Below are positions 1 through 64,000 of a stretch of DNA of 64,000 nt, in pieces. Below the pieces are notes generated by a model, which made no database searches, was not told where the DNA came from, and saw only the letters and a program-made list of their open reading frames with translations. The stretch's first letter is position 1; each line of letters starts with the position of its first letter. Source of the stretch: Phyllosticta citribraziliensis (taxonomy: Eukaryota); the NCBI RefSeq assembly GCF_038025025.1, contig NW_027117338.1:744001-808000 (forward strand), given 5' to 3'. Made by a program: the position numbers and the translations under genes.

Positions 1-250
1 TCTTATCGCAACGGCTTAGCAGGGTTTTGATATTTTTCCAGTACTCGTCGAGCTCGTCCATGGACTGAGTGCGCATAGTTGAATGGACTAGCTGGGAGAC
101 ATCACGGAGCATCCGGATTTCGATCAGCATGCTTTCGATGGTCGTGTCAACATGCTTTGAATCGTCGACGAAGCGCCCCAAAGTGTTGATTAGAGTGCCG
201 CATAGCGAGGCTATCTGGGCCGTGCTAGCGAGGACTGATAGTGGATCCAT
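1..250 (-). CDS. 5' end of a gene with a fungal HeLo-like/SesA 'N-terminal domain of STAND proteins' (truncated by window edge)
   Basis: Not in the ORF track because it runs off the edge. ATG at 250 reads open to base 1: MDPLSVLASTAQIASLCGTLINTLGRFVDDSKHVDTTIESMLIEIRMLRDVSQLVHSTMRTQSMDELDEYWKNIKTLLSRCDK. The MDPLS start plus amphipathic helices is typical of this family. Confidence 0.75.
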   Translation of the reverse strand, partial: MDPLSVLASTAQIASLCGTLINTLGRFVDDSKHVDTTIESMLIEIRMLRDVSQLVHSTMRTQSMDELDEYWKNIKTLLSRCDK

Positions 251-1384
251 ATCGCAAAGATGATGCGAGGCAATCAACGGGACGCTCGGTCCCCCCAAAA
301 GTCTGGGGAAAGATGGTCTGGAGAATGCGGAGAGAGGTGCGGAGGGCCCTCATGGCACCAGGAACAGCTGAGCCTCCACGTCTGTATGCAGCAACGGCAA
401 TGCTAACGTGGACCTGCGCCGCTGATGGCAAAAGGAATAGAAAGGGCTTACCGGAGCTAGAGTCACCGAAATACACCGCTGTCGTTTAGGCGACAGCTGC
501 CTGATATGCGCCTTCGACTCTCCTGGCCAATGATGCACAGCGATGCGTTTCGCACGCGCATCCGTCACTCCAGCTCTGGAAGCGAGTCCGTGTCACGAGA
601 TGCCCTAACTCGAGTAACGGCGCCTGGCACTTTGATGCCAACGCATTCCTCACCGGGGCCCCGAAAAACCAGCTCGCGTGCCACGCCCATCGCAGGAATT
701 CGCAACAGCAATAAAACGGCTTCCATGCTCAAAAGGCTCTGGCTACTGGTCACGCCGGCGGGACTGCCATTATTGTGGAGGCGCAGACCCATTTTTGGAC
801 CGCGGGGAACAGCCAGTTGCTGCTGTCAGCGGTGGGTCGACGCCTTTGGGAAAGACTTATAGGGCAACTTTCTCCAATGCAGACGCCATGCACGACGTCC
901 CCTCGCCACAAACAAGTCTCATGCCCCCAGAACAGCCGTTGGCCCCTACATGAAGAAATTTGGCGCAACATCGTAGCGCAAGCTGGGAAAGAGGACACAT
1001 GTCCCGAAGTCTCGCACTTCAGAAGCCCATCAGGAGAGGTTGCGAACGAAAGTCGGCCGGCTGCTTGGAGCAAAGACGTTCTACCGGAATCCTTCGAGCG
1101 CTTGGCCCGACGCGCGCCCCTCCGCATTCTACCCCAGGCGTACCAGGGTGGCAGGCTCCCACAGACGAGCATGCAGCCACCCTCAGCTGTCCTTGGCGAG
1201 GCTGAAAGTGTGGAGGGCCATAGGGAAGAGTTGCCCGACTCTCCATGTCAGCGGTCCTCCCATTCTTCAATGCACACTCCCATCCATTCGCCGACTTCTT
1301 TCCTTGTCCGCTCCGCCTCTCTTTCGGCATTGGCGCCCTTCGACCCTCCATGAAAGTCCTCGCTGCTGCGTGCGCAGTCGAACA

Positions 1385-4300
1385 ATGAGTCCGCCATTCG
1401 AGCTTCAAGGATGGCCTTCGGTGAGTCTTTTTGACGCTAGCGTCACCACTGCCGCTGCTGTACGTACCGGCTTATGCAAATACCAGCAGCCTGGGAACGG
1501 GGCCGTGCACCAGAGTCGATTCGACGATCCCGGGGCAGACATCCAAGTCTAGTGAGTCTGGTCAACTAGTATCAACCAAGCCCGGTCCCTGCCATTTGTG
1601 GTTCCTTACAGGACTTATACTTTCGACTTGCATTTTGAATAGTTGGAAGATTGATCCACTTGCTCTGATTGGTCGTTTTGCGTCTTATTCTTTCCACGCA
1701 ACTAGGAAATATACGCTCACTGTTTTGATTTTCCTCGGAGAATTTCTCGTCATCATGTATAAGCTCACTCCTTGAAGTATTGTCAGATTAGTTGAATGAG
1801 TCGTTGGTCTCCTTGTGTCTACAAGGCGTTTCACGAGCGGAGACTGTCACCTCGAGCCGCACCTGAATCCCGATCCTTCCCCACACTACACTCGGACATA
1901 TCTGATCTATGTCCATCCCAACATTTTACTGACCAGACTCCACGTACGGCAGCATTGACAATCCGCTCGACGGCCGAACACCCGAAGAACTCGAAGAAGA
2001 CGTCATCGTCTTCAGAGACAAGTACGGCCTCACAGACGTGATCAACCTCGAGCTGCTACAAAATGGGGCTCGCATAGCGCAAAGCCCTCGACTATTCGAG
2101 GCGATCGAGGGTCTGACAGAAGAGGAGAAGCAGGCTCTGCGGGATGAGCAGACGAAGCTGTGGAAGCAGCCGCGCGATCTTTGGCTGACCATTGGATGCA
2201 CCTCGATCGCGGCGGCTTTGCAGTGAGTCTTCTTCTCTTTGTTTCTTCTGGGTCAGAGGGCTCTCCTGCTGGCCTCAATCAAGAAATAGGAGGCTTGCTG
2301 TATTTGCCTCTGGAAAACACAGATGATCTCGCTGCCGGTTCATGGTGCACATGCTCACTTGACCGCTCACTGTATTCATTGTCCTGGGAAGCTTGGATTC
2401 TTCCTATCCATCGCCATCAGATTTGGTCCTCTGTTTGCTTGTTCAATCTGACAAAACTCTCCAGGGGCTGGGTATGACGAGACCCAACATCAATGAAACG
2501 GCGCACACCTAACGAGTCATACAGGACCAGACCGGATCATCGGGAGCCAATCTCGCCTGGCCTGGTGAGATGGGGGTCAGCTTCGAGAACGACTGGTTAA
2601 TCGGGCTGGTCAACTCAGCGCCCTACTTTGCTGCAGCAGTATTGTAAGTCCACTGCACCACGTAAAGTGAGGTAAAGGACAATACTCACCTGTAAAGGGG
2701 ATGTTGGCTGTCTGATCCGCTCAACAACTACGTCGGTCGACGAGGAACCATATTCTTTGCCACCGTCTTCTGCTTTGGTTCTGTCATTGGCGCTGCCTTT
2801 TGTCAGACCTGGCCGCAACTCTTCATCAGCCGTCTCCTGCTTGGGATTGGCATGGGAAGCAAGGCTTCCACAGTGCCCGTCTACGCGGCGGAGAGTGCAC
2901 CCAGTTTCTTCCGCGGTAGTTTTCTGTGTGCCTGGCAATTTTGGGTTGCCTTGGGCATCTTCCTGTGAGCGGGCCCCTTTCCGGCTGTCTGAAATTTTGG
3001 CTCAAAACCGCCTTAGAGGCTTCTCTGCCAACCTGGCGGTCTACCAGATTAGCGATATTGGTTGGCGACTGCAGCTTGGCAGCGCCTTCATCCCCGCCGT
3101 CCCACTCCTCGTCCTCATCTGGTACGCTCCCGAATCGCCGCGTTGGTACATCAAGAACAAGTGCTACGCCGCCGCCTACCGCTCACTCAAGCGGCTGCGC
3201 AACGTTGAAGTGCAAGCGGCCCGAGACTTTTACTACATGCATGTGCAGATTGAGATGGAAGCGCGCGTCATGGCAGAGCGCGGGGCGCCCCTGGAGAACC
3301 CGCACTACAGAGAACGCACGCCGGTTGGGCGCGACTTGCAGAAGGCTGGACAGTACATCCGGCGGTTTTTGCAACTGTTTACCATCGATCGTGTCCGACA
3401 GGCGACGTTGGCTGCGCATACGGTCATGATTGCTCAGCAGATGTGCGGCATCAATGTAAAACACCACTAGGTTCCGCATCATCGGCGCGTCAAGACACTG
3501 ACGAGACGAACCATAGATCATGGCGTTCTACGGCGCATCCATTTTCTTCACGCCCGAATCATCGACCGACTACAAGAGCCACGACGCTCGCACGGCGCTG
3601 CTCGTCTCCTGGGGTTTTGGGCTGGTCAACTTTGTGTTCGTCGCGCCGGCTTTCATTTCATATCAGACAACATACTAATTCGTACGCGTCAGCTTTGCCC
3701 TGCCCGCCGTCCACCGCATCGACACGCTGGGACGCCGCACGTTGCTGCTCGTGACTTTTCCAGGCATGGCACTCACGTTGCTTGGGGCAGCGTTTTGTTT
3801 CAAGATCCCCGACGGCCAAAGTCAACTCGGCGCGGTTACTTTGTTCATCTTTTTATTCGCGGCTTTTTATTCGCCTGGCGAGGGTATGTTAGTGCTTGTC
3901 GCGTGAGACGATTTGAGATGTTGATGATGTATAGGGCCGGTGCCGTTTACGTATTGCGCAGAAGCATTTCCCCTGTCTCATCGAGGTAAGCCTTAACAAC
4001 ATCGGGTACCGAGATTTGGAGTCAAGAATCGTGGCACACAAGTCCTCTCTGCAACAGTTCTCTGAGTCTCCAGCAAGGAGCATATGTTGCCCCTATCCCT
4101 GCATTCTCTTTCAAATCGTACAACCGCGTCTTTGCACAAAGTCCCTGGAAAAGCATTCCTCGTAATCATGCTAACTCGAGGATAGAGGTCGGCATGAGTT
4201 TTGCCGTTGCGACGAACCTCTTCTGGGCGGGGATTCTCGCACTCGTCTATCCCAAAATGAGCTCGGCGCTTACGCCGACCGGCGCGTTGGGGCTATTCGC

Positions 4301-4613
4301 AGGGCTCAATGTCGTCGCCTTTGTGATGATATTTCTGTGGGTTCCCGAGACCAAACAGAGGACGCTCGAGGAACTCAACGCCATATGTAAGGTTTCCAGC
4401 GACGAGTTTGGGAGTCGACGGACAAGTTGCTGACCAGGAGCAGTCGAGGTGCCAACGAGGCGGCACATGCGCTACCAGATAATGAAGACGATCCCGTGGC
4501 TTTGGAGACGCTACGTGCTGCGCAAAGACGCGGACAAAGAACCGCTCTACGTGTTTAATCGAGAAAAGGGAGAAGCGCAGCGGGATAGGGCCTCTAGGCG
4601 CGAACAGCTGTAA
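1385..4613 (+). CDS. MFS sugar porter (polyol/myo-inositol transporter-like), many exons
   Basis: Spliced motifs: [96 protein letters not shown] introns with CTRAC-type branch points; stop TAA at 4611-4613. The start codon and first two exons are less certain. Confidence 0.92.
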
Positions 4614-5299
4614 CCACAATGCCCATGCACGGTGGCGTAGGTTGGTCATGCGTCGGCGCAGCTTTTTCCAGCTCAGAAAGGGTGGTGCTGGTGACACGGT
4701 GTTGGTCGACGCCGTCAGCCGCGGGCATTGGGCGATGACACAGGTGGTACCGCTAAACATGGGTTTTGCGGCGCGAGGCTTTTGGCGAGTGCGTGCTCCA
4801 GGCCACTGTTCACATCAACTAGCTTCTCTTGGTCGTGGTGCGCCGTCATTTTTGGACCCTTGCAGCTGTCAACATGATGGCGTGTGGGTGACGGAAGGGT
4901 AATCCTTTGGCAGGGCGTCTTTGGAGTAGTATGTCGGCAGGATTTGGCCATGATCGGAAAAGCAATTGCGCAGGATCGAAACGTTTGATTGTTTACGTGA
5001 AGCAGACGACTTGTTGGTGTAGAAACGCGATGGGCGGGGATAATGCACCGTAGTGTGGAGAGCGGAAGGGCCGCACCGGAGGAGCGGCATGACATCACTG
5101 GCTGAGGCCTCGTCATATCATGACCCAACGCAGGTCAGGTCTCGCCCTTTCCGGTTCCAAGACTTCCGTCGCCTTGTTCGCTCTACAAAACAACAACCAT
5201 CCCCGCGAAGATCGCCCAACACTTCCATTACTCTGCCAATCTTCCTGCCCCACACCAGCTGCATCTCAGAGCATTGCCTCGCGCCCATCCATCGCCACC

Positions 5300-6726
5300 A
5301 TGCATCGCACCTACTCGCTGCGCCAGTCGCGCGTCCCTACGGCGTCGCAAGTCCAGAACCCGCCGCCGCCTCCCTCGTCCACCAAGTCCGGTCGCTTCTT
5401 TGGCAGGGCCAACATCGGTGCGTACTCGTCGCCACCATCCGTCGCGAGTCCGGGAGATCCGCAGCAGTCTGGGCATCAGCGTCGCTGGCTTCGCGAAGCA
5501 CCCGACCAGCACTCGCGACTCCCGGAACATGTCGCACGACTGGAGCATAATCGCACGACAAAGGCGTGAGCATTGCTAATATGGCGCTTTGCAGGACACT
5601 CGTTCCGCCACAAGACGGCCGGCGCGTTCGGCCCCGATCTGGCCAAGAAGCTGTCGCAACTGGTCAAGATGGAGAAGAACGTCATGCGCAGCATGGAGCT
5701 CGTCAGTCGTGAGCGCATGGAAGTTGCTGTAAGTACAGACGTTGGTGAATGATGTGCAACGCGCAGATGCTAATACGTGGTGGCGCGCAGCAACAACTGT
5801 CCATCTGGGGCGAAGGCTGCGACGACGACGTGTCAGACGTTACGGACAAGCTCGGTGTCCTCATTTACGAAATCGGCGAGCTCGAGGACCAGTTCATTGA
5901 CCGCTACGACCAATACCGTGTGACAATCAAGAGCATTCGCAACATTGAGGCTTCGGTCCAGCCTAGCCGCGACAGTACGTCATTTCGTTACACTTGGGCT
6001 CGACCGGAGACGAAATGCAGATGGGCTGACAATCGCGAACAGGGAAGCAAAAGATCACGGATCAGATTGCCCAGCTGAAGTACAAGGAGCCCAACTCTCC
6101 GCGCATCGTCGTCCTCGAACAAGAGCTGGTCCGCGCCGAAGCTGAGTCACTTGTCGCTGAAGCGCAATTGTCGAACATTACTCGCGAGAAGTTGAAGGCT
6201 GCCTTTACGTACCAGTTCGACGCTTTGCGCGAGCACTGCGAGAAGCTCGCCATTATTGCAGGCTACGGCAAGCACCTGCTGGAGCTTGTCGACGATACTC
6301 CTGTGACTCCGGGCGAGACTAGACCCGCGTACGATGGTTACGAAGCTAGCAAGGCGTAAGTTCTGGAAGGACAGTCATGAGAATATAGCGCGAGAGGCTA
6401 ACAAGAAACATAGCATCATTCAAGACTGTGAGGATGCTCTTACGAGCTGGGTAGAGCAGAATGCAGTCGTCAAGTCCAACCTCTCGACCCGTTCCCGTAC
6501 GCTTTCGCAGCGCCGTCATTCGCGAGCTCGACGATCCAACGGGGAAGGGCTCGACCTCTCTGGGCAGGACCAGCCGCTTGAGGGCCGCGAGTCGGGGATC
6601 TGGGTACCAGCGTCGGAGCATGGGGCGCGCGACAGCTACGAGGACGAGGAGGACGAGGAGGATGCGCCGAGCACCATTACCAGCGAGCAAAGAGGGCGTG
6701 AGGAGGAGAGGAGCGTTGCCGTTTAA
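5300..6726 (+). CDS. PIL1: Eisosome BAR-domain protein, PIL1/LSP1 family
   Basis: MHRTYSLRQSRVPTASQVQNPPPPPSSTKSGRFFG; FGPDLAKKLSQLVKMEKNV; QLSIWGE..DDDVSDVTDKLGVL; LEQELVRAEAESLVAEAQLSNITREKLK; DDTPVTPGETRPAYDGYEAS. Four introns. The PIL1 versus LSP1/PilB paralog is not resolved. Confidence 0.95.
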
Positions 6727-7816
6727 GGGGGGAGGGGTTCATGGCGGGATTGCTCGTGTGGAGCGCGGAAGCAGTAATGTCGTATATACCCTTGGGTCTG
6801 ACGGACGGACGGATGGCCGGGCAGGTTTCTCATTGGTCTGATGATGGAGTTGGGAAGGAGTCGAACGGATTTGAAGTTTTGTTCTTTGCATGTACCAGTT
6901 GATGTGATTCGTTCGTGAACAGAATTGGTTCAAAATTGACATTGGGTTTGGTCAGCAAAAGCATGAGTGCAGAGTGACGAGGAATGAGGCGTATACCTTA
7001 CAGTCGGGGGCCTCGGACCCTCGTTCCAAGCAAAGGGGTCCAGATAAGCAGCAGTAGGCCCGAGGGCAGCAGACAAGGGCAACCCGGCGGCGGAGCTCGC
7101 ACGCGCGCTGCTCCGGCCATGGCCGTTGGTGCGTTGGAAACTGCTGCTCTGTCGTCGTTTGCTTTTGCTTTTGTTTTTGCCCTCTACCTAACTAAGCTTG
7201 GAATCCAGCGGTGACGGTTGTTGGCCACGGCTGATTGTAAGGAATTCGTATTCGAAGCGGCCCGGCCAGAAAACTTGCAGCAGTAGTGGGGAGCGTCGCC
7301 ATGCTCACCGCATCGAGGCTGCGGCGCGCGTGTGCAGACGCGAGAGCAAGCGAGACGCGAGATAATCGGAGCAGGTGCCAAGCCATGTACATACCCAGGT
7401 ACTGTCAGTAGCTGCAGCTGATGGGGAGGAGTTGATAGCACTAGGTAGGACATCATCGCCGTTCAGTGTGTCGCCAACGCCAACGGACCATCCCGCGAGC
7501 GGCGCTGCCCTCAAAGAGACGTCCTTCACTTCCCCTCCACTGCCATCCACCTTCACCCTTCACCCATCTTCTTCTGCACTTTTTCCTCTCTCGCCCTCCC
7601 CTGCCTCTCCTCCGCTCGTCCTCTCGTCGACCTGACTCATTGATGCGCCACCTGCGCACCATGACTGTATTCCAACCTTGAACCCCCACGCCCGCTCAGC
7701 AATTCGCGCAGGGAAAAAAATATTCAACACTATTCCGTACTCCAACTCGCCCAGTATATAGTCCTGGCAGCGTGCGCGCGCTCCAAGCCGACCTCTCCCC
7801 CATCGCAACCACCACC

Positions 7817-10800
7817 ATGGCGGCAATGTCCGCCCCATTCGCCCCATTCGCCCGCGCGTTGCTCCTCCAAACAACGACGCCTCGTGGCGACACAAACGCG
7901 CCCCCAGACCTGCTCTCCGCGCCGCAACAGCAAACGCCTTTCCAATCTGTGCAGCCATCCAGCTCCGGCTCTGGCTTCTCTCCCAAGCTCCCACTCGCAA
8001 TAGCCACCGCCGCGCTCGCCATCCTCTCCCTCAATGCCACCATTAGCATCGTGCAGACGTTGCGCCTGCGCCGCCGCGCCCCCAAGCTGGACACGGCTCC
8101 GCCCGATGCGCGCGCCGTTGCTACGGGCAAGGCTGCCTACGCCGACGCCGACGGCGTTGCTACGCCTGATGCCGTGGCGAGGTACGGGTGCGCGCTGAAG
8201 GTGAGACTGGCCCTGTTGGCTGGCGTGGCTGCGGCGGGCTTCGCAGTTGCGGTTGCGAGGGCTGTTGTCGGCGTGCTGGAGCATCGGGAGGACGGATTTC
8301 TGTGCGTAGTGCAGTGGGTGACCGCGGGGTTGTGGGTAAGTTCATTCTGTTTTGCCTTTACCGACGTTCTCCTCCCCCCATGTTCCATTGCTCCTTCTTG
8401 CATCTGGCACCATGGCTCTATGGCTCCGGTTCGTTATAAAATCGTCAAGAAAAAGCTTCGGGAGAATGTTTTGGTTGTCTGCATGCCCTTTCGAAAGGCT
8501 TGGATATCTCTTCCTCCTCATTAGGACCAAGCAGAATCTCTTCACATCGGCAACTTTTTGAGCAGCGGGCACTGAGAGCCTTGTCTGAAAATTGCGGTTT
8601 CAAGTTGTTGGGTAGAACTTTTTCAATGTGATGGGTATCTCACAGCTTCTCCCCTGGCCTGTCTTGTCGCAACCATTCTCTTTCACGCAAATCGTAGCTT
8701 GAACACGTCTGACTTTGGTTAGTTGCCTCTCACTATCCAAGCCATCGAATTATCAGTAGAAAAAGAGCCTGTGCGGAGATACAATTTGGCAATCAACAAC
8801 GCCGCAATATATCTCATCTCCCTCGCCATATATTGCTACGTTGACGACTTCCGAACGCTCCCCAAGAGCCTCCTAGGCCTCTCCATAGCACGCGTGGCCC
8901 TAGCCCTTACCGGATTAATACTCTGCACACTGGTCCCACGACGTCCTCATGTCGAATACAAAGGCTGTCCCGTGGACACCGCACGCAGCGCCTCTGCCTT
9001 CTCACGCCACACGTACGGCTGGTTGACGCCACTGCTGTCCTTTGCCTCCAAGCAGGGCTTCCTGAACCAGTCTGATCTGCCAACCCTCGACAGCCACGCC
9101 CGCTCGCGCGACCTGCACGATGCTTTTGTGGCGTCCAAGTACACGGGCCGCCTCTGGAAGAACATTGTTCGCGCGCATCTGTCGGCGTTCATCACGCAGT
9201 ACGTTGTTGCTGCGTTGTCGGGAATCACGTTCATGGCGCCGCAATATGCCATGTACAAGCTGCTGCAGCTGCTCGAGGCGCGCGATGCCGGTGCAGATGT
9301 GACGATAGCGGCGAGCTTGTGGGTCGTGGGACTGGGCGTCGCGGTGCTCGTTGACAATCACATTGACAATTGGCGCTGGTGGTTGAGCTACGGCAGTCTC
9401 AATGTGCCAATCCGCGTACAACTCAGCGCGCTGATTTTTGCAAAGAGCATGCGCAGGAAGGAGACCAAGGGCGTGAGGAAGGATGCAGATGATGAAAAGG
9501 AAGACGCCGATGGGGAAAAGGGCAATGAAGAGGATGAAGACGCACTCAAGCAGACGCAGCAGGGCACGATCAATCTGGTCGGTGTGGATTCCAAGAGAAT
9601 TGCGGATTTCAGCACCTACCAGGCCATCGTCTGGAGCGCGGTCATTAAGTTGACGCTGGCTTTCGTCTTTATCTACAAGCTTGTCGGGTAAGTGACGCTG
9701 CTTTCAGTATTGGAGAACATTTCTAACCCTTCCAGATGGGAGGCACTCCTAGCTGGTATCGCCGCTCAGATTTGCGTGCTGCCACTCAATTCCTATTTTG
9801 CCCGGCGCTACGCCAGTGCCCAAAACGACCTCATGTCAGCCCGCGACAAGAAGCTCGCCGTCCTGAATGAGGCATTGACCGGCATTCGACAAATCAAGTT
9901 CAGCGCGCTGGAACAGCAGTGGCAGAAGAAAATTCAGGAGTACAGAGAGACTGAACTCAAGATTGTTTGGAGAGTCTTTGTCTCCGACACGTTTCTCATT
10001 TTCTGCTGGATCTTTGGGCCCTACATGCTCTCAGCAGTGACTTTGGCTGTGCACGCTTTGGTCTACAAGCACCTCTACCCGTCGATTGCTTTCACTACCA
10101 TTGGCATCCTCGGTCAAATTGAAGGCACCCTAGCCTTTGTTCCCGAAATCATCGCGATGGGCATTGACTCCTGGGTTTCTGTCAAGAGAATCGAAGAATA
10201 TCTCAACGCTCCTGAGAAGCCTTCAAACACCATCCCCGGCGACGAAATTTCCTTCAAGCACGCTAACATTGCGTGGCCTTCCGACTCGGAGAAGAACGAA
10301 GAGTCGTTTGTCCTCCGCGATCTCGACTTTACCTTTCCAACAGGCAAGCTCAGCGTCATCTCTGGCCGCACTGGCAGCGGCAAGACCCTCTTGCTCAAGG
10401 CCATTCTCGGCGAGGTCGACGTTCTCTCGGGATCCATAGTCGTCCCGCAAGCCCTGCCCGTCGAGAAGCGCTACGACCACAAGGCCAACCCGTCGAACTG
10501 GATCATTCCATCGACCATTGCTTTTGTCAGCCAACAACCATGGATCGAGAACCACACTTTCCGCGACAACATTCTCTTCGGCCTACCATACGACGAGACG
10601 CGCTACAACAAAGTCATCCAAGCTTGTGCTTTGGACCCAGATCTGAAGTTGCTTTCTGACGGAGACAAAACCGAAATTGGTGCCCAAGGAATCAATCTGA
10701 GTGGAGGGCAGAAATGGCGCATCACTCTTGCTCGTGCTCTCTACTCTCGCGCCGGGATCCTCCTTATGGACGACATCTTCAGCGCCGTCGACGCACACGT

Positions 10801-13359
10801 TGGCCGCCACATCTTCGAACACGCGCTGACGGGCGAGCTGGGATACGGGCGGACCCGCATTGTCGTCACACACCATGTATCGCTTTGCCTGCCACGCACC
10901 AATTTCGAAGTGCTCCTGGGCGAAGGTCAGGTTGAGCGCTCAGGCTTGGTAGCTGAACTACGCGAAAATGGTGGGCTGGACGAGATTCTTGAAGAGGAGC
11001 GCAACGAGGATGACTTCACGGACGAGTCACCTCTGATTGATGGAAGCAACGGCTACATGTCACCGCGCAGGCGGCGCAGCTCAGCCGTCCGACGGGGCAG
11101 CCTTTCGGCAGCGTTGGAGAACGGTAACGGCATCGGCCGCGTCAGACGTGCATCCAGAGTCAGCGAGCGGTCGGCTCTCATCGACGACGGAGGCCACATG
11201 CACCTCGACTCTGGGCCCAAGAACGTCCCCAAAAAGTTCACAGAGGAAGAGACCAAGATGAAGGGCAAGGTGTTGCTGTCCGTGTACCGACACTACATCA
11301 AGGCTGGCGGCGGCTACTGGTTCTGGGCCGGCATCGTGCTGGCGTTTTGCGTCATCCAGGCGCTGATTCTCGGCCGCTCGTGGTGGCTCACCATCTGGAC
11401 GGGGCAATACAAGACACAAGAAGCCTCCACAGGCATCATCGCACGCCTCCTCCAATATCCCGTCCGGACCCCTTACCACTCGCAGGCCCTGACGCGCGAC
11501 ACGAACTTCTATGTCGGCGTTTACATGCTCATTTCGGTCAGCATCTCGCTGTTTGGCACCATCCGCTACTACGTCGTCTTTTGTGGCTCAATTCGTGCCA
11601 GCAGGAAGCTTTTTGACGATTTGGTTTACGCTGTCCTCCGCGCCCCTATGCGCTGGCTTGATACGGTGCCCACTGGGCGCATCCTAAATCGCTTCACGGC
11701 CGACTTTAGTGCCATCGATATGGAGCAGGCGAGTGGCTTTTCGTTCATGCTGTTCCACATGCTGCTCGTGGTTGGCATTATTGTTGCTGGGTAAGTCGAT
11801 TCTGTTCTCTGTTCACTAGTCGATTCTTTGTGGTGTTGTATATTCGAGGAGCGTGAATACTCCTTGTCCCTTCTGCCTTTCCACTCCTGACAACGATCCC
11901 GTTCCTGTTTTGAATAGGACTTCAACTGACTTTGTACAGCATGATGGTCACGCCAGTCATGATCCTATTCGCCGTCATCCTGTTGGCCCTTTGCTTGCGC
12001 TATGCCCTCTTCTACCTCGTCGGCGCGCGCGAAACCAAGCGCCTGGAGAGTTTGGCAAAGAGCCCCATGTTTGAGCTCTTTGGCGCCTCGCTCTCGGGCC
12101 TCAGCACCATCCGCGCCTTTGGAAAGACGGCCGACTACATTGATAACATGTTCAATCTGATTGATCGACACGGACAGACCATCTTCTACATGTGGGCCTT
12201 CAACCGATGGCTGACATACCGACTAGGCGTCATCGGGGCCGTCTTTTCGCTATCCATGGCCACGTTGATCGTCTCGCTCAGGAGCATCGACGCGGCGCTG
12301 GCCGGGTTTGCCCTCGGCTTCACGCTCGAGTACTCGATGGCCGTCGTCTGGATGCTGCGGCAGTACGCCATCGTCGAGCTGGCCATGAACGCAGTCGAAA
12401 GAGTTATCGAGTACTCATCAGGGATCGAGACCGAAGATCAAGGCGGCGCACCCGCACCCGCCGCCTGGCCCTCGGAAGGGCGTCTGGAAGTCGACAACCT
12501 GGTCGTCAGCTACGCGGCGGACCTGCCACCGGTTCTCAAGGGTGTCAGCTTCAGCGTGCGGCCCAACGAGCGCGTCGGCGTCGTGGGCCGCACGGGGGCG
12601 GGCAAGTCGTCCCTGACGCTGGCGCTCTTCCGCTTCCTCGAGGCGCGCGAGGGAAGCATACATATTGACGGGCTCGACATTGCCGCGCTGCGCTTGCACG
12701 ATGTGCGCTCGCGCCTGGCCATCATCCCGCAGGACCCCGTGCTCTTCTCGGGCACGGTACGGTCCAACCTCGACCCCTTCAACGAGCACACCGACGCCGA
12801 GCTGCGCGAGGCGCTGCAGCGCGTCCACCTCGTCTCGCCCGCCGACTACGCCTGCGCCAGCAGCAACGGCAGCGGCAGCGGCAGCGGCAGCGGCAACGGC
12901 TCAGCAGCCGAGCAAACAAACACCAACCCCTTCGCATCGCTCAGCACAACAATCTCCGAAGGCGGCGCCAACCTCTCGCAAGGGCAGCGCCAACTGCTCT
13001 GCCTGGCGCGCGCCATCATCGCGCGGCCCAAGATCATGATGCTGGACGAGGCGACGTCGGCGGTGGACAAGGCGACGGACGAGCGCATCCAGCGCAGCGT
13101 GCGCGAGCAGTTCGACAACAGCACGCTGCTCGTCATTGCGCACCGCTTGAGCACCATTGTCGACTTCGACCGCATCCTCGTTCTGAGCGAGGGCCGCGTC
13201 GTCGAGTTTGGCACGCCGCTCGAGTTGATGATGAAGGAGGAGGGCGTGTTTAAGGGGATGGTCAGGGATAGCGGAGAGAGGGGCGTGCTGGAGAGTGTTA
13301 TTTTTGGGACGGTCGAGGAGGAGGGGGAGGGGGGTGGGGATGAGGAGTTGGTTGTGTAG
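7817..13359 (+). CDS. ABCC/MRP-type full-length ABC transporter (YBT1/BPT1-like)
   Basis: Two TMD-NBD halves. NBD1: GRTGSGKT, LSGGQKWR, ILLMDD. NBD2: GRTGAGKS, IIPQDP, LSQGQRQ, IMMLDEATS, IAHRL. Introns at ~8337-8722, ~9689-9735 and ~11791-11939. Confidence 0.96.
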
Positions 13360-13463
13360 ATGTGGGTCTAGGGGGTTTGAAAGGGGTTGGCTCGGGGGAC
13401 CCTGTGTCGCGCCCCCTGTTTGGCAGAAAATTACTTGTAAATGCGATTTCGGCTCCTACGACG

Positions 13464-13483
13464 TTTTTTTTTTTTTTTTTTTT
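13464..13483 (+). repeat. Poly(T)20 tract between the convergent ABC and OPT 3' ends
   Basis: 20 consecutive T. Confidence 0.95.
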
Positions 13484-13800
13484 CTTTCGGTTCCTCACAT
13501 CGTCTTTGCTGTACATACAGTAGACCTTTAGATGACGAGGCGTCTGAATTGTCTTCACATTATGTCTGAGAGTCGTGACAAGAAGTAAAGTCGTGGCGCA
13601 TACAATGATGATGAAATGCGAGAAGAGGAGACTCGATGAGGTTCCATGGTGACACATGGGATATTAAAAGCATCCAAGCCTCCTCATCCACAACGCGACA
13701 CAATCTCTACCAGATTGCTACCCAGCAGAGCTATCCCACACCAGACAGACCTGGTCATACCTCACTGACGAGCAGCAGCGAAAAGCAGTGTCCCGGCCGC

Positions 13801-16772
13801 TCACCACGTCGTCGGGCCAAACGTCTGGCCCTCGGGCAACGTCTTCTGGATCGCCGTGCCCTCGTAGTCCATGGTGTTGATGACCGTGTTGCCCCACCAC
13901 TGCGGCGGGTCGATCTGCGGCAGCAGCAGCGCGAAGAAGATGACAATGGTGCTGAGCGCGAGGCCCGAGTCGAGCGCCGCCGACGTGATGTAGCTGGACG
14001 AGCCCGGTCAGCGAAGACTTCTTACACAACGACACGTAGGTGAGCGAGAGACGGGGGAAAGGACTCACTTGTACGTCATCCACCAGCCCCGGGCTCTGCG
14101 GCGGATCAGCCGGTTGAAGACGAGCCCCACGATGCCCCAGGAAAAGTAGATCAGAGGCGTGGCCGGAGGGATGTATCCCAGGTTGCCAAACATCACCGGT
14201 GCGTTGAGGTAGCGGGCGGGGGAGTTGGGGAAGCGCCGCGCGAGGAGGTAGAAGACGATGGGCAGCAAAGCGCCCAGGAGCCAGAACCACTGCAGTTGCG
14301 AGTAGATGGCGCCTTCGGAGAACATGCGCTTGGCTGTGGACGACACGTGTCAATGCATGCTTTCTGTGATCGAGGAGAGAGGTGTTGTAGAGGTAAACTC
14401 ACGGCCGATGGCGCCCCAGATAATGCTGGCGTTGAAGAAGACGCGCCCGTTAGGACACGAAAAGCGCGCCGATTGATCCGTTGCGCAAATGTCCTTGATG
14501 GCGCCAAACGCCCAGTCGAGCACGGCAATTTGGACAATGCTGCCCCATATTGTCGCGATGCCCTGCCCCCAGAAGAGAACCTTTGGGGGGACTTTCATGT
14601 AATGGGCCATCTTCAGGTCCTGCGTGTACAAAAGGCCCTGGTACATGGTGATGTAGCCGAGCGTCTTGAAGCACATCATGGCCAGAGGACGACCTGGCAG
14701 TATGTACCCGATAATGAACTCGGTGAAGACGTTCAATCCCTGTGTCGTGTCAGCTCTGCTCCAGCAAAAAGACGTCTAGACCAGTGGACTCACAATCTGA
14801 ACGTTGGTAATGGCCCAAATCTGGCCAATTGGAACAAACCACACCGCGCTGATGAGAATGGCAAGGATGTAGGCCCACCAAGTCAACTCCTATCCGCAAA
14901 TCAGCCTTGCCTACTGCACCCAAAACTCTCAGGGACACTTACGGTAGGGTAACCCAAAACGACTCCAAAGCCGCCGCCGAAGAGGAAGAGGAAGAGCAGC
15001 CAGAACCACCAGTCGGGAACTTCAGGATACCTCTTCATGAGCCTCATGTGGACGTCGTCTTCTTGGTTGCGAGCGGCCTTGGCCCGATACCTGATCTCCT
15101 TCCAGTGGTACAACTGCAGCGCGTCAATTTCTACATACGTGTGTTCCACAATTGGCAGTGACTTACAGCAGTGTGGACGATGGTAGAAATGATGGTGGCG
15201 AAGCTCAGACCGTAGCAGAGCGCAAAAGTGGTCGACTAGCACGAGTCAGCCGACATCCACAGCGATCAAGCAACCACTACTGACCAAGAAAATCGGAGAG
15301 TAGGCCTTGTACTTGGCCTCGTCAAACTGCAGATCCGGGGTCAGAATCTTGGTGACATTGTACTCGGCGCCCGTGTTGTCGTAGCTGTTGGAGTCGCTCA
15401 TGGGCAGGTACTCCGAGTACCACGCGCCCGTGTAATGGATGCCAAGAGAGGTGAGGATGACGAAGACGATGAGGCCGATGAGCGTGTTGGCAATGGCGTG
15501 CCAGGGGGGCACCAGCGGCGAGAGAATGTACGACGTAATGTACGTCCAGTCGAACGTGATTGGGATCAGACTGAGCCCACTCGTGCCGCCGAATATCTGG
15601 TTGACCACCACGTTGTCTGCCCCTTGGTTAGTCTGGCCCCGCCTACGCATTTGAAGGACTCACTCGGCTTGATCCAGGTCACGAACGCAAAGATGCTGAG
15701 GCCTTGCCAGATGAATCCGGGAAACCAGTACCAGACGAAGCCGCCGGCGAGGACGTACAGGAACCAGCGGTATCGCGAAATCTTCCAGCCGTTGGTTTGA
15801 GAAGGGTCCGGCTTTTCTAGGCCGCGGCGGTGCAGGGCGTAGAAGAGGGCGCAATTGGGAAGGCAGACGGGGAAGATCATGGCTGCCGGATAGACAAGGA
15901 ACCGACGGAAGCTCCCTGCAAGTCCGAAGCCAATGGTCTGCGTCAACAAGGTAAAGAGGAGGTTGAAGCCCCAACCAAGATCTTGAAGCAGTCAGCCACG
16001 TATGTTCAATCATCTAGAAGCGTGGAGAAACTTACCAGAGTGGTAGAATCCACGAAGCGCTTCAATCGTGTCTGTACTGTAGGCAACGCCATTGCCAAAA
16101 GTGACGTTGGCCATGATGGTGATCAAAGTATGCTCCTTGACGTTGAAAGGCCCTGGGTTTAGATTGAATCGCAAGCGACCAATCTTGAACCCGCGATCTG
16201 GCAGGGTCTTCTCCCATGCCACACCAAGCGGGTAGGAGACACTGCGAGTGTCAGTTACCTTCCACCGACACCCCTGGATGGCACTTACAGCTGGGCGACA
16301 AGCGAGCTCACAGTGATGCTGGGGCTGCGCAGAGAAAACAGCATATTCAACGCACTTCCAATGGTCACCATGATCATTCCCAGAACCCACGCGCGAACGG
16401 TTCCGACGGGGAGCGTGTCATCGTCAGTGCCGGGCACGGCGGAGGCGACTTCGGGATACGGAGACGTCTCCTCGAGCTCTCGCTCTATTTGGATCTCGGC
16501 CTCGATGTCTCCTTTGTTGACAGCCGACTCAATCGCAGCGCGCTTTTCCTCCTCGAGGTTGGGATCCCAGCTGACACTCATTAGCCATGGAGCAACTTGA
16601 AGGACGGTGCTCGGGAAAAATACCGGTGCAAGTCTGAGAAGGTCTTCAGCTCGGCCTCGGCCTCGACGGCTTTGATCGAGGTCGAGGTGGCCTCAGGCGT
16701 CTTTTGCTCCATCGACGAGTTCACCACATCGTCCGTGTCGCGCCGCTGGAACGGCCGACGAATGCTGGGCAT
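13801..16772 (-). CDS. OPT-family oligopeptide transporter (Isp4/OPT1-like)
   Basis: SPYPEVASAV, NPGPFNVKEH, LNVFTEFIIGY, KMAHYMKVPPK, IIWGAIGPKRMFS, YNYITSAALDSG, ending FGPTTW-TGA. About 9 GT-AG introns. Confidence 0.96.
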
Positions 16773-16905
16773 CTTGAACAGAGCAAGGTCACTTGGAGGT
16801 GCGGGCAAGAGGGAACATGTGCAATCAGAGAACTCCTCGCAGCAAAAGCGACTTGCACATTTCTATATGTATACTCCGCCTTTTACGAGCGGGTAGACGG
16901 GGTAA

Positions 16906-17514
16906 GATAAGTTTGGCGCCTATCAGAGGTATCATGCGACGTGATGGGTGCCATTGGACAGAGGCGATAAACAGCGACGAGAATAACGAGAGCAAACAAC
17001 CTTCTGGAACGCGGTCCGTGTCCCTCAAGAGGAAGGAGGAAAGACCGGGGGCGCACACGCGAAGCCTGCGAGCAGCCGATAAGGCGGCGCAAAAGTGTCG
17101 TCAGTGCCTTTAAGGTGCGTGCTCGGTAGATTGCCTTCAGCCATCGTGTGCCGCTCTGGCGTGGTGAAAAGGTTTGGCACGCAAGAGGACAGGTGATTGC
17201 CCATGGCAATATGCTCCCGGAATCATTGCAGCGCTGGCACGCTTTCAGGCTGCTAGACGCCGGAGTCTTCTGCAGCCTGCTGGCACAGATCCCCCCGAAT
17301 TTGGCGCTGTGATCAAGAGCCCGTGATGAAGCCAGATGCAGCTCCACAGACGTGGAGAGCGGATCGTTGTCGACGGGGTGGATGATCATAGCCACAAAGG
17401 GCCGGTCCAAGACGAGACCTAATCAACAAGCTTTGGCGGCGAGTCTTGCAGCCACAAGCGTGCTTGGCCAGCGGCCCGGTCTCAGTGGGATGGGACAACG
17501 GCATCCTTGATAAG
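16906..17514. promoter_or_regulatory. Cluster of GATA(A/G) motifs upstream of the OPT gene; putative AreA/NIT2 sites
   Basis: GATAAG at 16906, 17078 and 17509; GATAA at 16966; reverse-strand GATA at 16921-16924 and 16930-16933. All lie within 750 bp of the OPT ATG. Confidence 0.45.
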
Positions 17515-19671
17515 AAGAGCTTGTCCGTCTCCACGGGTGTCGAGTGCCGCACGGTTTAGGTCTTGGTCTCGGTACTACGCTGCACACTGATTCGGGACGA
17601 CTGCTGGTGGTGGTGTGGCTACAGAACCGATGAATGCAACGCTGCATGAGTAGAACGGCAGATCAGAGCCTCGGTATGGGACAATCGTCGTAAGCGCGTG
17701 AGGTGGCCGGTGCCCTGTTCATCGGCCCTGGTCGATTCCCTTCTCCGCTTCCCCAGAAGCTGCTCGTCCGCAAGAGGGCGGCAAGGCGGAAGACTGGAGA
17801 GCCAACTCTCGCGGGCGGATACGAACATGGCCGGTGTCGATGTCGGTGCTGTCGGTTGTGGTGCGGTGCAAGCGTGCCCGATACGGCATCAAAACCCCGC
17901 GCGGGAAAGGCGCCAAAAAGTGTGTGTTGGCGTGAAAACACCAAAACCATCGCGTCGATACCTCTGACCATCAGCAACGAGTCCGACTCTTCACCAACCT
18001 TTCGCCACCACATGAGTGATCCGTCGTCGTCATTCCGCCCTCGTGCATCTCGCCCATCCACAACCACCTCGCTTCGGCCTCTGTCCACGTACTCCCTCTC
18101 TTATCTGCCCGCGCCGCACCGAGAACGCGGCTCTTGATTGCCTTCTCTGCTTTTTCCACCTGCCCATCAAGCAGGTAGGTATCGTTCCTCCGGCGCCACC
18201 AATGAATCCATCTCTTTTCCGGCCAAGTTGAACGCGCATAAGGAAAGGTCGGCACGATCGGAGAGAAAAGAGAGATCCAGCAGGCCAGGGTGCCAGAACT
18301 TGGAACTACCGCCGTCAACCATGCGGGTGATCATTGTCAGTGTGCTTTCAGAGCAACTGACCGTAGCAATGGACGCAAGTCGGCGTTGCGTACGTCGTGG
18401 ACACGGCCGGCAGTTGCCAGCCTGGTAGTTACCGGGTAGGCAAACGACAAAGAGAAGCAGCACAAGTGAGAAAGACGTAGAAAAGAAGAGGGTAGACGTG
18501 CAAATAAGGTACGAGAATCAATCTCTAGCTCACCCGCCGCCAGCTGCTGCCTATTTTCCTTTGCTGTCCCTCCGCAGTCTATCGGTACGGTTCCAGTCAG
18601 CGGGGAACACGCCACGCGTAAGCAGAAGCACTGCATCCGGTTCAAACTTGCTCGCCGGCTGCCAGACGCTGCATGCTTTCTGACTCTATCTCCCACGCTC
18701 ATTCCCTCACTCTCCAAGATCATGATTCCCACAAGGTTAGTCACGGGAGAAGACCAAGAGAAGTTTTGCTTCCCGCGCGAATCTGCGAAATAAAAGACAT
18801 CTCTGAACCAAGCTCCGAGCTAAGCTCCCGCTTAACATCATAAGCTTTGCGGGTAACCGTATCGGGCAAAACGAGGGCGAATTGGCAGGGGGCTATCGAA
18901 TGGGCCTTGGTCGCCGCATGCACCCGCCTCTACATGGCCAGTCAAAATTTCATCCTCAGAGCACACTTGATGCTCCCATGGATGTTTTCCGACGCAATCC
19001 TAGAACGTGGATAAAGACATTTGTAGTGCTCTGTGATTGTAGTAATCGACCCGCCCTTTTCTTCGTTTCTTTTAATGGTCGTATCAGCCCGCTTGGGCGC
19101 GCACGCAGATTGACCATGCGCGCCATTCTGTTTCCACATACCAAGCAATGCCGTCTGTCGCTTCACCATGCTATGCTACACCGACCCGCAAATTCCCCGT
19201 CGCCCTCTTGAGCCACTCAAGAAAGAGCGCCGAAGCGCCCAATGAATCCACCGTACTGGCTCGCCGACGCCCTGTATCAACCATCCGCCCACCCATACCG
19301 GCCGTAAGTTGGAGAAGGAGAGGGAGAGGAGTGGATGTAAGAAATCAGAACAAAGAGCCGAAACAAGTGTCGTTGAGACACGATGAGTTGAGTTGAGTTG
19401 GACTCAAAATCCAAGAAACAATGTCGATGTCTTCGGTTCCGCGGCCGCAATGGTTGTTGCCACGCGCACATGAGGGGAAGCTGTTGTGCCCTGCAAGCCC
19501 TAGCGCAGTTCACCGGAGTGTTGTTGTTATTGTTGAAGGTAAGTGCAAGACTGCTGCGTCGTAACGGTGAGCAGGCAGGAACTTGAGAGATTTGTGAAGA
19601 GCACTTCAACAAGGCATCGAGGCGGGACATGGAAGTGGAAAGTCCGGCCTGGAACACGCGTGTGGTGGAGA

Positions 19672-21834
19672 TCAGTCGATTTTGGCGGCAGCCAGCTTGG
19701 ACGACGGATTCGTGAGGACGTTGGAGAAGCGGAGGTTGCTTCGTTTGTACTTGCTGTGCTTGCGGAGGCGCTTGCGGGCGACCATGACGGGGACGCTGGA
19801 CTTGGTGACGAGGTAGTTGGAAAAGGAGCCGAGCAGCACGCTGTCTCATCGTTAGCATTCTTCTGCCGAATCTGGGGGGTGCACTCGAGGTCGGACGGGC
19901 TCCCCATACGGAGGAGGGTAAATGTAGTTAGAGAAGCGCCGAACCCTGACGTGTCATCAGACGCATGGGTGGAAAAGACAATTGACACTCACCCTTTCAG
20001 CGCGCTGCGACCCCGTGAGCCGAGAATCACCAGGGTCGGATCGAGAAAGTCGATCTACAATTCGAGTCAGCTCCATCTCCACAAATCTGAGCGGTCGACT
20101 TACCACTTCAGTAATCATGTGTTTGGGACTCTTGCAGTGAAAAACTTCTACCACAGCGCGGACTTGGAGCCTAGTCTTGCGCAGCAACGACACAATGCGG
20201 TCACTGACTTCGACCGTTGCATGCCAGCGCTCGCGCTCAGACTTGTCCATCTTGGAGTAGTCGGGTGGTTGCTCAGGCTCGTCGTTGAGGTTGACACTGT
20301 TGGCCAAAGGCGAAGGTCCTGCAAGCGTATTGGCTTTCGAGCGGCCATCGTCGACCAGCCTTTGGTCGTTTGATAGTGTCTTCATGAGCTTGGCCGTGTC
20401 CTGCATCATCTTGGCTCCTTCACCAATGCCGACCGAACCAGACTCGCCACCAGTGCCGGTCTCTTCGTCGACTGCGTACACTGCAAGCAGCGTATCACCA
20501 TCTCGCAAAACCGTGCCTATTGTCCACTCCAGAGCGTACGCGGCTTCTTCACTGAGATCGGTGGCAACAAGATACATGCGCTGGCGGCGAAGGCCCTTTT
20601 CGGCCTCTTGCTGCATGTCAGCATAGTCACCGCGGATGATTTGGCGAATGCAGCGATGTGCCTGGGGTGTGGACGTGATTGCTGACATGGACATGGCCAT
20701 GCGTTGGGCGTGCTTGATTTCGGAAATGTCCGCCTCGGTATCCGACGTCATTGGCGTAGATAAGCCAGAGCCGCCCGCGTCGAAGTTCGTGACTGGATGG
20801 ACTGCCTTTTTCTTTTGGCTCATCTTTTCACCATTGGGTCCGGTGACGGTGATGCTCGGCTCCAGCAGTGAACGGACCTTGTAGTCGCTCGTCATTCTTT
20901 TGCCTGGTAGTTGTGTCAGTGGCAGCAACGGCCTTTGGGCGGTCGAGATTGAGCGGTCGAGATACTCACGGTCCTCTTCAGCGGCAGCAAGTAAGCTCTT
21001 CGGTAGCTTATCCTTAATAGCATCTTTATCGGTCTCGTTTGAACTTCTTCTCCTCCTTCGGCCCCTACCCTCAAACTCGTCTGCATCAGAGCCCTCGCTC
21101 TCTTCGCTGCTTTCAAGCGCCTCTTCATCCGCATAATAATCCTTCTCCAGGCGGACTCCCCCGTCCGGCAACGGTGAGCCCTGTCGTTTTGACGACCCCA
21201 AATGGGCCAAGCTACCTCCGGACCGGGCCAGGGCCGCATCAGACAGTCTGCGGTAGGCACTGTTCATGTCGATGGATTTGCCCGAGTCAGTCACGTACTT
21301 TCTCGGATCCGACATGAGGGTGATATTGTTGGGAAATCTGCGAGCTCCAGGTGAGACGGAGCGGGCGCCGAGTCTGGATACGGGCGAAGAGGACTGATTT
21401 GTACCCAGCGGACTACGCAGCATGTTTGTGCTCTTGCTCTTCTTTCCTCCTTGAGAGACACGCTTCGGCAGAGCATGCGACTCTATCGACGGCAGCATGT
21501 CAAACTGATACGAGCTTTCGGGATCGCGACTGCCGGTCAACGGACTGCGTGTCCGTGACGACCCGGACGGCGAAGCTGTATCCAGCATGCTGCGGACCTG
21601 TCGAACCTCCCGAGCCTTTTGTCTTCGTTGTTCCTCCTCTTCCTGCTTCTTCTGCTCCGATGGAAGGATGAATTTGGCCGTGTGCTTGTCGCCAATGTCG
21701 AGCATACTCCGCACGGGTGACCTGGGAGCGCCGGGACTGCTGGCGCGGGAGTTTGCTTGTCGGCCGCGATTGATGCCCTCGAGTATGTCCATGACGGCGC
21801 GGCGCTCCTCGTCCATTGCTGATTCGAGAGACAT
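19672..21834 (-). CDS. Universal stress protein (Usp) domain protein with long disordered N-terminus
   Basis: YLVATDLSEEAAYALEWTIGTVLRDGDTLLAVYAVD; PKHMITEV|IDFLDPTLVILGSRGRSALKG|VLLGSFSNYLVTKSSVPVMVARK (Usp GSRG..GS motif). Stop TGA at 19672-19674; three introns. Confidence 0.93.
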
Positions 21835-23497
21835 GATGGCGGTGTTGGGTTGGGCGTGTCGAGGCTGTCGTGGCGGGGCAGGCGGCGGGAGGACAAATGG
21901 GACAAAGGCGGGGCACTGAGGTCGGCAGCGGGGCGACGTGAGATGGACAGGTGTGGTGGAGGAGAAGCGTGCGGTTGCGCAGGTTGGAGATGTCCGCAGG
22001 GATGGTCAACGGTCTTGATTGCGGGCGACGGCAATGATGTTCACGGAGCGGTCAAACCAGCCGAAGAGACCGGGGGGAGAGCCGAATGTGGAGAAATTAT
22101 GGGTCCAGCGAGCTGCCGAAATGTGTAAAATCTCAACCCCAGAGAATCGCGTGTTCTCGGGGGTGGGTATTTGAGGCTGGTGGCGTGAGGACGTTTGATC
22201 GAGCGGGAGAGCAGGCGGGTGAGGTGTCTTGTTGGTGGTTGTGGGTGCAAAGTCGAGGGTCAACCGCTGTCGGTGAAGAGCATCAAGTGGCCAGATTGGG
22301 CTCGGACAAACATGGAGGAGGGAGAGGAAGCGCGCGCTGTGGAGAGGCGAGACGTGGGCAAAAGTAGCCCATGTGCTGTGGTGGAGAGGGCGGAGTCGTT
22401 GTTCCTCAGGCGCGCCGCGTCGTTGGCTTGGCGGCAACGGAGAGAGCAGTTCCCAGTCGTCTCGCGTGCCCGAAACGTCGACTGACGAGAAAAGACACCA
22501 CCACCTCGCCCACAGCCACCCGACAGCCACCCCCAGCTTTTCGCCTTGGAAACCTTCGCCCACCCCACTCCCGTCGCCGTAACCTGCTGCGAACTCGATC
22601 ATGACCACTCTCTCTGCACGATGCGCCATCCTTGGCGCCCAGCTTTCCGCGCCTGCGCCCATCACATGCCCTTGTTCTGCAGGCTTTGTGGCGGAACGAC
22701 GGGCATCCATTCCTCTCCCACGCAATTGACGAATGGGAGCCGTCTCGCTCAGCAAGCTACACCTTGCTCAACCCGAAACCATTGGCGGCTAGCTCGCGAG
22801 CTGACAGATTGTCGTCCCGCTCTCACCACGGTGACTTTTGGCGCCAGCTCTTGTTCTGTGCCGGGCAGGCCGTGTGAGGGGCAAGCTACTTCTGCCCAGC
22901 ATCGTGACCAAACAAGCTTTCTGCCATTCTCAATCTCGCCCAGCCAAATCTTCGAGAAGACGGGCCTCGGGCGGAACAACCATGCCCATCTGCGAGACCA
23001 CCAACGCAACCAGTCGCGAGGCGCTCAGGACTGGAACATGGCCTACGCCACCTCACAGGGCAGGCCAAAGAGACGAACCAAGTCACAGTCGTCATGTCAG
23101 GCATCTCGCCGATCTGTAACGGGTTTCCCCACATGCGGCTGCGTAGGTAGGTGGGCTCCAGCCGCACGTGGCTCTCGCTCCCTTCCGCTGTGGAGACGTG
23201 GTGTGACGCTGCCCATTGCCATCATTCAAAATGTACACGATATACATACGTTGAGTGCCGAGATACTACCACCTATCTAGCTTGCAAAGACTGCAGCGAA
23301 CCAGCCATGAAAAGAAAAAGAGAGGCGTGACTAGAACAAGTCTACCCGAAAGATCTGACGATGCACCAAGAAAGCGGAGCCCGTGTACTCCATCTGATGC
23401 TGTTTGCATGACCCATCCATCGGCCTCTGGTCCAACGCCAAGCAGAAGAAAGTGAAAAATGATACCCAAGAAACCTTGAAAGAAAAAACCAATAAAT

Positions 23498-24517
23498 CTA
23501 GGTGCCCGTTGCACCCTCGTCTCCACCCACTGCGCCAGCTTCCCCGGATTGTCCATGCTCGTGGTCCAGCTCCCCATTACTTCCAACAACCTTTCCCACC
23601 AGGTCCAATCCATCCTCGAGTCTTCGTAGCAGTGTTTCCAGACCGCTGACAAGATCTCCCCCTGCTCCCCTGCGCACTTCGTCCACTGCTTCTTCCTCGA
23701 CCGATCCGCCCGTGCCTCTTCCTCCACTTCCTCGTGTTGCCATCTCCAGTCCTTCGACTCGCAACATGAGTGCCCCTGACCCACCAGCATCATCGCCCTC
23801 TTCTGTGAATGTAGGAGCAGCGCTGATGGACGTCGAGATGACCTGCCACTCGCGCGACAGGCTTTGTGCTTGTGTAATGGAGCGCGCGTCTGCCGACAAG
23901 TCGAGCACGACGTAGCGATCTTTTTGGCCCGGCACCGACGGTGGCAAGATGGGCTGTGGAGAGGCGGCAGCGGCAGGGTCAGACGACTCGTCGTCTTCCT
24001 CTTCGTTGCCGCGCGCGAACCCACTGCGATGGCGGCTCGTGTGGCGAGCGCTGGTCACGGCCGACGTATCTCCTAGCGCGCGCGCGAAAATGGCCGTATG
24101 AAGTTCGGGATCATCGTCGGCGAAGACGTAATGGACCGATGGATGCTCAGTATGGCCGGTTGAGGCGTCTTCGACGAGCGTGAAGAAGGGAGTGAAGTTG
24201 GCCGGTGGAAGGAGTGTTTGAGCTTCGGCGGCTGGATCTATTTGATCTGGATCGATGATGCGGTGTGCATCACGACCAGTCTCTTGGGTAGAATGTGGAG
24301 GTATGTAGTCAATGTCGAGTGTCTCAGCATCGCCTGCTGCGTGGCCGTAGTCGTGAGGATCATTCGAGTCGTCGGTGGAGGGGCCGGGGGCGGCTCGGTC
24401 GTGTGGAGTAGAGGACGAAGGCTGGGTCACCGGGTCGCTATGAGGAGCGGATTCCTGATGGACAGGCGATGGCGAGAGGGTGGCATGCGGGAAGCGTGGT
24501 GAGGTGCCCGCAGACAT
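23498..24517 (-). CDS. Intronless 339-aa protein; candidate divergent Atg31
   Basis: Long ORF with ordered blocks FFTLVED..HPSVHYVFADDD, RYVVLDLS..ITQAQSLSREWQV, LMLRVEG and a C-terminal amphipathic helix LETLLRRLEDGLDLVGKVV. The coding call is solid; the Atg31 identity is inference. Confidence 0.8.
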   Translation of the reverse strand: MSAGTSPRFPHATLSPSPVHQESAPHSDPVTQPSSSTPHDRAAPGPSTDDSNDPHDYGHAAGDAETLDIDYIPPHSTQETGRDAHRIIDPDQIDPAAEAQTLLPPANFTPFFTLVEDASTGHTEHPSVHYVFADDDPELHTAIFARALGDTSAVTSARHTSRHRSGFARGNEEEDDESSDPAAAASPQPILPPSVPGQKDRYVVLDLSADARSITQAQSLSREWQVISTSISAAPTFTEEGDDAGGSGALMLRVEGLEMATRGSGGRGTGGSVEEEAVDEVRRGAGGDLVSGLETLLRRLEDGLDLVGKVVGSNGELDHEHGQSGEAGAVGGDEGATGT

Positions 24518-25003
24518 TGTGGTGGGCGGTTTGGGAGCTTTCCTTGGAGCTGCAGCTTTATCGATAACTCGGCCGATGAGCGAGGGTGTTGGTCATGGTT
24601 TCTTTTAACACGTGATGGTGGGTTGCGGCGTCCGGGTCAAGGCTTGGTTTTGGGTTGATGTTGAAGAAGCGTGGGTGTGGAGGAGGAATGGATGGACTGA
24701 TGGTGACCTGGATGGATGAGCGTCAGTTCCAGGGTCTGGCCAGGCCCGCAATCCCTCGACGTCCGACTTGGCCCATCAGGAATCCTGTCAACGGAAGCAA
24801 GCGAGGTCATGCGCACCGGTTACATGATGTGGCTTGAGGCGAGCACGACGAGTCCAACGTAGAGGATGTTTTGCAAGCAGGCAGACGTTTAAAGCTGTAT
24901 CAAAACAAGCGACCAGGGGGTATAGTTATATCCATGTCCACCAACCTAACGCCAAGCCAAGCCAAAATGGTGCCTGTGGTTCTGCTCTGGTCTCATGCCT
25001 CGG

Positions 25004-25430
25004 TCATGCTTTGACGGTAAAGGCTGTACATGTTCCTTGGTGTCAGCTTCTACTGGTCCCACCCATGGCTGCAAGACGTGAACCTACGCTGTCGACACAT
25101 GGGGCATTTTGCCTGCGAAGCCTCTTGCTTGAGCCAGTCCTCGATGCAGTGCTGGGGTGGGTTAGGAGGACAGCGCGTCGCGAGTGAGCCAGGGTCTTAC
25201 CATGTGGAACGAGTGGTTGCATTGGCCCATGACTAGAATGAAAAAGAGGGTCAGGTCAGTCGGTCGTGTCTGGTGTTGTTTTCCTTACGCAGCGGGCAGC
25301 CGTCGCCGGGGAATTTGCACTTGGCACAGGTGCTGTCGTAGGGATTGCGACAGATGCCACACATGTCGTCCTGCGGCATGTCCCAGCGCCAGGCTGCGAC
25401 GGCGTTCCATTGCTTGATGGTGACCTTCAT
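25004..25430 (-). CDS. APC11: Anaphase-promoting complex subunit 11 (RING-H2)
   Basis: Four small exons give MKVTIKQWNAVAAWRWDMPQDDMCGICRNPYDSTCAKCKFPGDGCPL..MGQCNHSFHM|HCIEDWLKQEASQAKCPMCRQ|PFTVKA-TGA. Confidence 0.95.
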
Positions 25431-25949
25431 GGCGGTAGAGCGGAGACTGGAGGTGGCGGGGGTGAGAGTGGAGGAACTAAACCAAGGGCACATGTAGGTA
25501 AACACTCTCCCTCAATCGGGCCAGATGCCGAAGGCGGTCAGTCTCAGGTCAGAGCCTGGGGGAGCTCCAGCCCCCCTGCTATGACGCGATCCTCGACAGC
25601 AATCACCAAAAACAATGCAATCCCACTCTGTGCTGGGCCGTCATAAGAGAGCCGCTTCACTCAAGCTCTTCAGCTTCAGCTATAGCTGTCGTTCATCCAT
25701 CCCGTGCCATTGGCCAATTCAAGCTACATAGGTAATCGGCGCTTCTTGCGGTTGCCCCTCATTTTCAAAAAGGCAAGCTTCCTTCCTTCCTTCCTTCTCC
25801 GCCCGACTTTTCGCGACTTCCACAGCTCCGAAGCTAGGAGCTCCTGCCTCCGCTCTTTGCTTCCATAGCTTCCATTCATTCTTCACTCCACTCGCATCCT
25901 CTCTCCACTCACCCACAACGACTGTACCAACTTGAAACTAACCGCCAGA

Positions 25950-27080
25950 ATGGCCAGGCTGGCAATGCTCCGTTCGCTTCGTCCAACAACCAAACCCGCT
26001 GCTATCTCTTCCCCAATCCGCGTCATGAGCTCCTCTTACGGCACGCTCTCCAACTACCTCGTCACCCCCGCCGAGCTCAATGCTGCCCTGCAAAAGAACC
26101 TTCACAGCAAGCTTTCTACTGCCCCTAGAGTCGTCCCCCTTTGCGGCACATGGTTCCTGCCCAACGACCCGCAAAAACGCACCGGATGGCAGGAATTCAA
26201 GTCTTGTAGAATCCCCAAGGCTCGTTTCTTTGACCTCGATGCCGTAAAGGACCAGGACAGCCCTTACCCGCACATGCTCCCCAGCGCTCAGGACTTTGCA
26301 AAGGCCCTGGGTCAACTAGGCATTCGCCAGGACGACAGTGTGGTTGTTTACGACAGCAAAGAGGCCGGCATTTTTTCTGCCCCGCGCGTTGCTTGGACCC
26401 TGAAGGTCTTTGGCCATTCCAATGTCCATATTTTGAACAACTTTAAGCTATGGGTCGAGCAGGGCTACCCGACTGAATGGGGCGAGCCTGACAAGGTCCA
26501 AGAGGTTGCGTACCCCGTTCCCGAACTGGACAAGTCCAAAGTGGTCGACTTTGAATACGTCAAGGACCTTGCCAAGAAGCAGGCAGATCAAACCTCTCCG
26601 GCTATCCAGATTCTCGATGCCAGGAGCAAGGGCCGTTGGGAGGGTAAAGATCCCGAACCAAGACCAGGTGAGTTGCTCGGTTTGTATCCATCCCATGATG
26701 GTTGACGGTGTGGCCTTTACTGCTTGATAACGACGCGCCCACATGTTGAACTCTCCCCCGAGACGGTGGCTGATATGCTGGCAGGACTCTCCTCCGGACA
26801 TATTCCCTCTTCTAGCTCGCTTCCCGTTCCAGAGCTACTGGACCCCACCAACAAGACCTTCCTCCCCGCGGACGAACTCAAAGCTTTGCTCGCATCCAAG
26901 GGCGTCGACCCCTCCAAGCCGGTGATTAGCAGCTGCGGTACCGGCGTCACTGCTGCAGTCATTGACGCCGCCTTGGCTGAAGCTGGCTTCCCCGAGAAGA
27001 CTCGCCAGCTGTATGATGGTAGCTGGACTGAGTGGGCGCAGCGCGCAACCGAGGAGGAAGGCTTGATCGTCAAGGTCTAG
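25950..27080 (+). CDS. TUM1: 3-mercaptopyruvate/thiosulfate sulfurtransferase (tandem rhodanese)
   Basis: RIPKARFFDLD, PHMLPS, SAPRVAWT, ILDARSKGR, EPRPGLSSGHIP, active-site loop SCGTGVTA, LYDGSWTEW. One intron at ~26668-26785. Confidence 0.95.
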
Positions 27081-27513
27081 TGGGATCCACAGCCGTGAAT
27101 CATCAGCGCAACTCCAAAAGTACGAAGGGAATGGACGATTCTGTATGATACCCCTCATGATTTTCAGCGTTGAGTGCCTTCGCGACCCGCCATTACTGCA
27201 GTTTTACGACTATCAACCAATGGGATCATGGATTACATTGAACATGCAGCTCGCCAGTGAATATCCACATCTCCCCGCTGCGTGTGGATCACACCATCGA
27301 CAAGGAACACGCTTCGCCCCCAATAGTAGTGGAAAAGCCAAAAGATGTGCTCCACGTGCATTCTAGGCCTCGAGAATCAAATCAAACAGCTGCAATGAGT
27401 CGGTTAATCGGGAAAACGATCCGCTAGTGGAAGGTTGACTTGACTCGCATAAGGACGTGGATATTCCAATCCCCCGGATCTCATGGTTCCATCTAGTCTT
27501 TCCCGTTACAATC

Positions 27514-29696
27514 ATGACAACCGCAATTGGTCTCGTCTTTTATGCCGTACTCGCACTCCTTCTATGGCGCCTCTCTCGCATCGGTCGTCGCCCCCCAGGG
27601 TATCCCCCTGGTCCCCTGACGCTCCCCCTTGTTGGCAACCTCCACCAGGTAACACCCTCGCTACTGCTAGAGGCTCATGGCGATACAGCTGCAATGTCTG
27701 AAGGGATATGAGAGCAAAATCCTCAGTCTACTGCGCTGAGAGAATCAACTCCTCGTTCACCCCCTTCGAACAAATCCTCTTCCCCCACGTCCTCCACAGT
27801 CTGTCATGCCACATGACTTTGCACCGAGCCTCAACCTTCCCCGAAACACAAAATTGACCATGCTCCCAGATGCCCGCCAAAAACCAACATGAGCAATTCC
27901 TCGTCTGGTCTCGCCAATATGGGCCCGTTTTCTCGTTGATTCTGGGCACACAAGTTTTGATCGTGCTGTCCAGCGACGAGGCCGCCAAGGACTTGCTGGA
28001 CAAGAGGAGTGCCATGTACAGTGATCGCCCAGACAGCTATGTCGGGCAGACGATTGGAAGCGGTGGTCTGAGGTTGCTCATGCTGGTTGGTGTCCTTTGG
28101 GTACGGGGTGGTGTTGGTCGAGTGCTAATGGAGTGGTGGTGTAGCCGTACGGACAGGACTGGCGCATGGTGAGTGCTCTGTGATGGAGTGTGGTTGAGGT
28201 GATGTTGACGGTGCATCAGATCAGAAAGCTTTCGCATCAGCTCCTGAACGCAAATGCGTCGCGCACATATGTAAGTGGACACATTGGACTGCCGAGTCGC
28301 ATTTCCTGGTCCAACGACTCCTGCAGGTGCCGTACCAGGACCTAGAATCCAAGCAAATGCTCGTCGACCTCCTCGACAAGCCGTCCAACTTCATCGAGCA
28401 CATCAGGAGATACACGGCATCTGTAACCACAAGCATAGCATTTGGGTATGTACTGAGCCATCACTACTCCAATCGCCGGCCATGTCCAGAGAACTGACTA
28501 CCTGCAGCTGGCGCGTCCCCCAATTCGACGAGAGCCGCCTCACGCGCTTCTACGCCGGCCTCGACGCCTACGTGCACCTCGTGCAAAGCCTCAGCGCCGG
28601 CCTGCTCGACTTCTACCCGCTACTCCGGCAGCTCCCGAGCTTTCTCTTCCCAGCCGTGCGCTCCGCGGCGGCCCTGCACGTCAAGGAGAAGGCGCTATAC
28701 CGCTCGCACTGGCTAGCCGCCAAAGCGCAGGCAGCAGCGGGCACGCTGCCGCCGTGCTTCTGCGCCGCGCTGAGCAGCACGCAGCACGCGCTGGGCCTGT
28801 CGGACGACTTCGCCGCCTACATCGCCGGCACGCTGCTCGAGGCCGGCGCCGACACGACGGGGAACACGCTCATGGCCTTCGTCATGGCCATGCTGCTGCA
28901 CCCGGAGGCGCAGGCGCGCGCGCAGGCCGAGCTCGACGCCGTCGTCGGACCCGACGCGACCAGGTTGCCGACTATGGAGGATGCGGAGCGCTGCCCCTAC
29001 ACGCGCGCTTGCGTCAAGGAGGCCCTGCGCTGGTTTCCGACTGCGATTCTTGGTGCCATGCCGCATGCCGCCTCGCGAGATGACGTGTATAACGGCTTCG
29101 CGATTCCCAAGGGCGCGGCCGTCATGCTCAACGTGTGGGCGCTCAACATGGATGCCGCGCGCTACACCACCACGACCACTTCCGCGTCCTCGCCCGGTGG
29201 TGACAAACATGACGACGACGGCGCGGCAACGAATGCCATCGATCCCTCGCTCTTCGCGCCCGAGCGCTACCTCGCCCGGCGCGAGTGGGCCGACGCCAGC
29301 GTCGCCGAGCTGGCCACAGCCGCCGACGCCGACGTGCGCGACGCGTGGGTCTTTGGCGCCGGCCGGCGGCTGTGTCCCGGCGTCCACGTCGCAGAGCGCA
29401 GCCTGTTCCTCGGCATGTCGCGCATTCTGTGGGCGTTTGACGTCGAGGCTCCTCTTGCTGAGAGCGCTGGCCGAGGAGGAGGGAAAGCAGGAAAGAAGAG
29501 GCTTCCTGATCCTCGCAATATGATCAACGGGCTGGTCGTCATGCCGGAGCCGTTTGAAGCTGTTTTCAGGGTTAGGGGGCAGGAAAGGGAGGACGTGGTG
29601 CGGCGGGAGTGGGGGAGTGTGAGGGGCGCTTTTTTGGACCCTCAGGAGCAGTGGTGCGCTGTGCCCGAGGGCATGGCGGTGCCGCGGGGTTTGTAA
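27514..29696 (+). CDS. Cytochrome P450 monooxygenase (OrdA/PatH-like appearance)
   Basis: N-terminal TM and PPGP-LPLVGNLHQ; I-helix EAGADTT; ExxR KEALRW; PERF-like FAPERY; heme loop FGAGRRLCPG. Five introns in the 5' half. Confidence 0.95.
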
Positions 29697-31045
29697 TTGA
29701 TGAAGCGAGAGCGTCAGATGGTCGAGGGGATGTTAGGGCGCTGTGGACTCACGTTTTCTGAATCGAGGGCTAGAGATTTCAGCACATTTGAAACGACATC
29801 AGAGAAGGAATAACCACGAGAGAGCGTCGGTAGCGAATCGGAAGAGAACTAGAGTATTATTAAACCACGCGCCGGTGCTGCCCCCCCAGGCAACGCAACC
29901 CAGTGCCGCCTCATATGGATGGGAGCGCGCGCACGCGTGGCGTAGTGCGTGTATATGTGTGATGGTATAGTACGTGTGCGCAAGGAACCCAACCCAACCT
30001 GACCCGACCCGACCTAGGAATTGCAGACAAGACAAGAGATGATGTGACGAGACAAAAGAAATAGAATGGAAAAAACAACGCAACGAAAGATATATGAAAG
30101 ATGTCGACCATCCAGAACTTTTTGCGCCAGTTGAGCCAACTGCCAAAAAACAATAAGATCCAAATGAAGTGCTGCAATGATTCCGTCTGACCCTGTTTAC
30201 GGAGACACACCAGCCCATAAGTTGCTTTGTATTATTGTACATGGTGTACGACGGCGTGTGCGGCTTGGCTTGGCTTGCTTGTTTGCTTGTTTGTGTGGTG
30301 GAGGGCCGGAGGCTGGCTGGCCGGCCTGCTGTCGTGCTCCTCACTGCTGAAACGTTTGCTTGCTCGCTCGCTTGCATAATCTCGCAGACCATAGATGATA
30401 GCCAACTCTGTGCCATCCTGCCGCAGATCTCCATTTCCACGGCGCTGAATGTGGAAGTGGGAATGAATAGAGGACAACGAAAAAGTCCCCAGGATGTGGA
30501 GATGATCAAAGGAAAAGAAAGAAGAGGGTCCCCATATCGCAGTGGGCGTACGTGGACCACCACCAGCATCTGCTGTGAAAACAAGCATGATGATAAGACG
30601 GGTGAATTGTGGAGAAGATCCACCTTCTTGCTGGCAGCCGCGACCATCGCCGCCGCCTACCGTCTGACCCCGGTCACCGCTGCATCTAGACAGCTGCGGG
30701 AAAAGTAAGGGGCAAAGTGTGGCCTGCTTAATCGTTTGTTGTTGCAGGTGCGCTGCGCGTCCCCTCGAGATAAGGAAACGCTGGCTGGTGGAGATTGTTG
30801 AGGAAGTTGAAATAGGAAAGGAGAGAGGAGAAAAGATAGCACAGCTCACTCCAGGGCCAGGCCACATCGGCAGGCGACAATTTGCAGGATGTGGCATGCA
30901 CACATCGGTTGTCCACCAAAAAGATCACCAACTCCAAGAGGCCAATGACGACGAGACTTGAAAGATAGGAAGAAACCCATGCACCACTCCAAGATTAGGT
31001 GCGAGTCAAAACCGTCGTGCTCCACTGCAATCGCAAATGATGCTT

Positions 31046-34000
31046 TTACGGTGCAACGCTCTGTCGCCAACGGTCAATGGCGTCCCTGCGCTCTGGGTTC
31101 AACGTGTTGTCAGGCATAGCAGCCTGACCGCCAAAGCCCATTCCGCTCTGCATGCCCATGCCAGCCATGGGCATCCCCATCCCCACGCCGCCGTAGCCCA
31201 TGTTCATGCCTGCCATGCCCATGCCCTGCATGCCGTAAGCAGGCTGCATCATCATCTGGTTTGGCATCATGTTCATGTTGCCCATGCCGGCCATCATGTT
31301 CGGCATTGACATGTTGCCCATGTTCATGTTGAACGTGTTCATTGGCATCATCATGCCCATGCCCATCATCTGAGGGGTTTGTTGCATGCCCATTCCCATG
31401 TTCATGTTCATCATGCCTGCCGGCTGAGCCATGTAGTTGCCGTCCATGGCCGGCATCGGGGTCTGTGGCGCCGTCGCAGGACCTGCACCAAGCGTCATGG
31501 TGCTCATGCGCTGCTGTCGTGGCTGGTTGGAAGTGCCCGTGATAGCCGCGAGGCCAGTCTGAGTCCGGGTCTGGTCTGCGAGCAGTCCGCGCTCGCCACT
31601 GTTGCTGGAAAGATGCAACATGCTCTTAGTCCGGCCTTGCTGCTCACGAGGAGATGGAAGGTCAAGCATGGGTCCGTAGGAGGAACGCCTATTACTGTTG
31701 CCTTCCTTGAGAATGGCTCTCGTCTTGGCCTTGTTGTGCTCGCTTTTCTGAAGAAGACTTCCCCGGGGAAGCTTGTCGAGCAATTGGTCGTCGCTGACGC
31801 GTCTAGCTTCATTCTTGGCGGGGAACATGGAGAGAATGTCTGCAAGACTTCTTGACGCCGTAAGCGATGGTCGCAAGGGGTTTCCAGTGGTCGGAGCATT
31901 GCCCTCGGCTCGCAGGCGGGCACGACGTTGACCCAATGTCTCCTCCTCTTCCGGTCCAGCAGGCTGCGCTGGTCTTGGAGTAATATCAGCATCGGTTTTA
32001 CTGTCTGCCTTTCCGTCGCTGTCCTTTTCCTTGGAATCGCCAAACTGGCCCATGAGCTCGGTGGCGAAATCACCGCTGACGGGGCGCGACTTCATGTCAC
32101 CGAGCGCCTGATCCAACATCTCTTTGCGCCTCAGACGTTCGCGCCTCGCTGCCAGGGGCTCTTCCTCGTGCTCCGAGTCTTCGTTAGCAGCTGGGGGTTC
32201 GGGTTCGGGTGATGGTTCGATATCAATCTGTGGCAATTCGTTGACAAAGACTGTTGAACGTTTGGCGGGGCTGGGATTCCTCATGGGAGCACCACCAGTG
32301 AGGCGGTTTCGTCGTCTGCTCAGAGGTTCCTTGTCTTCGAGCTCTTTTTGCTCCAGCAAACCCAACGGCCTGTCCCAGTCTTGTACGGGCGAACGGCTGT
32401 TCCTGCTTACAGCCTGTTGCCCGGGGAAAAGCATTCCAAGAGGGACATCGTCGTCTTCTTCCGGATGCGGCTGCGCGGCCTCCCACGCAAGGTTGACCTT
32501 CTGCGATTGGCGACGCTTCTTCTCAATTTCGGCGACGGCGTCAAGCTGGAGCAGCGTGCTGTTCATGCCATCGGGAAAGGCGGTGGCTGCAGACCGGTTC
32601 CGATTTTTCAAATGGGCCTTGCGCATCTGCAGTTCGGCCATCAACGTGGTGGGTTGGCCCCATTGGTAGGTATCTGCCATGGCAGTTGCGTTATCGTCGT
32701 CGTCATCCTCGCTCTCATGATCGGGGCGTATGTCCGTGCCAGCATAACAGTCATGCGCCGGTTTTGATTCGACCGAACCAGAACCCCCGCTCGAATGCGA
32801 TGGCTGACGGCGCGCCTTGTCACCCTCCATCATCGTTCCCAGGCTCAGTTGACTGCTGTTGCGCTTTTGCAGCTTGTTGAGCTTATCACCGCTCTTGCGT
32901 TTGGTGAGTTTGGAAAGTTGATCTGCACTGGATCGACGACCCAGCAGAAATCCAAGGGAGCGACGTTTGTCCTTCTTTTTGGATTTTTCATTCTCGACCG
33001 GTTTCTTTTCAGTCTCCTCATCGACAGTCAAGACGCTTGCTCGCCTCTGCGGTTCAATAAGTGTGGCCGAACTTTGTCTTTTTGAGTTGGGATCCCCGGT
33101 GCTCTTTTTCTTATCTGCCTTTCCGTAGACTTCGCGGGACACTGGCCCGGCAATCGGGTGATCAGTGAATGCGCTCACGGGTGCAGTTGCTGACGCTTCG
33201 AGAATCCCTTCGAGCGCCTGCGCAGCAGACTCGCCTTTGATGTCAACATCGTGAGCAGCGTTTGGCTGCTCAAAGTAGAGACTGGCGCGGAGCTGGGGAG
33301 GTAGGTTAGCCATGGTCTTCCGGCTGTCGGGCTTGCTTTCGCTGCCGGCGAGCCACATTGCCGAATTGCGTGCTTCTGGGGCAAAACTTGACATGGCTTT
33401 TGCCTTTCGCTTTGCCAGATCTGCAGATTGCGGTATTTGCGACAGACGTTGGGGCATGTTCAGCACTCGGGGAACCGGAGCAGGGTAGTAGACCATTCCG
33501 TCTTCGGGAAGAGGAATTTCACGTTGCTGCTGGGGCGGAAGAGAATGCATCATGGACTGGGCACTGCTTCCGGAAACTTCACGGAGGTTGGGGTTGTAAT
33601 GCACGCCATCAAAGTCGTCAAATGCTCCTTGGGCCTGTTGGAATGTATCTGCAGAGGCGGGTCTGTCCGGGAGATCAACAGGGTCAAACATGGTGTTGGC
33701 AGCTTGATGCACCACGCCGGCGGCGGGAGCAGACTCCTGGCTAGGAACGCTGCTCGGCACCGTGGCCAGCTCGTTGTGTATGTCCTCCACTATGCGGTCG
33801 TAATCAAGACTGAATTGCGAGGCTTGTCGCGTTGGTGGGTCCGAGGCCGAGAGCTGGGGAGTCTTTTGTATGGACGAGTCGTAGTCGGAGGCCGTCTCGT
33901 TGGTGTCGGGGACTTGATCGAGCAACGAGTTTTTGGACGTGGAGCGTTGGCGATTCAACGACGAAACATGGGACCAAGAACCGGAGCGGATGGAACCCTT

Positions 34001-34363
34001 GGGGGATGTCACGTAGCCGGTGGGGGAGTAGCCTCCCCATCTTGCGGTGGTATTGACATCCACAATGCTGTTAGCGTAGGAGCTAATTGAGGCGTTGCGC
34101 GAACGCTCGACGGCTTGTTTGGTGGAGGCGTTGTCTTCTTGGAGCGAGGGCCGGCCGCTGGAGTGGCGCTCTTCGGTCTGGAGCTTGCGAATCTCCTCGC
34201 CAATGTCGGAGCCGTTGGAGCTCATGCGCTCGGCATGGTGTTCGAGTCTCTCGACGTGAGAGTGGAAGCGGTCGGTGGGCGAAGACAGAAGATCGGGGGC
34301 AGGATGGGAGAGAGTGAGAGAGCCCTCGGCGGAGACGGTGCGGACCATTGGCTCGGCGGCCAT
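31046..34363 (-). CDS. Large (~1105 aa) uncharacterised, mostly disordered protein with Met/Gly-rich C-terminus
   Basis: Intronless 3.3 kb ORF; likely ATG at 34363 (ACCATGG context). Ordered-looking islands YYPAPVPRVLNMPQRLS, PTTLMAELQMRK, STLLQLDAVAE, and IDRWRQSV at the end. Confidence 0.85.
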   Translation of the reverse strand: MAAEPMVRTVSAEGSLTLSHPAPDLLSSPTDRFHSHVERLEHHAERMSSNGSDIGEEIRKLQTEERHSSGRPSLQEDNASTKQAVERSRNASISSYANSIVDVNTTARWGGYSPTGYVTSPKGSIRSGSWSHVSSLNRQRSTSKNSLLDQVPDTNETASDYDSSIQKTPQLSASDPPTRQASQFSLDYDRIVEDIHNELATVPSSVPSQESAPAAGVVHQAANTMFDPVDLPDRPASADTFQQAQGAFDDFDGVHYNPNLREVSGSSAQSMMHSLPPQQQREIPLPEDGMVYYPAPVPRVLNMPQRLSQIPQSADLAKRKAKAMSSFAPEARNSAMWLAGSESKPDSRKTMANLPPQLRASLYFEQPNAAHDVDIKGESAAQALEGILEASATAPVSAFTDHPIAGPVSREVYGKADKKKSTGDPNSKRQSSATLIEPQRRASVLTVDEETEKKPVENEKSKKKDKRRSLGFLLGRRSSADQLSKLTKRKSGDKLNKLQKRNSSQLSLGTMMEGDKARRQPSHSSGGSGSVESKPAHDCYAGTDIRPDHESEDDDDDNATAMADTYQWGQPTTLMAELQMRKAHLKNRNRSAATAFPDGMNSTLLQLDAVAEIEKKRRQSQKVNLAWEAAQPHPEEDDDVPLGMLFPGQQAVSRNSRSPVQDWDRPLGLLEQKELEDKEPLSRRRNRLTGGAPMRNPSPAKRSTVFVNELPQIDIEPSPEPEPPAANEDSEHEEEPLAARRERLRRKEMLDQALGDMKSRPVSGDFATELMGQFGDSKEKDSDGKADSKTDADITPRPAQPAGPEEEETLGQRRARLRAEGNAPTTGNPLRPSLTASRSLADILSMFPAKNEARRVSDDQLLDKLPRGSLLQKSEHNKAKTRAILKEGNSNRRSSYGPMLDLPSPREQQGRTKSMLHLSSNSGERGLLADQTRTQTGLAAITGTSNQPRQQRMSTMTLGAGPATAPQTPMPAMDGNYMAQPAGMMNMNMGMGMQQTPQMMGMGMMMPMNTFNMNMGNMSMPNMMAGMGNMNMMPNQMMMQPAYGMQGMGMAGMNMGYGGVGMGMPMAGMGMQSGMGFGGQAAMPDNTLNPERRDAIDRWRQSVAP

Positions 34364-34833
34364 GGTGTTTCTGGGCGAGACAGACAGACAGACAGACGGC
34401 GGCAGTGGCAGAGAACGGAGTATTTTAGGGGGCCACAAAAGAGAGAGAGGGTTCCAAAGAAGTGAGGGAGAGGCGGGAAGCGAGGGAATGGAGGTGATGG
34501 TGGTGTGGTCAGCGTCGGTTCGGGGGCGCGCCGCAAGGGCTAGGGAAGGGTAGGGTACGGTGCGGTACAGTGGTTTTGGCACACGAGGGCAGCGATAGGC
34601 AAGCAGCTAAAAATGTCGCCGTTTAGCCTTTTCGGGAATAGGAGGCCCGCGGATCGACTCGCAGCGCCCGCCATGGCCTGAACCCGAACCTGAACCTGAA
34701 CCTGACCCACGCCCAAGCCCAAGCAATGCGCCCGCCCCCGGCAGCCTTCATGTCGCCGTCCGTCAACAACTAATCCTGACGCGTCCAACCTACACGCTCC
34801 ACCGCCCACCCGCCATCCTTTTCCCAATCCGCC

Positions 34834-37026
34834 ATGGACCGTCCCTCGTTCAAGCGCAAGTCGGATGCCGACGATGCTCGCGCCCGCAAGACGCAAAAGA
34901 CCGGCGACGACGCCGCCCCGCCCGGCAAAATGTCCTTCGCCCAGCGAATGATGGCAAAAATGGGCTACAAGCAAGGCCAGGGTCTAGGCAAAGAAGGCGA
35001 GGGTATCCTCAATCCCATCGAGGTCAAGCTTCGGCCTCAGGGTGCTGGTGTTGGTGCCATCAAGGAAAGGACGGACCAGGCCAAGCAAGAGGCTCGTCGC
35101 GCCGCCGAGCGCAGAGGTGAGACGTATGAGGACTCGTCTGAAGAAGAGCGCAAGGCCCGCCGCAAGAGAAAGGCTGCGAAGAAAGCTGCTGCCGACAGCG
35201 GAGCCAGCACACCCGGCGGCCTTTCGCGTCCAAAGACAAAATACAGGACTGCTGCAGAGATTGAAGCCGCTGCCGATGGCCTCGAGGTTCCCAACGTGCT
35301 CAAGTCTCTGATCGATGCCACTGGCAGAGAACAAAAGCTGCTCACCTCAACGGCCGGTCTACTGACCCCGCTGGGCGGGGCACAATCTGCAACCACCGAA
35401 GCCGACAAGATTGCAACGCGCGCCCGTCGCGAGCTCGAGGCTTTTGCTGACTCGTGGGCCGGGCTGACCGAACGCAAGCAATTCATCGACGAAGAAGAAA
35501 GGGCCCTCCAGCAGGAGATTGACCATGACGAGGAGCAGTACCGGAAGGTGCTCGGCATTGCCGAAGCCGTAGAGAAGCTCAGCAATCTGGACCTGGGCCG
35601 GCCCAGCACCGCCGACGATGCGGCAGCGCAATGGGAGCAGGCTGTTTCTGAGCTCGAGACACTCCAGTTTGAATACCGCAACGAATTGACGCAATACGGT
35701 CTTCAAGAGGCTGCCGTAGCCGTGATTGCTCCCTTGTTCAAGCAGGAGATGCTCGACTGGGAGCCGCTCGAGAAGCCCATGCATCTTGTCCCCCAGCTGC
35801 ACCGTCTACGCACCATCTTGGGGATCGGTAAGGACAGTCTCACCCTTCACAATGGACGTCATGACCTCGGTGGCTACAGAAGACCCAAGTCGACGACGCC
35901 CTATGAGACTCTTATCTACACCCTGTGGCTGCCGCGAGTCCGCACAACCATTACGAATACATGGGATCCGTATGCGCCCAACTCCATGATTGCGCTCGTC
36001 GAGGCGTGGAAAGATGTCCTCCCAAAATTTGTCTTCCACAGCCTGCTCAACAACCTGATAGTTGCCAAACTCAAAGACGCTCTGCACGAGTGGAATCCGA
36101 AAACGTCACTTCGCCACAAGCGCAGCAAGCCACTCCCACACGTCTGGCTGTTTCCCTGGCTTCAGTATCTTTCAGAGGAGCACACAAACTCCAAATCCTC
36201 AACCGGCCTCTTGACTGACGTGCGCCACAAGTTCGGCTCTGCGCTCAAATCTTGGGACATCTCCCGCGGCATCCTGCCCGGCCTGGATCTCTGGCGCGAA
36301 GTTTTGCCAAATCTAGAATCTAGCCTCGTGCGGTACCTGCTGCCGCGCCTGGCCTTGCACCTGCAGACAAACTTTGCCGTCGACCCGTCGGACCAAGATC
36401 TCACGCCGTTGGAGCACGTGCTCGCCTGGCGCGACTTTTTCAAACCCAGCACGCTTGGCCAGCTTTTGCTCGCCGAGTTCTTTCCCAAGTGGCTCAACGT
36501 GCTGCACCTGTGGTTGACGTCGGAGCCCGACTACGAAGAGGTAGGCCAGTGGTTTTCGTGGTGGAAGTCGCAGTTCCCCGACGCCGTCAACGCCGTCCCG
36601 AGCGTGGCGCAGGCCTGGGACAAGGGTCTCGAGATGATGAACCAGGCCCTGGACCTGGGCGACGCGGCCAAAGACGCCCTCCCGCAGCCCGAAGTCGCGG
36701 ACCTTGCCGCCGAGGCTGCCGAAGAAAAGAAGCCAGACTTTAGCGCGTCGACGGCCAGCCGCGCGGCGGCCGAAGAGGACGCAACGACGTTTAAGGACGT
36801 CGTCGAGGACTGGTGTGGCGAGAATGACTTGCTCTTGATTCCGCTGCGCGAGGCGGACAAGCGGACGGGCCTGCCGCTGTTCCGCATCACGGCGAGCGCG
36901 AGCGGGCGCGGCGGCGTCGTTGCGTACATCAAGGGCGACATTGTGTGGGCCATCAACCGCAAAGACGACACGCGGGAGCCGCTGGGGCTGGAGGAGGCGC
37001 TGGTCAAGCGGGCCGAGGGCAAGTAA
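34834..37026 (+). CDS. TFIP11: G-patch spliceosome disassembly factor, TFIP11/Ntr1/Spp382
   Basis: G-patch SFAQRMMAKMGYKQGQGLGKEGEGILNPIEVKLRPQGAGVG; GCFC-like helical region with HVWLFPWL and FFPKWLNVLHLWL; FKDVVEDWC C-terminal motif. Confidence 0.9.
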   Translation: MDRPSFKRKSDADDARARKTQKTGDDAAPPGKMSFAQRMMAKMGYKQGQGLGKEGEGILNPIEVKLRPQGAGVGAIKERTDQAKQEARRAAERRGETYEDSSEEERKARRKRKAAKKAAADSGASTPGGLSRPKTKYRTAAEIEAAADGLEVPNVLKSLIDATGREQKLLTSTAGLLTPLGGAQSATTEADKIATRARRELEAFADSWAGLTERKQFIDEEERALQQEIDHDEEQYRKVLGIAEAVEKLSNLDLGRPSTADDAAAQWEQAVSELETLQFEYRNELTQYGLQEAAVAVIAPLFKQEMLDWEPLEKPMHLVPQLHRLRTILGIGKDSLTLHNGRHDLGGYRRPKSTTPYETLIYTLWLPRVRTTITNTWDPYAPNSMIALVEAWKDVLPKFVFHSLLNNLIVAKLKDALHEWNPKTSLRHKRSKPLPHVWLFPWLQYLSEEHTNSKSSTGLLTDVRHKFGSALKSWDISRGILPGLDLWREVLPNLESSLVRYLLPRLALHLQTNFAVDPSDQDLTPLEHVLAWRDFFKPSTLGQLLLAEFFPKWLNVLHLWLTSEPDYEEVGQWFSWWKSQFPDAVNAVPSVAQAWDKGLEMMNQALDLGDAAKDALPQPEVADLAAEAAEEKKPDFSASTASRAAAEEDATTFKDVVEDWCGENDLLLIPLREADKRTGLPLFRITASASGRGGVVAYIKGDIVWAINRKDDTREPLGLEEALVKRAEGK

Positions 37027-37952
37027 CTACATGTAGTAGGTTCGCAGTATGGACGGATGTAGGTGAGCATCCATCTGCCGCCCAAATTCGAATCCTCTGA
37101 TCCATCGCCCAACATGTCTCCATCACAACCCTCAAGTCAACTCTGTATATGCATTCGTGCGAAGATGCCTCATCGATGCGACGCCCGCGACCAGACCCAT
37201 CCAGAATGCCCCAGCGCGCCCCCTTTCCAGTCCAGCCTCCTCTCTTCCCACCTCCCAACCCCTGGAATGCGGCACTGCAGTGCGGTGCCGGCCGGCCGGC
37301 CGTCGTACCTCGCAAACCCATACCCATGCCCATACCCATACCAACCTACCCGCCTCCACGTAGCTACAGACTCCCCTCCCTCCGCTCGCCTCCCGCCCCG
37401 CCCCGCCCCGCCTCGCCTTGCAGTAGTGCTCTCTGTTCCGTCTCGAGTGTTTCAAGTCTGCTGCATGCATGCCTGTCTGCCTGCCATGCGTGTTCCTGCG
37501 GCTCAGCATACCGCACCGTACGTACCGTACCGGCAGTTGGCCGGCCGGCCGCCCGCCCGCTTCGAGAAATTCTAGATCTGATACCAGCTGCCGTCTCTTC
37601 TACATACCAAGTGCGAGATGCGACTCGACTCGACTCGACTGTCTCCGGCCGGGGCCGGACATGAACGCTTCCAGCCGCATAAGGCCATGAGTAGTTTGAT
37701 AGGCATGCGCACGTGCCGACGGTCTTGCCGATTCTCCTCTTGTCTACCTCCAGGTCTAAATATACACACACAAATATTCATCAGCGCACCCAGCGCGCCG
37801 GGGCCGGTGCGAGAACTCTTTCGTCTCTCGAAGGCCAGGGGGGGCGGGGAGGCGACGTTGAGGAATGCCGATAGGATGGTGCGGCGACACACGGTGTTTC
37901 TTCACCTGCCTGGAAGACAACAGGTAGGTAGATACGAGGGCTTGCGCTGGCT

Positions 37953-37979
37953 GAGTGAGTGAGTGAGTGAGTGAGTGAG
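37953..37979 (+). repeat. (GAGT)n microsatellite
   Basis: About 6 tandem GAGT units. Confidence 0.9.
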
Positions 37980-38773
37980 CGGCCGGCCTCAGCAGTTCAG
38001 TCGACTCAGCTTAGCTTAGCTTAGTATGGATGCCTTTGACTGATTGACTGGCTGACTGTCTCATGTAGCACAATCTCAGCCTCGTCAAGGAAAAGGAAAA
38101 GGGAAAGGGAAAGGAAAGGGAGCACAAGAGGGAGAGTGCAGACGGGATGAAGAAGAAGAGAGAGGTACAAAGGCGCGCGGCTGAGACTAAGGCTGGGGCT
38201 GAGAGTATGACGGAGAGGGACAGACAGAGTGAGACGGAGACTGACTGTAAGGCTGAGACTCGGAACAGGGAGCAGACCATGGCTACACATCTTCACTCCG
38301 TTCTATCTCGACGTGTTTCCTCTTATTGCGTATTCGACTTGACGGTAGATAGAAAACAAGACAAACAAAAGGAGAACTTTTCCTACTCTGATCGATAAAA
38401 CGCCTTACTTTTGGTTGGTTGATCTTCTATCAACAGTGAATGGTATGGTGAGTGGTGAGTGGTGAGCGGTGTGCTCAGGAGGGATGGACGTGGATGGATG
38501 GGGCTATTGCTATTTACATGGTACCAGTGGGCAGTCTCGTTCGTCCCTCGGATTGGTCTCTTGCGACAGGATTGATTCCCGCCTGCCTGCCTGCCTGTCT
38601 TGATTATTTTTGCGAGAAGGGGACAGTTCTACCAAAGGCAGGCAGAGTAAACGTTCCAATGAAAAATTCCAGTCCAAAGGCCTCGAAGTCTGAGCGGAAT
38701 CATGACCACTTACGCATATCAGCCCATCTCACATCACACCACATATTATACCATCTCTTACACCCGTCCGTCA

Positions 38774-39920
38774 TCACCTCTCAGCGCCACCAAACTGCCC
38801 CGCCAAGAGACCTCCCAATGTACCCTCTCTCCTCCGTGCCTCAGTCCCCTCACCCGCCGTCGCTCCTGCCCCCATATCCCTCCCCGTCGCGCTGCCCCTC
38901 TCCCTCTCCATGCGCTCCCTCAAGCTCTCAAACTCTCGCCTCGAACCGCCAGCGCCAGCGCCAGCCGCCGCCGCCGCAGCGCTGCCTGGTCCATCGACTT
39001 TGGTCTGCTCGCCGACCATCCAGCCTGGTAGGCGCCAGGTTGACGGCGGCATGGGGAGCGCTTCGTTGCGCCACGCGGCGCCGACAGCCCAGCCGATTGC
39101 CGCGGCGAGCAGCGATCCAGGGACGGCGGACAGCGCGAGTTGGATTGCGAGGAGGTAGTGCCAGCTTTTGTTCGACAGGGTGAGCGAGGCATCGGAGAGG
39201 GAAGGCGAGGAAGCGGCCACGGAGCCATCGGCGGAGGAAGAAGTGTTGCCACCACCGTTGGCAGCAGTGGCCGCGTCCCGCGTTGTCGACGTCGTCGACG
39301 ACGCCGCCGCAAGCCGGTACTTGTACTGCTGGGGAATGGCGGCGTGGTACTGCGCGAGGAGGGCAAACAGGGTGGGCGTCAGGCCGCCGGGGAGGTAGTT
39401 GGCGTGGTTGAAGGTGAGGGGCCGGACGACGAGGGCGAGGAGCAGCGGCGGGAGCAGCGTCGTGTACGGCAACGTCGACAGCAAGAAGGACTAGATGCAA
39501 TCGCGCGCGTCGTCAGCTAGGTACAAGTCGCAAAGGCGCGTCGCTGTTGCGCAAGGCACTCACAGCAAACTTCCTCGACCCCCAGAGCCGCTCAATGACG
39601 CGCAAATGGTAAAACGTCATGGCCGCAAACAAGACCTCCGTGGAATTTGCGTAACAAAGCTGTGTCCCTCATCAGCCAAGCCATCCCCTCCATCATTTAA
39701 TATTATCTTTGCTATCCCTCCTTTGTCCCTCCATTGCTGGGCGCACGCATACCTGCCACGTCAAGACTCTCCAAAACTGCCCGTGGCCCCACAGGTGCGG
39801 CACGACCTGTATCCATAGTAGGTACTGCGAGTCGGTGATGCTGGCTACCAGGGCGGACGCGACGACGTAGAAGACGAGGAACTTGGACACGGGCGCGTTG
39901 GTGAAGCCCGAGGTGAGCAT
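38774..39920 (-). CDS. DSC2: DSC E3 ligase complex subunit 2 (rhomboid-like pseudoprotease, Dsc2/DscB/UBAC2-like)
   Basis: [93 protein letters not shown]. Two introns. Confidence 0.82.
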
Positions 39921-40481
39921 CCTGAGCGCCCGCTGGCTGCTGAATTGAGGTGCGTGGTGGTCGCGCGCGCTTGCCCGTCGTGAGAGCGGCTGTGGGAGGG
40001 GGATCCAATTGGAGTCCGAGGGTCGTACTGGGAACGGTCGGCAGGTCGTGGTGGTGTTTTGGAATAGGTGTTGTTGAGCTGTGTTGTGGACAGCAAGACG
40101 ACCTCCGAGTGACCTGACGTGGGTCCCGCCGCCAGCCAGCTCCCCGCGAGACGGAAGGCCTGACGGAGCTCCCGACCTCCGCTCTGAGCAACAGAAATGC
40201 CGATCACTGACAACAACCACTTTCACATGATCACAGCTGTCAATCATTCACTTGTTGCTTTGTCCTTTGTAGTGGTTGTGCAAAGAAATCTATTAAGGCT
40301 TTTGATGTATCCGAAAGAGCGCCGAACACCACCGTCCCAGCTGCTAGCATGGGATCTACTGTGCTAAGTAAGGGTATAAAAGTCCACCATGTGTTTTCTG
40401 CCATGAACGCCGGCTGAACGTACTCCAAAAGCGAAAAAGAAAAGAGGAGAAAAAAGAAAAGAAAAAGTTTCATCGGCCGCC

Positions 40482-42017
40482 TCATCTTCGCCTCGTCCTC
40501 GGAATCTGATCCACGCCGTCGCCGTCGAAGAACATGTTGCTAGACCGAAAATGCTTCCCCGGCTTGCCAGGCCATTTTGGGTAATGTCCAGGGTGGTACT
40601 CTGTTGGGATGGTAAGGGTTGGCGTGGAAACGTCCTCTTCGGTCGAAGGTTCCTCGTGTATGACTGTAGTGTCGTCCTCTACGCTCGTTTCCGACGGTGC
40701 TGGCAGGTCCGAAGACGACACGCTTTCCGTCTCTTCGTTTGCTCTTCGGTGCGAGGTATCCCAGGTAGATGGAGTCGGCATGTGTCGCGACGAGTTCTTG
40801 AGTTGTCTTGGCGTCCGTGAATGGGGAGACACTGAAGCGCTCCAAGGCTTGGTGCTCGGACTCGAGTCGGTGTCGTCGTTTTGCTCGCCTTCGAGGAACT
40901 TCATGCGCAGCCCGCGAGACCGCTCAGAGCTGGAGGTCTTGTACGACGATACTGACATTTGATCATACTGGGGGGTTGCAGAAAGGCGGCGGAGCCCACG
41001 TGGGCGTCGTTCAGGAGTATGTGAAGTTTGAGGCTCGTCGTCTTGCTCGGCGATTGCAACCACGGATGCTTGTCGGCGGAGCTCGTTCGTTTTGATTTCG
41101 CTCACGGAAATGGTGCGCACGAGCTTGTGGTACCGTCCGCTGAGCTGGCCATTGCGGATGGGTGTCGAAGCGGACCGCTGTTTGCGCGACATTGGGGAAT
41201 CGCCGTTGGAGATTGACTTGGAGGGCGCTCTTTTCGGGGTCCTTGGGCTTTCGAGAGTCTTGGATGTTGAAGCGGCATCAGCGTCGTTGCTAAAGTAGGA
41301 AGAGTCGCGCCGCAACTTGCAGGCGGTGTACTTTTGCTCCAACGCTTGCAGGCGGTTCTCGGCGTCCAAATACATGTCGAGTGCTTCTTTGATGTCGGCG
41401 TCGCGCTTCTCGAGCTCTCGAATGACTTCGCTGTTCATCTTCCACGAGTCAAGCAGCTTTTGCTCTGTATTCAGAACGGATTCCTGAAGCTCCTCGACTC
41501 GCGCGCAGAGATCGGCATTCTCCTCTTCAAGGTCGTCTCTTTCGGCGGCAGCTTCGACTAGCCTCTCAGTCTTTTCTTGCTCGTGCTCCAATTGTTCTTC
41601 CAACCTGTGGTTCTTTTGCTCAATGAGGCGCAATCGAAGCTTCAGATCAAAGTTCTCATTGGTCAATTTGTCCATGGTCGACTGGACGTCTTTTGATGCC
41701 ATGGCAGGGTTTTGATTCTGTGAAGCCGAGCCATTTGGCTGCAAGCTCGAGCGGCGTGCACCAGAGGCGCGGGAACGGCGACGATCTTTTTTGGAGTCGT
41801 CGTTTGCGAAAATGTAGTCGTCCATGGTCGCGACGGGCGTTGGGTTGGAGAGACTGAGAGAGCGCAGAGGTCTGTCGTCGACGCCGAGGCGACGTTCACG
41901 CAGCTTCTGGCGCAAGTAGTCGGACGAGGGTTCTCGAGGAGCAAAGTCGGGGCTGGCGCTGTCGCGCCGAGAAACAAAGTCGGCGTCCAGCGCATGGTCG
42001 TGGTTGGAGTGATTCAT
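40482..42017 (-). CDS. Coiled-coil protein with centrosomin N-terminal motif 1 (CM1)
   Basis: Intronless 511 aa. SKDVQSTMDKLTNENFDLKLRLRLIEQ resembles the CM1 pattern (L..ENF.LK.RI), followed by ~110 aa of heptads and an S/T/P-rich tail. Confidence 0.8.
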   Translation of the reverse strand: MNHSNHDHALDADFVSRRDSASPDFAPREPSSDYLRQKLRERRLGVDDRPLRSLSLSNPTPVATMDDYIFANDDSKKDRRRSRASGARRSSLQPNGSASQNQNPAMASKDVQSTMDKLTNENFDLKLRLRLIEQKNHRLEEQLEHEQEKTERLVEAAAERDDLEEENADLCARVEELQESVLNTEQKLLDSWKMNSEVIRELEKRDADIKEALDMYLDAENRLQALEQKYTACKLRRDSSYFSNDADAASTSKTLESPRTPKRAPSKSISNGDSPMSRKQRSASTPIRNGQLSGRYHKLVRTISVSEIKTNELRRQASVVAIAEQDDEPQTSHTPERRPRGLRRLSATPQYDQMSVSSYKTSSSERSRGLRMKFLEGEQNDDTDSSPSTKPWSASVSPHSRTPRQLKNSSRHMPTPSTWDTSHRRANEETESVSSSDLPAPSETSVEDDTTVIHEEPSTEEDVSTPTLTIPTEYHPGHYPKWPGKPGKHFRSSNMFFDGDGVDQIPRTRRR

Positions 42018-43360
42018 GTCGAAGAAGCAGATTCCGCGTCAAGTTGTCGTGGAAAGAGGTGGGAGGTCGAACAAAGCATTGGGGGAGGGAGGTGGCTGGA
42101 GGGGGTGCAGCGCGGGTGAGATGTCTCATGCAGGGTGATTGAGAGAGGTACGGGAGCAGAGCAGGCACACGTGGGACAGTGTGAATTGCGGCCGCAGTGG
42201 CTGTTGGGGTGCATGCTTGCAGGCGCGACCGCGAGTGGGCAGGGCGACGGTAGATAGAGTTGTGACGCCGTTGCAGGTCGACAGACAAGGCGGACGGATC
42301 GCGACGATCGAGCAAAGCTAAAAGCAGGGCGGAAAGTCGCTCGCCAACACGTCGCTGGGCTTTTGGGGCTCCATGGCGACGAAGTGAGAGGGAGTCTGGT
42401 GGGTGGTATAAAAAAGAACGAAAACAAGCAGCGAAGCCACTCAGGAACAGGGCAGGGAATGTCGGTCGACTAGAGACAGGGACCAGGAACAGACTCTGGA
42501 CCAAAAGACAAAGGGAGCGGTTGTAGCGACGACAAGAGGCTTGGGGTGAGAGATGGCTAAATAGGCTGCTACATGCACTGAGGTTTTATCTGAGCAAGCA
42601 TTGATCCTTAGGCTTAGGGACGCCCTTGCCGCCGCTCCTCCGCAACGAGCGAGGGGAAAAATAATAAAAAAAAATTCGAGCAGTCGGCGGCAGCACAGCA
42701 GCTTTGCGCTGACGCCCTGATGCTACCGGACTCGCTGGTGGTCCGTGGGGCCAAAAGTCGTCGGTGCAGCGCAGGGAACATGGAGACAGGGACGGGAGCA
42801 GAGATCCCCCGCCTCTATCCGCCTCCGGAGTCCCTCCTCCGACTTCGCTTCGCCACCTCTTCGCCTCCATCTTCAGCTCTCTGACAGCGACACTGACAAC
42901 CTCGGCGACCGCATCTCACCTGTGCTTCCTCTTCTCTTCAGCCTGAGCCCGACCCGACCCGACCCCGAGTCTTCGCTCCCTGGAAATCCTTCTGACAAAT
43001 GCCTTCGTGCGACGTCCGCAGCATTCTCCGCTCTCTCCGCAATCTGCATGCTTCACAACACATCTGTCTAGAGTCGCGAGGAACCTCAAAGGAAAAACAC
43101 CAACACCCTCGCCTGGCGGCTGACGTGCATTCCTTTCCCAAAATAACTCCTTCCACCAGCCGAAACACATTAGCGTTGCGCGTCGCCTTGCGTCTCGAAC
43201 TAGTCTCTCAGCTGCCGGTGAGCACGCAGGCCACATGTCCCCCAGCAACGCCCAGTCCAGAACAACACCATGTGCTGCACCCATTCAGATAAGCGGCTTG
43301 CCGCTTTCGTCGCTACCGCACAAATCCTCTTCGCTACACCTGCCTGCCTCCGCCCTGCCT

Positions 43361-44740
43361 CTACGCTGCCGCCAGACGGCCCTCCCACTCCTCCCTGAGC
43401 TTCTCCATCTCCCTCCAGCACACCGACCCTAGCCCCTCAAACTTGTCCCTCTCACCCTCCTTCAGATCCACCGCCCCTCTCTTCCGTCCCTTCTTTCCCG
43501 CGCAGTCTCCCACAATCCCACCAAACCCCCAGCCTTCAACTTCAGTCCTCATGACCCTCTCGTTGCCCATGCGGTCTGTCGCACTACCCCATTTGCCCTT
43601 GCCCTCGCGTCCCTCGACCTGCTCCAGTGTCGATTGCGCCGCCAGCGCGAGCCACACGGCTGAGACAGCCGACGTGTAGGGCTCCACAGTGTGCCATTGA
43701 CTGCCGAGCCACCGCCCAATATACAAGGCGACCATGTACAGCCAATTCATGATCCATGGGAATGGCAAGGAGATGATGGCCGTGTTTACTATGCCTGGGT
43801 GTGACAGGTACATCCGGGGCCTGTTGTCGCTTGTGTTTGCGTCGTCGGTTTCAAAGTAGCGCGACGAGTACGGGCGCGCAGCGGGCGTGTCGTAGGTCAA
43901 TGCGAGCACGTCTGTCAGGCGCTTGCCCGACTCGTACGCCATGTTGCTCGTAAGGCCTTGGAAGTCTTCGAGCTTGAACTCCGACGCGTACGCCTCCAGG
44001 CTCGACGTCCAAATGATGCGGCCAGCTTGGGGCCGCGCGGCTTTGAGGAGCGGCGCGCAGTAATGGCCCAGCAGGTAGTGACCAAAGACATTGGCGCAAA
44101 AGACTTCGCCGAGCGGAGGCTCTGGAGTGCCGCCCGAGCCTCTCTTGCCCTTGGCCGTTGGAGGCGCCGACCCCGTCGGAGGCACCTGAGGGCCCGTCAC
44201 CAACCCGACCGAGGCGATCTTGAAGCCTTCAGGCCAGGTGGTCGAGTGCACCCAGTCTGTCAAGATTTTGTAGGTCGCCCGCCACCAATTGAGGCCCGTC
44301 CACCCGCCAATGCCGGCGTTGCAAATCAAGACGTCGAGCTTGGGTATCGTGTTGCGCAGACGTCGGCCGCAGGCTTGCACCGAAATCAGCGAGCACAGGT
44401 CCAGCATCTCTGCCTGGAACCGTACGCGCTTCTCCAGCACGCTGCCAATCCCCGGCACGCGCTTCTCCGACTTTTGGCACGTTTTGGCCAGGTGTGCCCG
44501 AAGCTGTTTGACCGTGTCATCGCTCTTGCGGCTGCTGCGCGTCGTGGGTATCAGGACGAGCGTATGCGACTGGGGGCGTGTTTGCAGGAATTCGTCAATG
44601 AGCCGGCAACATGTTGCAAGGCCAACGCCACTGCGGATGGAGATTAGCCAGTGAACGAACGAACAAAGTCAGACAAACCTGTTGGCACCAGTCACGATGG
44701 CGTAGAACGTGTCGTTGGGGTCGAGTTGAGAGCTCTCCAT
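43361..44740 (-). CDS. ERG27: 3-keto-steroid reductase (ergosterol biosynthesis)
   Basis: YAIVTGANS|GVGLATCCRLIDEFL, LIPTTRS, LDVLICNAGIGG, GEVFCANVFGHY, IIWTSSLEA, YESGK, HPGIVNT, PYTSAVSAVWLAL, KWGSATD. One intron near the 5' end. Confidence 0.95.
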
Positions 44741-47700
44741 TTTTTGGGCAGGGTAGGGGATGGGTCGCCGTCAGCTTACTACCGAAAAGGCGAGCGGGTG
44801 ATCGACAGATTAGAGCACCTGCCACCACCGCGGAACACACTCCGCCCTTCCGAACTTTTCGTCCAACACCATTGCCATCATTTTGTGATGACAGCACCAC
44901 CCGGCAACTTTGTCCCCGAAACTCTCTTCCCTCCACACACGGCTCAGTGAATCGCAGCCGCTTTGTTCGGCCGTTTCTATGCGCTGCCTCTGCGTCTGGA
45001 TATGCGGCATCGCTGCAAGCCAGCTTCAGCTCAATCGTGGCCGTCGACATTTTCGTTTCGACCTGTGTGGAGCTTGCCTGTCCACTCTGTTGTTCTCGTC
45101 GTGTTTGGGGTCTCTTTCGCTTCATGTCGCCATTCTTTGCTTTTTACCGGCCTTCAAAGTCGAGCAACCCATGACCAAGCCAACAGTCGAAGGAAAATTT
45201 TGGCGTCTCAGCTCTAATCGACTCTGGCAACTACCTCGCTCACTCTGCAATATGTTTGCTTCAGGTACCTTCAGATGCATATGAATTTGGTGCTCAGCGC
45301 CACAGGCCGCCATTTCAAGCACGAATGTGTCATCGACAAGTGACACTGCAGACTAACGACGAAACGGCATGCCCTTGTGCAGGAACATGCTGTGCGTGGT
45401 GTGAGTGGCGTTCAACCTCTGCTTTGACCTTCCCACTGTTCGGCGCAGCTTGCCATCTGATCCAAGCCTGTGGATTGGTGAAAAGGGAGCGTACTCATTT
45501 CGAGCGCAAGCTTTGAGGGGACTTGACCATGGAATTCGGTACTTGGATCCTTAGAGCTGCAGAATTCCACAGCTCCAACGTACTCGACGACCATCTCAAC
45601 CCTCTTGAATGCGCAATTTGCGACAATGTGGTGAAGACTCGGGCACGCCATTTGACCAAAAGCAAAGACGCATTGCAGATTCCGCGTCATGTGGGCCTGA
45701 ACATTCCAGCTTCCACGAAATCATGTCTCCGTTGAACTGTACAGTACTCTCGAACTCCAGGGAATTCTGAAAACAGCGCAAGTGACCCCCTTCAAGACGA
45801 CTGGCCCATCATTTGTCAGACACCCTCTTGCACACCGTTCTCGATATCATCTCTTTCCGTTCTTGGCTCTGGCAACAGCGAGGCAGCCCATGGAAAGAGA
45901 CAAGATGTGCGGTCACCAGAGCGGATGATAATCAGTAAGAGACGGGACAGTTTTGGTCACATGTAGGATTTTGACATTGCCTTTGCCAGGACAAACCCGA
46001 AACAACCCCACTGTCGTTTTCCAACCGTTTGGTACATCGTCATCTGCCTTCTTTCAGAATGAAGCTCTCTACATGACCCGCACTCTCGCCACGTATCACA
46101 ACACACGCAAAAAGCCAAAAGCAATGGTCGATTAGATTACCAGCTCCGCGATCAACGGGCAGAAGAGCTACGCTAACCGATCTGTGAGACTTGTGCCATT
46201 ACCGCAATTCGAGCCGGAACACCCCTCCCGTCGACTCGATTTGATCTGGCCAGCATGCATAAACACCGGTGTGTGTACATACAGATTACATACGAAGAAG
46301 CAGAAAAAAGGAACAATGCCATCATTGTGACAGCGACCATGCTGGTCCCCGCCAAGAGATGACGTATCACAAGGAACAGACGGCGCTGCCACCCATATCA
46401 CAACTATCCCCTGTCTCTCCCACAAGGCGAGCACACAAAGTCTGGTACGTGCAACGTTCAACGACGATGCTGCAAGCGGGCGCGTTTCCGACGGCAGGGG
46501 GGCTGTGCATATCATCGCATCGCCAATGTACATACGCATGGTCCCGGGTCCGCGAAACATTTGACGCAGGTGGACAGACAGACGAGACCACGACCAAAAC
46601 AAGCAAGGAGAAATTGGGGGAACGGAAACAATCCTGGGCGCGATTTTTGTCTCCAGCGGTTTCATCGTCCCGTGTGCTGCAATTCTCCCCGTTACACAAG
46701 GACCAGAGACTGAAATGTCCGGTCCGGGCTTCTGGTTGCGTGTTTATTTGCTTGCTCGCTTGCTTGCAGGCGTACGGATACCTACATACGTGCCTCTAGT
46801 CTCGAACCCCGGTTCCTGTTCCATGGACCGCAACGAAAAAAATTCAATCGCCATCTTTCAGACCAACAGACAGCTTCCAAGCGCCGCGCACCCTTGACCG
46901 CGTGGCACGACTTCACAGAGCTCTCAATTCGAAGCCAGCACCGCTCACATCATGGGAGCACCAGACAAGTGTACCCGCTCCTGGCAAGAACCCCTGCTTG
47001 CCCCCTCCCTCGACGGTCCAACTCCGCCTGCCCCACCCCCTCCCCCTCCCCCGCCTATTCATCCAGGAGCAGGTGTTCCAGCAAGTCGTACAGGTCACAG
47101 GTCGCACGCAGACCACAAGTGCCCAAATCTAGGGCCCCACAAATCAACTCACTCACCACCGACCGCGCCATCGCGAGCACCCGAACATCCGATGAGCCAA
47201 CCCGCCCCTCCCTTTGACTTGGCTACTGCTGTGCGATATTTGTATGTACTCGCTCGCGTATGGGCATATGTAAGTACGCATGCACAATGCGCTTGCGTGC
47301 AGTGTACGCATGTAGAGCAGACCAGGCTGGACCGGGATAGAACAACACCATCGCATGGGTAGGGTGCGCACTGTGCCGTATGTACATACATGGCTGCAGT
47401 ATTCGATGGACCCTGGGGCTTGTGGGCTTGAGTTGAGTGCCTAGGGAAGCGGCCGATAAGCAAGCAAAGAGACTGTGGCCAGTATGTAGCCATGTCGAGC
47501 TCCATTCGTGATGCATGTCCAATGGTAGTTACTCTTGCTCCCACCATGCTTGTTGAGCACAGCGCCCCCTGGTGGACGACGGCCTGACAAGCAGGATTCT
47601 GTCCGTCTTGCGTCCTCTTTTGCTCTTTTGTCATGTGGTGGGTGTCTCGCACGTCTCTACCCGCCTTCTACTCCTCTTTCTACGGCGTCCAAGTCCTTTT

Positions 47701-49838
47701 TGGCTTCTTCGTCTTTCACAATTGCGCTCTTAATGTCCGCGACGAGGATGATAGGCTGACGAGCTGTCTGTCTCCAATCCTCAGCATCTCTGTGTAAGTG
47801 TGTAGGTGGTGGTCATCATCTGGGTCCTTGGCTTAACAGGGATCGCCGAGGTAATGCTCACCCCACGCCAATCAATCACGACCGAAGAAGAGCGAGAGAG
47901 AGAGAGAGAGAGGTTTAGCATAGAATCGCAAGCATGACAACAAACCTTCAACGTCAGCATCATCGATCTATGCGTACCTTTCCTCTCCCCTTTTCCCCTC
48001 CTCCCTCCCTTTGTCACACATCCATATCCCGATCGCGCACGAGTCAGCCACCGCACTCCGCCCAATGCAACATCCATCCCGGCCCGGCCACTCCAACACC
48101 ACGCGCAAACAATACCCAGAACGCGCATACCACATAATCTGAATGTCATTTACTTATCATCCGAATCAACCCAGCTGGTCATCGACAAAGCCCGCAAGTC
48201 GGGGCCCCGCCATCTCATCCCTCCTCCGGGGCCAACAACAACAAACACCCCTCGGTCGGGCCAAGCTTTCCCTTTTCGCCCATGCGTTTGTATTTTGCCA
48301 GCCAGCCAGCCACATGAAGGCGGCGGGAAATAGTCGTGCACGTTTTGTCTCGCTCCCGCTCTACTACGCCTCTCTGTCCCTCCAACGCTACACCTCCGCT
48401 GTATTTTATGTTTCGGGGGGACGGACTAGATTGATGTTGTTGGTCGGGTTCGTGTTCGTATGCACCCACCCGCGTCGAGGTAGGTGGTCAGGAAGGAAGG
48501 AAGGGAAGGAGGGAGGGAGGTCGGTCGTGGGAATAAGCGGTTGTATGTGGCGTTTGCATTCGGACGGGGAGCAGGGTTTCGGCGGTTGTGTACCTCTACG
48601 CTTGTAGACAGACAGATAGACATGTAGACAGTTTACGGCAGAGCTTGCAAGAAGGAGGGGGGAGAAGAGTGGGATACAAAATTAATGGAAAAGCTTGCTG
48701 GACATGGAAGAGGGTTGAAGAACTGCTAATAGGAGGCGCGGTGGATCATTCTCTTGATTTGTGACTGCTTCGTGTTCTTCTTCTTGTTGTTCTTGTGTCT
48801 CTTCTTGGTTGAGCTAACCCTGCACGCGACACCAATTTCCGTCTCCGTCCATCGTTGCTTGGTCGTTCGTATCGTGTGAAGGATGAACGAGGGGGAGAAA
48901 TGGGGAACAGCATGCAAGAAAGCTGTGGGATGTAATGGAGAATTCAATGTAAAGGAAAACATGACGCTGCCATACGCCTCCTTGCACCTCAAAAGCAAAT
49001 ACCCCCGGCCAATCAATACCCGGAAAGCGCCGTCCGCAATGGAAAAAAAAGTCAGAGGATAATAAAGGAGTAGAAGGAGAAATGGAGTGTGTGAGAAAAC
49101 AATGTCTGTTCCTGCCAAACAAATTCCCACGTTTGCCATTGGCTGCCACTGTCGCTAACACAGATATGCTACAGTCTGCTTCTTGGCGCTCTGCTCAATG
49201 AAGCAGATGGCGGGCACAACCGATCTCAAGGAAAGAAAAAGATAATGAAAAGATTAAAAAGATTGGACTCGCCATGCGTTTGACTTGGGGATGATCGGCA
49301 ATGCAACAATGTTGGCAGTATTAGTGGCAGCGGCAGCGGTGGCGAAGCAGCCGATAGGTGACGAGGGAGAGACAAGAAGCATGGATGCGGCAAGGCATGG
49401 CAAGGCGGCGGCATCAAAACGCAGCCCGCACGGTTTCATGAGCCCTGCCGCCGCGCGGCCCTGACTCTGCCCTGCCTGCCTGCCTGCCTGCCTGGCTTGC
49501 CTGGCCTGGTAGATGGATGGTGACACGGCAGAGGCAATGCGTGACAGACGTTTCGTGCAGATGCAGCCGCCACCACGCACGCCATCTGCCTCTCTGTGCC
49601 AGATCGAGACAGGTAGGCCGGCCGGCTGACTGGCTGGCAGCCTTCAGCTGTTTTGCTCGTTTCTGGGGCGCGAGTCCCAGACGCGTCTCGATGGAAGCTT
49701 TCTCTTTAGGCCAGTTGTGCAGACAGGCAGCGAAAGGGATGTGTCATCTGCATCTGTGCGCGATTCAAGCTGCCGCTGGGGAGGCGACGCAAAGCAAACC
49801 ATGCATGCATGCATGCATGCAAGCAAGCGGGGCTCGCC

Positions 49839-50385
49839 CTATGCGCTGGTCGCCGCAGTGGCCGTGGCCGTCGTTGCTGCCGGCCTGCCGACAGCGCCGT
49901 TGGGATGTGATTTGCTGCGGCAGTCGCCTGTTTACCGAGAAAAAGAAGCGCGTCAGCCGAGAGACCACCTTTGAAGGGACCAACGGGAAGTGAATTGAAG
50001 AAGAAGGATCGGGAAGCCAGCTAGCGAACGGGAAGACTAGCCTGCCGGCCGTTGGAGAAACACATGGTGCGGGAGTGGGAATGCATGCAGGATTTTTGGG
50101 GATGACCGAGGGATTTTTTTGATTTGGTTCCCGCGGAGGGGGGGAAATAAAAAAAAAGACGCATGTGAGGAAGGCAGGTCTCTTACCGCACAGCTCATTG
50201 AGTCTGTATTCTCTGCCATGGGTGTTAGCGGTGTGAGAGGCAAGGTTTGGACATGGTCTTGGAGCTTACACTGCTACGACGTTGGCCGGGCATCGTCGGT
50301 GTGTCTCTTGGTATTTGGTGCACCAGGCGCGGACTGTGAAGCGCATGTGCGAGCATTTGTAGTTGACTTGGGTGTAGTCACACAT
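49839..50385 (-). CDS. 76-aa Cys/His-rich microprotein, three exons
   Basis: Exons ~50385-50270, ~50212-50187 and ~49928-49839, joined by GTAAG...CAG introns, give MCDYTQVNYKCSHMRFTVRAWCTKYQETHRRCPANVVAVEYRLNELCGDCRSKSHPNGAVGRPAATTATATAATSA. Frame is preserved across both junctions and completes a CxxC. Confidence 0.82.
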
Positions 50386-50564
50386 TGAGACGGTGGGAGA
50401 GAGGCGAGGATAGCGGCTCGTTAGGGAAGCAAAATCGATGACACACAAGAGGTTGTGTTTTCTGCAAGCCAGGCAGAGAGACGAATTGCGGTGGGTGGGA
50501 GTCGTGTAATGTACGTGGGAGTCGTGGCGGTACAGGTCAAGTCGGTAGATGTGGCGGCGAGATT

Positions 50565-50572
50565 CTTTTATA
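50565..50572 (-). promoter_or_regulatory. TATA box upstream of the microprotein gene
   Basis: TATAAAAG on the minus strand, ~180 nt upstream of ATG 50385. Confidence 0.55.
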
Positions 50573-53500
50573 CGAGAGTCGATTGGAAGCACAGCAGAGG
50601 CGAATTGGAGAGAGTGCGAGGTTTCGGAAGGGCAGATGTGGTTACCGATGAAGCATTGGGTGTGTAGCGGGGGTAACGTACATATAGAGGATGTGGATGG
50701 AGCAAAAGGAAGTATGCAAGTTTTGTTAGCTCCCGCAGCCCTTGCCGTCCGGCTGCATACGGACTTGCAGGGCTCAGGGATGTTTGGTAGCCTGGGGATC
50801 TCAAGGTCTAGGTTGGGTTCAACGGGTACGCCTGTTGCAGGAGTGGGCCTCTGCGTCCCAGCGGGCTGGTCCAAAGTGAAGGAAAAGGAAACGCCTTGAT
50901 CCATTTGCTACGAAATTTCGGGGACGCACGAGTGGACCGCTGACACGGAAGATGCAGCATCCCAGCCCCGGCTCGAGGGTTGGCAGCCGGGCCTGGTGAT
51001 GATGAGAGTGGTACTGTTGTATCAGAAAAGCAGACAAAAGCATGGTTGGCCAGGTCATTCGCATGGCGACAAGAATCAGGACCTCCCGCCATGGCCTGAG
51101 AACCGCTGGCTTGTGCACTCTCTTGGTAGTTGGCCTTCACCGCACTTCGGCTGCTCGTTTCGACATCTGAAAAGATGCTTGTTGGCATCAAACGCATCCT
51201 GGGCGGCGGTTGGATGCAGCGAGTGATGTGCGACTGCATTCGCCAGCCCAGCAGCCGTGAGCTGGGAGGCCTTGACTGACGCAAGGTGCCGACGAGGTGC
51301 AAGAAGCGCGGTGGAAGCAGGTCCGGATGGCGGCGGAGGCAGGGCAGCGCGATGAGTGTTGAGCTGCGACTCGTGGGCCAGAGCTTTCTCATGGCGACTA
51401 AGCATCAGAAGAGACCAGACCAAGCCGGTCCTCTCCGTGGGCCAGGATGGGCGCGACGACGAGGTTGAGCTTCACCTATCAGAGGGACGAGGGCGAGTCG
51501 GTCACGGCCATTGGAGACGGGCGGACAGGAGGGAGGAGGCCGGCTGGCAAGAGTGGTGCAGATCAACGGCAACGCCCCAAGAGGCGGGCGGTGTGAGTGA
51601 GGGGTGCTCGCAAGCTTTGGCGTATACGGGTAGACGTATGTAGACGAGTGGATTGTTGGATGGGGATGGCTTTCTTTTTCCACCGCTTCAAGTGAGTGCC
51701 GTGACCATGCGAGCGGTCGAGGCAGCGGAGTTTCCGCAGTCGACTTCCTTGCTGCAGCATCACATCACGCCCGGCGGCGCGGCATGAGGTGGACGGGATC
51801 GACTGGGGCCTGGATGCCTAACGGGGCAAGCTGATCACCATGCGTCGGGACTTCACTTCTCACTGCACTGCACTGCACCTGTTGGGATGAAGATGTTTTG
51901 ATCATGGACGACGTCGTATGCGCCTCTTGGTTGTGCTACAGTCGCTGACTTGCGGTGAGAGGTGCCGTCGGACGACAGCACTCGGAATCCCTACAGCGTT
52001 CGCGTTGGCATTGCATTGCGGGAGCTTATCTGACGCTCCATACCGCACGCTGGGTTACTCTCAGCGTGCGTGTAACAGCAGCCAGTTCAATCAAAGCCTA
52101 ACGGCCGAGGCCGCCGGAACCAACCGTTGGCTACATGTACTCCAAGACAGGTACTGTACAGTACCGTACTATAACGCTCTGACAAAGTCGCCGGTCGGGA
52201 TCAACGAGGAGCAGTTCCTGGGAGAGATGCAACAGACTTCAGCCATTTGCTGAAACACGGGTTTCATGGCACCTTGGCCCTTTCTGCCCGTCGGTCGACA
52301 ACACCAAGCACCGCCTCTGTGTATTCAGACGACATTGATTTGCTACACCGCCTCGCTTTCCGTTTCCGTTTCACATCCGTCCTCGACCAGCATAACTCGT
52401 CATAAGTCAGCATACCGGATGCCTTGGTTCCGTCTCGTTGATACCTACCTTGGGTGCCCGCGACGTCAGTTCCAGTCCCTACCCCACGGCATCGCCCGCG
52501 TCAGGTCAGGTCAGGTCAGGTCGAGAAACAAATCACCACCGCCAATGTCGTCTCCTGCCAAATCTACCCAAGTGCCAGATCTGAGCATGCAGGGTCTCGA
52601 ACCACCATTGGCCGCGCCTGTTTTTGACTCGCTCCCGCTCTGCCGTTCCAGATCCCGCGGCCAACTCTCGCACGGCGAACTCATCTCAGATTCTCCCCCC
52701 AGCCAGAACCACCAAGACACGACATGGTCCCCCGCATTCCGCCAGCGCCACAGCACATCTTGCAGCCGACCAATGGAAACGATCCGTCACCGCCAAATGT
52801 TTTGCTCGCCCGTCAGCCATTGTCCATTCGTCCATTATCGACCCGTGCCCTGACGACTGCCGGACACGTAATCTTGAACAATTGCATTCTTTCCACAATG
52901 GGCAACGCACCACAAGGGCCACCCATGTGTGGTCGATGCAGAACGGTGGTCCAACTGACCGGAATCAGCGACGCCGTGGCAGGGAGGAGGCAGTCTCCAT
53001 CTCCCATCGTGCATGCCCTCTCTGTACCCACACCGCACCTACATACTGCACCTGGCGCACCTGTAGTGCCGGCAGCCCAGCACTGCCCCGAGAGCATGAC
53101 TGGCCGGCACTCTACAAACTTACCTCTCCCTTGGGCCCTTAGTCAGGCAGGACCAGCCAGCCAGCCAATACGCACAACGCACACATACCCTACCTTCGTC
53201 TCCAGAGTCCAGACAAGCAAAACAAAAAGCAAAATAGCCAAAACAAGTCGCCCCAAACCAGCCCAAAACGCGCCTACTTGCCTAACTCATGTCCCTCTCC
53301 CTACTCCCCCCACCTACTTTGCCTGGCCTGGTCTGGGCCTTGATACATGTAGGTTTGGTGCCGGGCAAGACGCGCCCGAGCGAGGGCGAGGCGCCAACGG
53401 CGGCCCTTTTTCCCTTTTACGCAGAGCTTGATTGGTCCGTTTCCCGCCCTCGCCGTTGTGGTGGCGAGCCAGGCAGCCGCGAAGGGCGTGTAGGTGCAAG

Positions 53501-54039
53501 CGATCGCAGGCGCGTGGCTATGAGTCGCGCGTGCTTCGGTTGGTCTGTTGGCCGCATGAGCATGTCTGTTTGTCATGATTATAGCAGCTCGACCATGAGG
53601 GTGAGGGTGGTGGTGATGGTGATGTTGGGAACCCGTGGCGAGGCACTCACGTGCGCCTGCATGCATGTGTATGAGAAGGACAGAAGGCGAGAGAGGACTG
53701 ACTCACTTCACCAAGAAAGCGGGGGGAATATCAAAAGAGCAGAAAGCTTTGGCAAAAGCATGAAAGAAAGACGGTGGAAAGAGAAAAATCAACGTCACTC
53801 AAACAACAAAACACTTGCAAAAAGTTCATTATTATCAATAATATTGTGTGGGACTATGTGGCTAACCCATGCCACACTTCTTGCCCCAACAAGCAAGGAG
53901 ACTTCCGGGTGGGTCAAGGGGGGTTACGACTACGACTATGTAAAGCTGGGGACGCGTGGTGCTGCTGCAGTGCTGATATTTGTACAATTGGATGAGATAA
54001 AGGAGATTGACCCATCATCATGCCTGCTGACCCAGAGAG

Positions 54040-54063
54040 AGAAGAAGAAGAAGAAGAAGAAAG
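54040..54063 (+). repeat. (AAG)n microsatellite
   Basis: About 7 tandem GAA/AAG units. Confidence 0.9.
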
Positions 54064-54579
54064 ACACAACACGCCCAAGATCGATCCCAACAGTCAACAC
54101 ACCAGGCACCCTTTTGACGCCGCAAAACACCCAAGAGAAGAAGAGGAAACGCAAAGAAAAGATCCCAGAGCCCCCATGGTGACTCCCTCTCCAACGCGAA
54201 ACCCCACTACAGCTGACTGACCGACTGGCTGCAAAAATGACCGATGACTCAAAAAGGCAGACGTTTACGCTCACGGACGGATGGAAGAAAGGAAGAACGA
54301 AAAAAGAAAGAGAGAAAAGAAATGCAGTGACCCCCATGCCAAAGCCCGAACCCCGACATGACCCGCCCCGGCCTGTTCATGATGACGACGATGCTGAGTG
54401 GTGGAAAAAAACAGAGAGGTGGTTGTTGGTGGAAGTGGTGGACGTGGAGAGAGGCTAAGAAAAATCCCGGTCTAGGCCCGCCATGTCATGCGATGCCGCC
54501 TCTTTCGTCTAGTTTGCATTACTGCTGCCGCCCCTTCGATTCTTCTTTTTTGGACACGCTGTAGGATGGATGGCAGCAT

Positions 54580-56736
54580 CTAGTACTCGCCGAGGTCGCC
54601 CTCGTCGGCGTCGAGCCAGCCGCGGCACATCTCGACGGCCTTGGTCCACTTCTTGAACATTTTTTGGCTGGCGTCCTTGGTGATGTTGGGCTCGAAGATG
54701 ACGCGGTCCTTTTGGTTGATGTCCTTGAGCTCCTCAAACTCGTGCCAGATGCCAACGGCGAAACCGGCGGCAATGGCAGCGCCAAGCGCCGTGGTTTCGC
54801 GCATCGACGGCCGGTTGACGGGGATGCCGATGATGTTGGCTTGGGTCTGCAGAGATAGGCGTCAGCATTCGGTTCCAAGAGCCAAGAGAGGCGTGGTCTG
54901 ACAGCGCCGGAAGGGCGGATGTGGGGGTGGGGAATTTAGGTGGGGAACAGAGTGCTCTGGCGCGTGGATCGACAGGGCGACAAGAACGGGGAAACGAAAC
55001 GAATGACCAAGGCAACCAGTAGCCCCGCCAGTCGGTCGCTAGGCAAGGAAGGGAAAACAACGTACCTGCATGCATAGATCGCTCTTGCTCATGCCACCGT
55101 CGACGGCGAGTTCCGCCAACTTGTGTCCACTGTCGAGCTCCATGGCGTCGAGGATGGCCTTGGTCTGGAAGCACGTCGCCTCAAGCGTCGCTCGCGCAAT
55201 GTGGCCACGCTGCGTGTGCTGCGTGATGCCGAAAATGGTTCCCTTGGCATCATCGATCCAGTACGGTGCGAATAGACCCGAAAAGGCCGTGACGAATACG
55301 GTGCCGCCGTTGTTCTCGACGCTCGATGCCAGCTCGCCGACTTTGTCCGAGTCGCGGATGAAGCCGAGGTTGTTCATGAGGAACTTGACGCCAGAACCAG
55401 CCACGGCAACGCTACCCTCGAGGGCGTACACGGGCTTGCGCTCCTGACCAAAGTGATAGGCGACCGTGGCGAGCAGGCCGTGGTGCGAGATGACTGGCTT
55501 CTCGCCAACGTTGTAGAGCAAGAAACATCCAGTACCGTACGTGTTCTTGGCGCTGCCCGGGGTGAAGCCCTGCTGACCGACCAGGGCAGCGGACTGGTCT
55601 CCAAGGCATCCAGAGATCTTGATGCCCTTGAGGGAGCCTGTGGCAATTGAGCCGAAGGATGTGGAGCACGAGGACGGCACAATCTTTGGGAGCTTAATCT
55701 TGTTCTTGTCGATACCGAAGAAGCCGAGCAGCTTCTCGCTGTACTCGACCTTTTCGAGGTCGACAAACATGGTACGCGAGGCGTTGGTGGCGTCGGTAAC
55801 AAAGATGTCCCTCTCCTTGCCGCCGTTCAAGTTGTAGAGTAGCCAGGTGTCGACGGTGCCAAAAGCCAGGCGGCCCTCGTCGTAGGCGCGCTTGACTTCG
55901 GGGACATTGCGCAGCAGCCAGACGAGCTTGACGGACGATGGGTAGGTGGACAAGGGCAGTCCGCAGTATTCGGACAGCTGGTCGGCGCCATCCCGCTCGC
56001 GCAACTCACGAACCAGGCCCTTTGTTCGAGTGTCTGGCCACGCGATGGCGTTGTGGAGCGGCTTGCCCGTTTCCCAGTCCCACACGAGGGTGGTTTCTCG
56101 CTGGTTTGTAATGCCAATGGCCTTGATGTCGGATATTTGGTGGCCCAGGTCTACAAACTTCTCGGTGGCGAGGTCGATGCACTCTTGGACGGATTCAACA
56201 AGCTCATAAGGGTCGTGTTCATGCCATCTGGTAGCGGGGAGGTCACATGTCAGCGTGGGGGACGTGGCGTAACGGTAGTGCGTGGAGGAGGCGGGCGGGC
56301 GGGTTGGTTGCCAGGAGCGGCAGGTGGTGGCCGAAACGAAAAACGTCTAGGCACAAGCGAACAGACGCCATGCGCGCGCGACTGGCAACGTCGCCGGCGC
56401 ACGTTTGGTGCATGATGGGCGAGGCGAGGGAAAAAATAGCAAAAAGTGTTCATGCAAGACTTACCCCGACTCCGGGTATTTTTGATCAAACTCAATCTGG
56501 TGGCTCGCCACCGGGGTTCCGGTGCCGTCGAAGATGATGAAGCGCGAACTGGTGGTTCCCTGGTCGATGGAGCCAATGAAGAATTTTTCCATGCGCTTCT
56601 CGTAGGAAACGCTGCGCGGCATGCGCATGCTGCCGCGGCGGGCTTTGATTTCAGAGGCGGCGTGCTGCATCTGGGAGATGTTGTGCGGCATGGGGCCCGA
56701 AGGCAGGTCGTCTCTGGAGACTTGGACGGCGGCCAT
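54580..56736 (-). CDS. GUT1: Glycerol kinase (FGGY family)
   Basis: FIGSIDQGTTSSRFIIFD, GWHEHDP, GITNQRETT, AIAWPDTRT, TDATNASRT, GCLGDQSAALVGQ, AKNTYGTGCF, YALEGSV, FSGLFAPYW, VDGGMS, RETTALGAAIAAG. Two introns. Confidence 0.97.
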
Positions 56737-57710
56737 TGTGTGAGAGGAGGAGGAGGAGGTGGTGGTGGTGGTGGAGGAGTGAAAAGAAGAGGTCGAGTTA
56801 TAGCAGGCGGAAGATGGGATAAATTGACGTTGGTGGTGGCGGGCCAGACGTAAGGGTAAGGCTTTGGCGGAGGGAGGGCGAACTGTGGAAAAAGGTTGGG
56901 TATCAATGCTGGAAGAGAGAGAGAGCGAGAGGGTTGTGGTGTCGAGGGAGAGGGTCGAGGGCGTGCCGTCGACGGGCTTTTGAAGGGGAGCTCACTGAAA
57001 GGAACGACGGGCATCGTGGAACAAGCCATGGAGGCGGAGCAATGGTCAGCCGTGGCCGTAAGCTGTGCCCGGGAATGGAAAGGTGTGACTTCACAGGTGC
57101 TCACGGTCCCCACCCTTTTTCCAGACTCCAGCTTCTCCGCCTGCTTGCGTTGCGACTACTTGCGGGGCGCCCGGCAGGGCAGGTTAGCCGACCCACCTGC
57201 AGCAACGCAACCTCCATCCCGCCGCGGTGCCGCATTGCCATGGCATGCCACCATGGGCATTGGCACTCCCTCACACCCCAGGCACAGTCCAGCTAAAATC
57301 TCAGACTCCTCATGTGAACACCTGCCCATGCTCCCTCGTGTCCCAATTAAAAATTCGACCGAGCTAGAACCATTGATTGCGACGGCGCCAGCGCACGACT
57401 ACATGTCCTCTCCCACTCCCGTCGACTCATCCGCCACATTAGAACATCTACCGCCCTGCCCTCCGCATCCCCAAGCGCCGCAATCCCCCAACGCCCATCC
57501 CATTTCGGCTGTTCCGCGACACCTCGCCTGCAAACTCACGATGCCCAATGCCTGCCCAAGCAGTCTAGAGCCTTCTCCTTTCCTCCCCCCCGACGCGACG
57601 CGGGGGCCAGTTGACACCCCCCACCCCACCTCTCCCTCTCCCTCTCCCCGTCTCGTCTGTTCCTTTGGCCAGCATTTCCAATCCCAACAATAATTTCCTC
57701 CTGCTCATTC

Positions 57711-58913
57711 CTACTCCTCCTCATCCATGCCGGTGCGCACCTCGGGGTCCCCACCTGGCACCTTGACATTGGCCCCGGCTTCCCGAGCCTCAATGGCTGC
57801 ACGCCTTGCCGCCTCTTCCTTCTCCAGCGCCGCCTCGGCCGTCTCCTTCAACTGCAGCACGCGATCGACCGGGTTCGGCAGCTTGCCGACCTTCTCCACA
57901 ATCTGACCCCTGCCAATCAACGACACGACGATGCTCGCTCCAACAATAAACGTGAGCACGAACCGGTACGTCGTGTACCACGACGGGGTCCAGCCGCGCA
58001 CTGTCGCCCGCGCGTCCGCGTAATACAAAAAGTTGAACGCCACGAATTGTGTGATCAGTGCGTACTCGACTGGCAGCAGGATCGTCGGCCACGCGACCGC
58101 CGGCGCAAAGACGCCAATCGCGTACCGACGGTAGCCCTGCTGCCCGCCAAAGCCCGCCCATTCTAGACCCCAGTGGATGGCCCCGAGGAATGAGATTATC
58201 TATCGCCCTTGGTCAGCCCCCCCGCGTTTGACCCGATGCAACTGCGAAACTTACCACTGCCCCGTACCCGACCTGCAGCGGCTCGAGTATGTGAAGAAAT
58301 AGCTCGGCATTAGCGGGCGAAAGGAGGTTGATGGCGGATCCGTCTGCCCCGTGGTTGATTTCGTACGCGCAGTACACCGTCGACAGCGACGTTGCAAGAT
58401 AAGGCAGCACGCCCGCCATTCCGAGCACGTATGCCTGGTGCGGCACCTCCTTCAACGAAAACGTTTCTTTGATCGTGTTCTGCAATGCCAGGTCAGCGCC
58501 TGCAACCACTTGTTCAACTCGTTCCGACTCACAATGTCCGACTTCATTCCCTGCATCATGTCTGGGTCCTTTTCAGGCTCCGGCGTCTTCGCCTCGGAAA
58601 AGATGGGGTGGATTGTGGACGTCGTCGACACCTCCTCCGGATGCGGCTCCAGCTTCTGTTTTGCAAGCTTCTTCTCTTTCTCGACATCAATCTTGTCCAC
58701 GGGCGACGAGTACCGCTGGTACCGCGTCGCGGCAGCCGATATCGGCTTCAACGCCTGCGTCGAGCCAGCTTGAGGCCGTCTGGTCAACGTGCATAGCTTC
58801 GAGGTGAGAGGAGGGGTAAAGGTCGCGGCAGATGGAGTCGTGTTCTTGAGGTGAGGCGCGTTGCCAGACCTCAGGGTGCGGAAGATGGTGCGGGAGGCCG
58901 GGTTGCGCAACAT
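57711..58913 (-). CDS. Mitochondrial multi-pass membrane protein (DUF3429/TMEM69-like)
   Basis: Arg/Ser/Thr-rich presequence; GMAGVLPY; LQVGYGAV|IISFLGAIHWGLEW; RYAIGV; YADARATVRGWTPSWYTTYRFVLT. Two introns. Confidence 0.85.
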
Positions 58914-59776
58914 GGTTCAAGACAAAATGCGGGGAAGCTGGTGGGTAGAGGCGATGATTGAGCTGCAGAGGTGGTGATGGCGATGTTTGCTCGGGATGAG
59001 TAATCAGGAGCGAGGAAGGTAAACAAACAATAGTGTAGGTCAAGACAGGACGCGGATTGAAAAAGCGGTAGCGCCGGCAGCGGTGGAGATGGGAGCTATG
59101 AGACGTGTGAAGCTTCCTAGGCCGGAGCTTGAGGGCACCTCACTCGGCGAGGCTGGGGTGGGATGCGTCGGAGGCCATAGCTCTGGCTATACGTCATGGG
59201 TACCTGACCAACATCCACCATCATCCATGTCTGTTCCAAGGTTTTGCGGCCTCCCGCCAACCACTGCTCGTCACTGACGGATGACAGCTGTGACGTGCGG
59301 GAACGTCACGATGATTATTTTTGATTTTTGATCAAGATGATGGAACCTCGACGCAGCAGAAGATCTCGCCCGTCCCCACCCAATGACGAAAAGCCCCATC
59401 CAACATTGTGATGTCGACACCAATGCAATTCTCGCCCTGCCACCCCCGGTCTCCGAAACGCATTCCCAATTCGCCGTCACTTGCTCGCCCCCTGGAGCCA
59501 ATCCACGTGCGCATCTTTCGTCTCCAACCTGGAATCTTCTAGGTGCTGACGCTACCCTGGTCGCGCCTCCTTCTGTCGCATTACCCCTACATGTGCTGCT
59601 GCGCTGCCATGGGATGCGTTATCAAGGCTTGGCCTGAAAGTGCTGGGCGCAGGTATACCGAGGGCTTTTTGGAATCCCATTGCCCGACCAAACATCGCAC
59701 GCAGCCCGATCTCATACATGGAGTGAATTTATATCCGTACAAGCCATCAACCATCCTGGTACTGATCAGCCTTGGC

Positions 59777-61022
59777 CTATCTCCTGCTCTGCCTCTTGCG
59801 TCCGCTGCCTGCCGTCAAGTTGGCTCTTGCCGCCACACCCTGCTTGTGGAAGTTCAACCTCCTCTCCCAGCAACTGCTTGTGCCCTGAACCACGCTGACC
59901 ACCTCTTCCGCGACCTTTTGCGCAAACATGAATTTTCCACTGCCCTTGCCCCGCTTCTTAGATGCCGATGTGATGATCCACTCAATCGCTGCCCTCCTCC
60001 TTTGTCTCTGGTTCAGCGCCACTGGCATTTGGAGAGCTTGTCCACCACCGGCTTGTCCCTTGAGGTTCTTGATCCGGAGCAGCGGCGCGACCGAGTCCAC
60101 AGCCAGGGTCAAGTAGAGGACCGGGTTGAGGGGGAGGTGCGATGGAGGTGGGGCTCCAGGGAGCAACGGGGTCGCTGGGTTGAGCTTTGGCGGAGCCGTT
60201 GTGCGGAGGTGGTTGAGGATGAAATTCATGTTCTGTAGATCAAGAGACGATCAGAGTTGCTGACAGGGAACACGGTTGTTGACGCGACAACTCACACGCT
60301 CGGCAGCCGCCTTTTCGCCGTGCTTCATCATCATGTTTGTGAAGAATTCCACCACGGGGTCCTGCCGGCTCTTGAGCCTATCCTCGGCCGGCATTGGCAT
60401 GGGCACCGGTGGGAACTTCAGGCCATGCTCGTTCAAGGGCGTGACGAAGCGGTTCTCAGAAAAGGCCTGGACGCCCGTATCGTTTGGGAACTCGACTGGC
60501 AGCATTTCGTCGGCTGGCGGTTCCATCTGTCCCGACTCTTGCATCTCTTGCCGGGCAACGGCGCTAGTTGAAAACGACCGGCTGCCACCTGGTGCTGACG
60601 ACTTGAGGCTATCCCGCATAACCTTTGGGAGATGCTTTTGCGCTTCTATGTCCTTCCTGATGACCTGCTCACGCCGTCAGCCAGCCGTCTCCTTGCTCGT
60701 CCGCTTTGCGTCCCAGCGTCTTCCGAGCTCCTCGTCCAAGTCCTCCACCTACTTCGTCTATCGGTGTGCCTTGCTCAATCTCTGGAGACTGCTTTCCCTG
60801 GATCTTTGCCATGTCCCTGGCCTCTTCGGATACGTGGGGCAACGGGTCCGTGTTGGGGCCCTTTGGTTCCGGCTTGGAATCGTTCTTGGGTTGGCTCGAG
60901 TCGTCGGCGAAGCCTCTCCGCACGACAGGCGCGAAGCGCGCAGCGTGCCATTGAGGCACCGCCGGTTTGGGTCGCAATGCAAGCGACCTTGCTGAGGCAA
61001 TGATACTGGTTCGAGGTGGCAT
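59777..61022 (-). CDS. RSM7: Mitochondrial small-subunit ribosomal protein uS7m
   Basis: DPVVEFFTNMMMKHGEKAAAER; LAVDSVAPL; PVALNQRQRRRAAIEWII; FAQKVAEEVVSVVQGTSS; HKQGVAARAN (uS7 signature). Introns at 60665-60752 and ~60234-60296. Confidence 0.93.
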
Positions 61023-61537
61023 GGTGCGTGGTGTCCTGGTCTCCGTTCTCCGCAAACCAGGAATCGATCTGGGGCAACGCGACTCGGGGCATGGGTTGTT
61101 CCGGGCTGCAAAAATTCCGCGTTTTGGCCTTCCTGCCTTACCTAACAACAGACCCGCTCCGATCAACCACCTCAGAGTCTTGCAGACTTGCACTCAAGAG
61201 TTGAATTCGTCTATACATCGTCTATGCTGACACCAAGACATACAGCATGACAGGTTCCCAGAGACGCATGTTGCAATGCCGCTATCATGCACAAAGAAAT
61301 CCGCCATGAAAGACCGGACTGCCGTCACCATGCGACGATGAAGAAAAGAGAAAACCGTGCCCCAACAACCAAAAGGACGCCTTCGCAGTCAACGCCTTGC
61401 CCGATTGAAAACTCTGCAAACTCCCTCCGAAGGAATGGACGGATGACCAGGAACTCCTCTTCTCGGTTACTCCGGACGCCACAATCCGATGCTATGCATA
61501 TGACGAATATCCTTACTTTCCGTGGCGCCGAGATCAC

Positions 61538-63399
61538 TTACGAGGAGTTGCCCTCAATCACCAAAATCTTCTCGCTGGGTCCATACAGCAAGCCCATGAC
61601 CTTGGTCTTCTGCCGCTCGCGCACGCCGTGGAGGTACTCGTACGAGCCGTCGAGGCCCTTGATCTGGTCCTCGATTGCCAGGGTGCTTGACTCGTTGCTG
61701 CGCAGTAGGGGACTGATGAGGCGCTTGCGAAGCATCTCAAGGTTGCTCTTGAGTTGCTGAAGCTTCGCACGGTGATCGCCTAGAGCACCCTTGTTGAGCA
61801 GGGTGCGGGCGCGCAGCGATGCTAGCAACTGTCGGTTCTTTTCGTACTTGCGCAGGCGGGAAGCATTGGCCCCCATAAGCCGAGTCCACAGACTTGAAAG
61901 AAGGTCACCCTCTTCGCGTTCTTGCTGGTCAGTTTCGCGAAGCACGGTGCGCTGGAGATTTAGGAACTGGCGATCAATTGTCTCGTACAGGGCGAACAGG
62001 GCAGTGGAGGCTGTCAACTCATTATTGATGCTTTCCTCGAGGACGTTGAGGAATTCATTAAAGGTGCGCTGCAGCGTCGCCTTGGTTTGCTGCGGCTGAG
62101 TCTGGCCGAAAAGCTCCTTGACGACGGCTCCAATCGCCGTTGGCGCGCCGCCCGACGTCTCCAGGAGCCCTATCCGGGACAGCAGTCGGTGGACATTGCC
62201 GAACACGGACCCCAAAGTGCTGTCGGGCAGGGTCTGGATGTGCGCGAGTTCTCGCTTGGCCCAGTCCATGACTATGAGAATACTGCGCGGCGTCAGCATC
62301 ATTGGCCCGGGGTCAAGCCAGAGGTGCGACAAAAAATACCTGTCGACGTCCCCGTCTACGTTTGCAAAGAATTTGGTCAATTCTACCGAGAGGGTCTTGA
62401 GGCTTTCGCTCAGCTCGTCAAGTTCCTTAACTATGATGGGTGCCGATGTCATGTTCGTCAGGCGCACGCTTTCTCCGAGATCCCAGACCGCCACTCCCGT
62501 CTCTTGCAAGTCTCCTATTTGCGACACTCCGTTTTCGCTGTAGTAGATGAAGGGTTCAAAAGCCTTGGCGAGGCCCGCAACCTTCACGAGATCCGGGACG
62601 TGGCCTGCCTGGGGCGGTTGCAAAAGAAGGCGCAAGCCAAAGAGGGAGAGCAGTGCCACGAGCAAGGCCAACAACGTCGATGAACGCGACTTGAGAATCG
62701 AAGGAAAGTTGCCGTACAACCAGGAGCAAGCAGCCTCGTAAGGCTCGGTTCGATGCTGGACTTCTGCGCGCACGGCAAGGCGAATGTCTGCGTGGTCGGT
62801 TTAGCGCATGCGATTGCGCGTTGCACAGCGGGGCTATACGTACAGTTGTGCGCATGCGCGGCTATTCCATTAGGCTGCGCAGAATCATCCCTCCTCTTCT
62901 TGTCATGGCGAGGCGCAATCGCGCGTTGCGGCGTGTCGTCATTGTCTTCGCCGTCGTCTTCCTTGATGCGCGCATCGATACCAAAGTCGCGATCCGGACT
63001 GGTTCGCGGTGTCTGCTTCAACGGGCTTCTTGGGAGAGGAACTCTGGCGGCCATGGTCGCGTCGCCCTCGCCGGCGCTCTCGTACTGTGGGCTGGTTTCG
63101 CGCGATCGCGAGGGGCTGCCTGCGGCGAGGTGCTGTCGATACCAGCCGCTGCCGGCTTTGCGCCAGGCAGGCGGCGACCACGGACCGGCGCTGTCGGACT
63201 CGTCGGGCTCTGACTCCTCTGATCGAAAGCCCGAGTGGGTGGATGGGATGCCGAAGAAGGGGGAACGGTTGGCGCGGTGGTGTGCAATATCGACGTCGTA
63301 GCAGTCGTCGACGGAGCCGGCCAGCGAAGGGCGCGAGGCGAGTAAATCCTCAAGATCTTCGGTGCGCAAGGCAGTCATGCTGCCTCGATCGTAAAGCAT
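61538..63399 (-). CDS. Uncharacterised single-TM protein: disordered N-terminus, TM helix, long helical/coiled-coil C-terminus
   Basis: ORFs 62584..63399 and 61538..62773 join through a GTACGT...CAG intron to give AHN|YIRLAVRAEVQHRTEP. TM LLALLVALLSLFGLRLLL; second intron at 62283-62339. Confidence 0.85.
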
Positions 63400-64000
63400 G
63401 GATCGTCGGCGGGCTCTGGTGGTCGCAAAGGTCGAGGGGCTCTGGGATGGTGTTGCGGCGAATGCGGAGCGGGTCGCAAACGCAGCGGCGGGACTTGGCG
63501 GCGATCAGGTGGTTGTGGTGGTGGGAGCAGGGAGTCGAAAAGTCGCAGTCGTTGCAGAGGTAAGTCGGGATCAGTGTAGGAGCCCTATGAGGCATTGCAC
63601 AGCTCAAAGTTTCGAGTCGGAAGAGGATCTCGGGCGATAGGGCAACAGGTGGGTTGGAGACGTAGAGGGACGACTTGCGGGAGCTGTCGAGGTGACTTCT
63701 CTGGGACTAGGTGGGTGGCTGGGGCCGTGGTCCAATCAGCCGAGGGGCACACCCTTGCGTCTGTCCAAGGCGCTACACCTGCACCAACCCACCACGGTGC
63801 CCGTTCGGAATTCTCCCAGTCCAGCAGATGGGATAGGGGGCCCCGCTGTATTGACCGTAATCTTCCACTCGACTGTAAGCCACCGCCGCCCGTCGCCAAT
63901 GACGCTGCTGCACGCTGCCCAGGTGACTAACGGGCTCAAGCTGTAACATTGACCGCCGATCCGAACGAGGGGAAGCCCAGACGCGGCCGGCTCCCTCGTC

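Follow-up and report, generated by a model that had tools for sequence, protein, structure and literature searches.

A single-exon gene of Phyllosticta citribraziliensis, located at 23498..24517 on the minus strand, very probably encodes a diverged Atg31 (Cis1) orthologue of filamentous ascomycetes. The gene lies in a window of 64,000 nucleotides, the whole stretch of DNA that was analysed (GCF_038025025.1, contig NW_027117338.1, 744,001-808,000 of the forward strand), and all positions given here follow the numbering of this window. The identity, which a first-pass annotation of the sequence had put forward, is argued from the ranking of fold matches, from a sequence bridge through the relative P0407, from a complex model with Atg29, and from a heptad stripe on the last helix. 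It is supported by weak Pfam matches, by the top fold match and by the predicted Atg29 interface, with no single score being decisive. We regard the protein as belonging, in diverged form, to a known family, and not as a new kind of protein.

The open frame runs from an ATG to a TAG and encodes a protein of 339 aa (P0001) that has no Cys and whose start Met is nearly invariant in an alignment of 28 sequences. In three of the four sequencing runs used (X1, X2, X6, and X7, out of nine), unspliced contigs span most or all of the frame as one piece, and in run X1 the cover is split into several pieces. A transcript-like contig of run X2 (record 7; 23225..24670, minus strand) contains the whole frame together with 5' and 3' flanks, has no intron, ends downstream in a run of T, and shows 0 differences and 0 gaps; the RNA nature of this run was guessed, and spliced APC11 junctions are visible in it. 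RNA-seq runs X6 and X7 contributed unspliced contigs from a relative of about 90% identity, at 23209-24611 and at 23189-24368 with 24360-24632. By this evidence the gene has one exon and, to the extent that contigs can tell, is transcribed. Within the 31-Mb genome the only match to the protein core is its own locus, indicating a single copy.

The protein starts with an extension of 100 residues (24218..24517; this and the following segments are all on the minus strand), which is Ser/Pro/Asp-rich, poorly conserved and probably disordered, and includes 20 Ser/Thr and 4 SP/TP sites. Conservation in the family is limited to residues 108-117, 125-148, 201-237 and 249-256 and to the helix at 293-311, and five residues (P126, Y130, D135, W224, and G256) are invariant in the alignment of 148 family sequences. 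The block FTPFFTLVED (residues 108-117; 24167..24196) is the first strand block of the predicted beta-sandwich (model strand E17-22), with column conservation of 74-99% at most positions; it was missing from the first-pass annotation, and is conserved as strongly as the blocks noted there. The family signature HPSVHYVFADDD follows at residues 125-136 (24110..24145), lacks a strand in the model of the protein alone, and is where the Pfam ATG31 matches of relatives begin. Residues 137-196 (23930..24109) comprise a conserved helix (137-148, model H42-52) and, after it, an acidic insertion (151-196) that is variable and of low complexity; it is 46 aa long and modelled at pLDDT 52-58, and its length differs widely among relatives. 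One could speculate that this insertion and the Ser/Pro-rich N-terminus are regulatory, the latter possibly through phosphorylation.

The second half of the fold is contained in residues 201-233 (23819..23917), with three predicted strands (model E108-112, E119-124, and E129-138) that include YVVLDL at 202-207 and an S-L-S-x-x-W-Q motif, and in LMLRVEG at 250-256 (23750..23770), the last strand of the sandwich (model E155-163), where M251 is conserved in 98%, L252 in 97% and G256 in 100%. An additional helix (273-284) precedes the last one, an amphipathic helix at 288-311 (23585..23656; model H194-216) that is the putative Atg17-binding helix. In the latter, positions 293, 296, 297, 300, 304, 307, 310, and 311 are hydrophobic in 84-100% of the 148 members, and the remaining positions of the helix region (291-313) in at most 30%. 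Such a one-sided heptad stripe is as expected for the predicted Atg17-binding helix. The ordered blocks on which the first-pass annotation was built are thus present in the order it gave, from HPSVHYVFADDD at 125-136 through the spacer at 151-196, the block at 201-228 and LMLRVEG to the helix at 288-311, with two corrections: the block at 201-228 reads RYVVLDLSAD-ARS-ITQAQSLSREWQVIS, so that the gap drawn as two dots is of three residues (ARS), and the helix described as terminal still has a Gly/acidic tail of 27 residues behind it, and is not strictly terminal. These blocks go beyond chance, since they are the conserved columns of the 148-sequence alignment, between which the spacers are free to vary.

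The closest named relatives are hypothetical proteins of Phyllosticta (73-92% identity). A profile of 28 sequences matched 675 clusters (at the 50% identity level) with E ≤ 0.001, and 577 with E ≤ 1e-10, of which the best 150 of the 675 were listed. The named members among the matches listed belong to the Dothideomycetes and the Eurotiomycetes (Aspergillus, Penicillium, Paecilomyces, and Thermomyces), and to Acarospora, Piccolia, Scytalidium, and Cryomyces. No Sordariomycete is found among the named members of the matches listed (best 150 of 675 clusters), which does not equal absence, and neither M. oryzae nor F. graminearum, the species in which absence of Atg31 is stated most explicitly, is among these named members. 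The database names of the members (at least 120 proteins) are 'hypothetical', 'uncharacterized', or that of an anaphase-promoting complex protein.

The link of this family to Atg31 at the sequence level is indirect. At E 10 the protein itself still matches no Pfam family, ATG31 was not matched when the first 28 relatives were scanned directly against Pfam, and no Atg31 chain was retrieved at E 10 in sequence and profile searches of the PDB performed with the protein, with alignments A1, A2, and A5, and with the relatives P0148 and P0407. Within the 148-sequence alignment, PF09795 (ATG31) is matched by 4 members at E ≤ 1 (best 0.0018) and not by the other 144, which makes it the Pfam family with most matches, the unrelated T4_Cef having one fewer (3/148). 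A further 10 members were picked as divergent or compact, and 3 of them match ATG31. The relative P0407 matches positions 39-143 of the 156-position Pfam ATG31 model with E 3.3e-5 and 24.4 bits (cut-off 25), and is connected both to the P. citribraziliensis protein (BLASTP E 2e-21, 31% identity) and to the family profile (E 2.8e-28 at a database size of 5.8e9). Apart from P0407, six members match PF09795 weakly and in the same register, the ATG31 matches starting at, or close to, the HP-x-V/I-H-Y-x-F-x-DDD block and most of them reaching the S-L-S-x-x-W block or further. The profile comparison with ATG31 therefore gave matches that are weak and all below the curated cut-off, but consistent in register, and this register is the one that had been proposed in the first-pass annotation relative to yeast Atg31.

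Taken together, the sequences indicate remote homology to PF09795 through P0407 as an intermediate. No family member reaches the 25-bit cut-off, and the P. citribraziliensis protein is not a PF09795 member by Pfam's threshold, so that orthology rests on the bridge sequence, the fold, the predicted Atg29 interface, and gene content. In the ESM Atlas the top named cluster for the protein core (23573-24220, minus strand) was Cis1p/PF09795 (0.88, 186 features), which we take as a lead only, and with the whole protein ATG31 was found only at rank 8 (0.83), under the lead threshold. The second cluster retrieved with the core is a 170-aa hypothetical protein with 438 members, mostly from Basidiomycota (0.85, 180 features), which is possibly a basidiomycete Atg31, again as a lead only.

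The core (residues 96-315) was modelled with AlphaFold2 without templates, from an alignment of family members only. The resulting model (pLDDT 79.7, pTM 0.69) presents, in order, a strand, a short strand, an extended segment without strand (124-135), and a helix; after a disordered insertion come four strands, and then two helices. Using Foldseek, the top 5 of 350,542 PDB chains were chains B/E of Atg17-Atg31-Atg29 structures (E 0.012-0.073, with the next chain at 0.57), which we take to be the Atg31 subunit from chain length, as the entry titles name the complex only. With VIA-align, 4hpq_B came first of 48,161 representatives (Z 5.8, rmsd 3.9, 109/115 residues), in an alignment that extends over model range 14-216 and chain residues 11-145 and includes the last helix, and all but one of the lower rows shown align merely the last 40-50 residues; the values against 4p1w_B were Z 6.1, rmsd 4.2, and 118/135 residues. 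A template-free model (pLDDT 83.5) of the compact relative P0148, of 188 aa and 29% identical, retrieved the same five top chains with Foldseek (E 0.008-0.14), and aligned with Z 8.0, rmsd 3.2, and 111/115 residues in VIA-align, where the next row has Z 5.2 over 48 helix residues.

All these fold scores are modest, as the Foldseek E-values are above 0.001, the TM to target is 0.36-0.46, models lacking a clear match often reach a best Z of 7-8, and the structure-based identity to Atg31 is only 11-16%. Their weight comes from the near-complete coverage of the chain, and from the fact that Atg31 had been named before the searches were made. The Foldseek comparison that the first-pass annotation had suggested places Atg31 chains on top for two independent models, with single scores that are not decisive, and the predicted topology, a beta-sandwich followed by a C-terminal helix, is that of Atg31.

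We also modelled the core in complex with the 93-aa N-domain of Atg29 from the same genome, without using alignments. The predicted interface clearly exceeds the controls, with an ipSAE of 0.77 versus 0.00-0.01 for three control pairs, and with runs that share at least 87% of contacts and a partner pLDDT of at least 62. Calibrated on microbial pairs, the ipSAE mark is passed by 51 of 78 solved versus 2 of 108 mismatched ones; on eukaryotic pairs, it is passed by 71 of 105 that are solved (39 of 65 among those with no similar complex of earlier date) versus 2 of 126 unrelated ones. In the lowest-error contacts, residues 9-14 of the Atg29 domain sit between residues 127-132 and 202-207 of the Atg31-like protein. 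For yeast, passages of PMC4506457 describe an eight-stranded sandwich with one strand contributed by Atg29, and the insertion predicted here is of the same kind as this strand complementation. The predicted pairing would also explain why HPSVHYVFADDD, the most conserved motif, is left without a strand when the protein is modelled alone. As similar complexes have been solved, the complex score shows likeness to Atg31, and not binding by the P. citribraziliensis copy, and it may reflect memory of those solved complexes.

The protein thus resembles the Atg31/Cis1 of budding yeasts (PF09795; 4HPQ, 4P1W, and 5JHF, chains B/E) in the predicted sandwich plus C-terminal helix, with 109-118 residues aligned, in the predicted complementation by an Atg29 strand, in being single copy, and in the presence of Atg17 and Atg29 in the same genome. 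In contrast, besides its low identity and its score below the Pfam cut-off, it is 339 aa long versus ~146 numbered crystal residues, has the 100-aa N-terminal extension, the 46-aa acidic insertion, the helix at 273-284 and the acidic tail, and co-occurs with Atg101. Another factor that can be set beside the family is Atg28, which has reportedly been proposed as a stand-in for Atg29/Atg31. It is described, in passages of PMC3320016, as an Atg17-associated autophagy factor of Komagataella (Pichia) pastoris, a coiled-coil pexophagy protein. Atg101 (PF07855; fission yeast and animals) is likewise an accessory subunit of the Atg1/ULK1 complex, but differs in having a HORMA fold and in binding Atg13 (passages of PMC4506457 and PMC4824606), is encoded by a separate gene, and was not among the fold matches of the Atg31-like protein.

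The genome contains genes for the expected partners. Atg29 (contig C6:1248742-1248906; ATG29_N, E 1.7e-23) and Atg17 (contig C6:1379221-1380470; E 3.7e-72) are about 130 kb apart, Atg13 is found on contig C8 (E 2.7e-64) and Atg101 on contig C12 (415013-415486; PF07855, E 1.3e-48), and a second ATG17-like gene on contig C9, with a frame of 1318 aa, is read as Atg11. A search of the genome with the PF09795 profile gave no match, and the control matched nowhere either, so that a second copy is not excluded by this search. The situation supposed in the first-pass annotation, with Atg17 and Atg29 present and no recognised Atg31, is therefore the one encountered: both genes were found, and Pfam finds no other Atg31. 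We noted in passing that several Aspergillus Atg29 proteins (P0311, P0329, P0332, and P0358) are misnamed 'multidomain presynaptic cytomatrix related protein' at NCBI.

From these data the most likely mode of action can be drawn. Residues ~100-258 are predicted to fold into a beta-sandwich that is incomplete and interrupted by long disordered insertions, and that the N-terminal strand of Atg29 would complete by slotting between 127-132 and 202-207, giving an obligate Atg29-Atg31 pair. Yeast Atg31 does not fold without Atg29 and connects Atg29 to Atg17 (passages of PMC4506457). By analogy with the yeast structures, helix 288-311 would pack against the Atg17 crescent on its concave side and tether Atg29 to Atg17, a contact that would stabilise the curved 2:2:2 scaffold. 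On starvation, this scaffold would bind Atg13-Atg1, recruit Atg9 vesicles and start the phagophore, as can be deduced from passages of PMC4506457 and PMC9643702. At the level of gene content, Atg13 and Atg101 are encoded as well, so this fungus possesses the components of an Atg1 complex in which the Atg29-Atg31 clamp and Atg101 would occur together.

The best of the competing explanations, which we consider improbable, is that the protein is an Atg31 homologue that still partners Atg29, but whose role has drifted: it would either not clamp Atg17, or be dispensable in starvation autophagy since Atg101 does the essential job, and the pair would serve selective autophagy via Atg11, or some other function. 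Such a drift would fit the presence of Atg101 in the genome, the large insertions relative to yeast Atg31, and the report that deletion of ATG29 in M. oryzae leaves pathogenicity unaffected, with ATG29 listed among cargo-dependent genes (passages of PMC12089313). However, the hydrophobic stripe of the C-terminal helix is strict over 148 members and falls within the structural alignment to Atg31, and Atg17 is intact in the genome, which both speak against such a drift.

The genomic neighbourhood bears on two further explanations. In tandem with the Atg31-like gene, and upstream of it, is APC11 (25004..25430, minus strand; four exons, Pfam zf-ANAPC11), and divergent from the latter is a rhodanese-domain gene (25951..27080, plus strand, ends approximate; Pfam Rhodanese on 25869-26702). 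The synteny set comprised the best 80 of 134 metagenome loci, which collapse to 52 distinct groups. The arrangement of a rhodanese gene divergent from APC11 and the Atg31-like gene is present in 17 of the 24 groups with at least 3 kb upstream, the other 7 having neither neighbour, and APC11 is the neighbour in 20 of the 30 groups with at least 1.6 kb upstream. This conserved adjacency accounts for the merged gene models, and for the APC11 name on members that are not fused (P0059, P0242, and P0258). Gene neighbourhood in fungi need not mean shared function. In the rhodanese gene itself, a non-canonical GC-AG intron (25773-25957, plus strand) at the 5' end is seen in three of four runs and removes the in-frame ATG at 25951, so that an N-terminal leader, possibly mitochondrial, could vary with splicing, although a leader function is a guess. 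On the downstream side of the Atg31-like gene, the neighbour (19957-22005, minus strand) has an N-terminal part that is long and of low complexity, matches the universal stress protein family (Usp) weakly, with E 0.0007 and under the cut-off, and was beside the Atg31-like gene in none of the 80 loci.

Given that APC11 and the rhodanese gene adjoin the Atg31-like gene in 17 of the 24 distinct loci with at least 3 kb upstream, that direct sequence matches are not significant and that the Z-scores are middling, it could be asked whether this is an unrelated ascomycete protein, with a small beta-sandwich plus helix that is like Atg31 by chance, and which perhaps works with APC11 and the rhodanese. 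We consider this very unlikely, as Atg31 came first in four fold searches with two models and with 95% of the chain covered, P0407 bridges the family to PF09795, the Atg29 model scores far above its three control pairs, and the gene block is missing in 7 of 24 loci.

The boundary between APC11 and the Atg31-like gene was also considered. The APC11 stop near 25004 precedes the Atg31-like ATG by 486 nt, an interval with six upstream ATGs, and one X1 contig has a GT-AG intron (24708-24816, minus strand) that bridges APC11 into the 5' end of the Atg31-like gene, which suggests read-through or a long (spliced) UTR, and not an in-frame fusion. A RING-H2 domain (PF12861) in the same reading frame was rejected, given that the protein has no Cys and that APC11 is a separate gene with its own stop. 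The frame could still be taken for the C-terminal end of a larger fusion protein with APC11, since PF12861 is found on 4 of 120 listed family proteins, zf-ANAPC11 is matched by 2 of 148 alignment members and the X1 contig links the two genes through that intron, but we reject this as hardly credible, because spliced APC11 terminates ahead of the ATG, the two genes are on separate contigs in three of four runs, the fused database models have joints at differing places with the RING cut differently, and most family members begin at their own Met.

The identification of the protein as Atg31 has to be seen against a literature in which this subunit is stated to be absent, as in passages on filamentous fungi generally (PMC6550541), on F. 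graminearum (PMC5594004), on Paracoccidioides and A. fumigatus (PMC6107164), on Cryptococcus (PMC6988817), and on M. oryzae (PMC9643702), where it is hypothesised that Atg101 replaces Atg31. The remark in the first-pass annotation that Atg31 usually goes unannotated in filamentous ascomycetes agrees with the statements in PMC6550541, PMC5594004, PMC6107164, and PMC9643702. Other autophagy literature, in the excerpts available, mentions Atg31 for yeast only, and the titles and abstract openings of open-access papers name no Atg31 of a filamentous fungus; such an assignment may exist in orthology databases, in supplementary tables of orthologues or in papers behind subscription. Passages of PMC4506457 suggest that species keep either Atg101 or Atg29/Atg31, and an excerpt of one review calls their apparent mutual exclusion a riddle. 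The M. oryzae review (PMC9643702), in the passages available, already has Atg29 alongside Atg101. The coexistence of these two proteins was therefore known, and what is added here is the Atg31-like subunit.

Naming this family closes the published Atg31 gap in moulds and supplies a specific gene, and it corrects the mis-annotation of members filed as hypothetical proteins or as APC subunit 11. In our view, the balance tilts towards filamentous ascomycetes building a six-subunit Atg1 initiation complex, with both the Atg17-Atg31-Atg29 clamp and Atg101 on Atg13. The clamp and Atg101 would then be separate modules, not alternatives, that the ancestor shared by moulds and budding yeasts already had side by side, one being lost in budding yeast and the other in fission yeast. 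Should the basidiomycete cluster of 170 aa be Atg31 as well, both modules were possibly present already in the ancestor of all Dikarya. A genome in which Atg17, Atg29, the Atg31-like protein, Atg13, and Atg101 are found together makes the idea of replacement by Atg101 directly testable and, if the six-subunit arrangement is true, moulds would be a natural system for separating the roles of the Atg101 and Atg29-Atg31 modules.
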